From the UHGV virus genome UHGV-1381228: a stretch of DNA of 22,241 bases. The stretch is one strand, 5' to 3'. Below, one piece after another: positions 1 to 22,241 of the stretch; positions within the stretch are counted from its first letter, which is position 1, and the number at the start of each line of letters is the position of its first letter. This DNA comes from a virus. Under the pieces are notes generated by a model. It was not told the origin of the DNA and searched no databases. It was given only the letters and a program-made list of their open reading frames with translations. Made by a program: the position numbers and the translations under genes.

Positions 1-46
1 AGATCAGCCTCGGTCTCGTGGGCTCGGAGATGTGTATAAGAGACAG
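1..46. other. Illumina Nextera adapter remnant (index-containing primer sequence plus Tn5 mosaic end AGATGTGTATAAGAGACAG); not biological
   Basis: Bases 13-46 read GTCTCGTGGGCTCGG + AGATGTGTATAAGAGACAG, the Nextera read-2 transposase adapter; the preceding 8 nt CAGCCTCG sit where an i7 index would be. Confidence 0.9.
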
Positions 47-931
47 GATATCAACTGGTGAAAAATTTGGTGCGCTTGTAGACTCGCCGCGAGAGTTAAT
101 AAATCTGCCGACACCACCAAACGCCACCCCAAGAACAGCATCAATAGCAATTGCCTGTCGATCCAACACATCATACTGGTTAGCCATTTCGCTATAGCCA
201 CCATCACGAAGCGTTTTTGCAGTAAGCCCACGCTGTGCCATACCGAACGCAATATTTGTACCTGCGGCATAGGCAATATCTGGCGTTGCACGTACTGCTG
301 TTGCTGCGGCGCGTCGCACTGAACTTTCACCCGTCCGCGCAAGCTGAGCCGCCACACCTTCCGCCAGCGCACCACCAGCACGTAACCCGAGGCTCATAGG
401 GATCAGTGTTCCGGCACCAGCAGTAATACCCTGCACTAATCCCGCTTCCTGCGCCGTCCTGAAATCAACACCCTGTGCTGTAAGCCGTTCAAACTCAGAA
501 AAACCCTGTAGAGAAGTTACCGCCGCAGCACCTCCGACCGGACCACCGAGCGTTGTACCGACAACAGCCTGCCCGCCCATATCGAACAACCCATAAAGGA
601 CCTGCCCGGCGGTTCCGGTTGTCGCGGCATCAGGCGTCAGCCGCTTAACCTGCTGCTCTGCTAGTTTTCTCTGCTCAGCAATGTATGAAACTGAAGTGTC
701 ATTGATCGAGGTGTTTTCGTTAACAAACTGAGCAATCGGGGATACGATTTTATCCATCCCTGCCCATAGCAACTGATCTGGCTTTGCCACCAGCCCGGAG
801 TACAAACCAGACAATGCCGCTCCTACAGCATTGTCGAAAAAACCAACATCGCTGTTAAAGCCAGCTGGATTTGATGCTGCTTCGTCAAGCTGCTGATTCT
901 GGTTTACTGGATTAAGGCCAAAGTAACTCAT
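47..931 (-). CDS. virion internal/ejection-type protein, truncated by contig end (N-terminal 295 codons present)
   Basis: Open minus-strand frame from ATG at 931-929 (overlapping the upstream TGA as ATGA) to the adapter boundary with no stop; translation starts MSYFGLNPVNQNQQLDEAAS and is Gly/Ala-rich; not in the ORF track because it has no stop in the window. Confidence 0.5.
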
Positions 932-3441
932 TGCGGAATATCTCCGGAGAATCTCTGACGCTTCTGTGTCAGATTAAGAACAACGGGAGAACCATCATCT
1001 TTCAGCAGATAACCAGTACCAAGTTTCACCAGGTACTGACTATCGCCGTAACTTTGCAAACCATACTGACCAGGCGGTGTTTTTATCCCGGAGCCGACAA
1101 CTTGTTCATTCCAAGCCTGATTAACCTGCTTATCGAATTGCTCTGCAGACATTCCCCACGGCAAAAGGACATTCCCCATTCCGTTATAGTCATGCACGCC
1201 ACCTGTAGCTACGTTAACAGCCTGTTTCCAGACATCATTGTCAATTTCGCCTGATACCACGCCTTTTTTCGCCATCACACCAGCGTAATAATCCTTTGCG
1301 ATCTCGTATGCCATTGATGCGCCCTGAGCGTCACCAGCAAATGCATCCTTCACCATGTCAGAAAACTCAAGGCGAAGATCAGCATCTTTAGGCATCGGAA
1401 TACCTTTCGCATCATCAGTACCTTTACGAGCCGCCGCGCCAGCAAGAATTGTCTGCGCAGCGGTTTCAGGAGACACGGAAACATCCGGATTAAACCAGTT
1501 TTTTTCTGCCAAAATACCACCAGGCTTATCCATCAGTATCCCGGCAACGGCAGCAGATGGAGCGTTGGCACTGATCTGCTGTAGTGCTGACATATACACC
1601 TGCCCACCACCAGTGCTCTGCCTGATGGTATCGAGATATGCTGCCTGTTGGGAAACTGGAGCATCACGAAAGAAAACACCGATCTGATTGGCCTCGTCTT
1701 TGGAAAAGAACGTCAGTGGAGTGCCATATGACTTAGCAAGGTCACTGACCTGAGCGGCACGCAAGGCAACGCTCTGTCCAAAGTTATCCTTATTGCTCAT
1801 GTCGATAGGCTTTGCCTGTCGGGAGGCAAGAGAGAACTGCACAGGATCCGACTGCCGCTGCTTTATCACCTGATTTGCAGCCGAAACAACGTTGTCATAA
1901 AGAGTTGCGCGTGCCGCATACCCCTCCCCTGTATCACCAGTATCCGGGCGTAATTGCTCAACATATGCTGTAATGCTGCTTGTCGGCATGTTGCGGAAAG
2001 AGCCTATATACTGTCCGGCGATCTGCGTATTCTTAAACTCGGTATATCGCAGGTTTCCTTCTCTGACTCCATAAGCTGCAATAAAATCATCCTCACCAGG
2101 TGGGTTAGGAAATTCAATGCCACGCATATACGCAGCCGTCGCATCGCGAACCCGGCTGTCGAGCATCGTTTTATATTCAGCCTGCTGTTGTCTGGCTAGT
2201 GCATCAGTCTGTCGCAACACGCTGGCCTGATCTGATTCACTTAAAGCATCGAACCAGGCTACACCGGTATAACGTTTATTTTTTGTCGGTAGCTGAGAAA
2301 GCCCCAGCGCAGCACTAACACCTGCAGTTAACTGCTGATCACTGTATGGCTGGCTACCGTTTTCATGATGGATAATGGCTGCACAAAGCGCCTTCAGGGT
2401 ATCAGGATTTGATGCATCGAGAGGCTCATCAGCAGAAACGCCAAGTTGTTCGCACACTGCTTTGATATACGACATAGTGTCATTTTTATCAGTAGGCGGT
2501 GCCCAGCGATTAATTATCTCGCTGACGGTATCAATACCCTGCCGCTGATACGACATCAGGTTCCGCCCTAATGCACGAATACCGTGTTCAGGGGTTTCGA
2601 ATTTGGCAAAGCGACCATCATCACCAGTCTGCCCAACCCACGGATTAGTTTTGCTGTATTCAAGATTGCCGGGGTTATTGTTGCGTATACCGCGGGTACG
2701 ATCGGAAGAGCCACTATCTGCTACAGCACGGCGAGAACCAGCAGCAGTATCGCTTAACTCGCCGTTTTGCTGTCTTACCTGAAGATAGTTTGCTCCAATA
2801 GCATTTTGAGCAGTTGCTTTTGCTGTTGCTTCTTTAAACTCGATTTTCTTGGCCTGGATTTGCTCGTCACTCCAGCCATGTGCAATGCCGTAATCCTCAA
2901 TTTGCTGGAAAGTTTGCTTATTAGCCAATACGTATGCGGCGTTGTCGCCATACAATGCTGCGGCATTTTTACCATTGTTCAGCAGCGTAGCCTGAAACTG
3001 GCCTTCTTCGTAGGCATTTATTTGCCCTATCTCGTGCCGCCCGGCCTGCGTAGTGAACTGAATGCGCTGCTGCTGCGCCTGCTGCATGAAAGCATTACGA
3101 GCCTGTTCATCCGGCAGCGACATAGCCAGTTGTTCGACCTGAGCATCAAACTGCTGCGTATACTCCTGACCTTTTCCAATAGCATTTTTCCCTTTCAGGT
3201 TAAGCAAACCTGTTTCAGGGTTATTCAGCAGATCGCTGCTTATCTGGCTTAAGCTAAGAGAAGCATCCTGAGCCATAGCAACATTCGCACGCTGTTTTGC
3301 CTGCGCAATAATACCTGCATATTGCTCTGCAACATCGCCAAGTACATCACCGACATTTGGTGTCTGAAACGATGAGAATCCCTGCGTCGAAATCCCTCTG
3401 CTCTGAACCTGACGGCCCGATGTTGTTGGTACAACTGGCAT
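928..3441 (-). CDS. large virion internal/ejection protein (837 aa) with a possible cell-wall hydrolase-like central region
   Basis: 837-aa ORF in the tail/internal-protein operon; central segment GIRNNNPGNLEYSKTNPWVGQTGDDGRFAKFETPEHGIRALGRNLMSYQRQG resembles motifs of virion-associated peptidoglycan hydrolase domains (recalled, not searched). Confidence 0.5.
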   Translation of the reverse strand: MPVVPTTSGRQVQSRGISTQGFSSFQTPNVGDVLGDVAEQYAGIIAQAKQRANVAMAQDASLSLSQISSDLLNNPETGLLNLKGKNAIGKGQEYTQQFDAQVEQLAMSLPDEQARNAFMQQAQQQRIQFTTQAGRHEIGQINAYEEGQFQATLLNNGKNAAALYGDNAAYVLANKQTFQQIEDYGIAHGWSDEQIQAKKIEFKEATAKATAQNAIGANYLQVRQQNGELSDTAAGSRRAVADSGSSDRTRGIRNNNPGNLEYSKTNPWVGQTGDDGRFAKFETPEHGIRALGRNLMSYQRQGIDTVSEIINRWAPPTDKNDTMSYIKAVCEQLGVSADEPLDASNPDTLKALCAAIIHHENGSQPYSDQQLTAGVSAALGLSQLPTKNKRYTGVAWFDALSESDQASVLRQTDALARQQQAEYKTMLDSRVRDATAAYMRGIEFPNPPGEDDFIAAYGVREGNLRYTEFKNTQIAGQYIGSFRNMPTSSITAYVEQLRPDTGDTGEGYAARATLYDNVVSAANQVIKQRQSDPVQFSLASRQAKPIDMSNKDNFGQSVALRAAQVSDLAKSYGTPLTFFSKDEANQIGVFFRDAPVSQQAAYLDTIRQSTGGGQVYMSALQQISANAPSAAVAGILMDKPGGILAEKNWFNPDVSVSPETAAQTILAGAAARKGTDDAKGIPMPKDADLRLEFSDMVKDAFAGDAQGASMAYEIAKDYYAGVMAKKGVVSGEIDNDVWKQAVNVATGGVHDYNGMGNVLLPWGMSAEQFDKQVNQAWNEQVVGSGIKTPPGQYGLQSYGDSQYLVKLGTGYLLKDDGSPVVLNLTQKRQRFSGDIPQ

Positions 3442-3453
3442 CTTATTATCCCC

Positions 3454-3993
3454 TTATCGACCGGTTGGAGTGCCAACAGCAGCAGAAATCGGCGCAGCCT
3501 TCTGAGAGAACGGGCTCCACGTTCCGCCGCCCATCTGGTATGCACCGTATGCTTTTAGTGGTGCCGTTAACAAAGTGCTGGTCATCGATGATTTAGCAGC
3601 CGACTGAGCAGCAGCCCCCTGTGCCTGAGCATTCATTCCCTGAACCTGATACCCATATGCCTCACGCTGAGCATTATTCACTGTCGTTAACGCATCAAGA
3701 GTGCCGAACTGAGCATTATCCGCAAAAACGTCAAGAGCTGTTCCGCTACTTAATTCCGCACCGGTAGCCCCCATAGTGGCCGCCGCAGTGCCTGAGCGTT
3801 GACGCATTTCACGACGACGCTGATCCGCTTCAATATTCCCACGATTGATTGAATCCTGTGCCTGAGCTTCAGCAATTTCAGCATTCCGATCAGCTATGGC
3901 TGACTGGTATTTTGCCTGCTTGCTCTGGCTGTACATTGACGCGGCTGTGGATGCCACTGTGACGGCAACCAAAGCGATGGCTGGGTTACACAT
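3454..3993 (-). CDS. virion internal protein with N-terminal hydrophobic segment (179 aa)
   Basis: N-terminus AIALVAVTVASTAA is hydrophobic, followed by a charged coiled-coil-like region; position between tail tube-like gene and large internal protein. Confidence 0.45.
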   Translation of the reverse strand: MCNPAIALVAVTVASTAASMYSQSKQAKYQSAIADRNAEIAEAQAQDSINRGNIEADQRRREMRQRSGTAAATMGATGAELSSGTALDVFADNAQFGTLDALTTVNNAQREAYGYQVQGMNAQAQGAAAQSAAKSSMTSTLLTAPLKAYGAYQMGGGTWSPFSQKAAPISAAVGTPTGR

Positions 3994-4457
3994 TATTTTC
4001 TCTCCATGTGAAATCTGTGGAAATTAAGACCAAGAGCACCATAAGGCGCGGCTTCTTCAAGCCTGAATCCAAGCCAGTGCAGCCATGCTTTGGCAACATG
4101 GTTTCGCTCGTCGACGTAGTTTTCCAGGCGCGGATAAACTGCCAGCATCTGCTGCAATACAGGGCGGCAGTGGCGAAGAAATGTCTTCTGATATTTTTCA
4201 ATACGGCTGGTTCCTACCAGCCAGGGCGTACCATTGCCACCGATCATTGACGCCGGAGATACGCCAAACATGGTTACCAGTTCTCCGTTCGCAAATCCTG
4301 ACCAGGCCATAGTCGCAGTACGCAGACCAACACGCAGCGCATCTTCGGTAGTCATCAGTGATACCGCATACAGTTCGTCAATATCAGCCTGACGAACATC
4401 CGGCAAAATCATCTGAAGATGCTCTTCGGTTGCGGGAATAATTTGAACATTGATCAT
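3993..4457 (-). CDS. hypothetical virion-associated protein (154 aa)
   Basis: ORF translationally coupled (overlapping stop/start) to both neighbours in the structural operon. Confidence 0.45.
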   Translation of the reverse strand: MINVQIIPATEEHLQMILPDVRQADIDELYAVSLMTTEDALRVGLRTATMAWSGFANGELVTMFGVSPASMIGGNGTPWLVGTSRIEKYQKTFLRHCRPVLQQMLAVYPRLENYVDERNHVAKAWLHWLGFRLEEAAPYGALGLNFHRFHMERK

Positions 4458-6928
4458 CAGAACCCACCAACAGTAAGGCGAGGAATAACGGCAAGAACAG
4501 ACAGCGGCAACGGATCAAGCTGACGGATTTTTACACGTCCGTTTTTGCCCCAGTTACTGTCCAGTTTCACTTCTACTTTTCCGGTAGCATCATCAACAGG
4601 ATCATCGTAGAACTCGAATTCACGCTGTGGATATTCGTACCATTTACCGCCGGGCGTAGTCGCCCAGATGCCGCGACTGGCATTCACAACCAGAGTAACG
4701 GACGGGATCACCTGTTTTTTGTCCAGCAGCGTTTCCTGTCCGTTAATGTTGATATCCAGTGTTTCGAATTCAGCAGTTATTGGCAGGCCGATGTGCACTA
4801 CAGCCCCCGGTGATTCCAGCGTGACGGCACATCCGGAAACCACTTTCTGTGGTTCCACGTTCGCATCAGAGAGAATGTTTACGGTCTGGCCTTCAAGATG
4901 AGACAGGCCTCCAAATGTCCGGCGCGCCATCTGCCAGTTCGTGGTGGCCACATTCCTGAGGGATGGCGGGACGTTCCTGTTAGCACGAACCACTACAGCG
5001 GTATTGCTGGTTACAGAAATAATGTCGCAACGTAATTCTTTTGACACCTCATCGCCAGTATCAGGATCAGTTCCGGTATAAGGGAACTGTAGTTGCGCGC
5101 CGACATCACTACTGGTGAAGTACGCACCACCAGAAACACTGATTGTATATTCCGCGCGGTAATCCCATTCGCCAGAACCACCAGTGATGATCATCGTTCT
5201 GTCAGACGTATTTCTTCCATCATAGCTAAGGCCAGAATCAACAAAGAAAGCATCTTCATCGCTGGTAAATAAACGGCTGGACAGTCGCTCGATGTATCTC
5301 ACTGTTTGCCCGTTAACGGTTCGGTTAACGACGAAATACACCGCATCTTCATTGCCTTCGCTGATACTGCATGTGCTTTCATATTTTCCGGTACTGGATT
5401 GTGGTGCCCATGCAAAAACCTGCTGATCACGCAAATAGGTCATCACCAGTAATTTACCGTCATCACGGATGCAGAAGGCGCTGGAGTAAGGGACTATTGA
5501 GAAGCACCAGTCAACAATGCTGTGCTTCTGAAAAAGATGATTGGCAAGGATAGTAAGGTCGTTCCCCTGATAGCCGTCAACATCGAATGAGTAGGCCAGA
5601 TCACGGACAACACTGCCTTTCTCCTGGACGAACAGAGCAATATTCGCCACGGCAATTGGTGGGACATTGCTCGAGCCATTTGATCCCTGAGAGCTGAATG
5701 CAAATGATGATGGGGTAAGCACTTTGTTCTGGTCGCCAGTGATGACGTACTCACCTCCGGAAGTCAGCGCCACCAGCGAACCAACATCAATCAGGTGACG
5801 GATCTCATTAACCTGACGCCCGGCATAGGTGTAGATAATTCTGTCGTCATCCTGCGTAGGATTGCTTTTGCCAAAATCCTTATAATCCCCAGTACGGCTG
5901 GCCCAGATAGTCTGAGGGAACGCAGTCGATGCGGCGAAGTAAAGACGCTGTTGATAATAAACAACAGTGCCAGGATAACCATTAACACTGTTCCAGGCAT
6001 ATTTAGCCCATTTATAGCTGGCATTATCCTCGCCAACGACCTGCGAAGGGATATAGGAAATCACCTCGGCAGTTGCAGTAGTGCCATTTGCAGCAGTGAT
6101 ACGGGCAATGCCAAAACCACTGTGCAGATACTCCCACTCAATGCCAGTATCATCATCACCGGATCCGCCCCAGCCATCCCATGATGTGCCTTCTGTATGC
6201 GAAGGGCGCAAAGTACCTGTTTTGCCTGCTGTAACGGCGCGATAGTAGTTACTGTCTGCACGGCGAATATCGCCAATCGACGTACTCTTACTGGTTTCCC
6301 ATACAGGTACTGAATCCACTGCAGGCTGTTCCAGATAGAACAATTTGCCTACCTGCTCCGCGCCAAAAATAGAGACGCTTGCCGTTAACGTAATTGTCCC
6401 GGTGCTGGCGCTGGCATAAACCGTCACTGACTCATCAATATTGATATCTTCAAATGGCCCGTTCTTCGTTACCACATCAACCAGTTGCCAGTTGTCATGC
6501 GCATAGCGACGCAACTCTTTCGGCGGGTATGCCGGATGAACAAGCGTAAGCACGTCTGCGCTTTGCGTGAATTTAATTCGGAACAGATCGGCTTCAGTAT
6601 ATGGCGTGGCAATTTCATAAATAACATTGCTGCTGTTCAGCACCAACGCACCATCTTTGATAACGCGCATGTACTGGTGTCCGAACTCCAGAGCATAGGT
6701 CTGAACCGTCGAGAACTGGAACGGGATCAGGCGGCATTTCCGATTTGGGTATTTGGCGGCACCGACAAAACGCGTACCAGGTCGATTCTCAACGCCGCCA
6801 TACTGCCGCACGATAAAGTTATCGCACTTGCGCAATGCCACCTGGTACTTCGCCATGTCGATACGTCCGTACAACGACGGTCCAATCTCACCACCAGCAA
6901 AGCTGGGCTGGATCCAACTGATAGCCAT
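4457..6928 (-). CDS. putative tail tube/nozzle protein (tail tubular protein B-like, 823 aa)
   Basis: 823-aa ORF immediately after a ~200-aa tail-tubular-A-like gene, the size and order seen in T7-like short-tailed phages; assignment by synteny and size only. Confidence 0.4.
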   Translation of the reverse strand: MAISWIQPSFAGGEIGPSLYGRIDMAKYQVALRKCDNFIVRQYGGVENRPGTRFVGAAKYPNRKCRLIPFQFSTVQTYALEFGHQYMRVIKDGALVLNSSNVIYEIATPYTEADLFRIKFTQSADVLTLVHPAYPPKELRRYAHDNWQLVDVVTKNGPFEDINIDESVTVYASASTGTITLTASVSIFGAEQVGKLFYLEQPAVDSVPVWETSKSTSIGDIRRADSNYYRAVTAGKTGTLRPSHTEGTSWDGWGGSGDDDTGIEWEYLHSGFGIARITAANGTTATAEVISYIPSQVVGEDNASYKWAKYAWNSVNGYPGTVVYYQQRLYFAASTAFPQTIWASRTGDYKDFGKSNPTQDDDRIIYTYAGRQVNEIRHLIDVGSLVALTSGGEYVITGDQNKVLTPSSFAFSSQGSNGSSNVPPIAVANIALFVQEKGSVVRDLAYSFDVDGYQGNDLTILANHLFQKHSIVDWCFSIVPYSSAFCIRDDGKLLVMTYLRDQQVFAWAPQSSTGKYESTCSISEGNEDAVYFVVNRTVNGQTVRYIERLSSRLFTSDEDAFFVDSGLSYDGRNTSDRTMIITGGSGEWDYRAEYTISVSGGAYFTSSDVGAQLQFPYTGTDPDTGDEVSKELRCDIISVTSNTAVVVRANRNVPPSLRNVATTNWQMARRTFGGLSHLEGQTVNILSDANVEPQKVVSGCAVTLESPGAVVHIGLPITAEFETLDININGQETLLDKKQVIPSVTLVVNASRGIWATTPGGKWYEYPQREFEFYDDPVDDATGKVEVKLDSNWGKNGRVKIRQLDPLPLSVLAVIPRLTVGGF

Positions 6929-7536
6929 CAGGACAACCTCGCAATGGTAAACTCGTCAACCGGTGGCTGTGGTTCCTGTGATTCATTCTGGCTATGCGAG
7001 CCAGCACTAAGAATCACGCGATTGTACATATTGAGAGCAAATGTACCGAGATCCGCATTCCCAGTCAGCGCCATGTTAATGGCTGCCGCAAGACGCCAGG
7101 CCAGCGCCTCCATAAAAATGGCATCAAACATGTTTACATCTGAAACGCGAGAGACATACTTGAGCCATGCCTGAGGCTGGTCTGTGTAGATCAACTTTCC
7201 TGTTCCGTTGGTGTCTGCACCAACTTCGTACTGAACGCGCATTGCTGCTGTTGGATTGCGTACACCAGGAAGCATAATTTCAGTAATGCGCAGACAATCT
7301 GACGGGTACTGGTACGCATATTCCCAGTCAGGCGGTGGATTGCTCGTATCTGCAAGCGCCACGCGTTTGGTAGCAAAGTTCCAGTCAAAATCAGAAAGCA
7401 CAGCATCACGGCAGGCCTCAAAGTGCAGCGAACATTCCCCCGCTTCCTTGCTGGCTTCCGTCAGGCTGTTAATGCTGCGGCTGTTGCCAATATTGGACAG
7501 CGCACGATTACAGATCTCTACTACAGAGGCCATCAC
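6928..7536 (-). CDS. putative tail adaptor protein (tail tubular protein A-like, 202 aa)
   Basis: Size and N-terminal pattern (EICNRALSNIGNSRSINSLTE) are reminiscent of T7 gp11-family proteins; position directly upstream of the 823-aa protein. Confidence 0.4.
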   Translation of the reverse strand: MMASVVEICNRALSNIGNSRSINSLTEASKEAGECSLHFEACRDAVLSDFDWNFATKRVALADTSNPPPDWEYAYQYPSDCLRITEIMLPGVRNPTAAMRVQYEVGADTNGTGKLIYTDQPQAWLKYVSRVSDVNMFDAIFMEALAWRLAAAINMALTGNADLGTFALNMYNRVILSAGSHSQNESQEPQPPVDEFTIARLS

Positions 7537-7856
7537 TCACCTCCGTTACCGTACAGAGTTTCAGCCGCTGATTTTTCTACATCCCCGGAAACAGGAGCGA
7601 TCGCCATATCAGTGATCTGCAGATCGGCGCTGCGATTAACACCATCGTCAGTTTCTTTGGCAGACAGGCCTCGAATAACAGCCTTTGCAGTTATCATCAC
7701 TTCTGTTCCGACGCCCTGAGGTTGCGCCTTCAGCTTATTCAATGTGTCGTTATTAAGAGTGATGCACAGCCCCCACGGGTATTCATCGCGAGTTCTGGTT
7801 TCTCCGCTCTCATCCTGGTAGCTGTCAGTGCCGGTTTTGAGGTTTACGAGTTCCAT
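7533..7856 (-). CDS. hypothetical head/tail structural protein (about 107 aa)
   Basis: The track start at 7862 is a GTG directly abutting the GGAG Shine-Dalgarno; ATG at 7856 with GGAG 5 nt upstream is the more plausible start. Confidence 0.45.
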   Translation of the reverse strand: MELVNLKTGTDSYQDESGETRTRDEYPWGLCITLNNDTLNKLKAQPQGVGTEVMITAKAVIRGLSAKETDDGVNRSADLQITDMAIAPVSGDVEKSAAETLYGNGGE

Positions 7857-7865
7857 ATACACTCC

Positions 7866-7890
7866 TGCAATAAAGGGGCCGAAGCCCCTT
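7866..7890 (-). terminator. intrinsic terminator-like hairpin (AAGGGGC-UUCG-GCCCCUU followed by UUUAUUG on the minus strand)
   Basis: Perfect 7-bp inverted repeat with a UUCG tetraloop and downstream T-rich run, between the 114-aa gene stop (7907) and the next start. Confidence 0.5.
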
Positions 7891-7906
7891 GTCTGATCCG
7901 CGAGGC

Positions 7907-8251
7907 TTACACGCCCAGTTCTTTACGCTTATCTGCGATCTTCTCGCGGAGCGTTTCGGCTTTGGCGTTATGGTGTGGCTTCTCGTTAAAGAGCAATTCG
8001 TACTCTTCACGGAGCTTATCCAGTTCACCATCATCTGACACGTCGTTGATGATTTTGGTGCTGGTTGCTGCCATTGACACCTTTCCTGCAACTTTTGCTT
8101 TTGCCTGTCTGGCTGCATCGTTAACAGGTTCCAGTGCGCTACCAGGCTCACCTTCGTATTCGATTTCTGCCCCCTCCGGCCACAGAGTGTTATGGATATG
8201 AGAGAGGCGCAGAACGCGGTATCTTGGTTTCTCACCTGACATCGATATCAC
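7907..8251 (-). CDS. hypothetical protein, candidate abundant capsid accessory protein (114 aa)
   Basis: Lies with the capsid gene upstream of the 7866-7890 terminator, so probably co-expressed at capsid-like levels; function not recognisable. Confidence 0.45.
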   Translation of the reverse strand: MISMSGEKPRYRVLRLSHIHNTLWPEGAEIEYEGEPGSALEPVNDAARQAKAKVAGKVSMAATSTKIINDVSDDGELDKLREEYELLFNEKPHHNAKAETLREKIADKRKELGV

Positions 8252-8252
8252 C

Positions 8253-8690
8253 TTAACCAGTTACTTTTGAGCGGATCGGATACGGCGTATTGGCATCAAC
8301 ATCAAGACTGATACCAGCAGTGAATTCGCCAGCCGTTAGTGGGCCAGTTGCGACGGAGTAGTTAACACGCAGATATCGCTGAACACCGGCAGGCACCTTT
8401 GCAGAAACAACTCGTTTACCTGCTGTCAGGGCGGTCTTTGCCAGTGCGCCACTATCATAAATAGTGGTCCATGATCTGTTATTCTCACTCGTCTGCAACT
8501 GGATGTTTACAGTTGCATCACCGCTTGCTGCGGCGGCTGTGTTAACCAGCGCCCAAAACTCAAGCGGGTAACCCACGCCGATATCACGACGTTTTCCGTC
8601 AATTGGACCGAGATCGATTACGTCAGTAGAAGCCGCGGTATTCGTAACCGCCTGAGCTTCGGAGAACATCAACAGTTTGTCGGTGATCAT
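8253..8690 (-). CDS. hypothetical protein, candidate capsid decoration/accessory protein (145 aa)
   Basis: Gene immediately downstream of the major capsid gene, separated by a stable hairpin; Thr/Ala/Val-rich, beta-rich-looking sequence. Confidence 0.45.
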   Translation of the reverse strand: MITDKLLMFSEAQAVTNTAASTDVIDLGPIDGKRRDIGVGYPLEFWALVNTAAAASGDATVNIQLQTSENNRSWTTIYDSGALAKTALTAGKRVVSAKVPAGVQRYLRVNYSVATGPLTAGEFTAGISLDVDANTPYPIRSKVTG

Positions 8691-8706
8691 CTTCTTTCTC
8701 CATTAG

Positions 8707-8726
8707 TGGGTCTGTTACGACCCACA
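8707..8726 (-). promoter_or_regulatory. stable stem-loop directly after the major capsid gene (GTGGGTC-N6-GACCCAC)
   Basis: Perfect 7-bp inverted repeat between the capsid stop (8742) and the next start (8690); no T-tract, so more likely a partial terminator or mRNA-stability element. Confidence 0.4.
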
Positions 8727-8741
8727 GGTTAATAACAGGCG

Positions 8742-9734
8742 TTACACCACGCGGGCTTCTGTTTCCAGAAGCGCATCAGTTTCACGGATTGGTACACCAC
8801 GGAATGAAGTCCACCACTCGCCTTCTGTCTCTTTTACGCTGATAGCCAGAGATGTTTTCTCCAGAGACTGCAGATCAAGAGCCTGGCCTACAGTGCGGTT
8901 CATGTAGAACACCGGGCGGCCCATGCCACGGTTTGGAATGCGATGTAGTGCTTTAACCATCAACTTCGCAATATTTGCGGCAGAGGATGGTTCTGAAAGA
9001 TTGCTGACATCGATGTTTGCAATGCGAACAACATAACGCCAGTCACGCAGAGCAAGTCCGTTATCCCATTTGTAATGGGTGCGATAGCCTTCGTACTTGC
9101 CGCCATTAGCATCTTCCAGTGTCACCTGGCCTTTATCTTCCATCTGGATGCCAGCCTTCTGCCCTTTCGGGAAGATGCCATGCACGGTGTTTTCGCCCCA
9201 CACCACTAACCAGATTGAGGTGTTATCTGTACCCGTGCCACCAGCATCAATGATGTTCTGAGCATTACCCGCAGACAGGCTGGAATAGCGGGAGGACAGT
9301 CCCATAAACTGCTGAGGGTTAACGCTGGAATCACCATAAAACAGCGTCTGCGCCATCTGCTGATTCATCGCTTCAATAAATGCGCGGTCTTCAGACAGGC
9401 GGAATTCGGCGGTATTGCCGTTCAGATCAGCCAGTGACTTATCGACTTCCGCATAGGTTTCCAGCATGCCAACGGAATCGGTTACCTGCACTGTGGTTGA
9501 TTTGCTTGGCTGTACGCCATAGTTCAGCAAACGCCAGGTAGCTGAAGGTAAACCAGAACGAATGGTGGTTCGGTGTCCGGTAGGAAGGTTCCCTTCGACA
9601 AAAGGCATATCCTGAAGGATCGGGTTAGTTTGACCGAGAAGCTCGATAATCTTATCGACTTTCCCGTTTGGATCGACGCGCTTACCCCAGTCAGCCAGCG
9701 TTAGCGCAGTTAAGCCTTTAACAGCCATTGTCAT
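8742..9734 (-). CDS. major capsid protein (330 aa)
   Basis: 330-aa ORF directly after the acidic scaffolding-like gene and downstream of portal, the conserved portal-scaffold-capsid order; followed by a hairpin. Confidence 0.7.
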   Translation of the reverse strand: MTMAVKGLTALTLADWGKRVDPNGKVDKIIELLGQTNPILQDMPFVEGNLPTGHRTTIRSGLPSATWRLLNYGVQPSKSTTVQVTDSVGMLETYAEVDKSLADLNGNTAEFRLSEDRAFIEAMNQQMAQTLFYGDSSVNPQQFMGLSSRYSSLSAGNAQNIIDAGGTGTDNTSIWLVVWGENTVHGIFPKGQKAGIQMEDKGQVTLEDANGGKYEGYRTHYKWDNGLALRDWRYVVRIANIDVSNLSEPSSAANIAKLMVKALHRIPNRGMGRPVFYMNRTVGQALDLQSLEKTSLAISVKETEGEWWTSFRGVPIRETDALLETEARVV

Positions 9735-9742
9735 TTCCTCTC

Positions 9743-10444
9743 TTATTTGCCATAGAGCACTTCGGCCGCACTACGCTGGCCTTCATTACCACCGGTGACC
9801 ATGCCATCTTCAGACATCGCCTTTCCGATTTTCACGAACGTTTTGACCAGATCAGGGTGATTACCCAGCCCGGTGGTGTTCAGATATTCTTTGAGTTCAG
9901 GTGTCCCGAACTGGTCAAGCGCACGCTGTGCGGCGCTAAGGTTAGAAATCAACTTGTCGCCACCGATTTCTTTGTCGGCTTTTACATCCGCAGCCCACTG
10001 CTCGGTTGTTTTCTGCCAGGCTTCTGCCTGGCGCTGCTGAACACCTGCCAGAATCTTCGGATAAGCATCAACCAGCTTTTGCGCTTGCTCGTTGGTCAGG
10101 TTTAGTTCTCGCGCCACCGGCTCGAATTCCTTCAACGCTTCTGTATCCAGCTCTACGCCTTCGGCAGCCTGAAACTCGTACTTTTCAGGCGCACCCTCTG
10201 GTTTATCGCCGTCCTTTTTTTCATCCTGCTTATCGTTTTCAGGCTTTTTGTCATCAGCAGGTTTATCGCCATCAGCAACAGGTTGTGGCTTATCACCTTC
10301 CTGTTGTGATGGATCACCAACTGGAGCAGGGTTATCACCTGCAGGCGCTGACGGTTCTGACGCAGCCGGAGCTGCTCCACCATCGACTGGTTGCTCATTG
10401 CAAAGACGGCGATACAGCAAACGCTCAAATAAATTCATGATCAC
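9743..10444 (-). CDS. scaffolding protein (233 aa)
   Basis: Highly acidic, Pro/Asp/Glu/Lys-rich low-complexity N-terminal half and helical C-terminal half; located between portal and capsid. Confidence 0.6.
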   Translation of the reverse strand: MIMNLFERLLYRRLCNEQPVDGGAAPAASEPSAPAGDNPAPVGDPSQQEGDKPQPVADGDKPADDKKPENDKQDEKKDGDKPEGAPEKYEFQAAEGVELDTEALKEFEPVARELNLTNEQAQKLVDAYPKILAGVQQRQAEAWQKTTEQWAADVKADKEIGGDKLISNLSAAQRALDQFGTPELKEYLNTTGLGNHPDLVKTFVKIGKAMSEDGMVTGGNEGQRSAAEVLYGK

Positions 10445-10737
10445 TCCTGTTCACTGGCCTCTTTGGCCATCTTCAAATACTGTTCAGGGCAATGCGCCAT
10501 AACGCGCTGAAACAGTTCCAGCGCCAGATTGCGTTGCCCCTCATTAAATGCCATTGCCATAGCATCCATCGGAGAGATAGCGGAAAACACCCGGCCTTTC
10601 TCCAGCACCGACCAGACAACGCGACGCCCCTGTTCACTGCTCATGACAAAGCGAATGTCATCAATTTCACGCTGTGCCATGTCACGTTGCTTACGGGCGT
10701 TTTCTTCTTTCAGTTGATCGTCTTCGAAATCTGTCAT
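10441..10737 (-). CDS. hypothetical head-assembly operon protein (98 aa)
   Basis: ORF overlapping portal stop and scaffold start (translational coupling). Confidence 0.45.
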   Translation of the reverse strand: MTDFEDDQLKEENARKQRDMAQREIDDIRFVMSSEQGRRVVWSVLEKGRVFSAISPMDAMAMAFNEGQRNLALELFQRVMAHCPEQYLKMAKEASEQE

Positions 10738-12413
10738 TGTGATTGCCCACCCTGACCACTAACTGCATTCGCCATAGCTGACAAAACACTCGGATCCGAA
10801 GTTTTAGCTTCGCTTAGCGTCTTGGCACCCTGTGCCGCCGCCATCCCCATCGCCATCATTTGTTGCTGCTGTTGTTGCTGTGCCCGTTGCTGGCGAGCCT
10901 GCTCAACCTGTTCCTGCGGAACAATGACGGTTGGAGACACTCCGGACATATCAGCGAATGCATCGATCGCCTGATCAACGTTGAGTTTGTCGAGAGCTTC
11001 TGGTTTCGCTTGCGCAAGTTGACCAATGAAGTTAACCGTGGACGCCAGACTGGACAGGCCGATAGACTTCTGCGCCTGAGCCATGACGGAAATGTATTCG
11101 ACCTTCAGGGGCATGCCTTCCATCGCGTCAGGCGGTGTCGGCAGCATGTTTTTACGCACCATCATCGAGAAAGCGCGGTCAATGAGAGGATTAAGACATT
11201 CGTCGTTCAGACGCTCCAGAACCGGCCCCAACATCAGAAGTTTTTCTTCTTTCATTTCGATCACCGCTTCAACAGGCATCGAGCGGGTATTGATGTTCTG
11301 CAACATCATGAACAGATCGACAAAGTAGGCGCTGTTAATGATTTGACGGGTGTCCTGAATGTCTGCCACCAAATCTGCTGTACTGGGGTTAACCAGATAA
11401 GCAGGCCTGAAACCATCCTGACCAGTAATCTGATCGATATACGTGATGTCGCCAGGAAGAAGGGAGGCACGCTGATTCTTGAGGGAAGTCGGAGCAACCA
11501 TCGGCGGATTGGTGGCTTTATCAATCAACTGCGACTTGCGCTTCTGGAGAAGCTGCAATGCCTTAACAGGTCCAAGCGCCAGCATACCCGGGCATGATGA
11601 TCCATAAACATCTTCGCCGTTAACTTCCCAGCGCGGAGCCATAATTGGAAACTCATCGAATCCGGACTCACGCAACAACTTGTCGTTATCGCCACCAACC
11701 TCGTAATAAACCGATTTGAATGGCTTGTTCTTGCTATCCAGCTTCGATGTATCGCGGTCAATGTTCGGGTAAACCGAATGCATCACTTCAATCCACTTCT
11801 CGTAGGTGCCGCTTTCCCACATGCTTTTTACGGATTCGCTGACGTTATTTAGCCCGAACTCCTGAACAAGCTGACGAACAGTCATAGAGAACTTGCGAAA
11901 ACAGGTGTCCACACTGCCACGAGGTGAGTTAGCCAGGTAGTAACTGCCTATCGGGAATGGCATTGTGCGAATGATGTCCTCGTCATCCTCCAGCACCGCC
12001 ATTGCACCAGTGCTGTATGTGCCGAGGCTTCCGTATAACTGCGGAAGAGACTGGTAGAGATTCGACTTATTGAACATATCGTTCATGCGGTTCTGAACTG
12101 CCTCAAGCCACAACTTAACAGGGCCATAGTCCATCATTTCAGGATCTGGCGTAGCCAGGCGAAACCACGGACGGGCGGGGCTTGTTATGCCTGACATCAT
12201 GCCGCTGGCAAGAGTGCGCGCCGCCATAGTCCCGGTCGAATCAATAATGCGTGTATTGCGTCGATCGTTACGGTTAACCTCAGAAGTCAGAAAGCGGGAA
12301 CCACGCGGGTTGATGTAATCACTCAACTCGCGCCAGTGCGGCTCGAACGACTGACGCTCGCTTTCAAGTTGTGCGAACTGTTTGTTCAATCGCTCTTTAG
12401 TTGTTTCCGCCAT
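10734..12413 (-). CDS. portal protein (559 aa)
   Basis: 559-aa ORF after terminase; Gln/Met/Ala-rich C-terminal tail (QQRAQQQQQQQMMAMGMAAAQGA) like T7-type portal C-termini; Shine-Dalgarno GGAG 8 nt upstream of ATG. Confidence 0.8.
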   Translation of the reverse strand: MAETTKERLNKQFAQLESERQSFEPHWRELSDYINPRGSRFLTSEVNRNDRRNTRIIDSTGTMAARTLASGMMSGITSPARPWFRLATPDPEMMDYGPVKLWLEAVQNRMNDMFNKSNLYQSLPQLYGSLGTYSTGAMAVLEDDEDIIRTMPFPIGSYYLANSPRGSVDTCFRKFSMTVRQLVQEFGLNNVSESVKSMWESGTYEKWIEVMHSVYPNIDRDTSKLDSKNKPFKSVYYEVGGDNDKLLRESGFDEFPIMAPRWEVNGEDVYGSSCPGMLALGPVKALQLLQKRKSQLIDKATNPPMVAPTSLKNQRASLLPGDITYIDQITGQDGFRPAYLVNPSTADLVADIQDTRQIINSAYFVDLFMMLQNINTRSMPVEAVIEMKEEKLLMLGPVLERLNDECLNPLIDRAFSMMVRKNMLPTPPDAMEGMPLKVEYISVMAQAQKSIGLSSLASTVNFIGQLAQAKPEALDKLNVDQAIDAFADMSGVSPTVIVPQEQVEQARQQRAQQQQQQQMMAMGMAAAQGAKTLSEAKTSDPSVLSAMANAVSGQGGQSQ

Positions 12414-12427
12414 TTCAATGACTCCGG

Positions 12428-12634
12428 TTACTGACCAAGCAGCGTTTTACCGCTGGTATTAGCGGTTGATGTGTCGCCCTGAGAACCGGTAAGCAGCGTA
12501 GAACTACGACCAGCAGCAGCGCGACGGCGACGAGTTTCTTCGTCGCGGGCATCAACAACGGCGGCATCCTGCTCCTGTGGTGCTGCCTGAACTTCTGGTG
12601 TTGCAGGCACTGATGGTGAGCTACCCATGCACAT
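12428..12634 (-). CDS. small hydrophilic protein upstream of portal (68 aa), uncertain
   Basis: ATG preceded by GGAGTCATTGATATG, a near-copy of the portal ribosome-binding region (GGAGTCATTGAAATG); the product is low-complexity, so coding status is uncertain. Confidence 0.3.
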   Translation of the reverse strand: MCMGSSPSVPATPEVQAAPQEQDAAVVDARDEETRRRRAAAGRSSTLLTGSQGDTSTANTSGKTLLGQ

Positions 12635-12724
12635 ATCAATGACTCCGTACGCAATTAAATTATTACCAATTTAACCACATATGATTTATTTATCGTAGGT
12701 AGTTGACATTTAACGCACAAATTA

Positions 12725-12739
12725 TTACCTTTCAGGTAA
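12725..12739. repeat. palindrome TTACCT-TTC-AGGTAA (copy 3 of a recurring motif), about 20 bp downstream of a consensus TTGACA hexamer
   Basis: Perfect 6-bp arms with a 3-nt spacer; the same half-sites occur twice at 19919-19995; TTGACA at about 12703-12708. Confidence 0.5.
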
Positions 12740-13061
12740 CCAAAGAGTTCATTCCGGTTACTAACCTGACTGGCTTGTCGTTAAATTGAACAGGTGGAGT
12801 GAGCTTTTATTTTGAGCAGTACGGCGTATGGCACATGCGCCGATAGCGGTCTGGATACGTTTAAGGGGCACCCTCCCTTGCTCGGGCAAACGAACCAGGT
12901 AGCCGGAATGTGCAAGTCGAGCGGTTTTATTCCGCGCACGGGGATTCACCATCCCGGCGATTCGGTGTGACGCCTCGGAAGAGACGAGGGTACAACGATG
13001 AGAGCATTTATGGAGCCGCGACAAAGTGTGGCGCCTTAACAGGCTAAGTGCTCTCAGCGTT

Positions 13062-13138
13062 GTGGCATTAGCTCAGTTGGACAGAGCAACCGCCTTCTAA
13101 GCGGTTGGTCGCAGGTTCGAATCCTGCATGCCACGCCA
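13062..13138 (+). tRNA. tRNA-Arg (anticodon TCT, reads AGA), 77 nt including encoded CCA
   Basis: Cloverleaf read by hand: acceptor GTGGCAT/ATGCCAC, D-arm GCTC/GAGC, anticodon stem ACCGC/GCGGT with loop CTTCTAA, T-arm GCAGG-TTCGAAT-CCTGC, discriminator G then CCA. Confidence 0.9.
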
Positions 13139-13181
13139 GAATCACGCCTAAGGACCGTGATGCCAGAAGTTCCAGGTGCTT

Positions 13182-13223
13182 GGCGGTGATGGTTTCCCTT
13201 GAAGGACTATCACCGCCCTTTTT
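13182..13223 (+). terminator. intrinsic terminator-like hairpin downstream of the tRNA
   Basis: GGCGGTGAT ... ATCACCGCC 9-bp inverted repeat followed by CTTTTT. Confidence 0.5.
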
Positions 13224-13301
13224 ACAGCAGGACGCCATTGCGATGACTTCATGCTGTAAACCAGTACAGCCACGGAAGGCATAACTCATTGCTTCCAGTT
13301 C

Positions 13302-13326
13302 GCCCGGTTCGTCCGGGCATTTTTTT
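13302..13326 (+). terminator. strong intrinsic terminator (GCCCGG-TTCGT-CCGGGC then TTTTTT)
   Basis: Perfect 6-bp GC stem, 5-nt loop and T6 run; ends 1 nt before the AAGGTG Shine-Dalgarno of the plus-strand ORF. Confidence 0.6.
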
Positions 13327-13338
13327 AAGGTGAAAATC

Positions 13339-13671
13339 ATGAAAGAGAAGACTGCAGCTGAGCGCTATGCCGCAGCTATCAATGCCGCGATGGCGATTGT
13401 AAACCTGCGTGAAGAGATTAAAGATCTCCTTGCAATTATCCATAACAACCTGACATGTACAGAGTTGCTTGGCGGTCAGTACAACGGTGAGGCGGTGAAG
13501 GAGGCATTTAAAAATGCCGAGGTAGGAATAATTCCAGCAAACTATGTCAAGGCTGAATGTGTGCTCCTAAAGGCACGAGTGAGTCTGCATGAAGATCCTG
13601 GTAATCTCGGTCGAACTGCAATGCGTTACGTGATAGACGAGTCGAATGCCAAACACAATCTACCGAAATAA
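13339..13671 (+). CDS. hypothetical protein of unknown function (110 aa), opposite-strand moron-like gene
   Basis: Protein-like ORF on the plus strand between terL and the tRNA; ATG at 13339 with AAGGTG 6 nt upstream (the track start at 13330 is an upstream GTG); no recognisable domain. Confidence 0.55.
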   Translation: MKEKTAAERYAAAINAAMAIVNLREEIKDLLAIIHNNLTCTELLGGQYNGEAVKEAFKNAEVGIIPANYVKAECVLLKARVSLHEDPGNLGRTAMRYVIDESNAKHNLPK

Positions 13672-13675
13672 CACC

Positions 13676-13687
13676 GTGACATGTCAC
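13676..13687. repeat. 12-bp perfect palindrome GTGACATGTCAC (copy 1, downstream of terL)
   Basis: Identical 14-mer CGTGACATGTCACA also present at 15940-15953; the two copies sit on either side of terS-terL. Confidence 0.6.
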
Positions 13688-13761
13688 AAACAGACAGCCT
13701 ATGAGCTGGCTTTGTTTTATCCTCACCAGAGGATATCAACGACATTATCCCCACCAGCGGA

Positions 13762-15237
13762 TTAAGCATAGGGATCGTAATCTGTGATGGCCTTGCCTTG
13801 CTGGTTCTGCTGACCGGGAATTCGCAGACGCTTCGACACAGGGAACGCAAACGTCAGCAGTAGCGCATCGCCTTTACCAGGAGAACGCCCAAGTCGCTCT
13901 TTGATATCTTCCTTCGGTTCGATAACGATTTTACCGTCCACTCGAACTTTGTACTCTGCTGCCGACAGGTCGTCCGCTGTTTCCTGGTCATCCAGCATGC
14001 CGCCCAGCCTCAGCCATGTCTTGCATGAATTGAACATCTCCCCACGCTTGTTGAGCATCTGCGGGTCAGTAGACGCGCCACCGAACGGAACAAGTTGCCA
14101 TGTACGACCCCATCCGTCACCGATTGACTTCAGACCGGTTCCGTAACCGAAGTCGATGAACACCGCGTCAGCCTGATACTGGTCTTCAAAGTCAGCGATA
14201 CGCTTCGCCATAATCAGATCGTCGGTAGTCTTGTTGCCAGTCCACAGCACCTTACTGTGTAGCCCCTGCCGCAGGTATATCACCGCGTCATCAACGCCTG
14301 AATATGCCGGGTCAACACCGATTATCACCGGAGCATGCGCCACCTGCGCAGCGGTTACCACCCGTTTCATTGCCTCATCAGTAAGACCGGTAGGGATAAA
14401 CTGCAATTCAGATGCATCAGGGAATATGCCGCGCACACGGATTTTAACGAAGTCGCTGTCTTCCCCGTAGTCATCAACCCATTTCTGCAACTGCTGTTTG
14501 TTAGTGCCTTCCACCGTTCGGCTGTCAATCTGCGCAGTTTTCCAGCGGTGTTTATATTTGCGGAAACATTCGCGGAAACGTCCGGTATTACGCGTCGGGT
14601 TTCCGAACGCCACCCAGATAATCTCAGTGTCTTCGTCCGTTAGTGCACCCTCGGCAACTTCCCACACCAGATCCGCAATGTTCGACGCTTCATCGAATAC
14701 CACGATGATGCGTTTGCGCTCGTTGTGTAGTCCGGCGAATGCCTCAGTGTTGTGCTCAGACCAGGGGATTGCGTCAGCTCGCCACCGCTTGTCGTGCCCA
14801 GGATCATTGCTGTACATCGCGGTAGCGGTACAGGTAAACCAGTCTTTCGTGATAGCAAGGTTCGACCACTTGATAATTTCCGGCCAGGTCTTCGTTCGTA
14901 GCTGGTTGTCGGTGTTGGCGGTCACCACGACCTTACAATCCTCGCAAGTGGACATGCCCCAGTTGATCAGCATTGAGATGAATGCGGATTTACCAATACC
15001 GTGACCCGAAGCACGTGCCAGCATAAGCGGCTGATAGCGCGTCTCTGGATTCTGCAGGTGATCACGTATCTCTCGGAACGCATCAGCCTGCCACTGACGT
15101 GGGCCGGTAGCATGTGCCAGTTCAGTCCCCTCTTCCCCCCACGGGAACGCATAGAGGGCATAGCCAAGCGGATCGTGAGTGAACCCTGCAATATCCTCGA
15201 TCAACTGCTCTTCAGGAGATAACGCTGTATCTGTCAC
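13762..15237 (-). CDS. terminase large subunit (491 aa)
   Basis: Walker-A-like GHGIGKS near the N-terminus and a C-terminal nuclease-type motif VIIGVDPAYSGVDDAVI; size and position upstream of portal; start overlaps the terS stop (GTGA). Confidence 0.85.
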   Translation of the reverse strand: MTDTALSPEEQLIEDIAGFTHDPLGYALYAFPWGEEGTELAHATGPRQWQADAFREIRDHLQNPETRYQPLMLARASGHGIGKSAFISMLINWGMSTCEDCKVVVTANTDNQLRTKTWPEIIKWSNLAITKDWFTCTATAMYSNDPGHDKRWRADAIPWSEHNTEAFAGLHNERKRIIVVFDEASNIADLVWEVAEGALTDEDTEIIWVAFGNPTRNTGRFRECFRKYKHRWKTAQIDSRTVEGTNKQQLQKWVDDYGEDSDFVKIRVRGIFPDASELQFIPTGLTDEAMKRVVTAAQVAHAPVIIGVDPAYSGVDDAVIYLRQGLHSKVLWTGNKTTDDLIMAKRIADFEDQYQADAVFIDFGYGTGLKSIGDGWGRTWQLVPFGGASTDPQMLNKRGEMFNSCKTWLRLGGMLDDQETADDLSAAEYKVRVDGKIVIEPKEDIKERLGRSPGKGDALLLTFAFPVSKRLRIPGQQNQQGKAITDYDPYA

Positions 15238-15830
15238 TGATTACCATCCTGACGTTCTTTGAGTCGCTTCCTGGCTGCTGCTATGCGATCAGCAATTGTC
15301 ACATTCACATTAACATCCAGACGTTCTTTGAACGCGTTGACATCAACATGCTTACCAATCAGCTCAAGGTTCTTCACCTTGTCAGGCCATTTAATTTTTT
15401 TGAGGATTGTCTCTATCGAATCCTCGTTCATGTTCATGATGGTCGATGACAGATCAAAGCCACTAAGCGTAGTGCGCCAGATTTTCGGCCACTCACGGAT
15501 TGGTTTAAGGCTCCCATCGTCGTTGAGGATGTCGATCACGTCCATCTGGTCGATCTCCACCAGGCGCATGAGAACGTAATCAGCACTGACGCGCATTCGT
15601 TTGTTGCGCTCCTCCATCAACTCGGCAATCCGTTTTTGAATGCGTTCATCGCGCATCATGACACTGGCTTTAACTGCCGCTGTATTTGGGGAGAATCCTG
15701 CGTTAATCGCTGCCTGAGTCTGGTTTTCAGGCGTTTTGATGTATGACTGGCAATAAGCCTCCTGCATTGCTGTTAGTGGCTTAAATTGCGTTGATTTGCG
15801 TTTATAGGTTTTAGGTTCAGCAGGCATCAT
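15234..15830 (-). CDS. terminase small subunit (about 198 aa from ATG at 15830)
   Basis: Gene immediately upstream of and overlapping terL; the track start at 15908 (TTG) would place a terminator hairpin inside the ORF, so the tandem ATG ATG at 15830 (MMPAEPKTYKRK) is preferred. Confidence 0.6.
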   Translation of the reverse strand: MMPAEPKTYKRKSTQFKPLTAMQEAYCQSYIKTPENQTQAAINAGFSPNTAAVKASVMMRDERIQKRIAELMEERNKRMRVSADYVLMRLVEIDQMDVIDILNDDGSLKPIREWPKIWRTTLSGFDLSSTIMNMNEDSIETILKKIKWPDKVKNLELIGKHVDVNAFKERLDVNVNVTIADRIAAARKRLKERQDGNQ

Positions 15831-15872
15831 AACCACCGTGGTAATAGTTACCGTTGTGGTAATAGTACCATG

Positions 15873-15899
15873 CAAAATAAAGCCGCCATAGTTGGCGGC
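15873..15899 (-). terminator. intrinsic terminator-like hairpin immediately upstream of terS (GCCGCCA-ACTA-TGGCGGC then UUUAUUUUG)
   Basis: Perfect 7-bp GC-rich inverted repeat followed by a T-rich run on the minus strand, between the Cys-rich protein gene and terS. Confidence 0.55.
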
Positions 15900-15940
15900 A
15901 GTATTCAAAACCCATCAAATTCATCATGCATAATCTACTC

Positions 15941-15952
15941 GTGACATGTCAC
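15941..15952. repeat. 12-bp perfect palindrome GTGACATGTCAC (copy 2, upstream of terS)
   Basis: Identical to 13676-13687; overlaps the stop codon of the 115-aa gene. Confidence 0.6.
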
Positions 15953-16296
15953 ACTATTAATTTCGTTTCATGCCAGCCTTTAGTCACCCAGCATTGCGAG
16001 TCACCATTACACGGGCATGAATTAACTGGAACTCTCTCGCCGCACTTACCGCAACATTTTCTGCTGATCGATTTTATACGCCCGCGCACGCGTGCATCAT
16101 CCTGGCGGATCAGTAACGCGATGTACTCGGCCATTTCATAGGGATCGCGACCAGGGCGCCGGGCGGCGCAGTTCCGCGCCAGCATTTCCTGCTCCTGCTT
16201 ATCCAGCACCAGTTCAATTTTGCGCTCACCGGCGGCGGACTGCCGAGCGCGCTGCGCGGCTTTGCGTTCTGCGGGGGATTTAGCCACGAATCGCAC
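15949..16296 (-). CDS. small basic protein with C-terminal Cys-rich zinc-binding-like motif (115 aa); candidate regulator
   Basis: C-terminus KCCGKCGERVPVNSCPCNGDSQC; basic N-terminus; last gene before the terminator and terS. Confidence 0.45.
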   Translation of the reverse strand: MRFVAKSPAERKAAQRARQSAAGERKIELVLDKQEQEMLARNCAARRPGRDPYEMAEYIALLIRQDDARVRGRIKSISRKCCGKCGERVPVNSCPCNGDSQCWVTKGWHETKLIV

Positions 16297-16402
16297 TCCA
16301 CGCCAGATTGATTAATGACTCCCAGGTAATATAAACCCGGATACCAGCAGCCAGGCCGAAACCAATCACCATGGCATAAAGCAGAGCGTTGCACTTGTTC
16401 AT
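16280..16402 (-). CDS. small hydrophobic peptide (40 aa), probable single-pass membrane protein
   Basis: MNKCNALLYAMVIGFGLAAGIRVYITWESLINLAWSAIRG; ATG overlaps the upstream stop (TGATG) with AGGAGG 7 nt upstream; a sub-frame of track ORF 16280..16549. Confidence 0.35.
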   Translation of the reverse strand: MNKCNALLYAMVIGFGLAAGIRVYITWESLINLAWSAIRG

Positions 16403-17409
16403 CACTTCACCTCCTGCGGCGGTTCTGGTAGCGGCATCCAGAACAAGGCGTTCCCTAACCACGATAAAGTGCCGTCGCTCAACTCCACGTATTCCCCTTG
16501 TACCTGTCCTGCCATATACTCGCCGTGCTTTGAATAAATTAAAATCCAATCATCTTGAGGGGGCATTCGCTCACTACAGCTTATCCAACCATCCGGAGTC
16601 ACCGGAAGCGAGAACGGCAGCACATCTCTGTGAACAAGTTTTTGCTGTGACAGGTTATCCAGAACTTTCTGTACTGCTGCATCACCGAATACACCAAGCG
16701 CATCTGCCATAACTCCTACAACCTGATAAGCCTCAGCGCATACCGTGGATAAACCATCCGGAATATCCGGATAGTTGCCTGCCAGTCTACGCAAAACAGC
16801 CTTAACAGCCTCAATACGGTCATCATCGTAACTTTCCGCCGTATCTATGCGGTCGAGCATGATGATTGCGTTATCAATATCAGGATTGCCGGTCCACTCA
16901 TTACCGCGATTGGATTCGGCAGCCTGGTTGCCGCGTACTGGTTGATTGTCGGCTTTACCCAGTCTGTCGTCGCTGCATGAATGCCCTTCCAGCCAGGCCA
17001 ATGCTTGTCGCATGAAATACGCAATATGTTTGCCGTGGTAATCGTCTTCATCGATGTGAAAAGCGATACTACGAATGTATTCAATTGCGTTTTCAATGGC
17101 CTCTAACGCTATCGGCGCTGGCGGAGTGGTATATAGTTTTCGACATTTGTATATCCAACCGGCATGGTCAGGCGTGTCTGTAAAACGCAAATCGTCTTCG
17201 TAGCACTCACGACTACGTTCTTTCCATTCCGTCCACGGAACACCGCTATTCCAGGTGGGGCGAGTGCAGGACTGATACAGAACAGGCTCTGCTTCCAGCG
17301 ATGCCAGAGCAATTTCATAAGCCAGGCGCTCAATATTGTCTCGCACGTCCAGGCTGCCGATTCGCTCTCTGATTTCTTTAATCAGTTCTTTGTCGGTAAA
17401 AGTTGTCAT
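16402..17409 (-). CDS. DUF551-like/Ea22-like prophage accessory protein (335 aa)
   Basis: C-terminal region (DGWISCSERMPPQDDWILIYSKHGEY...WMPLPEPP) resembles the DUF551 domain common in lambdoid prophage early regions (recalled). Confidence 0.5.
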   Translation of the reverse strand: MTTFTDKELIKEIRERIGSLDVRDNIERLAYEIALASLEAEPVLYQSCTRPTWNSGVPWTEWKERSRECYEDDLRFTDTPDHAGWIYKCRKLYTTPPAPIALEAIENAIEYIRSIAFHIDEDDYHGKHIAYFMRQALAWLEGHSCSDDRLGKADNQPVRGNQAAESNRGNEWTGNPDIDNAIIMLDRIDTAESYDDDRIEAVKAVLRRLAGNYPDIPDGLSTVCAEAYQVVGVMADALGVFGDAAVQKVLDNLSQQKLVHRDVLPFSLPVTPDGWISCSERMPPQDDWILIYSKHGEYMAGQVQGEYVELSDGTLSWLGNALFWMPLPEPPQEVK

Positions 17410-17419
17410 GTGTTAGTCC

Positions 17420-17683
17420 TTATCCTGCTGTGCTTTCAACTGATGAGGGGAACAAAATCTTTTCATCAAACCCTGCATTCATATCATGAACAGCAACACA
17501 CCAATCCATTGACGAACGATTATCAAGAGCCTCCATGATTTCATCCATGCGGCGCAGGTCATACAGGTAAATGCTTTTATCGCCAATGGTGTAAAAACCA
17601 ATTTTTTTCGGTGATGGGCAGCGATCAAGAACGTCCTGTAATTCATTCAACCATGCCCGTTCTTTTTTTGTTAAAGTTGCCAT
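17420..17683 (-). CDS. hypothetical protein (87 aa)
   Basis: ORF with Shine-Dalgarno AAGGAG embedded in the last codons of the upstream gene. Confidence 0.45.
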   Translation of the reverse strand: MATLTKKERAWLNELQDVLDRCPSPKKIGFYTIGDKSIYLYDLRRMDEIMEALDNRSSMDWCVAVHDMNAGFDEKILFPSSVESTAG

Positions 17684-17684
17684 A

Positions 17685-18176
17685 TCACTCTCCTTTGATG
17701 CGAATGCCAGTGGTACTCATTCTCCTGATTTCCCAGAGCACACGAGGAACACCACCGTTTCCGACCGGATCGCGTTTACTCCGCAGGGCGACGCTTGATT
17801 CCGCCCAGCTTTTTCTTGGAGGAAGCTCTTTCACACGAACAAAACCAGCTGCGCGAAGAGATGCTCCTGATTCATCTGCCCGGGTGTACGTAATACAACG
17901 TTGATAACCCATAGCTTTTGCTGCCCGCCAGACAGCACCATAAAGCGCGCTGTTAGCGTTGCGTTCTCCTGTGGTACATGTGCGATTTACTTCAAGCGTT
18001 AATCCATCGTCCAAATGTCGTGCAACAGGTCGACCGGCTGTCGCCACACCTATCAATTCTCCGGCATCATTTCTCAGACCAATGCTGAATTTATGCCCCA
18101 CCGGGGGTTTATTGTGTCGGTGATGTCTGGATATAAATGCCTTCGCAACACGAAGAGTAACCGGTGAAATCTGCAC
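17685..18176 (-). CDS. hypothetical basic protein (about 163 aa from GTG at 18176)
   Basis: The track start (ATG 18215) overlaps the upstream gene by 37 nt; GTG at 18176 lies 7 nt after the AAGGAG Shine-Dalgarno. No confident family assignment. Confidence 0.45.
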   Translation of the reverse strand: MQISPVTLRVAKAFISRHHRHNKPPVGHKFSIGLRNDAGELIGVATAGRPVARHLDDGLTLEVNRTCTTGERNANSALYGAVWRAAKAMGYQRCITYTRADESGASLRAAGFVRVKELPPRKSWAESSVALRSKRDPVGNGGVPRVLWEIRRMSTTGIRIKGE

Positions 18177-18178
18177 TC

Positions 18179-18907
18179 TCACTCTCCTTTGATACCAATG
18201 TTTACAGTCTGGCAAGCTTCTCTGAGCACCCAGTCAATAGCGTCTTTCCATGCTCCGGTTTCGACTGACGGATTTTCACGCTTAACCTGTTCATAGAAGC
18301 GCACTGCTTTAACCAGTCCTTCCGGTACTACTGGCGATGGCTGTTTAGCTTCTAAATCAGCAATTCTGTCAACCACGGCATCGACAGCATCTGAAAAGCC
18401 GAACCAGTTACTCCACTCCGGTCTGTCCCCGGTTGCTGCAAAGTACATATCAGCTAAAGCAGACTCAGCATGGTCACGCTCATTGATGAGTTGCTCTTCG
18501 CTTTTCTCCAGTTCAGCAATACGATTACTTCCATCCGAGATAACACCTTCGTAATACTCACGCTGCTCGTTGAGTTTTGATTTTGTCTCCTCAAGCTCAA
18601 CACGCAGCTTCCCTACCGTTAGCGCAATATCCTCGTTCTCCTGGTCGCGGCGTTTGATGTATTGCTGGTTTCTTTCCCGTTCATCCAGCAGTGCAAGCAC
18701 GGTAGCCGGATTAGCCTTGGCAACAAAATCCCGGACTGGCTTACAATCAATCTCCGCAATGGGTTGATACGATGTGTAGCCATGCTGTCTTGTATAACTA
18801 CCGTGACGAATAACGAAAAAATCACCATTTATTTTTTTAGCCTGCCACTTATCTTCACCGGCTTTCTCTGCCGCTTCACGCAGTGCATGATAGTTAATTT
18901 TGTTCAC
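18179..18907 (-). CDS. Ea22-like coiled-coil accessory protein (242 aa)
   Basis: Central charged heptad-like region (ELEETKSKLNEQREYYEG...IAELEKSEEQLINERDHAESA); resembles Ead/Ea22-like prophage proteins (recalled); GTG start overlaps the upstream stop. Confidence 0.45.
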   Translation of the reverse strand: MNKINYHALREAAEKAGEDKWQAKKINGDFFVIRHGSYTRQHGYTSYQPIAEIDCKPVRDFVAKANPATVLALLDERERNQQYIKRRDQENEDIALTVGKLRVELEETKSKLNEQREYYEGVISDGSNRIAELEKSEEQLINERDHAESALADMYFAATGDRPEWSNWFGFSDAVDAVVDRIADLEAKQPSPVVPEGLVKAVRFYEQVKRENPSVETGAWKDAIDWVLREACQTVNIGIKGE

Positions 18908-19509
18908 TGGTTGCCTCCTTTGCGAAGCTCTGCGGCAAAGTCAACTAACCACTCGGTCATTTCAACCTTCCCTACCAGGTCTGAACCAGGAAACATACAG
19001 CAATCACTCTGCGCCGCTTTGAAATCCTTATACTCATATTCCTGAGCCACCAGATTTTTTGCAGCTTCTATAACAGCATCCACCCCCTGCGCCCGTACTT
19101 CAGCCAGGAAAGCGTCGGTGGCTTGGGTTTCGATATCGTTAATTTCAGGAAGAATCTCTTCCCATGTAGCGATATCGCCATTCAAATGCCATCCGGCAAT
19201 TCCACTGGAGTTATCCGCAACACTGCGAACGGCTTCAATAGTTTCATGCATTGCCGCATTCTCCGCTGCCAGCGCCGAAAACTTCTCGTGTGCCAACTTA
19301 ACAGCCGCATCAGCCTGCTTAATTGACTCAATCGCTTTCTGCTGGTCTTCGGCCAGCGCATTAGCACGCACCAGTTGCACTTCCAGTTGCGTTGCCAAAT
19401 CGCTGATCAGCTTTGCCACACTGCGCATATCAACGGCACCACATTCTGCTTTCAGTTCCGAAGCCATCTCATGCCCGGCGGCAACTAACCCTTTGATATT
19501 ACTTTCCAT
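18904..19509 (-). CDS. hypothetical helical protein (201 aa)
   Basis: ORF with GAGGGT 4-5 nt upstream of ATG; Ala/Glu-rich helical sequence. Confidence 0.45.
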   Translation of the reverse strand: MESNIKGLVAAGHEMASELKAECGAVDMRSVAKLISDLATQLEVQLVRANALAEDQQKAIESIKQADAAVKLAHEKFSALAAENAAMHETIEAVRSVADNSSGIAGWHLNGDIATWEEILPEINDIETQATDAFLAEVRAQGVDAVIEAAKNLVAQEYEYKDFKAAQSDCCMFPGSDLVGKVEMTEWLVDFAAELRKGGNQ

Positions 19510-19570
19510 CTTTACCCTCGCTTATCCACATAACTTATTGATTACATTGATAACTAAAAAGATCGTCGAT

Positions 19571-19915
19571 TCAGAACTCTTCGATGTTCCAGCCACCACC
19601 TGCTTTCTTTGGTTTAACCGTTACCCCGATGATTCGGAACGGATACTGATCTGCGGCGACTTTGGTTTTCACCCTGGCGTCGTCGGTCCAGAAACCTTTC
19701 ACTTCGTGCAGTTCCATCTCTCCGGTGGCGAGCATCACAGCGAAATCGGGCGTATAGAACGTGTTGTCAGCTAACCGCAGCTTGATACCCTCGAATCGAT
19801 ACCAGGCGATTTCCCCTGCACGTTTACGCTGCTCAAGGTGCTGGCAATACGCAGATTCTGTTTTGTTCATCTGGCCTGTTTTGAGTCGACCAAGAGCCTG
19901 TATCTGTTTTCTCAT
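19571..19915 (-). CDS. conserved phage hypothetical protein (114 aa), possibly DUF1064-like
   Basis: First gene downstream of the P-like gene; its Shine-Dalgarno AGAGGT lies inside a TTACCT-N3-AGGTAA palindrome; family assignment from memory only. Confidence 0.45.
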   Translation of the reverse strand: MRKQIQALGRLKTGQMNKTESAYCQHLEQRKRAGEIAWYRFEGIKLRLADNTFYTPDFAVMLATGEMELHEVKGFWTDDARVKTKVAADQYPFRIIGVTVKPKKAGGGWNIEEF

Positions 19916-19918
19916 GAT

Positions 19919-19933
19919 TTACCTCTAAGGTAA
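19919..19933. repeat. palindrome TTACCT-CTA-AGGTAA (copy 1), overlapping the ribosome-binding site of the 19571..19915 gene
   Basis: Perfect 6-bp arms with a 3-nt spacer; the AGGTAA arm provides the Shine-Dalgarno 5 nt before the ATG at 19915. Confidence 0.6.
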
Positions 19934-19980
19934 TTGAAAACCATATAAGACACGAAATCAATAGAGTTTAGAATATTTTG

Positions 19981-19995
19981 TTACCTTGTAGGTAA
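19981..19995. repeat. palindrome TTACCT-TGT-AGGTAA (copy 2), 62 bp from copy 1
   Basis: Same half-sites, different spacer; in the intergenic region between the P-like gene and the next operon. Confidence 0.6.
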
Positions 19996-20007
19996 TTGTT
20001 GAGGCGT

Positions 20008-20027
20008 AAAAAAATGCGCTATCGCGC
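20008..20027 (-). terminator. weak intrinsic terminator-like element after the P-like gene (GCGC-GATA-GCGC then U7)
   Basis: Short GC stem followed by seven T on the minus strand, 5 nt after the P-like stop. Confidence 0.35.
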
Positions 20028-20032
20028 TGGTA

Positions 20033-20809
20033 TTACTTGATAAATCCTGCCGCCTTTCCCCGCCTGTATTCCTCCATCAGCCACTGCGCCGGTGTTATTC
20101 CCCCAAGGGTGGCGGCGTTAGGCATGCACCCGAAACTTCGCCCTGGTGGATGGTAAACGTCTCTCCCTGTGTCCGGAGGTGTACTCATGGGCTCTGGCTT
20201 TGCCTGTATGCTGATCACCGGATCGGGTATCTGCTGTCCGGAAGCCACCTTTTTCGCCCAATCATCGAGCAGCCTGCGCGCGTGTTTCTCAACCTCACTC
20301 TCGCTAAGCTGGCGCTGATACATTGCACGACGGGTATCACATACGACCCAGTACATAACCGGATGCCGCCACGGGAATCTTTCGGGACCACCAGGATATA
20401 AACTTTTTTCCTTGCTGTACCGGTGAAACTCCGCCATCACATCGTCAATGGTGACGCCAAGAACCATCTTGCTGTCTTTGCACCACTTGATGAATTGCCC
20501 TGGCGACGGCCAGAACGGAGATTCACTGGCGCGGGCGTGGCGCATACCAGCGTTAACCTGTTCCATTGTAGTGATCCCATTCTCCAGAAACGCAAGCATC
20601 CATTGCTTACGGAATTCATTAAGTTTGTTCTGCTCCCTTATGGTCGAAACGCTTGCAGGAAATGCAGCCTGTAACTGGACAAATAGTTCATTGAAAATTC
20701 TAGCAACCTGCTCCTTTTTGCCATTGCTGTCACGCCGCTCTTCATGCACAGCAACACCATGCTCACGTAAGCGATCGTACTCATTGAGAAGTTCTGGAGT
20801 TGATTTCAT
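20033..20809 (-). CDS. replication protein P-like helicase loader (258 aa)
   Basis: Segment FVQLQAAFPASVSTIREQNKLNEFRKQWMLAFLENGITTMEQVNAGMRHARASESPFWPSPGQFIKWC closely parallels lambda P as recalled (...ATFPASLANRDQNEVNEIRRQWVLAFRENGITTMEQVNAGMRVARRQNRPFLPSPGQFVAWC). Confidence 0.75.
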   Translation of the reverse strand: MKSTPELLNEYDRLREHGVAVHEERRDSNGKKEQVARIFNELFVQLQAAFPASVSTIREQNKLNEFRKQWMLAFLENGITTMEQVNAGMRHARASESPFWPSPGQFIKWCKDSKMVLGVTIDDVMAEFHRYSKEKSLYPGGPERFPWRHPVMYWVVCDTRRAMYQRQLSESEVEKHARRLLDDWAKKVASGQQIPDPVISIQAKPEPMSTPPDTGRDVYHPPGRSFGCMPNAATLGGITPAQWLMEEYRRGKAAGFIK

Positions 20810-21611
20810 CCCACACCCCTTCTATCCAGTCAGTGTTATTCCAGTCAAGCTCATCGCTTTTCCCGGCATTTTTTGATTTTCCCCTGATATGATTTACGTG
20901 CCTGGCGAATTTTTGTTCCCACTGAACCTGCGTGAACACTTTGCCCTCAGCCATCCAGTAATCCCGGAATGCAGCAAGTTCAGCAGGTGTAAATTCCGGT
21001 TCCGGCAGGGCCGTTCCCCACAGCGCAGCACGCCGCCGAAAATCTGGCGACGGTAGCCAGCCATCTGTCATCGGAAATTTCCCGATGGGTTCACTCAGGC
21101 CATCCAGAAATTCAGGTTCTGCCACCTGCAACGGCGTACTGTTCGCTTCACTGGTCGGAGCACCCTCGCGCACGTGCGCTATGTGTGGGGTTTTATATAT
21201 ATCTTCCTCTTCCTCTTCCTCTGGTAACTCCTTTTGTAACGCTGTTGGCGTTACTTTTTGCGTTACTCGTTTTCTATGCTCTGCCACTCTTCTATTCGTA
21301 AGTGCACGTTTTTTCGATGATTCTCCATTATGTCGCTCAAAGTTTGGAAGAATTAGTTTGCCGTCATGATAAGCAAGCCATCCGACGCTAATGAGGGCGT
21401 CAGCAAATCCTGTAATAAAAGCGAGTCTATCAAGTACTCCTTTTGTAACGCTGCCAGCGTTACCGTCTATTGTTTGCTGGTCAGCCCATGCCCATATACG
21501 AACCAGCTTTCCAAGAACAGCATCTGGATCAATACCCAGAATTTCTGCTATCTGAAAAATTTCAGGTTTATCAGGAGTGATAACTTCAACCTTAATCCAG
21601 CTGCTTGCCAT
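20781..21611 (-). CDS. replication initiator (O-position protein) with DnaT-like C-terminal domain (about 276 aa from ATG at 21611)
   Basis: C-terminal GKFPMTDGWLPSPDFRRRAALWGTALPEPEFTPAELAAFRDYWMAEGKVFTQVQWEQKFARH parallels E. coli DnaT as recalled; directly upstream of and overlapping the P-like gene; carries internal iteron-like repeats; ATG at 21611 has GAGGGG upstream (the track start is a GTG at 21629). Confidence 0.65.
   Translation of the reverse strand: MASSWIKVEVITPDKPEIFQIAEILGIDPDAVLGKLVRIWAWADQQTIDGNAGSVTKGVLDRLAFITGFADALISVGWLAYHDGKLILPNFERHNGESSKKRALTNRRVAEHRKRVTQKVTPTALQKELPEEEEEEDIYKTPHIAHVREGAPTSEANSTPLQVAEPEFLDGLSEPIGKFPMTDGWLPSPDFRRRAALWGTALPEPEFTPAELAAFRDYWMAEGKVFTQVQWEQKFARHVNHIRGKSKNAGKSDELDWNNTDWIEGVWDEINSRTSQ
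21190..21465. repeat. candidate replication-origin region: AT-rich tract plus palindromic iteron-like repeats inside the initiator gene
   Basis: AT-rich run about 21191-21201; GTAACGC-TGTTG-GCGTTAC at 21236-21254; extra GCGTTAC at 21260-21266; GTAACGCTG-C-CAGCGTTAC at 21445-21463; 18-bp direct repeat ACTCCTTTTGTAACGCTG at 21227-21244 and 21436-21453 in different codon phases. Confidence 0.5.
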
Positions 21612-21804
21612 AGGTTTCCCCTCTTGCACTCTTTAGTGCACAAGCAAATTCATTACGATGGCGGTTGGCGCTATTCATTGCACATTCAACACATGTTCCG
21701 TTCAGAACATACCTTTCAGAGAGATGGCCGTGACGGCACCGCTTTCCTGTGAAATAGCGATTTAACCCGGCTTTTGCGGCCTCCATTCTGGTTACTATCT
21801 TCAA
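21592..21804 (-). CDS. small zinc-ribbon-like protein (64-70 aa), start uncertain
   Basis: Contains RCRHGH...CVEC; sits between the Cro-like gene/terminator and the initiator, the position cII occupies in lambda, but is not cII-like. The track start is TTG at 21804; an internal ATG is at 21786. Confidence 0.4.
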   Translation of the reverse strand: MKIVTRMEAAKAGLNRYFTGKRCRHGHLSERYVLNGTCVECAMNSANRHRNEFACALKSARGETYGKQLD

Positions 21805-21901
21805 TTTTTCCGCCCCTTTTTGTTATTGATATTGACTATTTTGCACAATTGGAAAATTTGATCAACCAGATTTGGTTTTTTATTACCCTTAAGGTGCGAA
21901 T

Positions 21902-21930
21902 AGATATGAAAAGACCGCCGGATGGCGGTC
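21902..21930 (-). terminator. intrinsic terminator after the Cro-like gene (GACCGCC-AUCC-GGCGGUC then UUUUCAU), tR1-like position
   Basis: Perfect 7-bp GC-rich inverted repeat followed by a T-run on the minus strand, about 23 nt after the stop at 21953. Confidence 0.5.
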
Positions 21931-21952
21931 TACAGAGGGTTGTGGCTGGATA

Positions 21953-22183
21953 TCATGAGTAGAAGAAGTATGCCAGTTCTGCTTTTGAGCGCAGCCATTG
22001 TCTTGTTTTACAGGCTTTAAAAAGCCCATTCATCAATACTTTACCTGGCATTTTGCGCTTGCCTGTTAAGTGAGTCTGGATATAGTGACTCGTCGTTCCG
22101 GCTTCCTGTGCGAAGGCTTCACGCTCATCCGGAGTAAGTGCAAGCCAGTGCTTTTTGAAATCGAAATGTCCGTTATCGCTCAT
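21953..22183 (-). CDS. Cro-like helix-turn-helix regulator (about 77 aa)
   Basis: HTH-like segment DEREAFAQEAGTTSHYIQTHLTGKRKMPGK resembles the Cro/YdaS-type pattern; first gene of the rightward operon. The track ORF extends into the adapter (MCIRDR); the real start is ATG at 22183. Confidence 0.45.
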   Translation of the reverse strand: MSDNGHFDFKKHWLALTPDEREAFAQEAGTTSHYIQTHLTGKRKMPGKVLMNGLFKACKTRQWLRSKAELAYFFYS

Positions 22184-22193
22184 AGCTATTGCC

Positions 22194-22241
22194 CTGTCTC
22201 TTATACACATCTGACGCTGCCGACGATATGCAGTGTGTAGA
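22194..22241. other. Illumina Nextera adapter remnant (Tn5 mosaic end CTGTCTCTTATACACATCT plus read-1 primer, index and P5 start); not biological
   Basis: CTGTCTCTTATACACATCTGACGCTGCCGACGA is the reverse complement of the Nextera read-1 adapter; followed by an 8-nt index-like TATGCAGT and GTGTAGA. Confidence 0.9.

Follow-up and report, generated by a model that had tools for sequence, protein, structure and literature searches.

Several RNAs that act, or are matured, close to early promoters or tRNA genes provide points of comparison for the locus described here. In phage lambda the nutL boxB has the sequence GCCCU-GAAGA-AGGGC. The stable RNAs of phage T4 (species 1 and 2; rnaC and rnaD) share a transcript with tRNAs, from which the tRNA-processing machinery frees them. 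GOLLD and ROOL, both represented in Rfam, are ornate RNAs of about 500-800 nt from phages and prophages of other bacterial lineages, often situated near tRNA genes. In the eukaryotic MALAT1/mascRNA system an RNase P cut at a tRNA-like 3' structure sets the 3' end of the upstream RNA, which is protected by a triple helix. Plant GUT15 is a comparable tRNA-like case (PMC6152437), and the put RNA of phage HK022 acts without a dedicated phage protein (PMC9378689).

We report here a conserved structured non-coding RNA family, about whose genuineness we have very little doubt, which is new at the level of the RNA family and lacks the features that define put, nut, the T4 RNAs, MALAT1/mascRNA and GOLLD/ROOL. 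It was recognized in a stretch of DNA of 22,241 nucleotides (the window, always at its full length) from an epsilon15-like (Uetakevirus) temperate coliphage, within a region, 12640-13340, that is 98-99% identical to phiV10, vB_EcoP_ZX5, TL-2011b and many E. coli prophages. The locus is a divergent intergenic region: on one side a small gene and the portal gene run leftward, ending at 12634, and on the other a tRNA-Arg(UCU) is followed by two intrinsic terminators and a 110-aa ORF (13339-13671) with no assigned function. The original prediction had singled out 12780-13061 as ORF-free, richer in GC than its flanks and possibly the site of a structured RNA or a decayed tRNA. The lack of convincing genes is borne out, since the ORFs overlapping 12780-13061 are all short (45-87 aa) and no frame is open throughout 37 homologues. 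The compositional claim holds for one side: GC is 0.546 in 12780-13061, 0.602 in the core at 12821-12991 and 0.502 in the whole window, against 0.350 in the AT-rich promoter region upstream (12640-12779), and the downstream flank (0.518-0.55) is similar to the region itself. The + strand folds with -99.2 kcal/mol (z = -2.95), a value equalled by none of 200 shuffles.

In BLAST comparisons 12821-13065 shares 72-83% identity with DNA of phages that are otherwise unlike the window phage. Six homologues found in this way, P1 and Tyrion among them, constitute alignment A1, and a broader alignment, A2, holds 37 homologues with pairwise identity below 95%, from which the covariance model R1 was built. 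R1 has a single match in the window, 12821-12991 (136 bits, E = 3e-39). The conservation profile has a sharp 5' boundary at about 12820, and the start of the predicted interval is accordingly moved from 12780 to about 12821; its end stands, at 13061-13064, where the element overlaps the first three bases of the tRNA. The core comprises the following features:

12821..12991, + strand: family-defining RNA core, 171 nt, delimited by covariance model R1, the conservation profile and alignment A2
12822-12830 with 12834-12842, + strand: helix Pa, 9 pairs, loop GCA, 97% of cells paired
12849-12853 with 12896-12900, + strand: helix P2, 100% paired, with two invariant G-U pairs
12898..12916, + strand: junction block GGUAGCCGGAAUGUGCAAG, identical in all six A1 homologues
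12917..12939, + strand: variable hairpin Pc, containing GCGG-TTTTATT-CCGC (12921-12935)
12941-12944 with 12952-12955, + strand: helix Pd, loop UUCACCA, 99.3% paired, 3 of 4 pairs changed on both sides
12947-12950 (in the Pd loop) with 12964-12967, + strand: pseudoknot PK, 100% paired
12973-12977 with 12985-12989, + strand: helix Pe, CCUCG-GAAGAGA-CGAGG, 3 of 5 pairs changed on both sides

The structure tested on A2 thus has five helices, one of them a pseudoknot, with 27 pairs scored in 37 sequences. Standard pairs occupy 97.9% of the 999 cells, as against 27-54% after the partners have been displaced by 1-3 columns; changes on both sides affect 11 of the 27 pairs (77 cells), and neither the covariation score nor the paired fraction was reached by any of 500 shuffles. 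Individual pairs illustrate the pattern: 20 sequences have G-C and 15 have A-U at Pa pair 12826/12838, two P2 pairs show double changes (C-G in 25 against U-A in 12, and G-C in 33 against A-U in 4), the pseudoknot changes from C-G to A-U in four sequences (CACC/GGUG to AACC/GGUU), and one Pe pair is C-G in 25 sequences and G-C in 10, with the GRAG at the start of the loop conserved. Many or all sequences have G-U at five positions, with several of the G-U pairs invariant; since the complementary strand would show A-C there, it is the + strand that folds, which is also the strand of the tRNA. The structured-RNA half of the original prediction is thus strongly supported by covariation, by strand-specific G-U pairs and by conservation across unrelated phages. 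Both hairpins that it had named are present, at 12973-12989 and 12921-12935, of which CCTCG-GAAGAGA-CGAGG corresponds to the conserved helix Pe, and GCGG-TTTTATT-CCGC sits in Pc, a hairpin varying in sequence and length among homologues, most of which still fold locally there, some of them weakly.

Essentially invariant blocks of the core are UGGCACAUG (the tip of Pa), AGCGGUC, GGUAGCCGGAAUGUGCAAG, ACCA, GGCG, GGUGUGAC and GGAAGAG; in the set gathered from IMG/VR the invariance of GGUAGCCGGAAUGUGCAAG is by construction, the block itself having been the search pattern. P2 encloses a variable extension (12854-12895) that bears a conserved YCCUUG loop motif, and the CUUG of this loop could form a tertiary pairing with the CAAG of the invariant junction; as both sides are invariant, the alignment neither supports nor refutes the contact. 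The same applies to a candidate helix P3 (GCC at 12902-12904 with GGC at 12956-12958), likewise invariant on both sides. A long-range pairing of GCACAU (12831-12836) with AUGUGC (12908-12913), suggested by RNAalifold, was not adopted: its two sides are invariant and it clashes with the covarying Pa.

Immediately 3' of the core lie a second structural domain, the tRNA and the terminators:

12991..13064, + strand: 3' domain, 70 nt, defined by its fold and by compensatory variants in relatives
13062..13138, + strand: tRNA-Arg (anticodon UCU) with encoded CCA, found by ARAGORN and by the Rfam tRNA model (73.3 bits)
13141..13161, + strand: conserved trailer hairpin AUCACG-CCUAAGGAC-CGUGAU, the same hairpin following tRNA and tRNA-shaped cassettes in relatives
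13182..13227, + strand: intrinsic terminator 1, 14-bp stem and U tract, from a terminator scan
13302..13328, + strand: intrinsic terminator 2, directly before the ORF at 13339-13671, from a terminator scan

The 3' domain is built on a closing helix that pairs 12991-12997 with 13058-13064 and 12999-13010 with 13045-13056 (UACAACG.AUGAGAGCAUUU / AAGUGCUCUCAG.CGUUGUG), and its tip (about 13011-13044) is variable. Compensatory variants preserve the helix in relatives: CAAC-G/C-GUUG becomes CAAU-C/G-AUUG in L021, AGCAUU/AGUGCU becomes AGUAUU/AGUACU in L142, and GAGAGC/GCUCUC becomes GAUGGC/GUCAUC in L156. The 5' arms pair with their own 3' arms at a mean of -23.2 kcal/mol, and with those of other members at -17.3. 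Most members of the family, though not all, possess the domain; P1 is without it. Its last three bases, G13062-G13064, are at the same time the first three of the tRNA acceptor stem. From what is established of tRNA maturation, RNase P would be expected to cut between U13061 and G13062, and because the three G residues belong to both helices, such a cut would leave the 3' end of the upstream RNA recessed in a helix.

The tRNA is an occasional neighbour of the element. A same-strand tRNA adjoins it in 42 of 125 loci, either as a tRNA-Arg immediately 3' (25 loci) or as a tRNA-Ile2 lying 15 nt 5' of the core (17 loci, the P1 type), and the remaining loci have no tRNA within 800 nt. The framing of the region as a by-product of a tRNA cluster is thus not sustained, about two-thirds of the loci being without a neighbouring tRNA; what they have in common is a repressor-controlled early promoter upstream. 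The relevant elements are as follows:

12703..12739, + strand: putative early promoter/operator, read from the sequence
just 5' of the core in mEp460: operator repeat TTGC-N7-GCAA
just 5' of the core in mEp390: operator repeat GTAGGATATCTTAC around a TTGACA box
just 5' of the core in L129-type loci: operator repeat TGTTAGATTTTTCTAA
just 5' of the core in L085: operator repeats of the cI-cro region

In the window a -35-like TTGACA (12703-12708) and a -10-like TACCTT (12726-12731) are separated by N17, and a palindrome, TTACC-TTTCA-GGTAA (12725-12739), overlaps this promoter-like sequence and maps by coordinates to a site annotated 'repressor' in the epsilon15 record; AAATTATTACC is repeated at 12657 and 12719. 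A consensus scan of the window called no sigma-70 promoter at 12703-12739, and for this reason both the promoter and the transcription start in the window are described as putative. Among 153 loci, 78 carry the core directly after a same-strand cI-like repressor gene, 42 are epsilon15-like, 13 are of the P1 type and 20 are truncated or other. In four immunity types the repeats of the cI-cro operators recur just 5' of the core, around promoter-like sequence, which makes the core the first conserved element of the lambdoid pL transcript. The P1 copy belongs to the ban operon, which C1 represses, and lies between trnI (tRNA-Ile2), from which it is separated by 15 nt, and the helicase gene ban; in epsilon15-like phages, the window phage included, the core is found in the divergent promoter region. 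The element is always oriented with the surrounding transcription unit. When the neighbours of the core were compared, no protein was common to the three contexts, and their common denominator is a repressor-controlled early transcript.

Phages of quite different kinds carry the element. The BLAST matches include lambdoid phages, in which it lies just downstream of cI on the same strand (mEp460, cdtI, Stx2a and Stx2c phages, 1720a-02 and mEp390), P1-type phages (P1, P7, D6, SJ46 and RCS47) and other members of Uetakevirus (Tyrion, SPN1S and PAT1). A search more sensitive than BLAST recovered the core in 1840 of 5426 complete E. coli genomes (~34%). Matches also occur in 86 phage records and in 590 plasmid records; among the plasmids listed, sizes are about 75-145 kb and the matching portion of the element is the one also matched in phage P1. 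Pattern scans yielded at least 120 IMG/VR contigs, and species-representative genomes gave 23 genuine matches, nearly all of them in Enterobacteriaceae; two other genome matches (L138 and L152) were set aside as chance matches to the search pattern. Close relatives without the core are equally informative. In epsilon15 a deletion has removed most of it together with the tRNA; in Lys8385Vzw pL leads directly into a tRNA-shaped cassette, with the two terminators and the early genes as in carriers of the core; and SfIV and ST64B have the same cassette, terminators and early genes, again with no core. Given these relatives, the core is dispensable: it is an accessory, exchangeable module and not a device on which all these operons depend.

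The layout of the loci is itself modular, with the core followed by variable cargo and then, usually, by tandem terminators. Of 117 distinct loci, 103 have the conserved trailer hairpin and a + strand terminator after the element, and 61 have terminators in tandem; in the window the first terminator stem begins about 190 nt past the core. The cargo slot holds a tRNA-Arg in some relatives and in others a 63-aa ORF (L066) or further RNA modules (e.g. in mEp390), and in P1 it holds a 17-codon leader ORF that overlaps the start of ban. The slot occupied here by tRNA-Arg is filled in many relatives by a tRNA-shaped RNA that is not a tRNA, an echo of the tRNA intuition in the original prediction. 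In L029, L042 and L085 a terminator-type hairpin lies within about 20-30 nt of the core with nothing between, from which a short core-only RNA may possibly be produced; the hairpin of L085 is the terminator of a convergent gene, and its tail is weakly U-rich on the strand of the core.

These observations suggest to us, as a tentative but quite plausible reading, an accessory early-leader RNA: a stable species of about 240 nt, released by RNase P, that acts on a host factor. Transcription would start in the repressor-controlled promoter region at about 12700-12740 and yield one precursor containing both the RNA and the tRNA-Arg(UCU), with its 3' end at the tandem terminators (13182-13328). The predicted RNA, 12821-13061 on the + strand, would consist of the 171-nt pseudoknotted core and the 70-nt closing-helix domain. 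A single RNase P cut at U13061/G13062 would mature the tRNA and simultaneously make the 3' end of the non-coding RNA, and with this end buried in a helix of about 19 bp, a discrete, stable species would be expected to accumulate. The module may be exchanged among the early-operon leaders of temperate enterobacterial phages, and, acting as RNA and in trans, it would offer its invariant junction and loop nucleotides to a host factor early in lytic growth. A released and stable RNA is favoured by the presence of a tRNA on one side of the element or the other and by a 3' end that would be protected, as well as by the terminator-type hairpin close after the core in some copies and the want of a conserved overlapping platform; the approximately 60 invariant unpaired nucleotides imply a specific partner. 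The conservation of these nucleotides would equally fit a ligand-binding or an RNA-polymerase-binding element, and the layout of P1, where the 3' domain is missing and the core is continued directly by the ban leader, is as compatible with a cis-acting leader as with a released RNA. A bolder version, which we consider doubtful, is that the core and the tRNA-shaped RNA together form an RNA-only host-takeover device of temperate enterobacterial phages that needs no phage protein; if true, it would reprogram a central host machine, either RNA polymerase and the termination factors or else a tRNA-directed defence or processing enzyme, and would have escaped notice in P1 and lambdoid phages.

Of the other readings, those that deny a function to the folded RNA fare worst. 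The region might be a small protein gene, either the 87-aa antisense ORF at 12761-13024 or the 52-aa ORF at 12812-12970, and some records do annotate hypothetical proteins over homologous DNA; however, core lengths in the 37 homologues are spread over all three modulo-3 classes (14/12/11), which together with the lack of a frame open in all 37 excludes coding, and the substitutions preserve pairing instead of being synonymous, so that we give this reading practically no credence. Scarcely more credible is a decayed tRNA, or else a functionless tRNA leader that accompanies the tRNA-Arg gene, even though a tRNA directly adjoins the element here and some relatives have T-arm-like fragments in their variable tips. 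At E<=10 the element is matched by no tRNA or tmRNA model; ARAGORN and the Rfam tRNA model match solely the tRNA-Arg at 13062-13138, in agreement with the failure of the original prediction to fold a cloverleaf upstream of it, and the fold tested is a pseudoknotted multi-helix structure. With 72-83% identity and invariant blocks across P1, lambdoid and epsilon15-like phages, which is incompatible with neutral decay, and with tRNAs lacking at most loci, the decayed-tRNA half of the original prediction falls. A signal at the level of DNA, such as a site of protein binding, of single-stranded initiation or, in the manner of ops, of elongation-factor loading, would find some encouragement in the invariant 19-mer, which includes the GGTAGC at the centre of the ops motif of RfaH (GGCGGTAGCGTG), and in the location of the P1 element just upstream of a helicase gene. 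This possibility is nevertheless very remote, as the 27 pairs, including those of the pseudoknot, are kept by compensatory changes and the invariant G-U pairs are strand-specific, a pattern that reflects selection on a folded transcript; the fixed orientation of the element with its transcription unit also speaks against it.

Two further readings assign the folded RNA a role in cis. Processive antitermination of the put type, in which the nascent core would bind RNA polymerase and bring about read-through of the tandem terminators with no N-type protein, is to our mind unlikely, although several lines of evidence point to it. In lambdoid relatives the core comes first after oL/pL, which is the position of nutL and putL, and, like HK022 put, it stands at the very start of the pL transcript and is followed by terminators, the early genes being on the same strand; a place just after pL also recalls the nut sites (boxA and boxB) and the boxB-boxA-boxC leader of rrn operons. 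The downstream proteins scanned (four of mEp460 and two of L085), products of the first early genes of carrier phages, match no antiterminator-annotated family and include no N-like antiterminator. Pe resembles lambda nutL boxB, being a 5-bp hairpin with a loop that begins GAAGA, and in L085, L029 and L042 the core is followed by a hairpin and a perfect rrn-type boxA. Against this, Lys8385Vzw, SfIV and ST64B retain the terminators and genes, so that read-through in these phages needs no core, even though terminators do usually follow it; in P1 no terminator separates the core from ban, and in the window a single small ORF lies beyond the terminators. The likeness to put does not extend to sequence, HK022 putL being unrelated to the core and R1 finding no match in the HK022 immunity region, nor to architecture, put having about 70 nt and two stem-loops against the 171 nt, five helices and pseudoknot of the core, nor to copy number, the core being single in each phage and put a pair (putL and putR). 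Similarly, nut sites are short linear or hairpin signals in comparison with this large fold, the loop of Pe has 7-8 nt, and the window has no boxA (CGCUCUUA-like) within one mismatch. Of 134 loci, 76 have such a sequence (<=1 mismatch) on the + strand and 47 have one on the - strand; boxA, weakly enriched as it is, local in its occurrence and absent from the window, was therefore discarded as a general feature. The other reading is a cis-acting sensor, riboswitch-like or tRNA-sensing, in which the core would be an aptamer whose ligand state alters how the 3' domain folds and so also what becomes of the tRNA, cassette or mRNA downstream. The conserved junctions and loops around the pseudoknot are aptamer-like and the 3' 'platforms' variable; the 3' strand of the closing helix, GUUGUG, may alternatively take the role of 5' acceptor strand in the tRNA or cassette, so that the two structures exclude each other; and a ribosome-binding site follows the core at a distance of about 20-60 nt in P1 and L066. 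Neither a terminator nor a ribosome-binding site overlaps the core in a conserved manner, however, the nearest terminator stem in the window is the distant one noted above, and no Rfam riboswitch matches, all of which makes a sensor improbable.

The released leader RNA that we prefer has its nearest counterparts outside the antitermination systems. With the T4 stable RNAs it shares the phage origin, the position beside a tRNA and, presumably, co-processing with it; it differs in that T4 is virulent and the carriers of the core are temperate, and in being tied to repressor-controlled early promoters, often with no tRNA, and we know of no relation in sequence or structure between the two. The RNase P-defined end proposed here parallels that of MALAT1, with an ordinary long helix in the place of its triple-helix end. 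GOLLD and ROOL are likewise structured phage RNAs near tRNA genes, but they are much larger and do not match the window. Rfam 15 (4227 models, among them riboswitches, ribozymes, 6S, RNase P RNA, Y RNA-like RNAs, GOLLD, ROOL and phage sRNAs), searched over 12600-13350 at E<=10, returned nothing within the core; two weak matches touch it, with E >2, far below threshold, on the minus strand and from eukaryotic families. A search of the window at the gathering thresholds likewise matched nothing on the element, six other loci searched at E<=1 gave nothing there, and no tmRNA was found by ARAGORN in the window or by Rfam over 12600-13350 at E<=10. Of the checks proposed with the original prediction, the ARAGORN and Rfam searches thus gave no known model for the element, and the alignment of homologues gave clear covariation.

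The searchable literature, which leaves older subscription journals aside, contains no description of this RNA; it goes unmentioned in a preprint on the Pas sRNA, in a preprint on the P1vir transcriptome and in the genome paper of the near-identical phage ZX5, which reports the tRNA only. P1, lambdoid and epsilon15-type phages are among the best-studied genetic systems, and the RNA has nonetheless stayed unannotated in their early control regions, where the core marks the 5' end of a modular non-coding region at the place that nutL-N occupies in lambda. The arrangement points to exchangeable RNA modules in the early-operon leaders of temperate phages, comparable to the protein 'morons' that these also carry. 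In 59 of 60 sampled E. coli records no annotated feature lies under the match, and the RefSeq/GenBank records inspected have either no feature or a hypothetical protein over the element; these hypothetical proteins are probably spurious, and recognition of the family would correct several such annotations.

The slot 3' of the pseudoknotted core, which in the window holds the tRNA-Arg gene, is filled elsewhere by a second structured RNA family that is unannotated and for which an Rfam search returned no match. Copies of it are located as follows:

Copies of the second RNA family
L002 (mEp460), 3239-3372: second RNA family copy
L158, 2171-2305: second RNA family copy
L157 (SfIV), 2171-2297: second RNA family copy
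L161, about 5585-5462, minus strand: second RNA family copy

These RNAs are closed by a long stem (GUUGUGGUGA/UCACCACAAC), within which a hairpin on the 5' side (GCGC-AGGCUGAU-GCGC) and another on the 3' side (GCCGG-AGAUCAGCA-CCGGY) are accompanied by a variable insert of 30-130 nt. Covariation is seen in both stems, and the two conserved loops are mutually complementary (GCUGAU with AUCAGC), which suggests a kissing contact resembling the tRNA elbow. The family is also present in phages that lack the core, where it lies 3' of the early promoter pL and 5' of the same two terminators; it directly follows pL in Lys8385Vzw, and in SfIV and ST64B it is found at a greater distance past this promoter. 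Pieces resembling canonical T-arms (GGUUCGAUUCC, GGUUCAAUUCC) were also observed inside the variable regions of five loci (L005, L009, L073, L100 and L133), where they sit either at the variable tip of the 3' domain or in the cargo slot itself, and these look like remnants of tRNA genes.

The region 3' of the core accommodates further elements, including small open reading frames. In P1, a 17-codon ORF (MPIISDIQHAWVEC...; about 2715-2775 of L004) lies between the core and ban, has a ribosome-binding site of its own (AGGAG) and ends in TAATG, thereby overlapping the ban start codon; this arrangement suggests that ban is translationally coupled to a leader peptide. In L066 the cargo slot, bounded by the core and the terminator, is occupied by an ORF of 63 aa that is preceded by a ribosome-binding site and lies about 30-220 nt past the core; it had no match in PHROG. 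In three loci (L085, at about 3340-3385, L029 and L042) the core is directly followed by a hairpin and a perfect rrn-type boxA (UGCUCUUUAACAA or AGCUCUUUAACAA). The same combination occurs about 100 nt 3' of pL in the core-less SfIV (about 1340-1378 of L157), and in all four it may constitute a Nus-factor antitermination signal.

In epsilon15 itself (about 2828-2890 of L001) the core is reduced to helix Pa and a portion of P2, and this remnant scores 37 bits against the covariance model of the core; a deletion has taken out everything else in the core together with the tRNA and the 5' arm of terminator 1. Three annotated hypothetical proteins, one of them on the opposite strand, overlie the non-coding RNA modules and are probably not genes:

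Protein annotations over RNA modules
mEp460_037, L002 2943-3311: hypothetical protein
mEp390_036, L127 2511-2753: hypothetical protein
Tyrion gp54, L006 2211-2372: hypothetical protein

Among other Rfam matches, a RyhB-like sRNA at 13271-13326 of the window was rejected, as this weak match, which at 22 bits (E = 0.16) falls well short of the threshold, is accounted for by terminator 2. Matches to C4 antisense RNA, isrK and c4-a1b1 fall within the antirepressor region of mEp460 (L002 706-907) and cdtI (L003 777-978); these lambdoid phages thus carry an immI module of the P1 type. Finally, the window contains a direct repeat, AAATTATTACC, in two copies spaced 62 nt apart (12657-12667 and 12719-12729), and its divergent promoter region bears a palindrome, TTACC-TTTCA-GGTAA (12725-12739), to which the phage repressor is likely to bind.

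Follow-up and report, generated by a model that had tools for sequence, protein, structure and literature searches.

The plus-strand ORF at positions 13339–13671 of the window (the window being the whole stretch of 22,241 nucleotides of the virus genome UHGV-1381228 that was analysed) is on balance probably an exchangeable accessory gene of Uetakevirus, and its product is most likely a small anti-defence protein of a new family. The window itself is from a Uetakevirus of the phiV10/epsilon15-like type. Since the ORF, referred to below as the cargo ORF, is a real and conserved gene in a slot that mostly holds proteins disarming immunity, it is a good candidate for a new anti-immunity protein.

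A 110-aa ORF on the strand opposite to its neighbours had been claimed in the first-pass annotation, and it is indeed present on the plus strand, running from an ATG at 13339 to a TAA at 13669–13671 and encoding a protein of 12.1 kDa with a pI of 6.8; the mechanical ORF list places its start at a GTG (13330) instead of this ATG. A canonical Shine-Dalgarno (SD) sequence, AAGGTGA (13327–13333), lies 5 nt ahead of the ATG. Close homologues are 109–110 aa long down to 61% identity, and the dN/dS was 0.11 relative to L058 and 0.09 relative to a K. oxytoca prophage (L129), at dS values of up to about 2. Among the alleles, P0015 carries a frameshift and P0012 an internal deletion. As judged by the substitution patterns, purifying selection acts on the cargo ORF, and the gene is real. 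The other long plus-strand ORFs looked at in the window overlap minus-strand genes.

Comparison with phiV10 shows that the flanks are about 98–100% identical and that the ORF body alone differs. Identity with phiV10 stops at the SD sequence, which marks the left boundary of the exchanged segment, and conservation of the flanks resumes 4 nt past the stop codon at the palindrome GTGACATGTCAC (13676–13687), which marks the right boundary. This palindrome begins at the same offset of 4 nt from the stop in 82 of 102 loci, irrespective of which cassette is present. A second exact copy is found at 15941–15952, upstream of terS, and in total the window contains three matches with at most one mismatch against 0.05 expected. 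These alignments show that the cargo ORF occupies a single-ORF slot with fixed borders, namely the SD on one side and the position 4 nt past the stop on the other. The related loci were collected with a 21-nt pattern that included the SD sequence AAGGTGA, and across about 125 of them the slot was occupied by at least 10 unrelated cassette families. The cargo ORF was found in only 5 of these loci and was replaced elsewhere; a PF13876 (Acb4) cassette was found in 61. Among 5,426 E. coli genomes, 509 carry the slot flanks, and 2 of these 509 carry the cargo ORF. The exchange of the ORF alone, the diversity of families in the slot and the rarity among E. coli flank carriers strongly support the earlier proposal of accessory cargo. 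The pattern that the first-pass annotation named as refuting, an ORF missing or frameshifted in close relatives and nothing conserved in compensation, was not seen: a different cassette fills the slot wherever the ORF is missing, and purifying selection acts on the ORF wherever it occurs.

The characterised occupants of the slot are the immune-signal sponges Acb4 and Tad2. The phiV10 slot protein, PhiV10p03, matches PF13876 at 6e-35, and PF13876 ('Phage_gp49_66') is the Acb4 family of CBASS sponges (bioRxiv 10.1101/2024.12.30.630793). Other slot cassettes match the Pfam Tad2-like family at 3e-24 and solved Tad2 chains at 1e-12 to 1e-15, and a DUF2829 (Tad2 family) protein occupies the same position in a Klebsiella phage. 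The slot is not exclusively anti-defence, however, which speaks against the anti-defence reading: it also houses an HNH endonuclease, a predicted membrane protein and several unannotated cassettes.

With regard to the protein itself, the first-pass view that it has no recognisable domain was borne out. Pfam gave no match for the cargo protein at E ≤ 10 and none for any of 51 members of its family, in a copy that included Tad2-like and Tad3 but not Lockin and for which inclusion of Sequestin (PF21825) is unconfirmed. Neither NCBIfam nor the PADLOC defence-system HMMs (E ≤ 1) gave a match for the cargo protein, the sole family match being PHROG 27507, annotated 'unknown function', and a tblastn search of the ORF against 50,697 phage records (INPHARED) gave none. 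An exhaustive profile search gathered 45 representative clusters (50% identity) into the family; almost all are 100–128 aa long and are matched across most of their length, with identity going down to about 25%. When the PDB sequences were searched with the family profile, only chance-level matches were obtained, and neither Tad2 nor the solved Lockin structure 9p8l was among them. An earlier AF2 model based on 16 close sequences was poor (pLDDT 55), whereas a model from the 51-sequence alignment reached a pLDDT of 95.5 because coevolution in that alignment was strong enough; it shows a long N-terminal helix. Foldseek comparison of this model with the PDB gave nothing significant (best E = 2.7), as did comparison with BFVD (best E = 0.78). 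The profile- and structure-based searches that had been suggested as a check thus returned no known family or fold from Pfam, the PDB, Foldseek or BFVD, and a search of the literature on PHROG 27507 or on anti-defence in Uetakevirus found nothing relevant. TadIV-1 (T4 vs.3, 92 aa, Straboviridae; PMC13243611) was considered as an identity and dropped on its reported distribution alone, since its homologues are numerous in INPHARED, where the cargo ORF has no match. The cargo protein most likely represents a previously undescribed family.

The cargo protein shares its setting with the known sponges more clearly than its sequence. Acb4, at about 120 aa, is similarly small, and in most related phages it sits in the same slot with the same terminator and SD before it and the same palindrome after it. 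In the predicted model, the C-terminal half of the cargo protein also appears to follow the element order of the dsRBD-like alpha-beta3-alpha Acb4 monomer. In contrast to Acb4, it lacks a match to the PF13876 HMM and carries the long N-terminal helix, and alignment of the cargo family with 47 slot Acb4 sequences by hhalign gave a probability of 0.2%. Tad2 (PF11195/DUF2829), likewise a small stand-alone protein, can fill the slot instead in phages of E. coli and Klebsiella, but the cargo protein has no sequence match to it in Pfam or in the PDB profile search, and its predicted fold differs. As a control, a true Tad2 cassette from the slot matched both the Pfam Tad2-like family and the solved Tad2 chains. 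Sequestin is helical and 60–80 aa long, compared with 110 aa for the cargo protein, which in addition has no match to the Pfam model of Tad3 (PF25185). Lockin (PF26760) is mostly beta and hexameric. The sponge class consists of homo-oligomers with enclosed, positively charged pockets that take up an immune signal; that the cargo monomer is near neutral (pI 6.8) speaks against the anti-defence reading.

The link to Lockin and Tad3 is one of neighbourhood. P0054, a homologue with 28% identity to the cargo protein, is encoded in an unrelated phage contig and was matched with the profile of the close family at 95% probability (E = 2.8e-8). The gene directly upstream of P0054 encodes a Lockin homologue, which matches the solved Lockin 9p8l at 7e-20 whereas the cargo-family profile does not retrieve this structure, and Tad3 (match 1.3e-29) lies three genes upstream. 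For two other distant homologues, P0057 and P0058, the surroundings consist of small ORFs lacking annotation, and no known anti-defence gene is close by, which speaks against the anti-defence reading. Distant homologues reside in arrays of small genes adjoining SSB and recombination genes, and these arrays look like early regions. Among the functions suggested for the ORF in the first-pass annotation (exclusion, toxin or anti-defence), anti-defence is the best supported, by association only: with Acb4 and Tad2 as slot-mates, and with Lockin and Tad3 near P0054. If this reading is right, the cargo protein would block a host immune pathway early in infection or after induction. It might, like its slot-mates, form oligomers that soak up a nucleotide signal, or it might itself bind to a defence protein.

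The cargo ORF probably forms the distal part of a larger plus-strand unit, from which a structured RNA and a tRNA are produced as well. As read from the sequence, this unit would begin at a promoter-like site, TTGACA-N17-TACCTT (12703–12731), whose -10 element is overlapped by the palindrome TTACCTTTCAGGTAA (12725–12739), a possible operator. The promoter-like motif recurs in 99 of 102 related loci, and relatives from Klebsiella, Salmonella and K. oxytoca keep it. The palindrome motif TTACC-N5-GGTAA is over-represented, with five copies in the window against 0.29 expected, and the equivalent of the TTACCTTTCAGGTAA site is annotated as 'repressor, lysogeny' in the epsilon15 record. Downstream follows a candidate structured leader RNA on the plus strand (12822–13060), which matched no Rfam family and was found in 92 phage records. 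It has 39 consensus pairs, 11 of them with compensatory changes, compared with 4.9 ± 1.2 in shuffled controls (none of 500 reached the observed number) and 0–2 in slid controls. Immediately after it lies a plus-strand tRNA-Arg with anticodon UCU (13062–13138; ARAGORN, and 73.3 bits with the Rfam tRNA model). An assignment of the upstream RNA as a put-type antiterminator as in HK022 was rejected, as there is no sequence similarity and the lone 14-nt match falls inside the nun coding sequence, leaving an analogy only; GCUCUC at the 3' end of the RNA was rejected as a boxA, as it covaries as a stem with GAGAGC.

Between the tRNA and the cargo ORF there are two terminators on the plus strand. T1 (13182–13223; -23.8 kcal/mol, z = -3.6) consists of a 14-bp stem (13182–13217) followed by CTTTTT, lies 44 nt past the tRNA and 120 nt upstream of T2, and is present in 85 of 102 related loci; its stem covaries, with GATGG/CTATC in the window and GGCAG/CTGACC elsewhere. 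T2 (13302–13326; -13.1 kcal/mol, z = -3.3) consists of the hairpin GCCCGG-TTCGT-CCGGGC (13302–13318) followed by an A and seven T. Its stem also shows compensatory change, from GCCCGG/CCGGGC in the window to GCCCAC/GTGGGC in SPN1S and epsilon15, and T2 is listed as a rho-independent terminator in the annotation of epsilon15. Having G+C-rich stems, U-runs and compensatory changes, T1 and T2 both qualify as rho-independent terminators by sequence. The region 12400–13900 contains four terminator-like sites, compared with 1.5 ± 1.3 in shuffled sequences. The tandem arrangement reported in the first-pass annotation, a strong hairpin just before the SD and a second terminator about 120 bp further upstream after the tRNA, was recovered as T2 and T1, with the correction that the tail of T2 is not T6 and that the SD begins directly after it. 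Between T1 and T2 lies a conserved 42-nt block, TTTACAGCAGGACGCCATTGCGATGACTTCATGCTGTAAACC (13221–13262), with the inverted repeat TTTACAGCA-N21-TGCTGTAAA; it is near-invariant over 71 distinct variants and across genera, and is more conserved than its surroundings. In the proposed unit, the transcript would pass the leader RNA, the tRNA-Arg, T1 and T2, with the cargo ORF as the last gene. Being placed behind both terminators, the ORF would then depend on read-through or suppression of both for its expression. Two efficient-looking terminators directly upstream would keep expression low unless they are suppressed, and this is a poor fit with a stoichiometric sponge.

The label of a moron given to the ORF in the first-pass annotation fits in part. 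It is an extra opposite-strand gene between conserved neighbours, present in some relatives only and with a differing GC content, so that the accessory nature of the cargo stands. The classical definition of a moron (Hendrix/Juhala) includes an own promoter, however, and a consensus scan of 12400–13900 gave no sigma-70-like promoter, with the TTGACA-N17-TACCTT site scoring below threshold. Unlike in a classical moron, terminators precede the cargo ORF and do not merely follow it, and the ORF is the part that varies, at the end of an otherwise conserved RNA/tRNA transcription unit, with its own borders fixed to the nucleotide. It is nevertheless conceivable, if unlikely, that the ORF is a self-contained moron with an own promoter within the T1–T2 block or overlapping T2, and that T1 and T2 end only the tRNA/RNA unit or a small RNA. 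The strong conservation of the block across genera is in line with this, as is a TTTACA within it that matches the -35 hexamer at 5 of 6 positions; a small RNA that terminates at T2 could also be made from the stretch between the T1 tail and T2, where a weak, sub-threshold RyhB-like Rfam match lies at 13271–13326. However, no acceptable sigma-70 hexamer pair was found in the block on either strand, there being no acceptable -10 at 16–18 nt, and a transcript starting upstream of T2 must still pass T2. A variant locus (L109) is devoid of the 38 nt that separate the block from T2. At another locus (L131), which has no such block, a homologue is found in a three-gene cargo operon without RNA, tRNA or terminators, right behind the conserved promoter-like site that in the window lies far upstream.

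With regard to function, the cargo could instead benefit the lysogen and be expressed from the prophage, as a superinfection exclusion protein, an abortive-infection or defence factor, a toxin or a fitness factor. The phage is temperate, and the ORF lies on the strand opposite to the late genes, where lysogenic-conversion morons are classically found; the slot is shared with a cassette for a predicted membrane protein and with further unannotated ones, and the GC content of the ORF (46.5%) is below that of terL (53.9%). We nevertheless regard such a role as improbable: the PADLOC defence models gave no match, the slot-mates that have been characterised and the Lockin and Tad3 homologues near P0054 are all counter-defence proteins that serve the infecting phage, and distant homologues lie in the early-looking arrays next to SSB and recombination genes. 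In addition, the only promoter candidate overlaps the palindrome annotated as a repressor site and would be silent in a lysogen. Somewhat less probable again is a non-immune factor in the life cycle of the phage, acting in host takeover, in regulation, in the handling of the tRNA or leader RNA, or in modulation of the terminase or packaging. A functionless remnant, either decaying or unexpressed, would agree with the rarity of the ORF (2 of 5,426 E. coli genomes and 0 of 50,697 phage records), with the terminators directly upstream and with the frameshifted and internally deleted alleles. This is very hard to reconcile with a dN/dS of about 0.1 at dS values of up to about 2, with a length kept throughout the family down to about 25% identity, with the AF2 pLDDT of 95.5 and with the canonical SD at 5 nt, and we consider it highly improbable. 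A bolder form of the anti-defence reading, which we regard as possible but doubtful, is that the cargo protein represents a new counter-defence class with an unsolved fold, that the locus is a dedicated plug-in slot gated by RNA-controlled read-through, and that about eight other cassette families are anti-defence as well. In such a slot the order would be promoter/operator, structured RNA, tRNA or tRNA-like element, T1, block, T2, SD, ORF and palindrome.

Known phage sponges (Acb4, Tad2, Lockin, Sequestin) came from screening or from fusion and neighbourhood logic. The slot is a very clean lead of the same kind, as it takes a single ORF between fixed borders and is usually occupied by one of two characterised anti-immunity families. 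It thereby nominates, as candidates against the immunity of E. coli and Klebsiella, the 110-aa family together with some eight further cassette families that have no annotation. Small proteins have been discovered in this way before, as Lockin, Sequestin and Tad3 were found via association with known sponges (bioRxiv 10.1101/2025.07.12.664507). If the cargo protein is active, it would, according to the model, do so with a fold that has no solved relative. With a conserved structured RNA and two conserved terminators right ahead of it, the gene also poses a regulatory question as to its expression.

Some minor features of the region were also considered. A 13-codon leader peptide (ATG at 13244) was rejected, as its frame is lost in SPN1S. 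A 90-aa antisense ORF (13068–13340; PhiV10p04 in the phiV10 record) was likewise rejected: it lies opposite the tRNA, T1 and T2, and indels of lengths not divisible by three disrupt it. In the gap that separates the cargo ORF from the 3' end of terL, a weak hairpin of 4–5 bp (13695–13718) has T-rich tails on both strands and may be a bidirectional terminator; its energies of -8.4 and -8.1 kcal/mol are no better than those of shuffled sequences, and the phiV10 record annotates a putative terminator there.

The window derives from a Uetakevirus, that is, a phiV10/epsilon15-like temperate podovirus. Over 12650-13800, a central gap excepted, it shares 97-98% identity with phiV10, vB_EcoP_ZX5, HEMP4 and the O157 typing phages 9 and 10. 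The neighbours of the cargo ORF (terS, terL, a 68-aa gene, and the portal and capsid genes) are encoded on the minus strand. In the interval from the 68-aa gene to terL, the plus strand carries a tRNA-Arg(UCU) (13062-13138), the intrinsic terminators T1 (13182-13223; a 14-bp hairpin followed by CTTTTT) and T2 (13302-13326; a 6-bp GC hairpin, then A and seven T), the Shine-Dalgarno sequence (SD) AAGGTGA (13327-13333) and the 110-aa cargo ORF, which starts with ATG (13339-13671). The first-pass annotation described this locus correctly, details apart, as the ORF, the tRNA, both terminators and the SD are all present; the T-run of T2 comprises seven residues rather than the six claimed, and the start at 13339 corrects the earlier description of the ORF. 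A 90-aa ATG ORF on the minus strand (13068-13340), antisense to the tRNA, T1 and T2, is almost certainly spurious, judging from relatives in which indels break its frame; in phiV10 and SPN1S its counterpart carries a protein annotation (PhiV10p04 and SPN1S_0004, respectively).

The cargo ORF is a real gene, as demonstrated by its coding constraint, its kept length and a family of 45 clusters. Comparison with its homologue at the related locus L058 (87-88% protein identity) gave a dN/dS of 0.11, and comparison with the copy in a K. oxytoca prophage (73% identity) gave 0.09. Among 5.8 billion proteins, the cargo protein was represented by 15 clusters at 90% identity, which came from E. coli, Pseudocitrobacter and Klebsiella and ranged down to 61% identity; all but four were 109-110 aa long, the exceptions being one with an internal deletion, one with a frameshift and two that are extended at the N-terminus. 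When the close-family profile was run exhaustively in HMMER, it retrieved 45 clusters (50% identity), of which nearly all were 100-128 aa long, and the match spanned most of the length in most of them. Two residues, Y10 and E42, never vary in the alignment of this family (A5), and three more (A56, L83 and H84) hardly do. AlphaFold2 run on this deeper alignment produced a confident model (pLDDT 95.5, pTM 0.79), with a long predicted helix (6-37), two short ones (40-45 and 50-59), three strands (63-67, 71-76 and 79-82) and a further helix at 92-102. None of 51 members matched a Pfam family, no NCBIfam or PADLOC model matched the cargo protein, and a PDB sequence search returned no relative; its match in PHROG (27507) is labelled 'unknown function'. 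With the predicted model, the best hit had E = 2.7 in Foldseek against the PDB and E = 0.78 in a BFVD structure search. The family is new, and its predicted fold is possibly new as well.

Alignment to phiV10 showed essentially no difference on the 5' side as far as the SD, nor on the 3' side from the stop codon, and the coding body alone differs; the phiV10 occupant of this single-ORF exchange slot is PhiV10p03 (123 aa). At least 120 further loci were collected from IMG/VR by the 21-nt pattern CCGGGCATTTTTTTAAGGTGA, which covers the 3' arm of T2, the T-run and the SD, and the conservation of T2 and the SD in this set is therefore by construction. Among the IMG/VR loci listed, the first ORF 3' of the SD fell into at least 10 unrelated clusters: PF13876-type proteins (61 loci), a modular cluster (38 loci), the cargo ORF of the window (5 loci) and, in small numbers, proteins of 143, 138 (predicted membrane), 122, 97, 140 and 89 aa and an HNH endonuclease. 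The right border of the slot is as sharp as the left, since the palindrome GTGACATGTCAC (13676-13687 in the window) starts exactly 4 nt 3' of the stop codon in 82 of the 102 loci listed, whichever cassette is present. At up to one mismatch, GTGACATGTCAC has three matches in the window versus 0.05 expected. Two exact 12-bp copies, one past the cargo stop and the other upstream of terS (15941-15952), flank the terS-terL pair.

The slot flanks were present in 509 of 5,426 complete E. coli genomes, in most of which the slot is annotated 'Gp49 family protein', and the cargo ORF in only two; it was not found in 50,697 deposited phage genomes. Closer relatives keep the gene in the Uetakevirus slot, sometimes with companion genes. 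In the metagenomic locus L131, the homologue is the third gene of a plus-strand operon, in which it follows genes of 76 aa and 63 aa, the latter belonging to the '...AINAAFNKITF' module family. In the K. oxytoca prophage, an additional plus-strand gene of 84 aa lies 3' of the homologue. The earlier proposal that the ORF is accessory cargo is supported by the slot architecture, by the swap of the ORF body alone relative to phiV10 and by the variety of cassettes; an anti-defence or accessory gene at a phage hot spot is a kind already known.

PhiV10p03 matched Pfam PF13876 (6e-35), the family of the Acb4 proteins, which act as sponges for the cyclic dinucleotides of CBASS, and 3'3'-cGAMP was bound by all eight of the Acb4 homologues tested (bioRxiv 10.1101/2024.12.30.630793). 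Other cassettes matched the Pfam family 'Tad2-like' (3e-24 and 5e-22) and solved chains of the Thoeris inhibitor Tad2 (8v3e, 9eib, 8wjd, SPO1 Gp34.65) at 1e-12 to 1e-15, and a Klebsiella phage encodes a DUF2829 (Tad2 family) protein at the equivalent position. Both characterised families of slot occupants are therefore immune-signal sponges. Besides Tad2-like proteins (91, 98 and 168 aa), the modular cluster comprises a protein of 140 aa, another of 61 aa that corresponds to the C-terminal module of the 140-aa one, and proteins of 123-195 aa that share this module. In these cassettes (L002, L003, L022, L020, L037, L098, L131 and others), the N-terminus is formed by a domain of about 70 aa (MKTxDMLAKYLNEWP...) whose fusion partner is either Tad2 (168 aa) or the 61-aa module (...AINAAFDKIT), which also stands alone and is C-terminal in the 123-195-aa proteins; neither the domain nor the module matched Pfam. 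Because Tal et al. 2025 used fusion to a known sponge as an anti-defence lead, the modular cassettes may be considered further anti-defence candidates.

A distant 110-aa family member, P0054, lies on a contig from a different kind of phage. It aligned to the close-family profile over 90 columns at 28% identity (hhalign probability 95%, E = 2.8e-8), with E = 1.5e-4 in the whole-library search. The 163-aa protein encoded directly upstream of it matches the solved Lockin sponge 9p8l (7e-20), and a Tad3 homologue is encoded three genes upstream (PF25185, 1.3e-29, exceeding the curated cut-off). On this metagenomic contig from an unrelated phage (L133/L134, 2007-6119), a same-strand array of small genes includes those for Tad3, a Lockin homologue, the 110-aa family member, a DUF5662 protein and another of 94 aa. 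The array is likely an anti-defence island, which would make its unannotated genes anti-defence candidates too. Two other distant members sit in arrays of small unannotated genes, one adjoining SSB, and these contexts are uninformative on function. The analysis establishes that the ORF is under coding constraint, how the slot is built, which slot-mates and neighbours occur, and that no known relative exists. As to what the cargo ORF does, counter-defence appears the most likely reading, held with slightly better than even confidence; within it, the protein may act as a sponge for a nucleotide signal or may inhibit a defence protein directly, two tentative options that are about equally probable, neither being likely on its own.

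T1 and T2 folded much better than shuffled sequences (z = -3.6 and -3.3, respectively), compensatory substitutions keep both stems in Salmonella and Klebsiella relatives, and T2 already bears the annotation of a rho-independent terminator in the epsilon15 record, ahead of that phage's own plus-strand ORF; the hairpins are therefore more than chance. Both are one-directional, the A-run preceding each hairpin on the minus strand, and they could serve to shield terL against antisense transcription. A consensus scan of both strands of 12400-13900 gave no sigma-70-type promoter. The best candidate for the cargo unit is TTGACA-N17-TACCTT (12703-12731, plus strand), which relatives from Klebsiella, Salmonella and K. 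oxytoca keep and which occurs at 99 of the 102 loci listed. This promoter-like site probably feeds the slot in the window, mainly because in L131 the promoter region leads straight into the cargo operon, without structured RNA, tRNA, T1 or T2. If it does so, transcripts must pass both terminators, and the cargo ORF would be reached by read-through of T1 and T2, either as simple leakage or actively promoted. Between T1 and T2, a 42-nt block (13221-13262) containing the inverted repeat TTTACAGCA-N21-TGCTGTAAA is nearly invariant across genera and more strongly kept than its surroundings across E. coli, Klebsiella and Salmonella phages; as a promoter it was unconvincing on either strand.

The palindrome TTACCTTTCAGGTAA (12725-12739) overlaps the -10 of the promoter candidate. 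The pattern TTACC-N5-GGTAA occurs five times in the window versus 0.29 expected, with the other copies just upstream of terS (15830-15844 and 15848-15862) and between replication gene P and the DUF1064 gene (19919-19933 and 19981-19995). Each copy heads a gene block (the plus-strand unit together with the 68-aa and portal genes, terS, or the DUF1064 gene), and two of the copies overlap the SD of the minus-strand gene that follows. The site equivalent to 12725-12739, a putative operator, bears the record's own label 'repressor, lysogeny' in epsilon15.

A candidate structured RNA of about 240 nt (12822-13060, plus strand) is located 3' of the promoter-like site and 5' of the tRNA-Arg. It is conserved in 92 phage records and occurs in Uetakeviruses and in lambdoid, Stx2, P1-like, Klebsiella and Stenotrophomonas phages, lying just downstream of cI (cdtI) in lambdoid phages and between trnI and ban in P1-like phages (P1/P7); Rfam gave no match even at E<=10. 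The 27 variants share invariant blocks with hairpins of variable length in between. The RNAalifold consensus has 39 pairs, with 98.9% of cells paired, and 11 of the pairs carried compensatory changes, versus 4.9 +/- 1.2 when columns were shuffled (none of 500 shuffles reached 11) and 0-2 in slid controls. Pairing and compensatory changes above the controls support a structured RNA. A likeness to the HK022 put antiterminator region was looked for, and no similarity was found.

In some relatives, including two carriers of the cargo ORF, a different element of 100-230 nt replaces the tRNA-Arg (window 13062-13138), as at about 11714-11940 in L004 (E. coli BCE049) and about 3700-3790 in L129 (K. 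oxytoca). The acceptor-stem ends of the tRNA (GTTGTGG...CCAC) are preserved in this element, and in L004 and L129 ARAGORN detected no tRNA and Rfam no family. In epsilon15 (L140, 1500-1580), the tRNA is missing together with the core of the RNA and the 5' half of T1, and the remaining 5' stretch of the RNA is joined to the 3' half of T1 via GTTCCCTTGATGCT, which is common to a variable RNA hairpin and the T1 loop. Because the junction falls in this shared sequence, the arrangement suggests that the deletion arose by recombination between two GTTCCCTTGATGCT sites.

Follow-up and report, generated by a model that had tools for sequence, protein, structure and literature searches.

A recurrent GTGAC-NN-GTCAC palindrome at transcription-unit boundaries in epsilon15/phiV10-like phages as the probable site of a predicted ribbon-helix-helix protein

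The DNA analyzed here, referred to as the window, is a 22,241-nucleotide stretch of the viral genome UHGV-1381228 that derives from an epsilon15/phiV10-like (Uetakevirus) phage. The terminase genes are located on the minus strand. The large subunit gene terL (13762-15237) specifies a PHROG 2 protein that is 100% identical to phiV10 gp2, and is preceded by the small subunit gene terS (15234-15830; Pfam PF03592, E = 1.4e-29) whose start (~15830) was set by homology to epsilon15 gp1. Further upstream on the same strand is a gene for a 112-amino acid protein of the PHROG 536 family (15949-16287) which corresponds to phiV10 gp55 and epsilon15 gp49 and is the last gene of the early operon, directly ahead of the late genes. 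The interval between this gene and terS contains a minus-strand intrinsic terminator (15882-15899; GCCGCCAACTATGGCGGC followed by TTTATTTT), the counterpart of which in the epsilon15 record bears a terminator annotation, and two TTACC-N5-GGTAA palindromes without strand (15830-15862) directly upstream of terS that match the 'repressor' protein_bind sites annotated in the epsilon15 record. Beyond the 3′ end of terL, a plus-strand unit runs convergently: a gene for tRNA-Arg (anticodon TCT; 13062-13138), two terminators downstream of it on the same strand (13182-13217 and 13302-13318), and a cargo gene for a 110-amino acid protein of PHROG 27507 (13339-13671).

An exact 14-mer, CGTGACATGTCACA, occurs in two plus-strand copies in the window, at 13675-13688 and 15940-15953, each of which includes the perfect 12-bp palindrome GTGACATGTCAC (13676-13687 and 15941-15952; spacing 2265 bp). 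These coordinates bear out the sequence-only reading that identical palindromes flank the terS-terL pair. Site 1 (15940-15953, no strand; gene-sense 14-mer TGTGACATGTCACG) is ~110 nt ahead of the terS start and overlaps the TGA with which the PHROG 536 gene ends; the terminator that lies ahead of terS follows ~45 nt later. Site 2 (13675-13688, no strand) carries the same palindrome between terL and the convergent tRNA/cargo unit, 74 nt past the stop codon of terL and 4 nt past that of the cargo gene. It abuts a hairpin (13691-13716, no strand) that separates it from terL and is an annotated terminator in phiV10. This hairpin is a bidirectional terminator in relatives. In the window a point change weakens the stem, and the T-run is stronger in the cargo (plus) direction.

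Sequence identity between the two copies stops at the ends of the 14-mer. The earlier argument that such a pair is too rare to have arisen by chance held for the palindrome, but not for 14-mers as such: repeated 14-mers are common in the window (24 compared to ~3 expected from Markov-1 simulations), whereas a repeated perfect 12-bp palindrome appeared in only 2 of 300 simulations. Five distinct 12-bp palindromes are present in the window, among which the GTGAC-NN-GTCAC sequence is the only one that is repeated. Similarly, the 1-nt flanks that were described as part of the repeat are identical within the window but vary in relatives (T/C on one side, G/A/T on the other). As the bases flanking the palindrome are not fixed, the true unit is the 12-mer GTGAC-NN-GTCAC.

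The phages phiV10, epsilon15 and SPN1S (~80% DNA identity) each possess exactly three copies of GTGACATGTCAC at the same three positions, compared to ~0.04 expected per genome. Position 1, ahead of terS, coincides with the stop codon that closes the last early gene; position 2 is beside the terminator after terL; and position 3, which is outside the window and ~17 kb from the terminase-flanking pair, adjoins the terminator with which the structural operon ends and which faces a convergent antirepressor unit. In the epsilon15/phiV10-like group, the sites therefore mark the ends of transcription units. Site 2 is maintained in phiV10, epsilon15, SPN1S and most terL-matched IMG/VR loci. The register of site 1, in which a last codon NTG is followed by TGA, is shared by 113 of 136 unique homologues of the PHROG 536 protein. 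The last residue of these homologues is V, L or M followed by TGA, and thus the DNA motif constrains the coding end.

The DNA next to the motif is variable at all three positions, the variants comprising different cargo genes, modules for LexA/umuD or integrase, and an indel of 186 nt that abuts the motif. The same 14-mer is followed by many different right-hand flanks, with unrelated DNA starting directly at the motif. At site 2 the cargo slot differs among relatives, and every cassette ends with a stop codon, CRCC, GTGACATGTCAC and a hairpin; in the locus designated L167, two tandem cargo cassettes each bear the motif and a hairpin. All relatives that have both sites encode the same terS and terL families (69-100% and 72-100% identity, respectively), so that terminases of different types bounded by the motif, as would be anticipated for an exchange boundary of the terminase cassette, were not observed. 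That proposal is not supported as it was formulated: the small cargo directly against the motif varies instead.

The motif follows the PHROG 536 protein rather than the terminase. The GTGAC-NN-GTCAC sequence and the PHROG 536 family occur together in four unrelated phage groups, usually with the site over the stop codon of the gene itself. In samples that proceeded from protein to site and were chosen without use of the motif, a site was located ≤6 nt from the stop codon in 10 of 12 homologues from different Enterobacterales species, at the stop codon in 75 of 79 loci sampled by terL, and within 30 nt in all eight loci of two families at 35-45% identity. Homologues at this level of identity are found in P2-like, N15-like and Vibrio phages. 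The stop codon of gp13 of a Yersinia P2-like phage overlaps TGTGACGCGTCACA, which is the only detectable site in that phage, and the stop codon of gp45 of the N15-like phage phiKO2 overlaps GTGACTGGTCAC, with two further copies elsewhere. In P2-like phages, the full site is accompanied by a half-site at a distance of ~19 nt. Three 12-mers are present in Vibrio phage K303, one of them 19 nt ahead of the terS start codon. In the opposite direction, from site to protein, 52 of all 114 IMG/VR stretches with TGTGACGCGTCACA contain a member of the family and the site is at its stop codon in 45 of these. The site is retained even in prophages that have integrase genes after the regulator. The spacer between half-sites is always 2 bp, and never 3, over the nine distinct central dinucleotides seen. 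A GC hairpin is present within 32 nt of 31% of the sites that are not at stop codons, compared to 2.5% of random positions, and a terminator is located ≤120 nt downstream of 30% of PHROG 536 family genes, compared to 1.7% at random. The half-sites are invariant while the adjoining hairpins differ.

PHROG 536, which is labelled 'transcriptional regulator', is the sole family match of the 112-amino acid protein. No match was detected in Pfam, NCBIfam or PDB sequences, nor to any curated ribbon-helix-helix family, and sequence similarity to the Arc and Mnt repressors was not detectable. The protein is predicted to have a ribbon-helix-helix core, preceded by a basic helix at the N-terminus and followed by a Cys4 module at the C-terminus. 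The N-terminal helix includes the conserved motif AERKxAQRxR and, as with the GTGAC half-sites, is constant among proteins whose sites have either AT or GC at the center. A central AT accompanies the strand sequence xRK[LI]E[LIV]xLD and a central GC accompanies xxE[ILV]RxRLE in several sub-lineages. Residues 23, 25 and 27 of this strand, which is predicted to contact DNA, co-vary with the central dinucleotide, although the AT and GC types largely form separate clades and the association is uncorrected for phylogeny. The gene is an early lytic one, so that any role in the lysogen is at most putative.

Considered together, the sequence patterns suggest that GTGAC-NN-GTCAC is quite probably the cognate site of the 112-amino acid PHROG 536 protein. 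Binding sites for a dimeric regulator were among the possibilities raised by the sequence-only reading, and that suggestion fits well: the Cys-rich protein, there given as 115 amino acids, is the best candidate in view of the co-occurrence in four groups, the stop codon overlap and the co-variation. The combined statement that the palindromes are cognate operators at transcription-unit boundaries is assigned a probability of roughly 0.55 and leaves the exact consequence of binding open. A dimer of the PHROG 536 protein most likely binds each palindrome, with the basic helix AERKxAQRxR positioned so that it would read the invariant outer GTGAC half-sites and a beta-ribbon that would read the two variable central bases. 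The bound protein may then act as a symmetrical roadblock, probably reinforcing transcription-unit boundaries, that would stop read-through both from the early operon and from convergent units. RNA polymerase stalled before the regulator's own stop codon would, moreover, allow the regulator to limit its own synthesis. Even granted binding, this roadblock or insulator mechanism is tentative and somewhat less than an even prospect. The K303 site 19 nt before the terS start has no room for a promoter, and in some relatives the ribosome-binding site of the next gene directly follows site 1. As a tight roadblock would shut off the downstream genes in these instances, it is a poor fit for a simple insulator.

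The GTGAC half-sites are identical to those of matS in E. coli, and MatP therefore is the obvious candidate should the palindrome be bound by a host factor, with the adjoining phage gene linked to it and no more. The hosts of the PHROG 536 family are Enterobacterales, Vibrio and Aeromonas, which lie within the range of MatP, and K303 also contains one true 13-mer that fits matS. Nevertheless, the matS consensus is the 13-bp sequence GTGAC[AG]N[TC]GTCAC with a 3-bp center (PMC3603311), whereas the phage site is 12 bp with a 2-bp center in every lineage seen and does not conform to this consensus; true matS sites are avoided by prophages. MatP also is unlike the phage protein in its four-helix bundle, its coiled coil and its role as organizer of the host chromosome. 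A profile comparison with MatP detected no similarity to the phage protein, a result that is a lead only, as the MatP query was entered by hand. The constant 2-bp spacing weighs against MatP, the tight linkage and co-variation with one phage gene point to the phage protein, and a host-factor site is very unlikely. Still more improbable is that the palindromes are pac sites of the small terminase that bracket its own genes, which the sequence-only reading had entertained as sites for a packaging factor or small terminase. One copy is indeed upstream of terS both in the Uetakevirus group and in K303, and a pac site is expected nearby because the terminase is of the headful type by annotation. 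Against this, the third copy is far removed from the pair, the sites in P2-like and N15-like phages are nowhere near terminase genes and these phages package from cos sites, the motif tracks PHROG 536 and not the type of terS, and the site persists in prophages where integrase genes come after the regulator.

Other readings accept a role for the sites in transcription or DNA organization. In local antitermination, the protein bound at a site would board passing RNA polymerase and permit read-through of the terminator into terS-terL and, at site 3, towards the tailspike gene, in the manner of a late switch that is like Q but is loaded at several sites. The organization resembles that of Q, PR' and tR' in phage lambda, with the last early gene followed by the presumed site straight after its stop codon, then a terminator and the late (terminase) genes; in the window this order is site 1, the terminator at 15882-15899 and terS. 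K303 and some relatives place the site just upstream of a gene that needs transcription through the site, and the C-terminal zinc (Cys4) module could contact RNA polymerase, a property that would fit an activator or antiterminator no less than a roadblock. However, no promoter or -10 element is conserved at a fixed distance from the site in the relatives that were examined, and the sole promoter-like match (GTGACA, 18 nt, CATGAT) is weak and not retained in relatives. Thus, the terminator followed by late genes is seen, but the placement within a promoter with a promoter-proximal pause that characterizes qut is not. Differences from lambda Q also extend to the fold and to the further sites at operon ends. 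At site 2 the terminator precedes the site in the late direction, and ribbon-helix-helix proteins are mostly repressors. The PHROG 536 family occurs also in phages that already have Q, as the N15-like phages possess both a late promoter and a Q-like gene, and the late genes of P2-like phages are served by a separate system. This rules out a late switch as the function common to the family. Antitermination accordingly is considered rather unlikely, and unlikely too is architectural bridging, in which tetramers formed via the C-terminal module would loop the DNA between the three sites, dividing the late region into two domains without direct action on passing polymerases. Several identical sites per genome, 2.3 and ~17 kb apart, the neighboring half-site in P2-like phages and the proposal that MatP, a ribbon-helix-helix protein with the same half-sites, bridges DNA are in keeping with looping, which nonetheless does not explain the placement at stop codons or the single detectable site that accompanies some family members such as that of the Yersinia phage. 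The motif and terminator might instead be a shared sequence for cargo swaps that is kept by recombination and not by binding. The variable DNA at all three positions, the tandem cassettes of L167 and the RecT-like recombinases encoded by these phages agree with such a linker, but 12 bp is too little for recombination alone to have maintained over four phage families and protein identities of 35-45%, the half-sites do not vary although the hairpins beside them do, and co-variation with strand residues is unexpected for a passive element. As the sole explanation it is very improbable, although it is compatible with the operator reading as a secondary consequence.

The proposed operators differ from those of the ribbon-helix-helix repressors Arc and Mnt. 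These act in the immI region of phage P22 at operators of ~21 bp that overlap a promoter, and lack a zinc module and an N-terminal basic helix, whereas the sites described here are at gene 3′ ends and terminators. A parallel in position is LacI, which when bound to O3 at the 3′ end of lacI reportedly roadblocks transcription, giving truncated lacI mRNA and SsrA tagging. In both arrangements, an operator over the end of the regulator's own coding sequence would allow the bound regulator to halt polymerase ahead of the stop codon and so curb its own production. The protein families are unrelated, however, and the lac effect is a by-product of a looping operator, whereas no feature of the phage system is more conserved than the stop codon overlap. 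The cassettes recall lambdoid morons, boundary sequences and the PeSL elements of T4-type phages, the last of which are promoter-plus-stem-loop units, in that short conserved elements bracket small variable open reading frames and each cassette has its own copy. Unlike PeSLs, the phage element comprises an operator and terminator at the 3′ end and is tied to a specific putative DNA-binding protein.

The putative regulator-operator pair is shared by several temperate phage families that are not related to one another, and seems not to have been described. A literature search with the motif strings found nothing relevant. It is possible, if doubtful, that the pair represents an undescribed ribbon-helix-helix/zinc system that is widespread in temperate phages and in which a matS-like palindrome serves as a portable, protein-dependent boundary element. 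Located next to terminators and on the stop codon of its own regulator, the palindrome would be inherited by new cargo cassettes along with their terminator. A bolder extension is that the PHROG 536 protein is an evolutionary relative or mimic of MatP and, in the infected cell, also affects MatP function or the matS sites of the host. If correct, the operator reading would provide a function and a DNA target for a gene that is annotated as 'hypothetical' or 'transcriptional regulator' and spans Uetakevirus, P2-like, N15-like and Vibrio phages and prophages. The design would be unusual, with an operator fixed on the regulator's stop codon and at terminators instead of promoters, and would explain how convergent or inserted cargo units (tRNA, moron, antirepressor) are separated from the late genes. 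In practice, the motif may offer a simple means of locating operon boundaries and cargo slots in the sequences of these prophages. The identity with matS half-sites raises the question of how a 1-bp change in spacing separates the phage system from the Ter-macrodomain system of the host.

Additional candidates were considered and set aside. The GTGAC-NN-GTCAC sequence is not the annotated repressor operator of epsilon15, which is the other palindrome, TTACC-N5-GGTAA. Sites for CRP, LexA and SlmA appear not to fit in spacing or key bases. A promoter with GTGACA as the -35 element was rejected as the match is 9/12 (3 found compared to 4.6 expected) and not conserved. An RNA element or intrinsic terminator was discounted because the motif alone folds to -2.7 kcal/mol with a 4-bp stem; Rfam matches in the region were confined to the tRNA. 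An HNH packaging nuclease beside terS, as for HK97 gp74, was dismissed for the 112-amino acid protein, which has no HNH match and a predicted ribbon-helix-helix fold. A copy of the motif with one mismatch (10673-10686) lies within a coding region and is probably due to chance, and many matches to the 14-mer in IMG/VR are coincidental coding ones, for example the MRDMSQ N-terminus of Q-like proteins. A genome end or cos site was likewise rejected: the phiV10 record begins in the middle of the palindrome only because the point chosen to open it directly follows the last gene's stop codon.

The window shares 96–97% identity with several E. coli phages and ~81% with Salmonella phage epsilon15, and is an epsilon15/phiV10-like temperate podovirus of Uetakevirus. 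The 14-mer CGTGACATGTCACA occurs exactly twice on its + strand, at 13675-13688 and 15940-15953, flanking the terS-terL pair as the sequence-only reading had described. Each copy is built around the perfect 12-bp palindrome GTGACATGTCAC; 2265 bp separate the two, and their identity ends at the 14-mer edges. The view that such a pair was unlikely by chance held for the palindrome, but not for the 14-mer: in Markov-1 simulations of the window, repeated 14-mers were commonplace (~3 per simulation, with 24 in the real window), whereas 2 of 300 simulations yielded a perfect 12-bp palindrome that recurred. The window includes five 12-bp palindromes, among which GTGACATGTCAC alone recurs. A one-mismatch copy of the 14-mer at 10673-10686, within a coding region, is probably a chance occurrence.

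Site 1 (15940-15953) overlaps the TGA stop codon of the last early gene (15949-16287, minus strand), which encodes a 112-aa Cys-rich protein matching PHROG 536, 'transcriptional regulator' (E = 6e-54). It is followed, after a ~45-nt spacer, by a strong intrinsic terminator (15882-15899), two TTACC-N5-GGTAA palindromes of the type that the epsilon15 record annotates as repressor sites, and then minus-strand terS (Pfam PF03592) and terL. A hairpin and then site 2 (13675-13688) follow terL in gene direction. The + strand unit that converges on site 2 comprises tRNA-Arg(TCT) (13062-13138) and a 110-aa cargo gene (13339-13671, PHROG 27507) with its stop codon 4 nt from the palindrome.

The palindrome is a real and conserved feature. 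It is present at equivalent positions in relatives with the same terminase: the complete genomes of phiV10, epsilon15 and SPN1S each possess exactly three 12-mer copies, one of those in phiV10 with a single mismatch, compared with an expectation of ~0.04 per 39-kb genome for a pattern of 10 fixed bases. One conserved position covers the PHROG 536 stop codon, another adjoins the terminator that follows terL and the third, ~17 kb further and outside the window, adjoins the terminator at the end of the long structural operon. At this third position the operon faces a convergent unit, which in phiV10 includes a Bro-N-domain gene carrying a partial antirepressor domain. Among 80 IMG/VR loci picked solely by presence of this terL, the PHROG 536 protein is encoded in 79, the site lies at its stop codon in 75, and a second site falls within the stretch fetched in at least 56.

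Samples that proceeded from protein to site were chosen independently of the motif. A protein search across different Enterobacterales species placed GTGACATGTCAC over the stop codon in 8 of 12 homologues; a one-base variant is located within 6 nt in two and at 81 and 205 nt in two, with none nearby in one. In 8/8 loci from two distant sub-families (35% and 45% identity), the stop codon has GTGAC-NN-GTCAC no more than 30 nt away. The association extends to other phage types. A Yersinia P2-like myovirus encodes the homologue after replication gene A, with the homologue's stop codon inside TGTGACGCGTCACA; in phiKO2, an N15-like linear-plasmid prophage, the gp45 stop codon is within GTGACTGGTCAC and two further copies are present; the Vibrio siphovirus K303 has three 12-mers, of which one follows the gene at a distance of 226 nt and another precedes the terS start codon by 19 nt. 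Conversely, a family member is encoded in 52 of all 114 IMG/VR stretches having TGTGACGCGTCACA, and the sequence is at its stop codon in 45 of these 52. Of the 136 distinct family ORFs in the combined set, 113 have the site across the stop codon in one common register, and the protein ends in V, L or M (codon NTG), a constraint set by the DNA motif. The site also is retained where integrase genes, a LexA-controlled umuD-like gene or other ORFs replace terS downstream. By these sequence comparisons, the motif tracks the PHROG 536 protein rather than the terminase.

Two earlier proposals, that the palindromes are sites for a packaging factor or boundaries for exchange of the terminase cassette, are disfavored by the same comparisons. 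All relatives with both window sites carry one terminase family, a finding that speaks against a packaging signal as well as a terminase swap, and persistence of the site without terS downstream further weakens the former. The boundary proposal survives for small cargo. Unrelated DNA often begins directly at the motif, with the same 14-mer followed by many different sequences; the slot after terL accommodates varied cargo genes that all finish in the order stop-CRCC-palindrome-hairpin, and a tandem pair of these cassettes occurs on one contig. Directly against site 1 lies a 186-nt indel (window 15900-15939 versus 750-950 of the compared locus L008). These mosaic junctions are best regarded as resulting from a conserved element that has a function, not as the cause of its conservation. 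Some relatives have a 70-aa ORF (MPKIRYDLEDM...) between site 1 and the terminator, for which the window has an 8-codon remnant, MHDEFDGF, with the last codons in common.

The 112-aa protein gave no match to Pfam, NCBIfam or PDB sequences. Its AlphaFold model, built with a diverse alignment, has a pLDDT of 92.9; scores for the predicted ribbon-helix-helix (RHH) fold are low, which is expected when a small fold reaches completion only as a dimer. Three parts stand out in the family alignment: a conserved basic N-terminal helix (AERKxAQRxR), the predicted RHH core and a C-terminal Cys module in which two Cys are invariant and another is almost so; one more Cys, within a conserved GC motif, hints at a Cys4 zinc site of the pattern CxxC...C...C. 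These features resemble those of a sequence-specific DNA-binding protein. The outer GTGAC half-sites and 2-bp spacing do not differ between lineages, and the center varies (AT, GC, AC, AG, CC, CA). Central AT co-occurs with the strand xRK[LI]E[LIV]xLD and central GC, in several sub-lineages, with xxE[ILV]RxRLE, a raw association that ignores kinship of the lineages; the N-terminal helix is unchanged between AT- and GC-center lineages. This co-variation would be expected if the ribbon reads the center and the helix reads the half-sites. The probability that the palindrome is the operator of the adjacent putative RHH/zinc protein is placed at about three in four. The sequence-only reading had listed a site for a dimeric regulator among its possibilities and had named the Cys-rich protein, along with the small terminase, for binding assays; both the linkage of motif to protein and the strand-center co-variation point the same way.

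As RNA the motif forms a 4-bp hairpin of only -2.7 kcal/mol and matches no RNA family, and a promoter using GTGACA as -35 was a single, weak match that is lost in relatives. Therefore, the palindrome is an element of the DNA, located within transcription units or between them. The consistent feature of the sites is location at the ends of these units. An intrinsic terminator is situated within 120 nt downstream of the regulator stop codon in 30% of distinct contexts versus 1.7% at random, and sites away from the stop codon lie against GC-rich hairpins (31% versus 2.5%), typically at convergent units: terL against the tRNA/cargo unit, the structural operon against the antirepressor unit and, in another phage type, an unrelated ORF against a Rha/Ant-like gene. 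This placement favors a reading in which the bound protein would act as a symmetrical roadblock that strengthens transcription-unit boundaries; as the site covers the regulator's own stop codon, the roadblock may also curb its synthesis, like LacI on O3. Action at these boundaries is plausible. Local antitermination by the same protein is kept alive by two arrangements that fit a rigid roadblock poorly, namely the K303 site upstream of terS and, in some relatives, a ribosome-binding site for the next gene directly after site 1. As a family-wide role, however, antitermination is countered by the Q-like gene already in N15-like phages and by the late activators that P2-like phages themselves possess.

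The phage RHH repressors Arc and Mnt of P22, with their operators, are closest in kind, although site placement and the extra domains differ. The layout of lambda Q-qut-tR' resembles site 1, but the latter is without a promoter. The half-sites are identical to those of E. coli matS, with consensus GTGAC[AG]N[TC]GTCAC (PMC3603311), whereas the phage spacer is in every case shorter by one base; true matS itself is avoided by prophages. A tentative comparison of the PHROG 536 family with MatP showed no sequence similarity. The motif strings were not found in the literature searched, and the best 120 of 748 homologues are all 'hypothetical protein' or without name. Besides its three 12-mers, K303 (L219) carries at 19491 a 13-mer, GTGACACCGTCAC, that fits the true matS consensus and adjoins a hairpin.

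Several minor observations were made. In one sub-lineage (L241, L273, L275) the palindrome is 3 nt upstream of the regulator start codon, not on the stop codon. In P2-like loci (L221, L234, L235, L237 and similar) a half-site, TGTGACG, ~19 nt after the stop-codon TGTGACGCGTCACA suggests that a second dimer may bind cooperatively. Dense, iteron-like GTGAC/GTCAC half-site arrays surround a full palindrome in unrelated viral contigs (L022, L070, L108, L225, L229, L231, L274, L296-L298, L310, L328, L333), where no PHROG 536 gene lies within the stretch fetched and the shared half-site may serve a different protein. In unrelated phages, a LexA-box-like TACTGT-N8-ACAGTA with a promoter lies just downstream of the regulator's stop-codon palindrome (epsilon15-like L005, L023, L034, L124 and L126; Yersinia P2-like L218, ~10020-10060), driving a umuD-like gene in one case, which hints at a link between the regulator and SOS-controlled modules.

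TTACC-N5-GGTAA palindromes number five in the window (12725, 15830, 15848, 19919, 19981; 0.29 expected) and match annotated epsilon15 prophage-repressor sites. Their placement, upstream of terS and the portal operon and in the immunity region, suggests that late units may be under direct repressor control. A minus-strand 90-aa ORF (13068-13340; PHROG 4647; 'hypothetical protein' in phiV10) overlaps the tRNA-Arg gene and probably is not a real gene; the epsilon15 'RNaseIII' feature may be the structured region at this tRNA. The phiV10 GenBank record begins mid-palindrome because it was opened after the stop codon of the last gene, and a physical DNA end at the palindrome was rejected. A perfect 20-nt inverted repeat at the window ends (28-47, AGATGTGTATAAGAGACAGG; 22193-22212, CCTGTCTCTTATACACATCT) is presumably the Tn5/Nextera mosaic-end adapter, and the window is therefore probably an entire assembled contig carrying library adapter remnants.

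Follow-up and report, generated by a model that had tools for sequence, protein, structure and literature searches.

Which element switches on the packaging genes at the junction between the early and late genes of this phage? The window (the whole 22,241-nt stretch analysed, from UHGV virus genome UHGV-1381228) belongs to a phiV10/epsilon15-like temperate podophage (Uetakevirus). The genes of its terS region lie on the minus strand, as do the elements at issue here: a hairpin, a pair of 11-mers, a 115-aa ORF and terS itself. A preliminary description read the stretch in front of terS as a transcription-control region and stated that no Q-type or lysis gene separates the replication genes from terS. 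The terminator and the protein-binding half-sites behind the first statement are both real, and the second is true of every ORF scanned.

The junction of the early rightward operon with the packaging and morphogenesis genes is probably a terminator followed by a Rep-controlled promoter and two tandem operators leading into terS. As read here, the controller would be the prophage repressor. The arrangement in front of terS is already known, being annotated in epsilon15 (NC_004775.2) and phiV10 (NC_007804.2), and the window holds the E. coli version. DNA at least 80% identical to the control region is found in 697 of 5,426 complete E. coli genomes. A tRNA was the sole match in an Rfam scan of the window. 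The window end is an adapter artefact, and the rep gene falls outside it. Published work on ZX5, on the epsilon15 packaging structure and on phiV10 infection is silent on late control.

Terminator and terS start

The control region contains the following features, in the order of minus-strand transcription.

15949..16296, minus strand: gene for a small basic Cys-rich protein (phiV10p55 / epsilon15 gp49 / N15 gp46 family), 115 aa from GTG 16296, likely 112 aa from GTG 16287
15941..15952: perfect palindrome GTGACATGTCAC, containing the TGA stop (15949-15951) of the Cys-rich gene; proposed binding site
15874..15899, minus strand: predicted intrinsic terminator closing the early rightward operon, with stem-loop 15899-15882 and T-tract 15881-15874
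15862..15870, minus strand: putative extended -10, TGG-TACTAT, with TG at 15870-15869 and hexamer at 15867-15862
15848..15862: predicted repressor operator A, TTACCACAACGGTAA, with exact palindromic half-sites
15830..15844: predicted repressor operator B, TTACCACGGTGGTTA, with one mismatch
15234..15827, minus strand: terS, small terminase of the Terminase_2 type (Pfam PF03592, E 1e-29), first gene of its unit, starting at the second ATG

The stem-loop GCCGCCA-ACTA-TGGCGGC has 7 pairs, 6 of them G-C, and a loop of 4, and is followed by the T-tract TTTATTTT. This is the form of an intrinsic terminator, a G+C-rich stem-loop and T-run at an operon 3′ end. It lies about 50 nt past the stop codon of the Cys-rich protein gene, and 43 nt separate the end of the T-tract from the first terS ATG. 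Folding of the terminator region as RNA gives z = -4.25. A 2.3-kb scan returned 4 terminator-like matches against 2.0 ± 1.5 expected, a count that is not significant by itself. The hairpin is kept in E. coli, Salmonella, Citrobacter and Superficieibacter relatives. The epsilon15 and phiV10 records carry a terminator feature at the equivalent place, 3′ of the homologous gene and at the 3′ end of the record. The GC-rich hairpin with a U-tract that the preliminary description placed about 40 nt before terS was thus found, is conserved and is annotated in both phages.

Relatives carrying a UmuD-like insert have no terminator at all. In two clades, Klebsiella and Enterobacter, the DNA directly upstream of the terS operators holds a LexA-box promoter and a UmuD-like gene and no terminator, so something must stop read-through into terS in the lysogen.

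The terS start had been placed at 15830. Comparison of relatives favours the second ATG, at 15827, because the first ATG is lost in one relative (L040) and epsilon15 has a single ATG. A longer TerS, of 224 aa from TTG 15908 as in phiV10p01, would turn the hairpin and repeats into coding sequence for 26 N-terminal residues. The open frame exists, and it is this long form that the phiV10 and SPN1S records give. However, some relatives have 1-nt indels or wholly unrelated sequence upstream and are alike from ATGCC onward, no ribosome-binding site precedes the TTG, and the Pfam match begins only at residue 19 of the short form. The chance that the hairpin and repeats are coding is negligible, and the long terS in the phiV10 and SPN1S records is probably an annotation error.

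Dispersed predicted operators and the prophage repressor

The 11-mer ACTATTACCAC occurs in exactly two copies, 15866-15856 and 15848-15838, 18 nt apart. Allowing one mismatch, it has 3 matches in the window against 0.15 expected, and 0 of 100 shuffles reached 3. The direct repeat reported earlier is therefore an exact pair, and the GGTAA/TTACC half-sites noted with it are its key part. Each copy consists of the left half of a 15-bp palindrome, TTACC-N5-GGTAA, plus three flanking bases, and as an 11-mer it is not conserved in epsilon15. The direct repeat is a by-product of two tandem predicted operators: epsilon15 has one annotated site before terS, whereas the window has a second, near-perfect copy, which creates the repeat.

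At one mismatch or fewer, TTACC-N5-GGTAA has 5 sites in the window against 0.29 expected. Operator A is the positional homologue of a "protein_bind: repressor" feature at 12-27 of the epsilon15 record, just 5′ of terS and one of seven ATTACC-N5-GGTAAT sites given that label. Operator B overlaps the Shine-Dalgarno sequence GGTGG (15837-15833) and the first terS ATG. It reads ATTAC(C/T)-N5-GGT(A/T)A in most relatives and is degenerate in the Klebsiella clade. A few relatives (L077, L016) have a changed -10 hexamer or operator half-site. Across genera there is hardly any change in the half-sites and free variation in the 5-nt spacer, as expected of a DNA operator and not of an RNA stem.

Two further places in the window carry the same palindrome.

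12725..12739: predicted operator TTACCTGAAAGGTAA (minus-strand reading), exact, in front of the small gene located before the portal gene
19919..19995: second copy of the terminator/operator/promoter/operator design by sequence match, with operators at 19981-19995 and 19919-19933

The first is homologous to the epsilon15 "repressor" feature at 2931-2947. In the second, a terminator (20027-20016) with a T-tract follows a P-like gene. Then come the operator at 19981-19995, the promoter-like pair TTGATT-N17-TTCAAT, and the operator at 19919-19933, which ends 4 nt short of a DUF1064 gene. The same layout is repeated in TL-2011b and epsilon15.

Relatives carry many more copies. TL-2011b has 10 exact sites and 14 at one mismatch or fewer, against 0.07 and 1.4 expected, and all are intergenic; epsilon15 has 11 exact copies and SPN1S has 10. 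The window resembles the epsilon15 record, taken together with that of phiV10, in the order of gp49 homologue, terminator, operator and terS, in the hairpin, in the operator ATTACC-N5-GGTAAT, and in the places of further operators, behind the replication genes and ahead of the portal block. The window ends before rep, and in these relatives the sites flank the repressor gene. In TL-2011b they stand at 5172, 5234, 5946 and 5994 around gp10, a Rep-like gene, two between it and the cro-like gene and two beyond its other side. In epsilon15 they stand at 32479-32632 and 33341-33388. TL-2011b gp10 is a clear homologue of the SPC32H repressor, with a match to structure 5D50 (Rep/Ant structures 5D4Z and 5D50) at E 6.6e-42. 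Rep homologues in the phage collection are almost confined to Uetakevirus-like phages and related E. coli and Klebsiella prophage records.

We infer that the TTACC-N5-GGTAA palindromes are operators of the prophage repressor, a homologue of SPC32H Rep. The assignment draws on the epsilon15 annotation, itself a prediction, and on the distribution of the sites, which have the form of the seven annotated in epsilon15 and recur between genes at the heads of transcription units. A passage in PMC9638917 describes SPC32H Rep as a tetramer that binds palindromic sites, and a tetramer would fit operators in pairs.

Repeats upstream of the terS gene are also known from SPP1, and the sites might instead form a pac site bound by the small terminase. 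They lie directly upstream of a Terminase_2-type terS, and the phiV10, SPN1S and epsilon15 records were all opened within this intergenic region. Since the phiV10 record stops precisely where the preceding gene has its stop codon, its origin looks like a cosmetic choice. Uniqueness, and travel together with the TerS type, would be expected of a pac site, but this motif is dispersed genome-wide, the immunity region included, and it is missing before terS in phiES15, vB_EcoM-611R5 and Aeromonas phage 56, which have TerS relatives at 48-60% identity. We rejected the pac reading on the dispersal and on this absence, and consider it very improbable. A boxB-like RNA element built from TTACC and GGTAA (5-bp stem, 5-nt loop) was also rejected, since co-variation is never seen in the stems and the loops are free to change.

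A putative repressor-controlled promoter

A sigma-70 promoter of the extended -10 type appears to lie directly 3′ of the T-tract. Its motif, TGnTAnTAT, is kept in nearly all of the 46 distinct upstream sequences, both those with a terminator and those with a UmuD-like gene 5′ of it. It ends on the first base of operator A, and at other operator pairs a -10-like hexamer likewise ends at the first T of the operator. The predicted transcription start is near 15855, within operator A. This conserved motif abutting operator A is why the region is read as a terminator, then a repressor-controlled promoter, then terS. No usable -35 was found upstream of the extended -10 at terS; this and the mediocre TACTAT hexamer (4 of 6) mean that the promoter may be weak or need a helper. 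The epsilon15 and phiV10 records annotate neither the extended -10 nor the palindrome GTGACATGTCAC.

The proposed control would run as follows. The intrinsic terminator would end early transcription just past the last early gene. The extended -10 promoter, TGG-TACTAT, would act from right behind the T-tract, and the two tandem palindromes, starting at the last base of the -10, would cover the start site, the 5′ leader, the ribosome-binding site and the first ATG. In the lysogen, Rep on operators A and B would keep terS and the genes downstream silent. On removal of Rep, which in SPC32H occurs via the antirepressor Ant, the terS promoter would fire.

The operators might act as roadblocks only, with no promoter, so that terS is transcribed by read-through once the repressor is gone. 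They do lie between the terminator and the start codon, where no -35 was found, and in Klebsiella and Enterobacter read-through into terS must be stopped in the lysogen. A known precedent is mycobacteriophage L5, whose gp71 binds "stoperators"; there, as with phage P1 C1 and as proposed here, one repressor acts on many operators dispersed over the genome in short intergenic gaps that head transcription units. However, the L5 sites are asymmetric, orientation-dependent and act on elongation, whereas those of the window are symmetric and mostly overlap promoters. Against roadblocks alone, TGnTAnTAT is conserved exactly at the -10 position and nowhere else upstream, the strong terminator of most relatives would block read-through, and the same genomes hold other operator pairs that clearly bracket -35/-10 pairs. 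We regard this alternative as unlikely and keep to a repressor-controlled promoter. Because at least one other unit is headed by the same terminator/operator/promoter/operator design, the phage appears to be silenced unit by unit, by one repressor at dispersed operators.

The Cys-rich protein and the GTGAC-NN-GTCAC palindrome

The 115-aa ORF that had been described exists (15949-16296), and its true start is likely 9 nt later, giving 112 aa: most homologues are listed at 112 aa, and the second GTG, at 16287, has a GGAG 8 nt ahead of it. The cysteine cluster is real. Its spacing is C-x2-C-x8-C-x7-C, at the C-terminus, and conservation of these four Cys extends to the N15 gp46 group. A model of the protein resembles ribbon-helix-helix (RHH) proteins of the Arc/MetJ/CopG class (MazE, ParD and TacA antitoxins, PutA, NikR, TraM, AmrZ). 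RHH proteins are known mostly as repressors or accessory DNA binders. The predicted model differs from them in an added basic N-terminal helix and the Cys4 cluster; no RHH-family profile matched in Pfam or NCBIfam searches, and a toxin partner gene is absent. The protein probably binds DNA through an RHH fold and carries a metal site in its C-terminal Cys4 cluster.

Pfam, NCBIfam and PDB sequence searches with the single protein and with a 36-sequence profile gave only chance-level zinc-finger hints. A whole-library profile search found a small family of 209 representatives, whose few longer members are fusions to unrelated pieces and look like gene-calling artefacts. Databases label the family "transcriptional regulator", and no function or evidence behind the label was found.

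One reading in the preliminary description made this protein an antiterminator or activator at a terminator in front of the late operon. Spelled out, it would take RNA polymerase past the hairpin, or switch on a late promoter via the repeats, like Q at lambda tR′. In lambda, the last early gene (Q) is followed by a terminator and then by the late genes. The window matches that gene order and has no Q-like gene in its early region, GTGACATGTCAC lies just upstream of terminators at up to three operon ends per genome, a placement that would fit a termination-modifying factor, and a weak match to a promoter, GTGACA-N18-CATGAT, begins within the palindrome. Several observations stand against this. 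There is no sequence, profile or fold similarity to Q proteins (lambda, 21 and 82 types), no Pfam match or characteristic zinc-finger spacing of the Ogr/Delta or Mor/C proteins, and no match to other regulators; the fold matches are RHH. The repeats belong to a separate, genome-wide operator family tied to the repressor gene (window 5, TL-2011b 14), and homologues of the protein also occur in loci that lack TTACC-N5-GGTAA sites. A Q-type factor should always stand directly before the late promoter and terminator and be the sole such factor, but ZF40 and N15 have the homologue away from the late genes together with a separate Q-like gene, and P2-like phages have it behind the gene for replication protein GpA. 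No terminator is present at all in relatives with the UmuD-like insert. Downstream of the promoter-like match, the stretch from palindrome to terminator shows no conservation from the E. coli clade to the Salmonella clade. A Q-like role is accordingly quite unlikely, and the repeats are better read as predicted operators of Rep.

The palindrome gives a different lead. A second copy lies elsewhere in the window.

13676..13687: second GTGACATGTCAC palindrome, between the stop of a plus-strand 113-aa ORF (13671) and a two-way terminator-like hairpin, 75 nt past the terL stop

Besides these two exact copies in the window, Uetakevirus genomes hold 2-3 each, against 0.005-0.04 expected. It lies at ORF ends in 55 of 58 distinct contexts. 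It is found at or on the stop codon of homologues of the Cys-rich gene in ZF40, N15, P2-like Yersinia phages and five other enterobacterial prophages, and such stop-codon overlap occurs in six or more phage lineages. The spacer between GTGACATGTCAC and the terminator differs by about 19 nt in length between the window and epsilon15/phiV10 and is unrelated in sequence. A full-text literature search for the palindrome sequence returned no paper. An upstream activator site of the terS promoter was rejected, as the distance ranges from about 70 to more than 400 nt with a terminator or a whole gene between.

On balance, this recurrence argues for the small Cys-rich protein family and GTGAC-NN-GTCAC being a regulator-and-site pair. 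The pair would be common to the unrelated temperate lineages Uetakevirus, N15-like phages, ZF40 and P2-like Yersinia phages, and undescribed. Since its apparent partner palindrome adjoins terminators, the protein may act there. It is conceivable, though doubtful, that it controls events at palindrome-flanked terminators, either as read-through linking early, packaging and structural units or as a roadblock; a roadblock may shield the core operons against SOS-controlled promoters and accessory genes nearby. The antiterminator idea may survive here in weaker form, as a minority reading. If true, this would be DNA-site-directed termination control unlike N, Q or put.

The control region as such matters little, as its epsilon15 and phiV10 counterpart had been annotated before. 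The palindrome pairing is a modest new lead that provides a concrete handle on the small Cys-rich protein family. The operator layout suggests a phage group that dispenses with a classical late switch and adopts a simple arrangement, in which each unit, including the packaging and head genes, would have its own repressor-controlled promoter behind a terminator.

Phage identity and gene order

Escherichia phages Phi05_1387 B and EC.W1-9 share 98.7% identity with a 751-nt stretch around the region; for TL-2011b and phiv142-3 the figure is 91%, over 84% or more of that stretch. Further matches are phiV10, Tyrion, SPN1S, and Klebsiella and Enterobacter Uetakeviruses. On these sequence matches the window is assigned to a phiV10/epsilon15-like temperate podophage. 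DNA of the region is found at 80% identity or more in 697 of 5,426 complete E. coli genomes. Genes of interest all lie on the minus strand, in this order:

20781–21629 (−), O-like replication gene
20033–20809 (−), P-like replication gene
(−), DUF1064 gene, Ea22-like genes, Mom-like gene and DUF551 gene
(−), 40-aa membrane ORF
15949–16296 (−), 115-aa Cys-rich ORF, followed by a 118-nt gap
(−), terS (Terminase_2, E 1e-29), then terL
(−), after a 1.3-kb accessory stretch, portal gene

The accessory stretch holds a tRNA-Arg (anticodon TCT) at 13062–13138 (+), opposite to the phage genes. Between the cro-like and replication genes, a 70-aa Cys/His-rich ORF (…GKRCRHGHLSERYVLNGTCVEC…; 21592–21804, −) matches phrog_1081 (function unknown) and is possibly another small zinc-binding regulator encoded in the early operon. 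The sequence TCGTCGGCAGCGTCAGATGTGTATAAGAGACAG (22197–22229, minus-strand reading), which we take to be the Illumina Nextera (Tn5 mosaic-end) read-1 adapter, joins phage sequence 14 nt ahead of the cro-like gene's ATG. This makes roughly the last 45 nt of the window an assembly artefact; ORF 21953–22210 truly starts at 22183, and its apparent 'MCIRDRAIA' beginning is spurious.

Predicted terminator, operators and promoter upstream of terS

The GC-rich hairpin with a T-tract described upstream of terS, GCCGCCA-ACTA-TGGCGGC (15899–15882) plus TTTATTTT (15881–15874), qualifies as a terminator and is the dominant structure when the region is folded in silico (z = −4.25). terS probably starts at its second ATG (15827); the first is absent in one relative, and epsilon15 has a single ATG. 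Annotated TerS of phiV10 (record 41–715) and SPN1S (1–669) is 222–224 aa, starts upstream of the hairpin, and reads across hairpin and operators (window 15828–15908). A 224-aa TerS, with the repeats as coding sequence, is contradicted by 1-nt indels and wholesale replacement of this stretch in relatives.

The 11-mer ACTATTACCAC is directly repeated, in exactly two copies 18 nt apart; allowing one mismatch, it has 3 window matches (0.15 expected). Gaps between the Cys-rich gene and terS were aligned from prophages of Citrobacter, Klebsiella, Superficieibacter, Pseudocitrobacter, Erwinia and Samsonia, and the region upstream of terS was compared in a larger set of 46 distinct sequences. The conserved unit in the aligned gaps is not the 11-mer but the inverted repeat TTACC-N5-GGTAA, with near-invariant half-sites and freely varying spacers (ACAAC, ATAAC, AAAAC, AAAAT, TAAAA, TGCAT, TTCAT, GCGCC). 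Such a pattern, fixed half-sites around a free spacer, is typical of operator DNA recognised by a protein dimer; in an RNA stem, changes would be expected to compensate one another. The 11-mer comprises each site's left half and three flanking bases. Because the two left halves differ in epsilon15 (ACTATTACCAA vs ATTATTACTTC), the direct repeat as such is assigned as lineage-specific. TTACC-N5-GGTAA has 5 matches in the window (0.29 expected), and copies are located as follows:

15848–15862, site A, exact
15830–15844, site B, one mismatch, overlapping the ribosome-binding site and first ATG of terS
12725–12739, upstream of the small gene preceding the portal gene
19919–19933 and 19981–19995, between the P-like and DUF1064 genes

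The complete TL-2011b genome has 10 exact copies (0.07 expected) and 14 at one mismatch or fewer (1.4 expected), all intergenic. Each side of gp10, the HTH repressor-like gene, has two of them; a further two follow the P-like gene and another two precede terS. Others are found ahead of int, ahead of the portal block (one) and, in several copies, around the Bro-N and tailspike genes. Exact copies number 11 in epsilon15 and 10 in SPN1S. Such dispersal contradicts a pac-site reading. The epsilon15 reference record carries seven 'protein_bind: repressor / lysogeny' features, all ATTACC-N5-GGTAAT, and the one at 12–27, just before terS (47), is homologous to site A by position. The repeats are thus predicted operators of the prophage repressor, Rep, as the epsilon15 annotation implies. 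Behind this assignment stand the distribution of the sites and the epsilon15 annotation, which is itself predictive. In E. coli relatives the repressor-like protein is a match for the solved structure of the SPC32H repressor (5D50; E 6.6e-42). Between the E. coli and Salmonella clades, conservation is higher in its N-terminal, DNA-binding half, which would fit one operator common to both. SPC32H Rep is described in PMC9638917 as a tetramer that binds palindromic sites, which fits the occurrence of operators in pairs. Also against the pac-site reading, the palindrome is absent upstream of terS in phiES15, vB_EcoM-611R5 and Aeromonas phage 56 (TerS 48–60% identical). Aeromonas phage 56 (L167 ~1400–1500) has a terminator upstream of its related terS, then ATTACC … GGTAAC half-sites at 14-nt spacing; this could be a coincidence or a remote trace of the design seen here.

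A conserved block, G(C/T)(A/G)TGnTA(C/G/T)TAT-TACC, begins a few bases before site A. TGnTAnTAT is retained in nearly all of the 46 sequences, whether a terminator or the end of an inserted UmuD-like gene lies upstream. The block probably represents an extended −10 promoter with no −35 (TG, 15870–15869; TACTAT, 15867–15862). As the last base of TACTAT is the first T of site A, transcription is predicted to start near 15855, within the operator. That the operators are a pure roadblock, with no promoter here, is improbable. A like arrangement follows the P-like gene: a terminator (20027–20016 and T-run), an operator, TTGATT-N17-TTCAAT, and a second operator, which shares its first T with the last of TTCAAT and ends 4 nt before the start codon. 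TL-2011b and epsilon15 share this layout at their leftward early promoter and after their replication genes. The recurring design would be a terminator, a repressor-controlled promoter and a first gene. Packaging genes would be insulated from early transcription by the terminator, silenced directly by the prophage repressor, and fired once it is removed. The features described for the proposed late-gene control region are confirmed, and their interpretation is partly supported: this is a control point at the head of the packaging genes, with a genuine intrinsic-terminator sequence. The repeats belong to a genome-wide palindrome annotated 'repressor' in epsilon15, and the Cys-rich protein is not tied to them. 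The finding as described is not new, and such an arrangement is usual in these phages.

The Cys-rich protein family

The 115-aa ORF and its cysteine cluster are both real. The gene probably starts at 16287, since most listed homologues are 112 aa and GGAG lies 8 nt upstream of the second GTG. The protein matches phrog_536 ('transcriptional regulator', E 6e-54). No Pfam, NCBIfam or PDB-sequence match was detected using the single sequence or a profile. The family is small (209 representatives at 50% clustering), with no informative fusions among these representatives. In an alignment with the N15 gp46 group (~36% identity), an RRPGRxPY motif is retained, as are five cysteines, of which four form C-x2-C-x8-C-x7-C in the C-terminal third. 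The AlphaFold model has a pLDDT of only 69, and Foldseek returned no match with it. From modelling, the protein may well be a DNA binder of the ribbon-helix-helix (RHH) type, with a small tail that would bind metal. It is regarded as neither Q-type nor Ogr-type, contrary to the suggested antiterminator or late activator, and the genomic company of its homologues argues against a dedicated late-gene role. Downstream of the homologue, ZF40 has NinB and an HNH gene and then, as a distinct gene, a Q-like one. The N15 homologue, gene 46, is distant from both Q-like gene 40 and the late genes. P2-like Yersinia phages encode it downstream of the replication protein GpA gene. Klebsiella and Enterobacter Uetakeviruses have a UmuD-like gene, with a LexA-box promoter of its own, between the homologue and terS.

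The GTGAC-NN-GTCAC palindrome

The TGA stop of the Cys-rich gene lies within a perfect palindrome, GTGACATGTCAC (15941–15952). GTGAC-NN-GTCAC is found on or a few bases from the homologue's stop in ZF40, N15 (GTGACTGGTCAC), P2-like Yersinia phages (GTGACGCGTCAC, 14 of the 15 distinct loci listed) and five further enterobacterial prophages, which differ in their downstream neighbours. Coding bases make up just 4 of the 12, so constraint on the protein does not account for it. Each Uetakevirus genome has 2–3 exact copies (0.005–0.04 expected). Further copies were located as follows:

Window, 13676–13687, with a plus-strand 113-aa ORF on one side and, just after terL, a two-way terminator-like hairpin on the other
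epsilon15 (L025), 2142, 19517 and 39612, the three copies between them marking the end of gp49, the end of the last structural gene gp18 and a position just after terL
TL-2011b (L023), 11500 and 32282, one of them downstream of the antirepressor (Ant) gene
N15 (L106), 28550, 33237 and 39269

Among IMG/VR relatives, a perfect-stem terminator lies within 45 nt in 51 of 70 distinct contexts, and the palindrome falls at, or within 60 nt after, an ORF end in 55 of 58. One N15 copy is ~24 nt upstream of the promoter-like pair TTGACG-N18-TAGAGT, which precedes gene 32 ('transcriptional repressor') and gene 30 ('anti-repressor Ant'). GTGAC-NN-GTCAC thus falls at gene and operon ends next to intrinsic terminators and frequently encloses a TGA stop; none of the records examined annotates it.

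Klebsiella, Enterobacter, Pseudocitrobacter and Erwinia relatives have an extra gene between the palindrome and the terS promoter (L004 1832–2286, L006 1821–2288, L013 2848–3314, L016 ~3060–3500), UmuD-like according to a Klebsiella phage record. A LexA box (TACTGTTTAAATGTACAGTA) overlaps the TTGACT-N17-TATACT promoter of the insert. The terminator is missing from all these loci, so the predicted SOS-induced promoter would face terS with only repressor operators between. Consensus LexA boxes are present in TL-2011b (CTGTATAAATATACAG, L023 ~35545–35565) and epsilon15 (CTGTATAAACATACAG, L025 ~19840–19860), both where a small minus-strand gene and the tailspike/tail-fibre gene diverge, compatible with SOS control of a small gene in these phages. 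P2-like Yersinia phages (L009, L107–L155) were inspected 20–110 nt downstream of the homologue's stop codon. There, a second partial palindrome copy (GCGCGTCAC or GTGTGACGTG) follows GTGACGCGTCAC, and in about half of the distinct loci TACTGTATA-type LexA-box-like sequences come next, so the homologue's gene appears to sit just before an SOS-controlled promoter.

The Cys-rich protein and GTGAC-NN-GTCAC are somewhat favoured as a cognate pair. The pair could form a roadblock or insulator where operons end, or repress accessory promoters next to it. That it modulates termination, which is what survives of the antiterminator idea in the preliminary description, is unlikely. The pairing of protein and palindrome is a small new lead.

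Follow-up and report, generated by a model that had tools for sequence, protein, structure and literature searches.

Predicted repressor operators bracketing a promoter-like element ahead of the post-replication operon of a phiV10/epsilon15-like phage

The closest described systems are the predicted operators of Salmonella phage epsilon15 and the Rep-Ant switch of phage SPC32H. As relayed in a citing paper, Rep acts as a tetramer on palindromic sites, each DNA-binding pair being drawn from different dimers (Kim et al. 2016); for SPC32H, a citing paper likewise reports that the antirepressor Ant dismantles the Rep tetramer. In the paper on Escherichia phage vB_EcoP_ZX5 (ZX5), overexpression of the repressor cut holin and endolysin transcripts by >99.9% and abolished free phage. 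The RefSeq record of epsilon15 carries seven features labelled 'protein_bind: repressor; lysogeny', all of which are the palindrome studied here. The DNA analyzed, referred to as the window, is the whole 22,241-nucleotide stretch of the UHGV virus genome UHGV-1381228. It shares with epsilon15 an identical palindrome of 15–17 bp, (A)TTACC-N5-GGTAA(T), at homologous positions, and differs in belonging to the E. coli phiV10/ZX5 branch, in which the repressor of ZX5 is homologous to Rep.

The gap and its operator copies

The window comes from a phiV10/epsilon15-like temperate podovirus of the genus Uetakevirus. Identity to ZX5 is 99% over the gap region and 97.5% over the window, and three further Uetakevirus phages (phiV10, TL-2011b and HEMP4) are 97–98% identical. 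Gene content runs from a cro-like gene to replication, accessory, terminase, head and tail genes. Both window ends (1–46 and 22194–22241) are non-phage and consist of Illumina Nextera adapters with index sequences, which read AGAT-CAGCCTCG-GTCTCGTGGGCTCGG-AGATGTGTATAAGAGACAG on the plus strand at 1–46 and TCTACAC-ACTGCATA-TCGTCGGCAGCGTC-AGATGTGTATAAGAGACAG on the minus strand at 22241–22194. Megablast matches to related phages cover only the stretch between the adapters. The matches to the whole window also include 64 Synechococcus phage records, which likely reflects adapter sequence shared by those records. The listed ORF 22210..21953 begins within the adapter, and the true start of the cro-like gene is the ATG at 22183. 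As the window stops in the adapter at this gene, the repressor gene, OR and OL are absent from it, and the link to the repressor is therefore drawn from genomes 97–99% identical. Elsewhere in the window, the 176-aa product of 17685–18215 (minus strand) gave a weak match to the Mom family that stayed below threshold (E 1e-4, 22 bits; cut-off 27); its neighbours are Ead/Ea22-like and DUF551 proteins.

The locus of interest is an intergenic gap with the following features, listed in the direction of the flanking genes.

20033–20809, minus strand: lambda-P-like replication gene from the ORF list (Pfam PF06992 Phage_lambda_P, E 5e-56), the upstream neighbour of the gap
20008–20027, minus strand: weak intrinsic terminator GCGC-GATA-GCGC, one A, T7, which folds as a 4-bp hairpin
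19981–19995, no strand assigned: upstream operator, a predicted Rep site and exact motif match, TTACCTACAAGGTAA on the minus strand
19956–19961, minus strand: -35-like hexamer TTGATT, within the conserved cTATTGA, of which TATTGA is invariant in 8 divergent phages
19933–19938, minus strand: -10-like hexamer TTCAAT, separated by 17 nt from the -35-like hexamer and sharing its final T with the downstream operator, where it is the first base
19919–19933, no strand assigned: predicted downstream operator, TTACCTTAGAGGTAA on the minus strand, overlapping the predicted start point and containing GAGGT
19571–19915, minus strand: DUF1064 gene, the first downstream of the module (Pfam PF06356, E 3e-7; annotated DUF1064 in ZX5 and phiV10)

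An earlier note on this DNA had described the gap as the start of a post-replication operon, with two palindromes behind a weak terminator and a Shine-Dalgarno within the second palindrome. The operon label is reasonable, and each of the elements was recovered. The palindromes start at 19919 and 19981, 62 bp apart, inside the 117-bp gap 19916–20032, with 47 nt between the two sites. The Shine-Dalgarno GAGGT (19921–19925, minus strand) lies inside the downstream copy and 5 nt before the ATG, the minus-strand order being TTACCTTAGAGGTAA, ATC, ATG. The 4-bp stem of the terminator falls below the 5-bp threshold of our terminator scan; the element is nevertheless invariant in 8 phages, and its phiV10 equivalent is annotated as a rho-independent terminator (35038–35057). 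Read through, the gap comprises terminator, operator, 19 nt, TTGATT, 17 nt, TTCAAT, operator with Shine-Dalgarno, and ATG. The centre of the upstream operator is located ~61 bp upstream of the predicted start point.

An exact search for TTACCTNNNAGGTAA returned three matches in the window (12725–12739, 19919–19933 and 19981–19995), against an expectation of 0. No match occurred in 100 dinucleotide-preserving shuffles, which rules out a chance origin of these copies. All three sites have a perfect 10-base core, TTACC-N5-GGTAA. Operators outside the gap, one of them degenerate, are as follows.

12725–12739, no strand assigned: lone operator, at a distance of 91 nt upstream from the small pre-portal gene 12634..12428
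15830–15862, no strand assigned: pair of operators spaced by 18 bp, immediately before the terS ATG (15827)
21883–21897, no strand assigned: degenerate operator GCACCTTAAGGGTAA that immediately follows the cro-like gene's terminator

The third exact copy at 12725–12739 and the related repeats before terS had both been pointed out in the earlier note and are real, the latter being 15848–15862 (TTACCACAACGGTAA, minus strand) and 15830–15844 (TTACCACGGTGGTTA). Their epsilon15 homologues are annotated as repressor binding sites, at 2931–2947 (before gp3) for the former and at 12–27 for the pre-terS sites. A good terminator hairpin (15882–15899) precedes the terS operators, the second of which abuts the ATG, and no obvious sigma-70 promoter was seen in the pre-terS region (15825–15899). 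This layout suggests activator-dependent late transcription under direct repressor control. The ZX5 counterpart of 21883–21897 is a better copy, GTACCTCAAAGGTAA; in the window, this operator sits ahead of a promoter-like TTGATC.

The gap is strongly conserved as a unit. In an alignment of 8 phages, the terminator, both half-site pairs, TATTGA, a TGG and ATCATG are invariant. The neighbouring genes are swapped between phages, with the P-like or another replication protein upstream and DUF1064 or a RuvC-like resolvase downstream. As these elements are invariant though the flanking genes differ, the whole unit behaves as a conserved cassette.

The repressor Rep and its sites in related phages

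We consider it highly probable that the palindromes are operators of the phage immunity repressor, a homologue of SPC32H Rep, and that they act on the promoter-like element between them. The assignment to Rep is based on position, homology and curated annotation, and the rep gene is predicted to follow shortly after the window's high-coordinate end. In epsilon15, the annotated repressor sites include the one at the upstream position of the homologous gap (35906–35922, of which 35907–35921 align to 19981–19995). As this homologue is already annotated, the palindromes in the gap are an already known kind of feature. The epsilon15 annotation omits the site overlapping the ribosome-binding site and the OR sites, and operator sites are unannotated in the ZX5 and phiV10 records. 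Full-text searches, with the primary Rep-operator papers and the epsilon15 genome paper outside their scope, returned no operator description for this motif or for Uetakevirus.

The distribution of the motif was surveyed across related genomes. With up to 2 mismatches, ZX5 has 17 copies and phiV10 has 15, compared to ~0.8 expected. Allowing up to 1 mismatch, the core TTACC-N5-GGTAA is present 14–18 times per genome in seven complete Uetakevirus genomes (ZX5, phiV10, SPN1S, BUCT554, Tyrion, epsilon15 and Kp4865-1), whose hosts are E. coli, Salmonella, Enterobacter and Klebsiella. All 14 such sites in ZX5 are intergenic, although intergenic DNA makes up 8.6% of the genome (P ~1e-15), as are 14 of 15 in epsilon15. 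The earlier note had stated that a similar density in coding DNA would refute its reading; this is clearly not the case, with 28 of 29 sites intergenic over these two genomes.

The sites cluster around the repressor gene and are otherwise dispersed. The divergent region that separates the repressor gene from the cro-like gene holds three, and one of these falls inside the rightward promoter, between its -35 and -10. A further two or three are found immediately past the repressor gene, in front of the left operon. These clusters at OR and OL are present in ZX5 and the six other genomes. Further single or paired sites follow the cro terminator and the P-like gene and precede terS and the small pre-portal gene; others fall in the divergent antirepressor/tail-fibre region, and more degenerate sites precede the lysis genes and the integrase. 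In total, operators precede at least 8 transcription units in these phages. This indicates that in this genus most operons are kept silent by direct action of one repressor and not by a lambda-style antitermination cascade. For annotation, the palindromes can serve as markers of units under repressor control, namely those that follow cro and the replication genes and those that precede terS and the head genes.

The ZX5 repressor matches SPC32H Rep (PDB 5D50, E 4e-42), and an identical Rep is encoded in 13 closely related phage records. Rep proteins of four clades are only 42–78% identical, yet the segment NLVNRW of their N-terminal DNA-binding domain is invariant. The same half-sites are used across the Rep clades, including those only 42% identical; this invariance arises partly by construction in motif-selected sets, and the 8-phage alignment and the Rep-selected loci are independent of that selection. 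A tblastn search of 50,697 phage records with Rep found full-length homologues only in Uetakevirus, all of which share the same half-sites. Metagenomic and prophage loci selected solely by their Rep protein (n = 80) carried the 62-bp pair at the gap position in 76 of 80 cases and the OL pair, after rep, in 76 of 79; the protein-pattern scan used for this selection returned loci that all have a 100% identical Rep. Conversely, Rep was found within the stored flank of 76 of the 97 motif-selected loci with a 62- or 63-bp pair.

The earlier note had offered, as one possibility, a DNA operator for a dimeric regulator. The operator part is supported by the clustering at OR and OL and by the epsilon15 annotation; the regulator, in contrast, is described in the paper citing Kim et al. 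(2016) as a tetramer with two dimer-like DNA-binding units and not as a simple dimer. The conserved TCAATAG was also compared by eye with WATCAANNNNTTR and does not fit as an IHF site. None of the host regulator boxes considered (LexA, HipB, TyrR, Cra and others) is known to fit TTACC-N5-GGTAA.

The 62-bp module and its variable centres

The layout of the gap copies that of the left-operon promoter (PL-type) module downstream of the repressor gene. The PL module consists of TTGACA-17-AATTAT (10/12), is called by the promoter scan and is preceded by a strong terminator. The TTGA of the gap lines up with the perfect TTGACA of the PL module. The -10-like TTCAAT is weak, having no A at position 2. 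At 19936, a T-to-C change is private to the window, the other members of a 66-sequence set having T (TTTAAT). A promoter scan of the coding strand called no promoter in the window, TTGATT-17-TTCAAT included. The epsilon15 equivalent, TTGAAA-18-TAAATT, passes the same scan, and across phages the gap version combines TTGATT or TTGAAA with TTTAAT, TTAAAT or TAAATT. In the window, the gap promoter may accordingly be weak, activator-dependent or absent. An antisense promoter-like match, AAGACA-16-TAGAAT (TATAAT in ZX5), is present on the plus strand at 19947–19974, between the operators and directed towards the P-like gene. It was rejected as a conserved feature, since its hexamers are not kept outside the E. 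coli clade (Salmonella, Enterobacter, Klebsiella), and it may be due to chance.

Spacing within the pairs is nearly fixed. It is exactly 62 bp at both OL and the gap in the seven genomes, the one exception being the Klebsiella OL (63 bp). A collection-wide scan of spacings from 47 to 77 bp, in a survey that took in 120 IMG/VR loci, gave 96 distinct sequences at 62 bp, 11 at 63 bp and a scatter of others. Operators that adjoin one another, in the immunity region and before terS, form pairs 17–18 bp apart. A set of 117 distinct 62-bp modules was retained because TTGA follows the upstream operator by 19 nt in one orientation; in these, a -10-like hexamer lies 17 nt further on and ends with a T that is the first base of the downstream operator. 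The 62-bp module may be used twice in the genome, at the left-operon promoter and at the post-replication promoter. Its rigid spacing may be a new observation: the accessible literature, with the primary Rep-operator papers outside its scope, holds no description of a fixed 62-bp pairing.

Among 74 near-identical loci with identical Rep, the centre of the upstream operator exists in 26 haplotypes, compared to a median of 2 for other 5-nt windows, and no other 5-nt stretch of the 887 aligned bases is as variable. Per-site diversity reaches 0.5–0.6 over its 4–5 nt, versus 0.03–0.06 at third codon positions in the genes on either side. Among these loci, there is hardly any variation in the half-sites or the promoter-like spacer. 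Variability extends to the few bases between terminator and operator and to the corresponding part of the left-operon pair, but not to the OR sites. Hypervariable operator centres may likewise be a new observation, with no description found in the accessible literature, again with the primary Rep-operator papers outside its scope. Relaxed constraint alone seems insufficient to account for the variability. Possible causes include selection on operator strength, hypermutation or inversion of a hairpin loop, and exchange among operator copies. It is possible that the uncontacted centres are hot spots of mutation or diversification through which repression is tuned.

Alternatives, proposed mechanism and known systems

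The overlap of the downstream palindrome with the DUF1064 Shine-Dalgarno could be read as control at the RNA level, with either a hairpin of this palindrome or mutual pairing of the two palindromes hiding the ribosome-binding site. In the 128-nt read-through leader (19905–20032, minus strand), the palindromes do pair with each other (-27.5 kcal/mol, z -3.45) in a fold that would bury the Shine-Dalgarno. Such pairing is, however, to be expected whenever a palindrome is present in two copies. The isolated hairpins, which the earlier note had offered as an RNA element, reach just -2.6 to -3.5 kcal/mol, and their arms never co-vary, being the same five bases at every site (~15 per genome) and in every clade. 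Positions 6 and 10, which would extend the stem, are often unpaired (C..A or A..G, for example). Most copies lie away from ribosome-binding sites, as do the OR sites, the upstream members of pairs and the site 91 nt before the gp3-like gene, and the same sequence occurs in the divergent repressor/cro promoter region. An Rfam search of the gap returned no match. A transcript from the gap promoter, if that promoter exists, would begin within the downstream palindrome, and its leader of ~11–14 nt would lack the 5' arm. The overlap is more simply explained by compaction, since the right half-site GGTAA preceded by GA spells GAGGT; this also accounts for the purine-rich central bases of the downstream operator in most phages. 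We therefore regard RNA-level control as very improbable, and the overlap should not be read as a riboswitch-like element or as evidence of a translational switch.

Two other alternatives keep the palindromes as DNA sites. Rep may bind the pair in the absence of a functional promoter and act only to stop PR read-through past a leaky terminator, as L5 stoperators do. The terminator is likely leaky, its stem being only 4 bp, and a terminator with an operator behind it recurs at several junctions (those after cro and P and the one before terS). The weak -10-like hexamer and the failure of the coding-strand scan to call any promoter in the window also fit a pure roadblock. Such a role would not, however, need strict conservation of the 47-bp inter-operator segment, in which TATTGA is invariant at the exact offset of the consensus TTGACA of the PL module, and the epsilon15 version of the promoter passes the scan. 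We judge this reading unlikely. A different phage regulator as the main binder appears less likely still. These phages encode several small regulators, and candidates include the cro-like protein (22183..21953), which has no Pfam match, a gp49-like protein upstream of terS and PerC-/AlpA-like proteins; in lambda-type switches, Cro shares its operators with the repressor. In the curated epsilon15 record, however, the sites are attributed to the repressor; the motif and Rep also occur together, and the invariant N-terminal segment of Rep parallels the invariant half-sites. Sharing of the sites by Cro would add to the Rep model and not replace it.

Under the preferred model of Rep operators around a promoter, the palindromes would bracket a promoter-like element heading the operon that follows the replication genes. 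In a lysogen, Rep would occupy both sites, judging from their positions, with one over the -10/+1 region and the other ~61 bp upstream. One tetramer probably bridges the two; this is the most economical arrangement given a tetrameric repressor and a conserved 62-bp spacing of about six helical turns. With both sites occupied, the post-replication operon would be silent independently of PR, and any transcription that passes the weak terminator would likewise run into bound repressor. Upon induction, Ant would dismantle the Rep tetramers and all Rep-controlled units would probably be released together. A more specific version, in which the operator pair is a fixed-geometry clamp of a Rep tetramer, 62 bp and a tiny promoter loop, with the operator centres as tuning hot spots, is offered as a tentative extension that we hold to be possible rather than probable. 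If bridging and hypervariable centres are both true, these phages would provide a compact natural system for the study of very short repression loops and the evolution of operator strength.

The arrangement resembles several known repressor systems. As with CI and Cro at lambda OL and OR, palindromes overlap promoters on both sides of the repressor gene, with three at OR, and lambda CI binds cooperatively to sites separated by whole helical turns. In lambda, however, the operators form two clusters and downstream operons are controlled by antitermination, whereas here operators are dispersed before most operons. Rep is also reportedly inactivated by the antirepressor and not by RecA-mediated cleavage. 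Dispersed sites for one repressor, mostly in short intergenic gaps near gene starts, are shared with the P1 C1 regulon and the stoperators of mycobacteriophage L5 gp71. The P1 and L5 sites are asymmetric and L5 action is orientation-dependent; the window sites differ in being perfect palindromes, without the asymmetry of L5-type stoperators, and in occurring as phased pairs. The closest parallel to the putative loop is found at lac O1/O3 and gal OE/OI, where two operators likewise flank a promoter, with a tetrameric repressor and a spacing near whole turns (62 bp, ~6 turns, in the window). Compared to these, the putative loop in the window is unusually short, with 47 bp between the sites.

Follow-up and report, generated by a model that had tools for sequence, protein, structure and literature searches.

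A probable replication origin of lambda-like layout inside the initiator gene of an epsilon15-like phage

A set of short repeats within the replication initiator gene of an epsilon15-like phage very likely forms the vegetative replication origin of that phage, embedded in the gene of its own initiator, and the initiator family that goes with this origin, as judged by sequence comparison, is very probably different from lambda O and widespread. The repeats are clustered and unique in the genome, they are under selection as DNA, their heptamer changes in concert between subfamilies, the elements that accompany them keep a fixed order, and the gene context includes a lambda-P-type helicase loader. 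In layout the element resembles the lambda origin (ori-lambda).

Source and gene context

The window, by which we mean the whole 22,241-nt stretch of viral DNA that was analysed, is 99.5% identical to phage ZX5, and its source is in all likelihood an epsilon15-like (Uetakevirus) temperate phage of E. coli that carries the origin inside its own initiator gene. Both ends of the window are Nextera adapter sequence. The initiator gene occupies 20781–21611 on the minus strand and encodes 276 aa from an ATG at 21611; the ATG start follows the ZX5 annotation, and the mechanical start of the open reading frame is an in-frame GTG at 21629. Its product matches phrog_2509, "replication initiation protein" (E = 1e-129). 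Immediately downstream, as expected of the ori-lambda class, lies a lambda-P-type helicase-loader gene (20033–20809, minus strand; Pfam PF06992 Phage_lambda_P, E = 5.1e-56; phrog_109 "P-like helicase loader", E = 1.6e-89), which shares 29 nt with the end of the initiator gene. A small gene next to the initiator gene (21592–21804; phrog_1081), encoding a 70-aa zinc-ribbon-like protein, overlaps the initiator gene start. Cumulative GC skew is monotonic through the origin region and is uninformative; all genes in the region lie on one strand.

Repeats within the initiator gene

The repeats fall into two clusters. Cluster A (21445–21463) is a single 19-bp palindrome, GTAACGCTGCCAGCGTTAC, of 9-1-9 form, which can be written GTAACGC-TGCCA-GCGTTAC and comprises half-sites at 21445–21451 and 21457–21463; the DNA here encodes a surface loop of the N-terminal domain (aa 50–56, GNAGSVT). 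Cluster B (21224–21266), the array proximal to the candidate unwinding element, contains four half-sites in exact 12-bp register, two on the minus strand (21260–21266 and 21248–21254) and two on the plus strand (21236–21242 and 21224–21230), the last of which is a degenerate GTAACTC. On the coding strand, cluster B reads GTAACGC aaaaa GTAACGC caaca GCGTTAC aaaag GAGTTAC, and its central pair forms a 19-bp palindrome of 7-N5-7 geometry, GTAACGCTGTTGGCGTTAC, at 21236–21254. The cluster is located at nt 346–388 of the 831-nt gene, at the junction of N-terminal domain and linker. Five perfect half-sites, four of which pair into two 19-bp 7-N5-7 palindromes, and a degenerate one make up the kind of repeated dyad-symmetric array that characterizes the ori-lambda class, and we regard them as predicted initiator sites.

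The two palindromes and an 18-bp direct repeat about 209 bp apart had been picked out in an earlier sequence-only reading of this DNA as a candidate lambda-type origin, and all of them are present inside the 276-aa initiator reading frame. That reading had not listed the GTAACGC at 21260–21266, the GTAACTC at 21224–21230, the polypurine run at 21202–21222 or the palindrome GCGCACGTGCGC. The direct repeat, ACTCCTTTTGTAACGCTG, occurs at 21227–21244 and 21436–21453, with its copies 209 bp apart, and extends to 28 nt at 89% identity. We considered the 18-mer as the functional unit and rejected it, since its ACTCCTTTT part is not kept beside cluster A outside close relatives and there probably lies outside the functional site; beside cluster B, ACTCCTTTT is conserved, as spacer plus degenerate half-site. 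Sequence conservation therefore points to the 7-bp half-site, not the 18-mer, as the functional unit.

Chance does not readily produce such an arrangement. The window contains 8 copies of GTAACGC where 2.15 are expected, a count that none of 100 shuffles reached, and five of the eight copies lie within 21236–21463, a 228-bp span inside the initiator gene for which our own arithmetic gives an expectation of 0.022 (Poisson P ≈ 4e-11). By the same kind of estimate, an exact 18-nt direct repeat in 22 kb has an expectation of about 0.004. In the complete 39.5-kb ZX5 genome, GTAACG-N7-CGTTAC is found just twice, both times in the initiator gene, and no second copy of the origin was found elsewhere in that genome.

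Selection on the repeats acts on DNA

Comparison of about 170 homologous loci indicates that the sites are maintained as DNA, independently of coding. Among 29 non-redundant homologues, the cluster A codons G50, N51, A52, S54, V55 and T56 show almost no synonymous variation: their mean codon entropy is 0.12 bit, versus 1.34 bit for 58 other conserved degenerate codons of the domain (Mann-Whitney, p = 4e-5). A survey of 464 sites in 90 non-redundant genes gave the consensus (G)GTAACGC(T), with centre-to-centre spacings of 12, 11, 23 and 33–35 bp. New sites arise through 12-nt insertions, equal to four codons, which lengthen the protein by 4 aa; in some homologues, cluster A has gained one extra GTAACGC in this way, and the cluster B array is kept with a copy number that ranges from 2 to 6 through 12-nt indels. 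We considered helical phasing between clusters A and B and make no claim for it, as the distance between them is not kept in phase across subfamilies (209, 219 and 279 bp; the 209 bp of the window correspond to 19.9 turns).

Reading frame gives a second view of the same selection. Cluster A is read GGT AAC GCT GGC AGC GTT ACA (GNAGSVT) and cluster B GTA ACG CCA ACA GCG TTA CAA (VTPTALQ), so the two palindromes do fall in different codon phases, as had been proposed from the window alone. Taken literally, the observation that was to refute that proposal, a repeated peptide in a shared frame in homologues, is made in most of them. In 62 of the 90 genes both clusters are read in the same frame as GNA...SVT (GNA or SNA), which is also what would favour the view that the repeats are a coding feature, a recent internal duplication or a chance occurrence. 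Against that view, a different cluster B frame is used in 26 of the 90 genes (the window gene and 25 others), the codons concerned are synonymously frozen, and the freezing is confined to the sites. Moreover, the DNA stretches that specify GNA and SVT are reverse complements of each other, other subfamilies encode unrelated peptides with the same DNA symmetry, and the enrichment of GTAACGC is far beyond chance. The repeated peptide, whose codons never vary synonymously, is a by-product of the DNA motif, and a coding or chance origin, already contradicted by the synonymous-site and reading-frame data, has a negligible probability. The claim of conservation at the DNA level, by contrast, is borne out by the frozen synonymous sites, the 12-nt indels, the alternative frames and the joint change of the heptamer in subfamilies.

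DNA-level selection could also act on a hairpin, in RNA or DNA, serving as an antisense terminator or as a signal for mRNA stability or translation. In a consensus scan, both palindromes come up as terminator-like when read on the plus (antisense) strand, and the palindrome at 21236–21254 is followed by TTTTTGCGTT. However, many sites are direct repeats, which are unable to pair (53 direct pairs at 12 bp in the site survey), and in some homologues, L096 and L164 among them, all cluster B copies are direct. The T-run is not conserved (cluster B spacers in homologues include AAATA and AAAGT), and the half-site sequence is invariant, with no covariation within a subfamily. We consider hairpins a very improbable explanation for the repeats.

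Purine run and AT-rich tract

The origin reading predicts an easily melted element beside the sites, and the AT-rich tract noted earlier beside one of the clusters, GGGGTTTTATATATAT at 21187–21202, is indeed there. We take the candidate unwinding element to be GATATATATAAAACCCC (21187–21203, coding-strand sequence). Within it, TTTTATATATATC (21191–21203) is the least stable 13-mer duplex in the window (rank 1 of 22,229), and the 20-mer starting at 21191 ranks 6th by duplex instability; the tract is short (~13 bp), and at the 40-bp scale it is unexceptional (rank 120 of 22,202). Between this tract and cluster B lies a 21-nt polypurine run on the coding (minus) strand, AGAGGAAGAGGAAGAGGAAGA (21202–21222), which encodes EEEEEE, is preceded by a conserved CCAGAG and is the sole purine or pyrimidine run of at least 18 nt in the 22-kb window. 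CCAGAG followed by a purine run of 19–25 nt is found at the same place in different subfamilies, which between them use all three reading frames and read it as PEEEEEED, TREEKRRED or NQRREEKN, and ...GAAGATAT(A/T)n AAACCCC recurs among homologues. The order of iterons, purine run and AT tract is kept across homologues, and an AT-rich, strand-asymmetric tract directly downstream of the iterons is a further feature of the ori-lambda class. Just beyond the AT-rich tract is a 12-bp perfect palindrome, GCGCACGTGCGC (21168–21179). Close homologues, TL-2011b for example, do not preserve its symmetry, and we count it as no more than a possible part of the origin.

These elements bear on the strongest of the alternatives, namely that the initiator binds the sites for autoregulation or copy control, through a transcriptional roadblock within its own gene or through handcuffing, and that replication starts at another place, perhaps in the AT-rich intergenic region (21805–21950). 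Cluster A has neither an adjacent unwinding element nor a counterpart in lambda, the intergenic segment 21814–21890 is as AT-rich as the cluster B tract at the 30–40-bp scale, and the intergenic region holds a relaxed DnaA-box match (21839–21847). Yet neither GTAACGC nor any other repeat family is present in the intergenic region (21805–21950) or elsewhere in the phage genome, and a pure operator would leave unexplained why the purine/AT element after cluster B is kept in three frames. The layout, in addition, copies that of ori-lambda. A sigma-70 scan of the initiator gene found no internal promoter that the GTAACGC sites could regulate, and there are no DnaA boxes in or next to the GTAACGC arrays (21168–21463). 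On balance, we judge a control function with an origin elsewhere to be unlikely and favour replication initiation at the repeats themselves.

The initiator and its probable site specificity

The initiator begins with a domain of origin-binding type (aa 1 to ~118) and continues with an acidic linker, for which the origin DNA is the coding sequence; its C-terminal domain (aa ~175–251) is DnaT-like. The C-terminal domain matches Pfam DnaT (PF17948, E = 1.6e-18) and DnaT structures (PDB 6aep, E = 1.5e-20; 4ou6, E = 3.8e-19) and is followed by the C-terminal tail DELDWNNTDWIEGV, whose pattern LDxxNTDWIxGV is common to lambda O. For the N-terminal domain, no homologous known family was found in Pfam, NCBIfam or the PDB. 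The phage O N-terminal families TIGR01610 and PF04492 gave no match in the window protein or in 55 homologues, under conditions in which lambda O matches TIGR01610 at E = 5e-39, and PF09681 (Phage_rep_org_N) matched 1 of 55 members at E = 0.11, which does not place the family there by sequence. A structural model of the domain (pLDDT 72.6) has a helix-turn-helix and a beta-hairpin and resembles models labelled phage "replisome organizer" or "Phage replisome organiser N-terminal domain" (Foldseek E = 7e-6 to 2e-3); the domain is accordingly predicted to be of winged-helix type and similar to phage replisome organisers. We also considered the initiator as a DnaT and rejected this assignment: the DnaT equivalog NF002770 scores 92.4 bits against a cut-off of 201 and covers aa 171–252 only, so that the protein is not a member, and its N-terminal two-thirds have no relation to DnaT. 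Database entries that call this gene "primosomal protein I" or "DnaT" are misleading.

Subfamilies with diverged N-terminal domains use a different heptamer, which is altered at both clusters together. It is GTCCGCA in epsilon15 and SPN1S, GTAGACG in the Ralstonia phage Raharianne, TGTCACA in a Vibrio phage, GTTGCGC in the homologue L131 and GTGACGC in L169; the symmetry of the DNA is retained in these subfamilies. The phage phiV10, of the same genus as the window phage, combines the same loader and a DnaT-type C-terminus with an unrelated N-terminal domain and lambda-like iterons, ATCCCAAAAACGGGAT. In eight representatives, a basic helix at aa 97–118 has the form R-A/S-L-x-x-K/R-R in the GTAACGC, GTTGCGC and GTGACGC types and R-A-Q/S-D/K-x-D/E-R in the other three heptamer types. 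The genes that flank the initiator vary, from cII/YdaT plus a DnaC-like gene in Rac-type phages to KilAC plus a P-like gene in VW-6S and DnaC plus DnaB in PAN70, and hosts of the GTAACGC-array carriers span several phyla, from Enterobacterales to Planctomycetota and Akkermansia.

This distribution speaks to the identity of the protein that reads the heptamers, which might in principle be a host factor, the 70-aa zinc-ribbon-like protein or a Cro/CII-type protein. The overlap of the phrog_1081 gene with the initiator gene start could be taken to favour such a reader. However, carriers of GTAACGC arrays have unrelated genes both upstream and downstream, and their hosts span phyla, so a host factor or another phage protein is unlikely to read the sites. 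The N-terminal domain is the sole constant partner of the arrays, the motif shifts when that domain diverges, and no sites lie in an operator or promoter region. A reader other than the initiator accordingly seems to us quite improbable, with the qualification that co-inheritance of motif and domain alone is no proof of recognition, because the sites lie inside the initiator gene and are physically linked to it.

A lambda-like model of initiation

The lambda-type layout proposed earlier is supported by sequence comparison: the sites occupy a matching position in the gene, they are followed by purine-rich DNA that melts easily, and a P-family loader lies downstream. Since these layout features are present and TIGR01610/PF04492 are unmatched, the element would work like ori-lambda with an initiator outside the O family. 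From the arrangement of sites, tract and genes we infer a scheme that specifies the binder and its stoichiometry, the place of melting, the contact between initiator and loader and the role of cluster A. The winged-helix-type N-terminal domain would bind the 7-bp half-sites (G)GTAACGC(T), which lie about one helical turn (12 bp) apart in direct and inverted orientation, four of them at cluster B and a single palindromic pair at cluster A, 209 bp upstream. The resulting nucleoprotein complex would strain the adjacent polypurine/AT tract (21187–21222) and cause it to melt. The C-terminal part of the initiator, that is, the DnaT-like ssDNA-binding domain and the lambda-O-like tail, would then recruit the lambda-P-like loader with host DnaB to the opened DNA, and replication would start as at ori-lambda. 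Cluster A may be an accessory site that assists looping or wrapping or has a role in control.

A bolder reading, which we hold only tentatively, sees a portable, phylum-spanning origin-initiator cassette whose coding is dictated by three overlapping DNA signals and whose origin is obligatorily bipartite. Possibly, then, the iterons impose GNA/SVT or VT on the protein, (GAGAA)n or (GAGGAA)n imposes REEKRRE or EEEEEE, and the AT tract follows. In such a cassette cluster A might join the proximal array in a loop or a wrapped complex, or might exert control in cis; this seems to us doubtful. A bipartite architecture of this kind, in which the DNA-binding domain has an iteron cluster among its own codons, is not known to have been described for lambda or other phage origins.

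Relation to known origins

Several features are shared with ori-lambda. Both origins lie in the middle of the initiator gene (lambda iterons, as located in the lambda sequence itself, at nt 349–433 of the 900-nt O gene; cluster B at nt 346–388 of 831), and both use a 7-N5-7 geometry, TCCCTC-AAAAC-GAGGGA in lambda and GTAACGC-N5-GCGTTAC in the window. In both, a purine-rich, AT-rich tract is followed by a palindrome, with GCGCACGTGCGC standing where lambda has one, right of its AT-rich region, and both have a P-family loader downstream and the tail pattern LDxxNTDWIxGV in the initiator. In Stx-phage O proteins, extra iterons come with 13 extra residues (PMC7466680), a parallel to the way in which extra sites lengthen initiators of the window type. 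The differences are equally clear. The N-terminal domain of the window initiator is not phage_O_Nterm and its C-terminal domain is DnaT-like; the sites are 7-bp half-sites with a 12-bp period and mixed orientation, whereas lambda has four 18–19-bp palindromes 20–24 bp apart; the window origin has a second cluster some 209 bp upstream, within the codons for the DNA-binding domain; and the AT tract is much shorter than that of lambda (~40 bp) and is preceded by a conserved GA-only purine run.

Other systems resemble the element in part. In SPP1, oriL lies inside the gene of the origin-binding protein G38P, a replisome organiser of the Phage_rep_org_N family, with repeats followed by an AT-rich tract, and Gram-positive phages have related origins within their rep genes. 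The predicted fold of the window N-terminal domain matches phage replisome organizer models, a likeness at fold level only, but the host range differs, a lambda-P-type loader takes the place of G39P/G40P, and SPP1 has oriR as a second origin, unlike the ZX5 genome with its single copy. E. coli DnaT shares with the initiator a homologous ssDNA-binding three-helix domain, but its tail (...IPPGFRG) differs from the lambda-O-like tail of the phage protein. In P1 (incC/incA) and R6K plasmids, initiator sites are split into two sets that lie in or around the initiator gene, with one set next to the unwinding element, and we put forward, as a hypothesis by analogy with such split-iteron plasmids, that cluster A could have a control function. 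Plasmid iterons are 17–22-bp direct repeats outside the rep coding sequence and are accompanied by DnaA boxes; with 7-bp half-sites in coding sequence and no DnaA box, the element does not belong to the iteron-plasmid origins of the RepA, pi or TrfA type.

The Rac prophage has an active origin, oriJ (PMC3945230), and its replication module (YdaU, YdaV) is also lambdoid. The Rac-type ydaU of E. coli 442/2 and phage 673R7 encodes the same N-terminal domain as the window initiator and carries GTAACGC arrays at nt 149–174 and 368–404. By contrast, YdaU of K-12 MG1655 has a DUF1376 N-terminal domain and its linker repeats are (G)ATGTTCAAACA, not GTAACGC, and the partner in Rac is the DnaC-like YdaV rather than a P-type loader.

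We did not find this origin type described in the literature on oriJ/Rac, lambdoid iterons, the origins of epsilon15, phiV10 and Uetakevirus, or DnaT-like phage initiators. Nor did the literature searched yield replication or binding experiments on any member of the initiator family, and the ZX5 paper makes no mention of an origin. Lambdoid phages are the textbook case of an origin placed inside the initiator gene, and our finding overturns nothing; it is the initiator family, the two-cluster layout and the conserved purine tract that appear to be undescribed. The work supplies a concrete origin candidate for epsilon15-like phages such as ZX5 and TL-2011b, and for many prophages of Enterobacterales, Pseudomonas, Xanthomonas, Ralstonia, Akkermansia and Planctomycetota in which the initiator is mislabelled "primosomal protein I / DnaT" or "hypothetical". 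With at least six heptamer types on one protein scaffold, the family offers a natural series for the study of DNA reading by a winged-helix-type domain. It also offers a case of overlapping codes, in which inserting a single 12-bp iteron lengthens the protein by four residues and a single purine tract serves three reading frames. The origin-initiator pairs are compact, orthogonal replication modules of potential use in vectors and in predicting incompatibility or exclusion of co-resident prophages.

Two heptamer clusters lie within the initiator gene

The sequence-only reading had placed a lambda-type replication origin at 21190-21465, inside the initiator gene (20781-21611, minus strand), and the palindromes, direct repeat and AT-rich tract that it described are all present in the window. 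The heptamer GTAACGC occurs eight times in the window versus 2.15 expected, a count reached in none of 100 shuffles of the window, and five of the eight copies fall in 21236-21463. Read on the coding strand, cluster A (21463-21445) is GTAACGC tggca GCGTTAC, and cluster B (21266-21224) is GTAACGC aaaaa GTAACGC caaca GCGTTAC aaaag GAGTTAC, whose last half-site (GTAACTC, 21224-21230) emerged from a one-mismatch scan and lies in the 12-bp register of the cluster. Directly beyond cluster B, the coding strand continues with C-CAGAGGAAGAGGAAGAGGAAGA, whose purine run is 21 nt long, then TATATATAAAACCCC and, after another 10 nt, the palindrome GCGCACGTGCGC. In the complete genome of phage ZX5, the 19-bp palindrome is found at clusters A and B only, and there is no heptamer cluster besides these.

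The consensus of 464 sites pooled from 90 non-redundant genes is (G)GTAACGC(T). Measured centre to centre, these sites most often lie 12 bp apart (110 converging and 53 direct pairs), and spacings of 11 bp, 23 bp and 33-35 bp are also common; they are multiples of about one helical turn. The distance between the clusters is 209, 219 or 279 bp depending on the subfamily, and helical phase is not kept.

Conservation acts on the DNA motif

We collected 79 related loci from viral contigs, 80 from bacterial genomes and a dozen from annotated phage records, and both clusters are kept in all close and moderately distant homologues. The sequence-only reading held that this conservation is at the DNA level and independent of frame, and named a repeated peptide conserved in one frame as the finding that would count against it. 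Similar peptides (GNA...SVT) do in fact occur at both clusters in most homologues, but frozen synonymous sites oppose a peptide-level explanation. Among 29 genes with <97% nucleotide identity, the conserved degenerate codons of the N-terminal domain all vary synonymously, with a mean entropy of 1.34 bit over 58 codons, whereas the six codons of cluster A average 0.12 bit (GGT 29/29, AAC 29/29, GCT 28/29, AGC 25/25, GTT 29/29, ACA 24/27; Mann-Whitney p=4e-5). Forward sites in cluster A are always in the frame xGT AAC Gxx (GNA). Cluster B has 113 forward sites in this frame and 29 in GTA ACG (VTx); 15 of the 90 genes, including that of the window, use the second frame exclusively and another 11 use both. 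Because synonymous sites are frozen, the coding DNA of GNA and SVT is reverse-complementary without any peptide-level reason, and about a quarter of genes use the alternative frame, the peptide must be a by-product of the motif in the DNA.

Differences in copy number arise from 12-nt insertions, and every such insertion brings in one heptamer and four residues. An example in cluster A is ...DG-NANS-NATSVT..., and cluster B gains up to three extra copies. This mirrors the O proteins of Stx phages, in which extra iterons come with 13 extra residues (PMC7466680). In the structural model of the N-terminal domain, cluster A codes for the loop between predicted helices 2 and 3, which fits the tolerated four-residue insertions.

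A purine/AT element follows the last iteron

Past the last iteron there recurs an element made up of CCAGAG, a purine run of 19-25 nt, (G)ATAT... and, frequently, AAACCCC. It is found in each of the three reading frames and encodes PEEEEEED in the window, TREEKRRED in epsilon15, SPN1S and Raharianne, PEKRREEK in a spring-water phage and NQRREEKN in a Planctomycetales contig (L131). Ranked by nearest-neighbour free energy, the 13-mer duplex of lowest stability among the 22,229 in the window is TTTTATATATATC (21191-21203; rank 1), and the 20-mer from its start ranks sixth; at the 40-bp scale the AT tract is unexceptional (rank 120). The segment 21202-21222 is the sole purine/pyrimidine run of at least 18 nt in the window. 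The palindrome GCGCACGTGCGC (21168-21179), 10 nt past the AT-rich tract, is perfect over 12 bp and contains CACGTG; this palindrome form is not conserved in TL-2011b or more distant homologues.

Comparison with lambda and proposed mechanism

In the lambda origin, which we read directly from NC_001416, four TCCCTC-AAAAC-GAGGGA sites at nt 349-433 of O are followed by a purine-/AT-rich tract (ACAAAAGAAAAAAGAAAAGATTATT), with a palindrome beyond it. The order in the window is the same, as is the position within the gene, bearing out the proposed lambda-type layout; the 7-N5-7 geometry of the window's two full palindromes is a further likeness, and the palindrome at 21168-21179 occupies the place of lambda's right-hand palindrome. 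However, the window's initiator has a DNA-binding domain from another family and a DnaT-like C-terminal domain, its half-sites recur every 12 bp in mixed orientation instead of forming four separated palindromes, a second cluster lies 209 bp upstream, the purine run is GA-only, and lambda's AT-rich region is much longer than the window's. On the strength of layout and sequence comparison, we consider the heptamer/purine/AT element very probably the replication origin, and the earlier interpretation right in kind. For lambdoid phages, placement of the origin within the initiator gene is textbook knowledge, and SPP1-type phages are known to share it. The searched literature describes neither an origin for the window's initiator family, nor GTAACGC iterons, nor the bipartite layout.

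By analogy with the lambda paradigm and from the layout, initiator N-terminal domains would fill the half-sites, with a dimer on each palindrome and extra protomers on flanking half-sites about one turn apart. The resulting complex would distort the DNA, the purine/AT tract would then melt, and the DnaT-like domain and O-like tail would contact single-stranded DNA and the P-DnaB complex, with DnaB loading to follow. Lambda O binds single-stranded DNA (PMC7466680), and two iterons plus the AT-rich tract are enough for unwinding in lambda (Dodson 1986, as relayed in PMC7466680). Cluster A could be an auxiliary binding site, acting in looping or wrapping, or a control site; that it matters is shown by its being kept in all subfamilies, each time with the heptamer that matches.

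The initiator N-terminal domain as the likely reader of the heptamers

Across 55 homologues, the N-terminal domain (aa 1 to ~118) gave no match to a Pfam or NCBIfam model, whereas lambda O matches TIGR01610 at E 5e-39. An AlphaFold2 model built on the 55-sequence alignment (mean pLDDT 72.6) predicts helices at 16-25, 29-46, 57-64 and 69-75, a beta-hairpin at 80-87 and a long basic helix at 97-118. Past direct homologues, Foldseek against viral models returned 'replisome organizer' proteins (E 7e-6), a Phage_rep_org_N protein of Streptococcus phage Abc2 (E 1.6e-3) and, more weakly, DUF1376 proteins (E ~1e-2 or above). Residues 175-251 are homologous to the single-stranded DNA-binding domain of DnaT (PDB 6aep, E 1.5e-20); assignment as DnaT itself was rejected (92 bits versus a cut-off of 201). 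The C-terminal tail LDWNNTDWIEGV resembles the lambda O tail LDLTNTDWIYGV (BLASTP E 0.003) and would suit the P-type loader encoded next door; in relatives with a DnaC-type loader or none, the tail is the DnaT-type IPPGFRG. In databases, the gene carries the name 'primosomal protein I/DnaT', 'DNA replication protein' or 'hypothetical'.

The heptamer differs along with the N-terminal domain, and both clusters switch together: GTCCGCA in epsilon15 and SPN1S (eight copies; 35-37% identity), GTAGACG in Ralstonia phage Raharianne (seven), TGTCACA in a Vibrio phage (four), GTTGCGC in the Planctomycetales contig (eight) and GTGACGC at homologous locus L169. Neighbours of GTAACGC-type initiators vary (cII/YdaT with DnaC-like, KilAC with P-like, DnaC with DnaB, or DnaB alone), and their hosts include Enterobacterales, Pseudomonas, Xanthomonadales, Burkholderiales, Akkermansia and Planctomycetota, an unusually wide spread for a single iteron sequence. 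As the sole constant partner of the motif, the N-terminal domain is likely its binder. Co-occurrence by itself is no proof of recognition, since cluster A lies within the coding sequence of the domain and physical linkage is guaranteed; the argument comes from sites that change in concert, alongside protein divergence. Among bacterial genome contigs (L094-L173), prophage regions with this domain and GTAACGC in two clusters come from very distant hosts, namely Stieleria, Novipirellula and Roseiconus (Planctomycetota), Akkermansia and other Verrucomicrobiota, Pseudomonas, Xanthomonadales and Burkholderiales.

We compared residues 97-118 (window ~21258-21323) in eight representatives with six heptamer types. 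F-x-R/A/N-H-N/L-G-x-x-A/S-K directly before the basic helix is kept in all eight; the helix reads R-A/S-L-x-x-K/R-R in five genes with GTAACGC, GTTGCGC or GTGACGC sites and R-A-Q/S-D/K-x-D/E-R in three with GTCCGCA, GTAGACG or TGTCACA sites. This split by heptamer type hints that the helix carries specificity determinants.

Phage phiV10, of the same genus, shares the P-type loader and DnaT-type C-terminus, but its N-terminal domain is unrelated, and its linker holds lambda-like iterons, ATCCCAAAAACGGGAT, spaced 24 bp apart. Phages of the phiV10 type match the window at the nucleotide level, and this match breaks off at 20563, within the loader gene. Because of these differences and this break, we take the N-terminal domain and origin to be an exchangeable module with its recombination boundary at 20563, like the modules swapped in classical comparisons of lambda, phi80 and 82. 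In phiV10 (DQ126339.2, locus 949-1776, gene nt 260-480), five to seven ATCCCAAAAACGGGAT iterons encode PKNGMLND repeats, and three CAGTCATATAAC repeats lie downstream.

Genomic context and related candidate origins

The window is an adapter-bounded assembly contig, since Illumina Nextera transposase adapter occupies both ends (1-46, ...GTCTCGTGGGCTCGGAGATGTGTATAAGAGACAG; 22194-22241, CTGTCTCTTATACACATCTGACGCTGCCGACGA...) and the phage match covers only the stretch between them, 47/48 to 22193. Over most of its length it is 97-99% identical to the temperate E. coli podophages HEMP4, vB_EcoP_ZX5, phiv142-3 and TL-2011b, all Uetakevirus of the epsilon15 group.

The initiator region is part of an early rightward-type operon transcribed from the minus strand. 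In order, this comprises a Cro/CII-position gene (21953 to ~22183), a terminator-like hairpin (21931-21912), a 70-aa gene without assigned function (21592-21804, phrog_1081, with a CxxxH...CxxC pattern, CRHGH...CVEC), the initiator gene, a lambda-P-family helicase-loader gene (20033-20809) and a DUF1064 gene (19571-19915). The mechanical ORF 21953-22210 starts in adapter (MCIRDRAIA-), as the phage match ends at 22193, and its true start is probably the ATG giving MSDNGHFDF. The strong hairpin (AGACCGCC-ATCC-GGCGGTCT, then TTTCATATCT) between the Cro/CII-position and replication genes, together with a putative rho-independent terminator annotated at the equivalent place in phiV10, suggests a tR1-like arrangement in which replication-gene expression depends on read-through or antitermination. 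The 3' end of the 70-aa ORF overlaps the initiator start by 20 nt, suggesting translational coupling.

The candidate origin element contains no DnaA box, and a scan found no internal sigma-70-like promoter in it. DnaA-box pattern matches number four in the window versus 2.0 expected, which is not significant, and two of them (31-39, 22201-22209) are adapter sequence. A single perfect consensus box, TTATCCACA (19522-19530), lies in the short gap between the DUF1064 gene and the next downstream gene, and a relaxed match, TTTTGCACA (21839-21847), is found upstream of the replication genes, where the intergenic DNA is AT-rich.

The initiator genes of epsilon15 and SPN1S have two clusters that together hold eight GTCCGC(A)/GCGGAC half-sites at 11-13-bp spacing, followed by CCAGAGAAGAGAAGAGAAGAGAAGATATTAAACCCC; in epsilon15 (L081, AY150271.2, locus 1501-2178) the half-sites lie at gene nt 55-107 and 334-375. 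These clusters with CCAGAGAAGAGAAGAGAAGAGAAGATATTAAACCCC are a candidate for the origin of epsilon15 itself, unannotated in AY150271.2. In E. coli K-12 MG1655, the Rac gene ydaU (L091, NC_000913.3, locus 2120-2977; gene nt 148-460) encodes a DUF1376 N-terminal domain; its linker contains (G)ATGTTCAAACA repeats, direct at nt 392 and 426 and inverted at 449-459, with ATGTTCAA at nt 148 and an AT-rich stretch with GATAAAGAT repeats after the linker repeats. These repeats are candidate iterons of the Rac origin oriJ.
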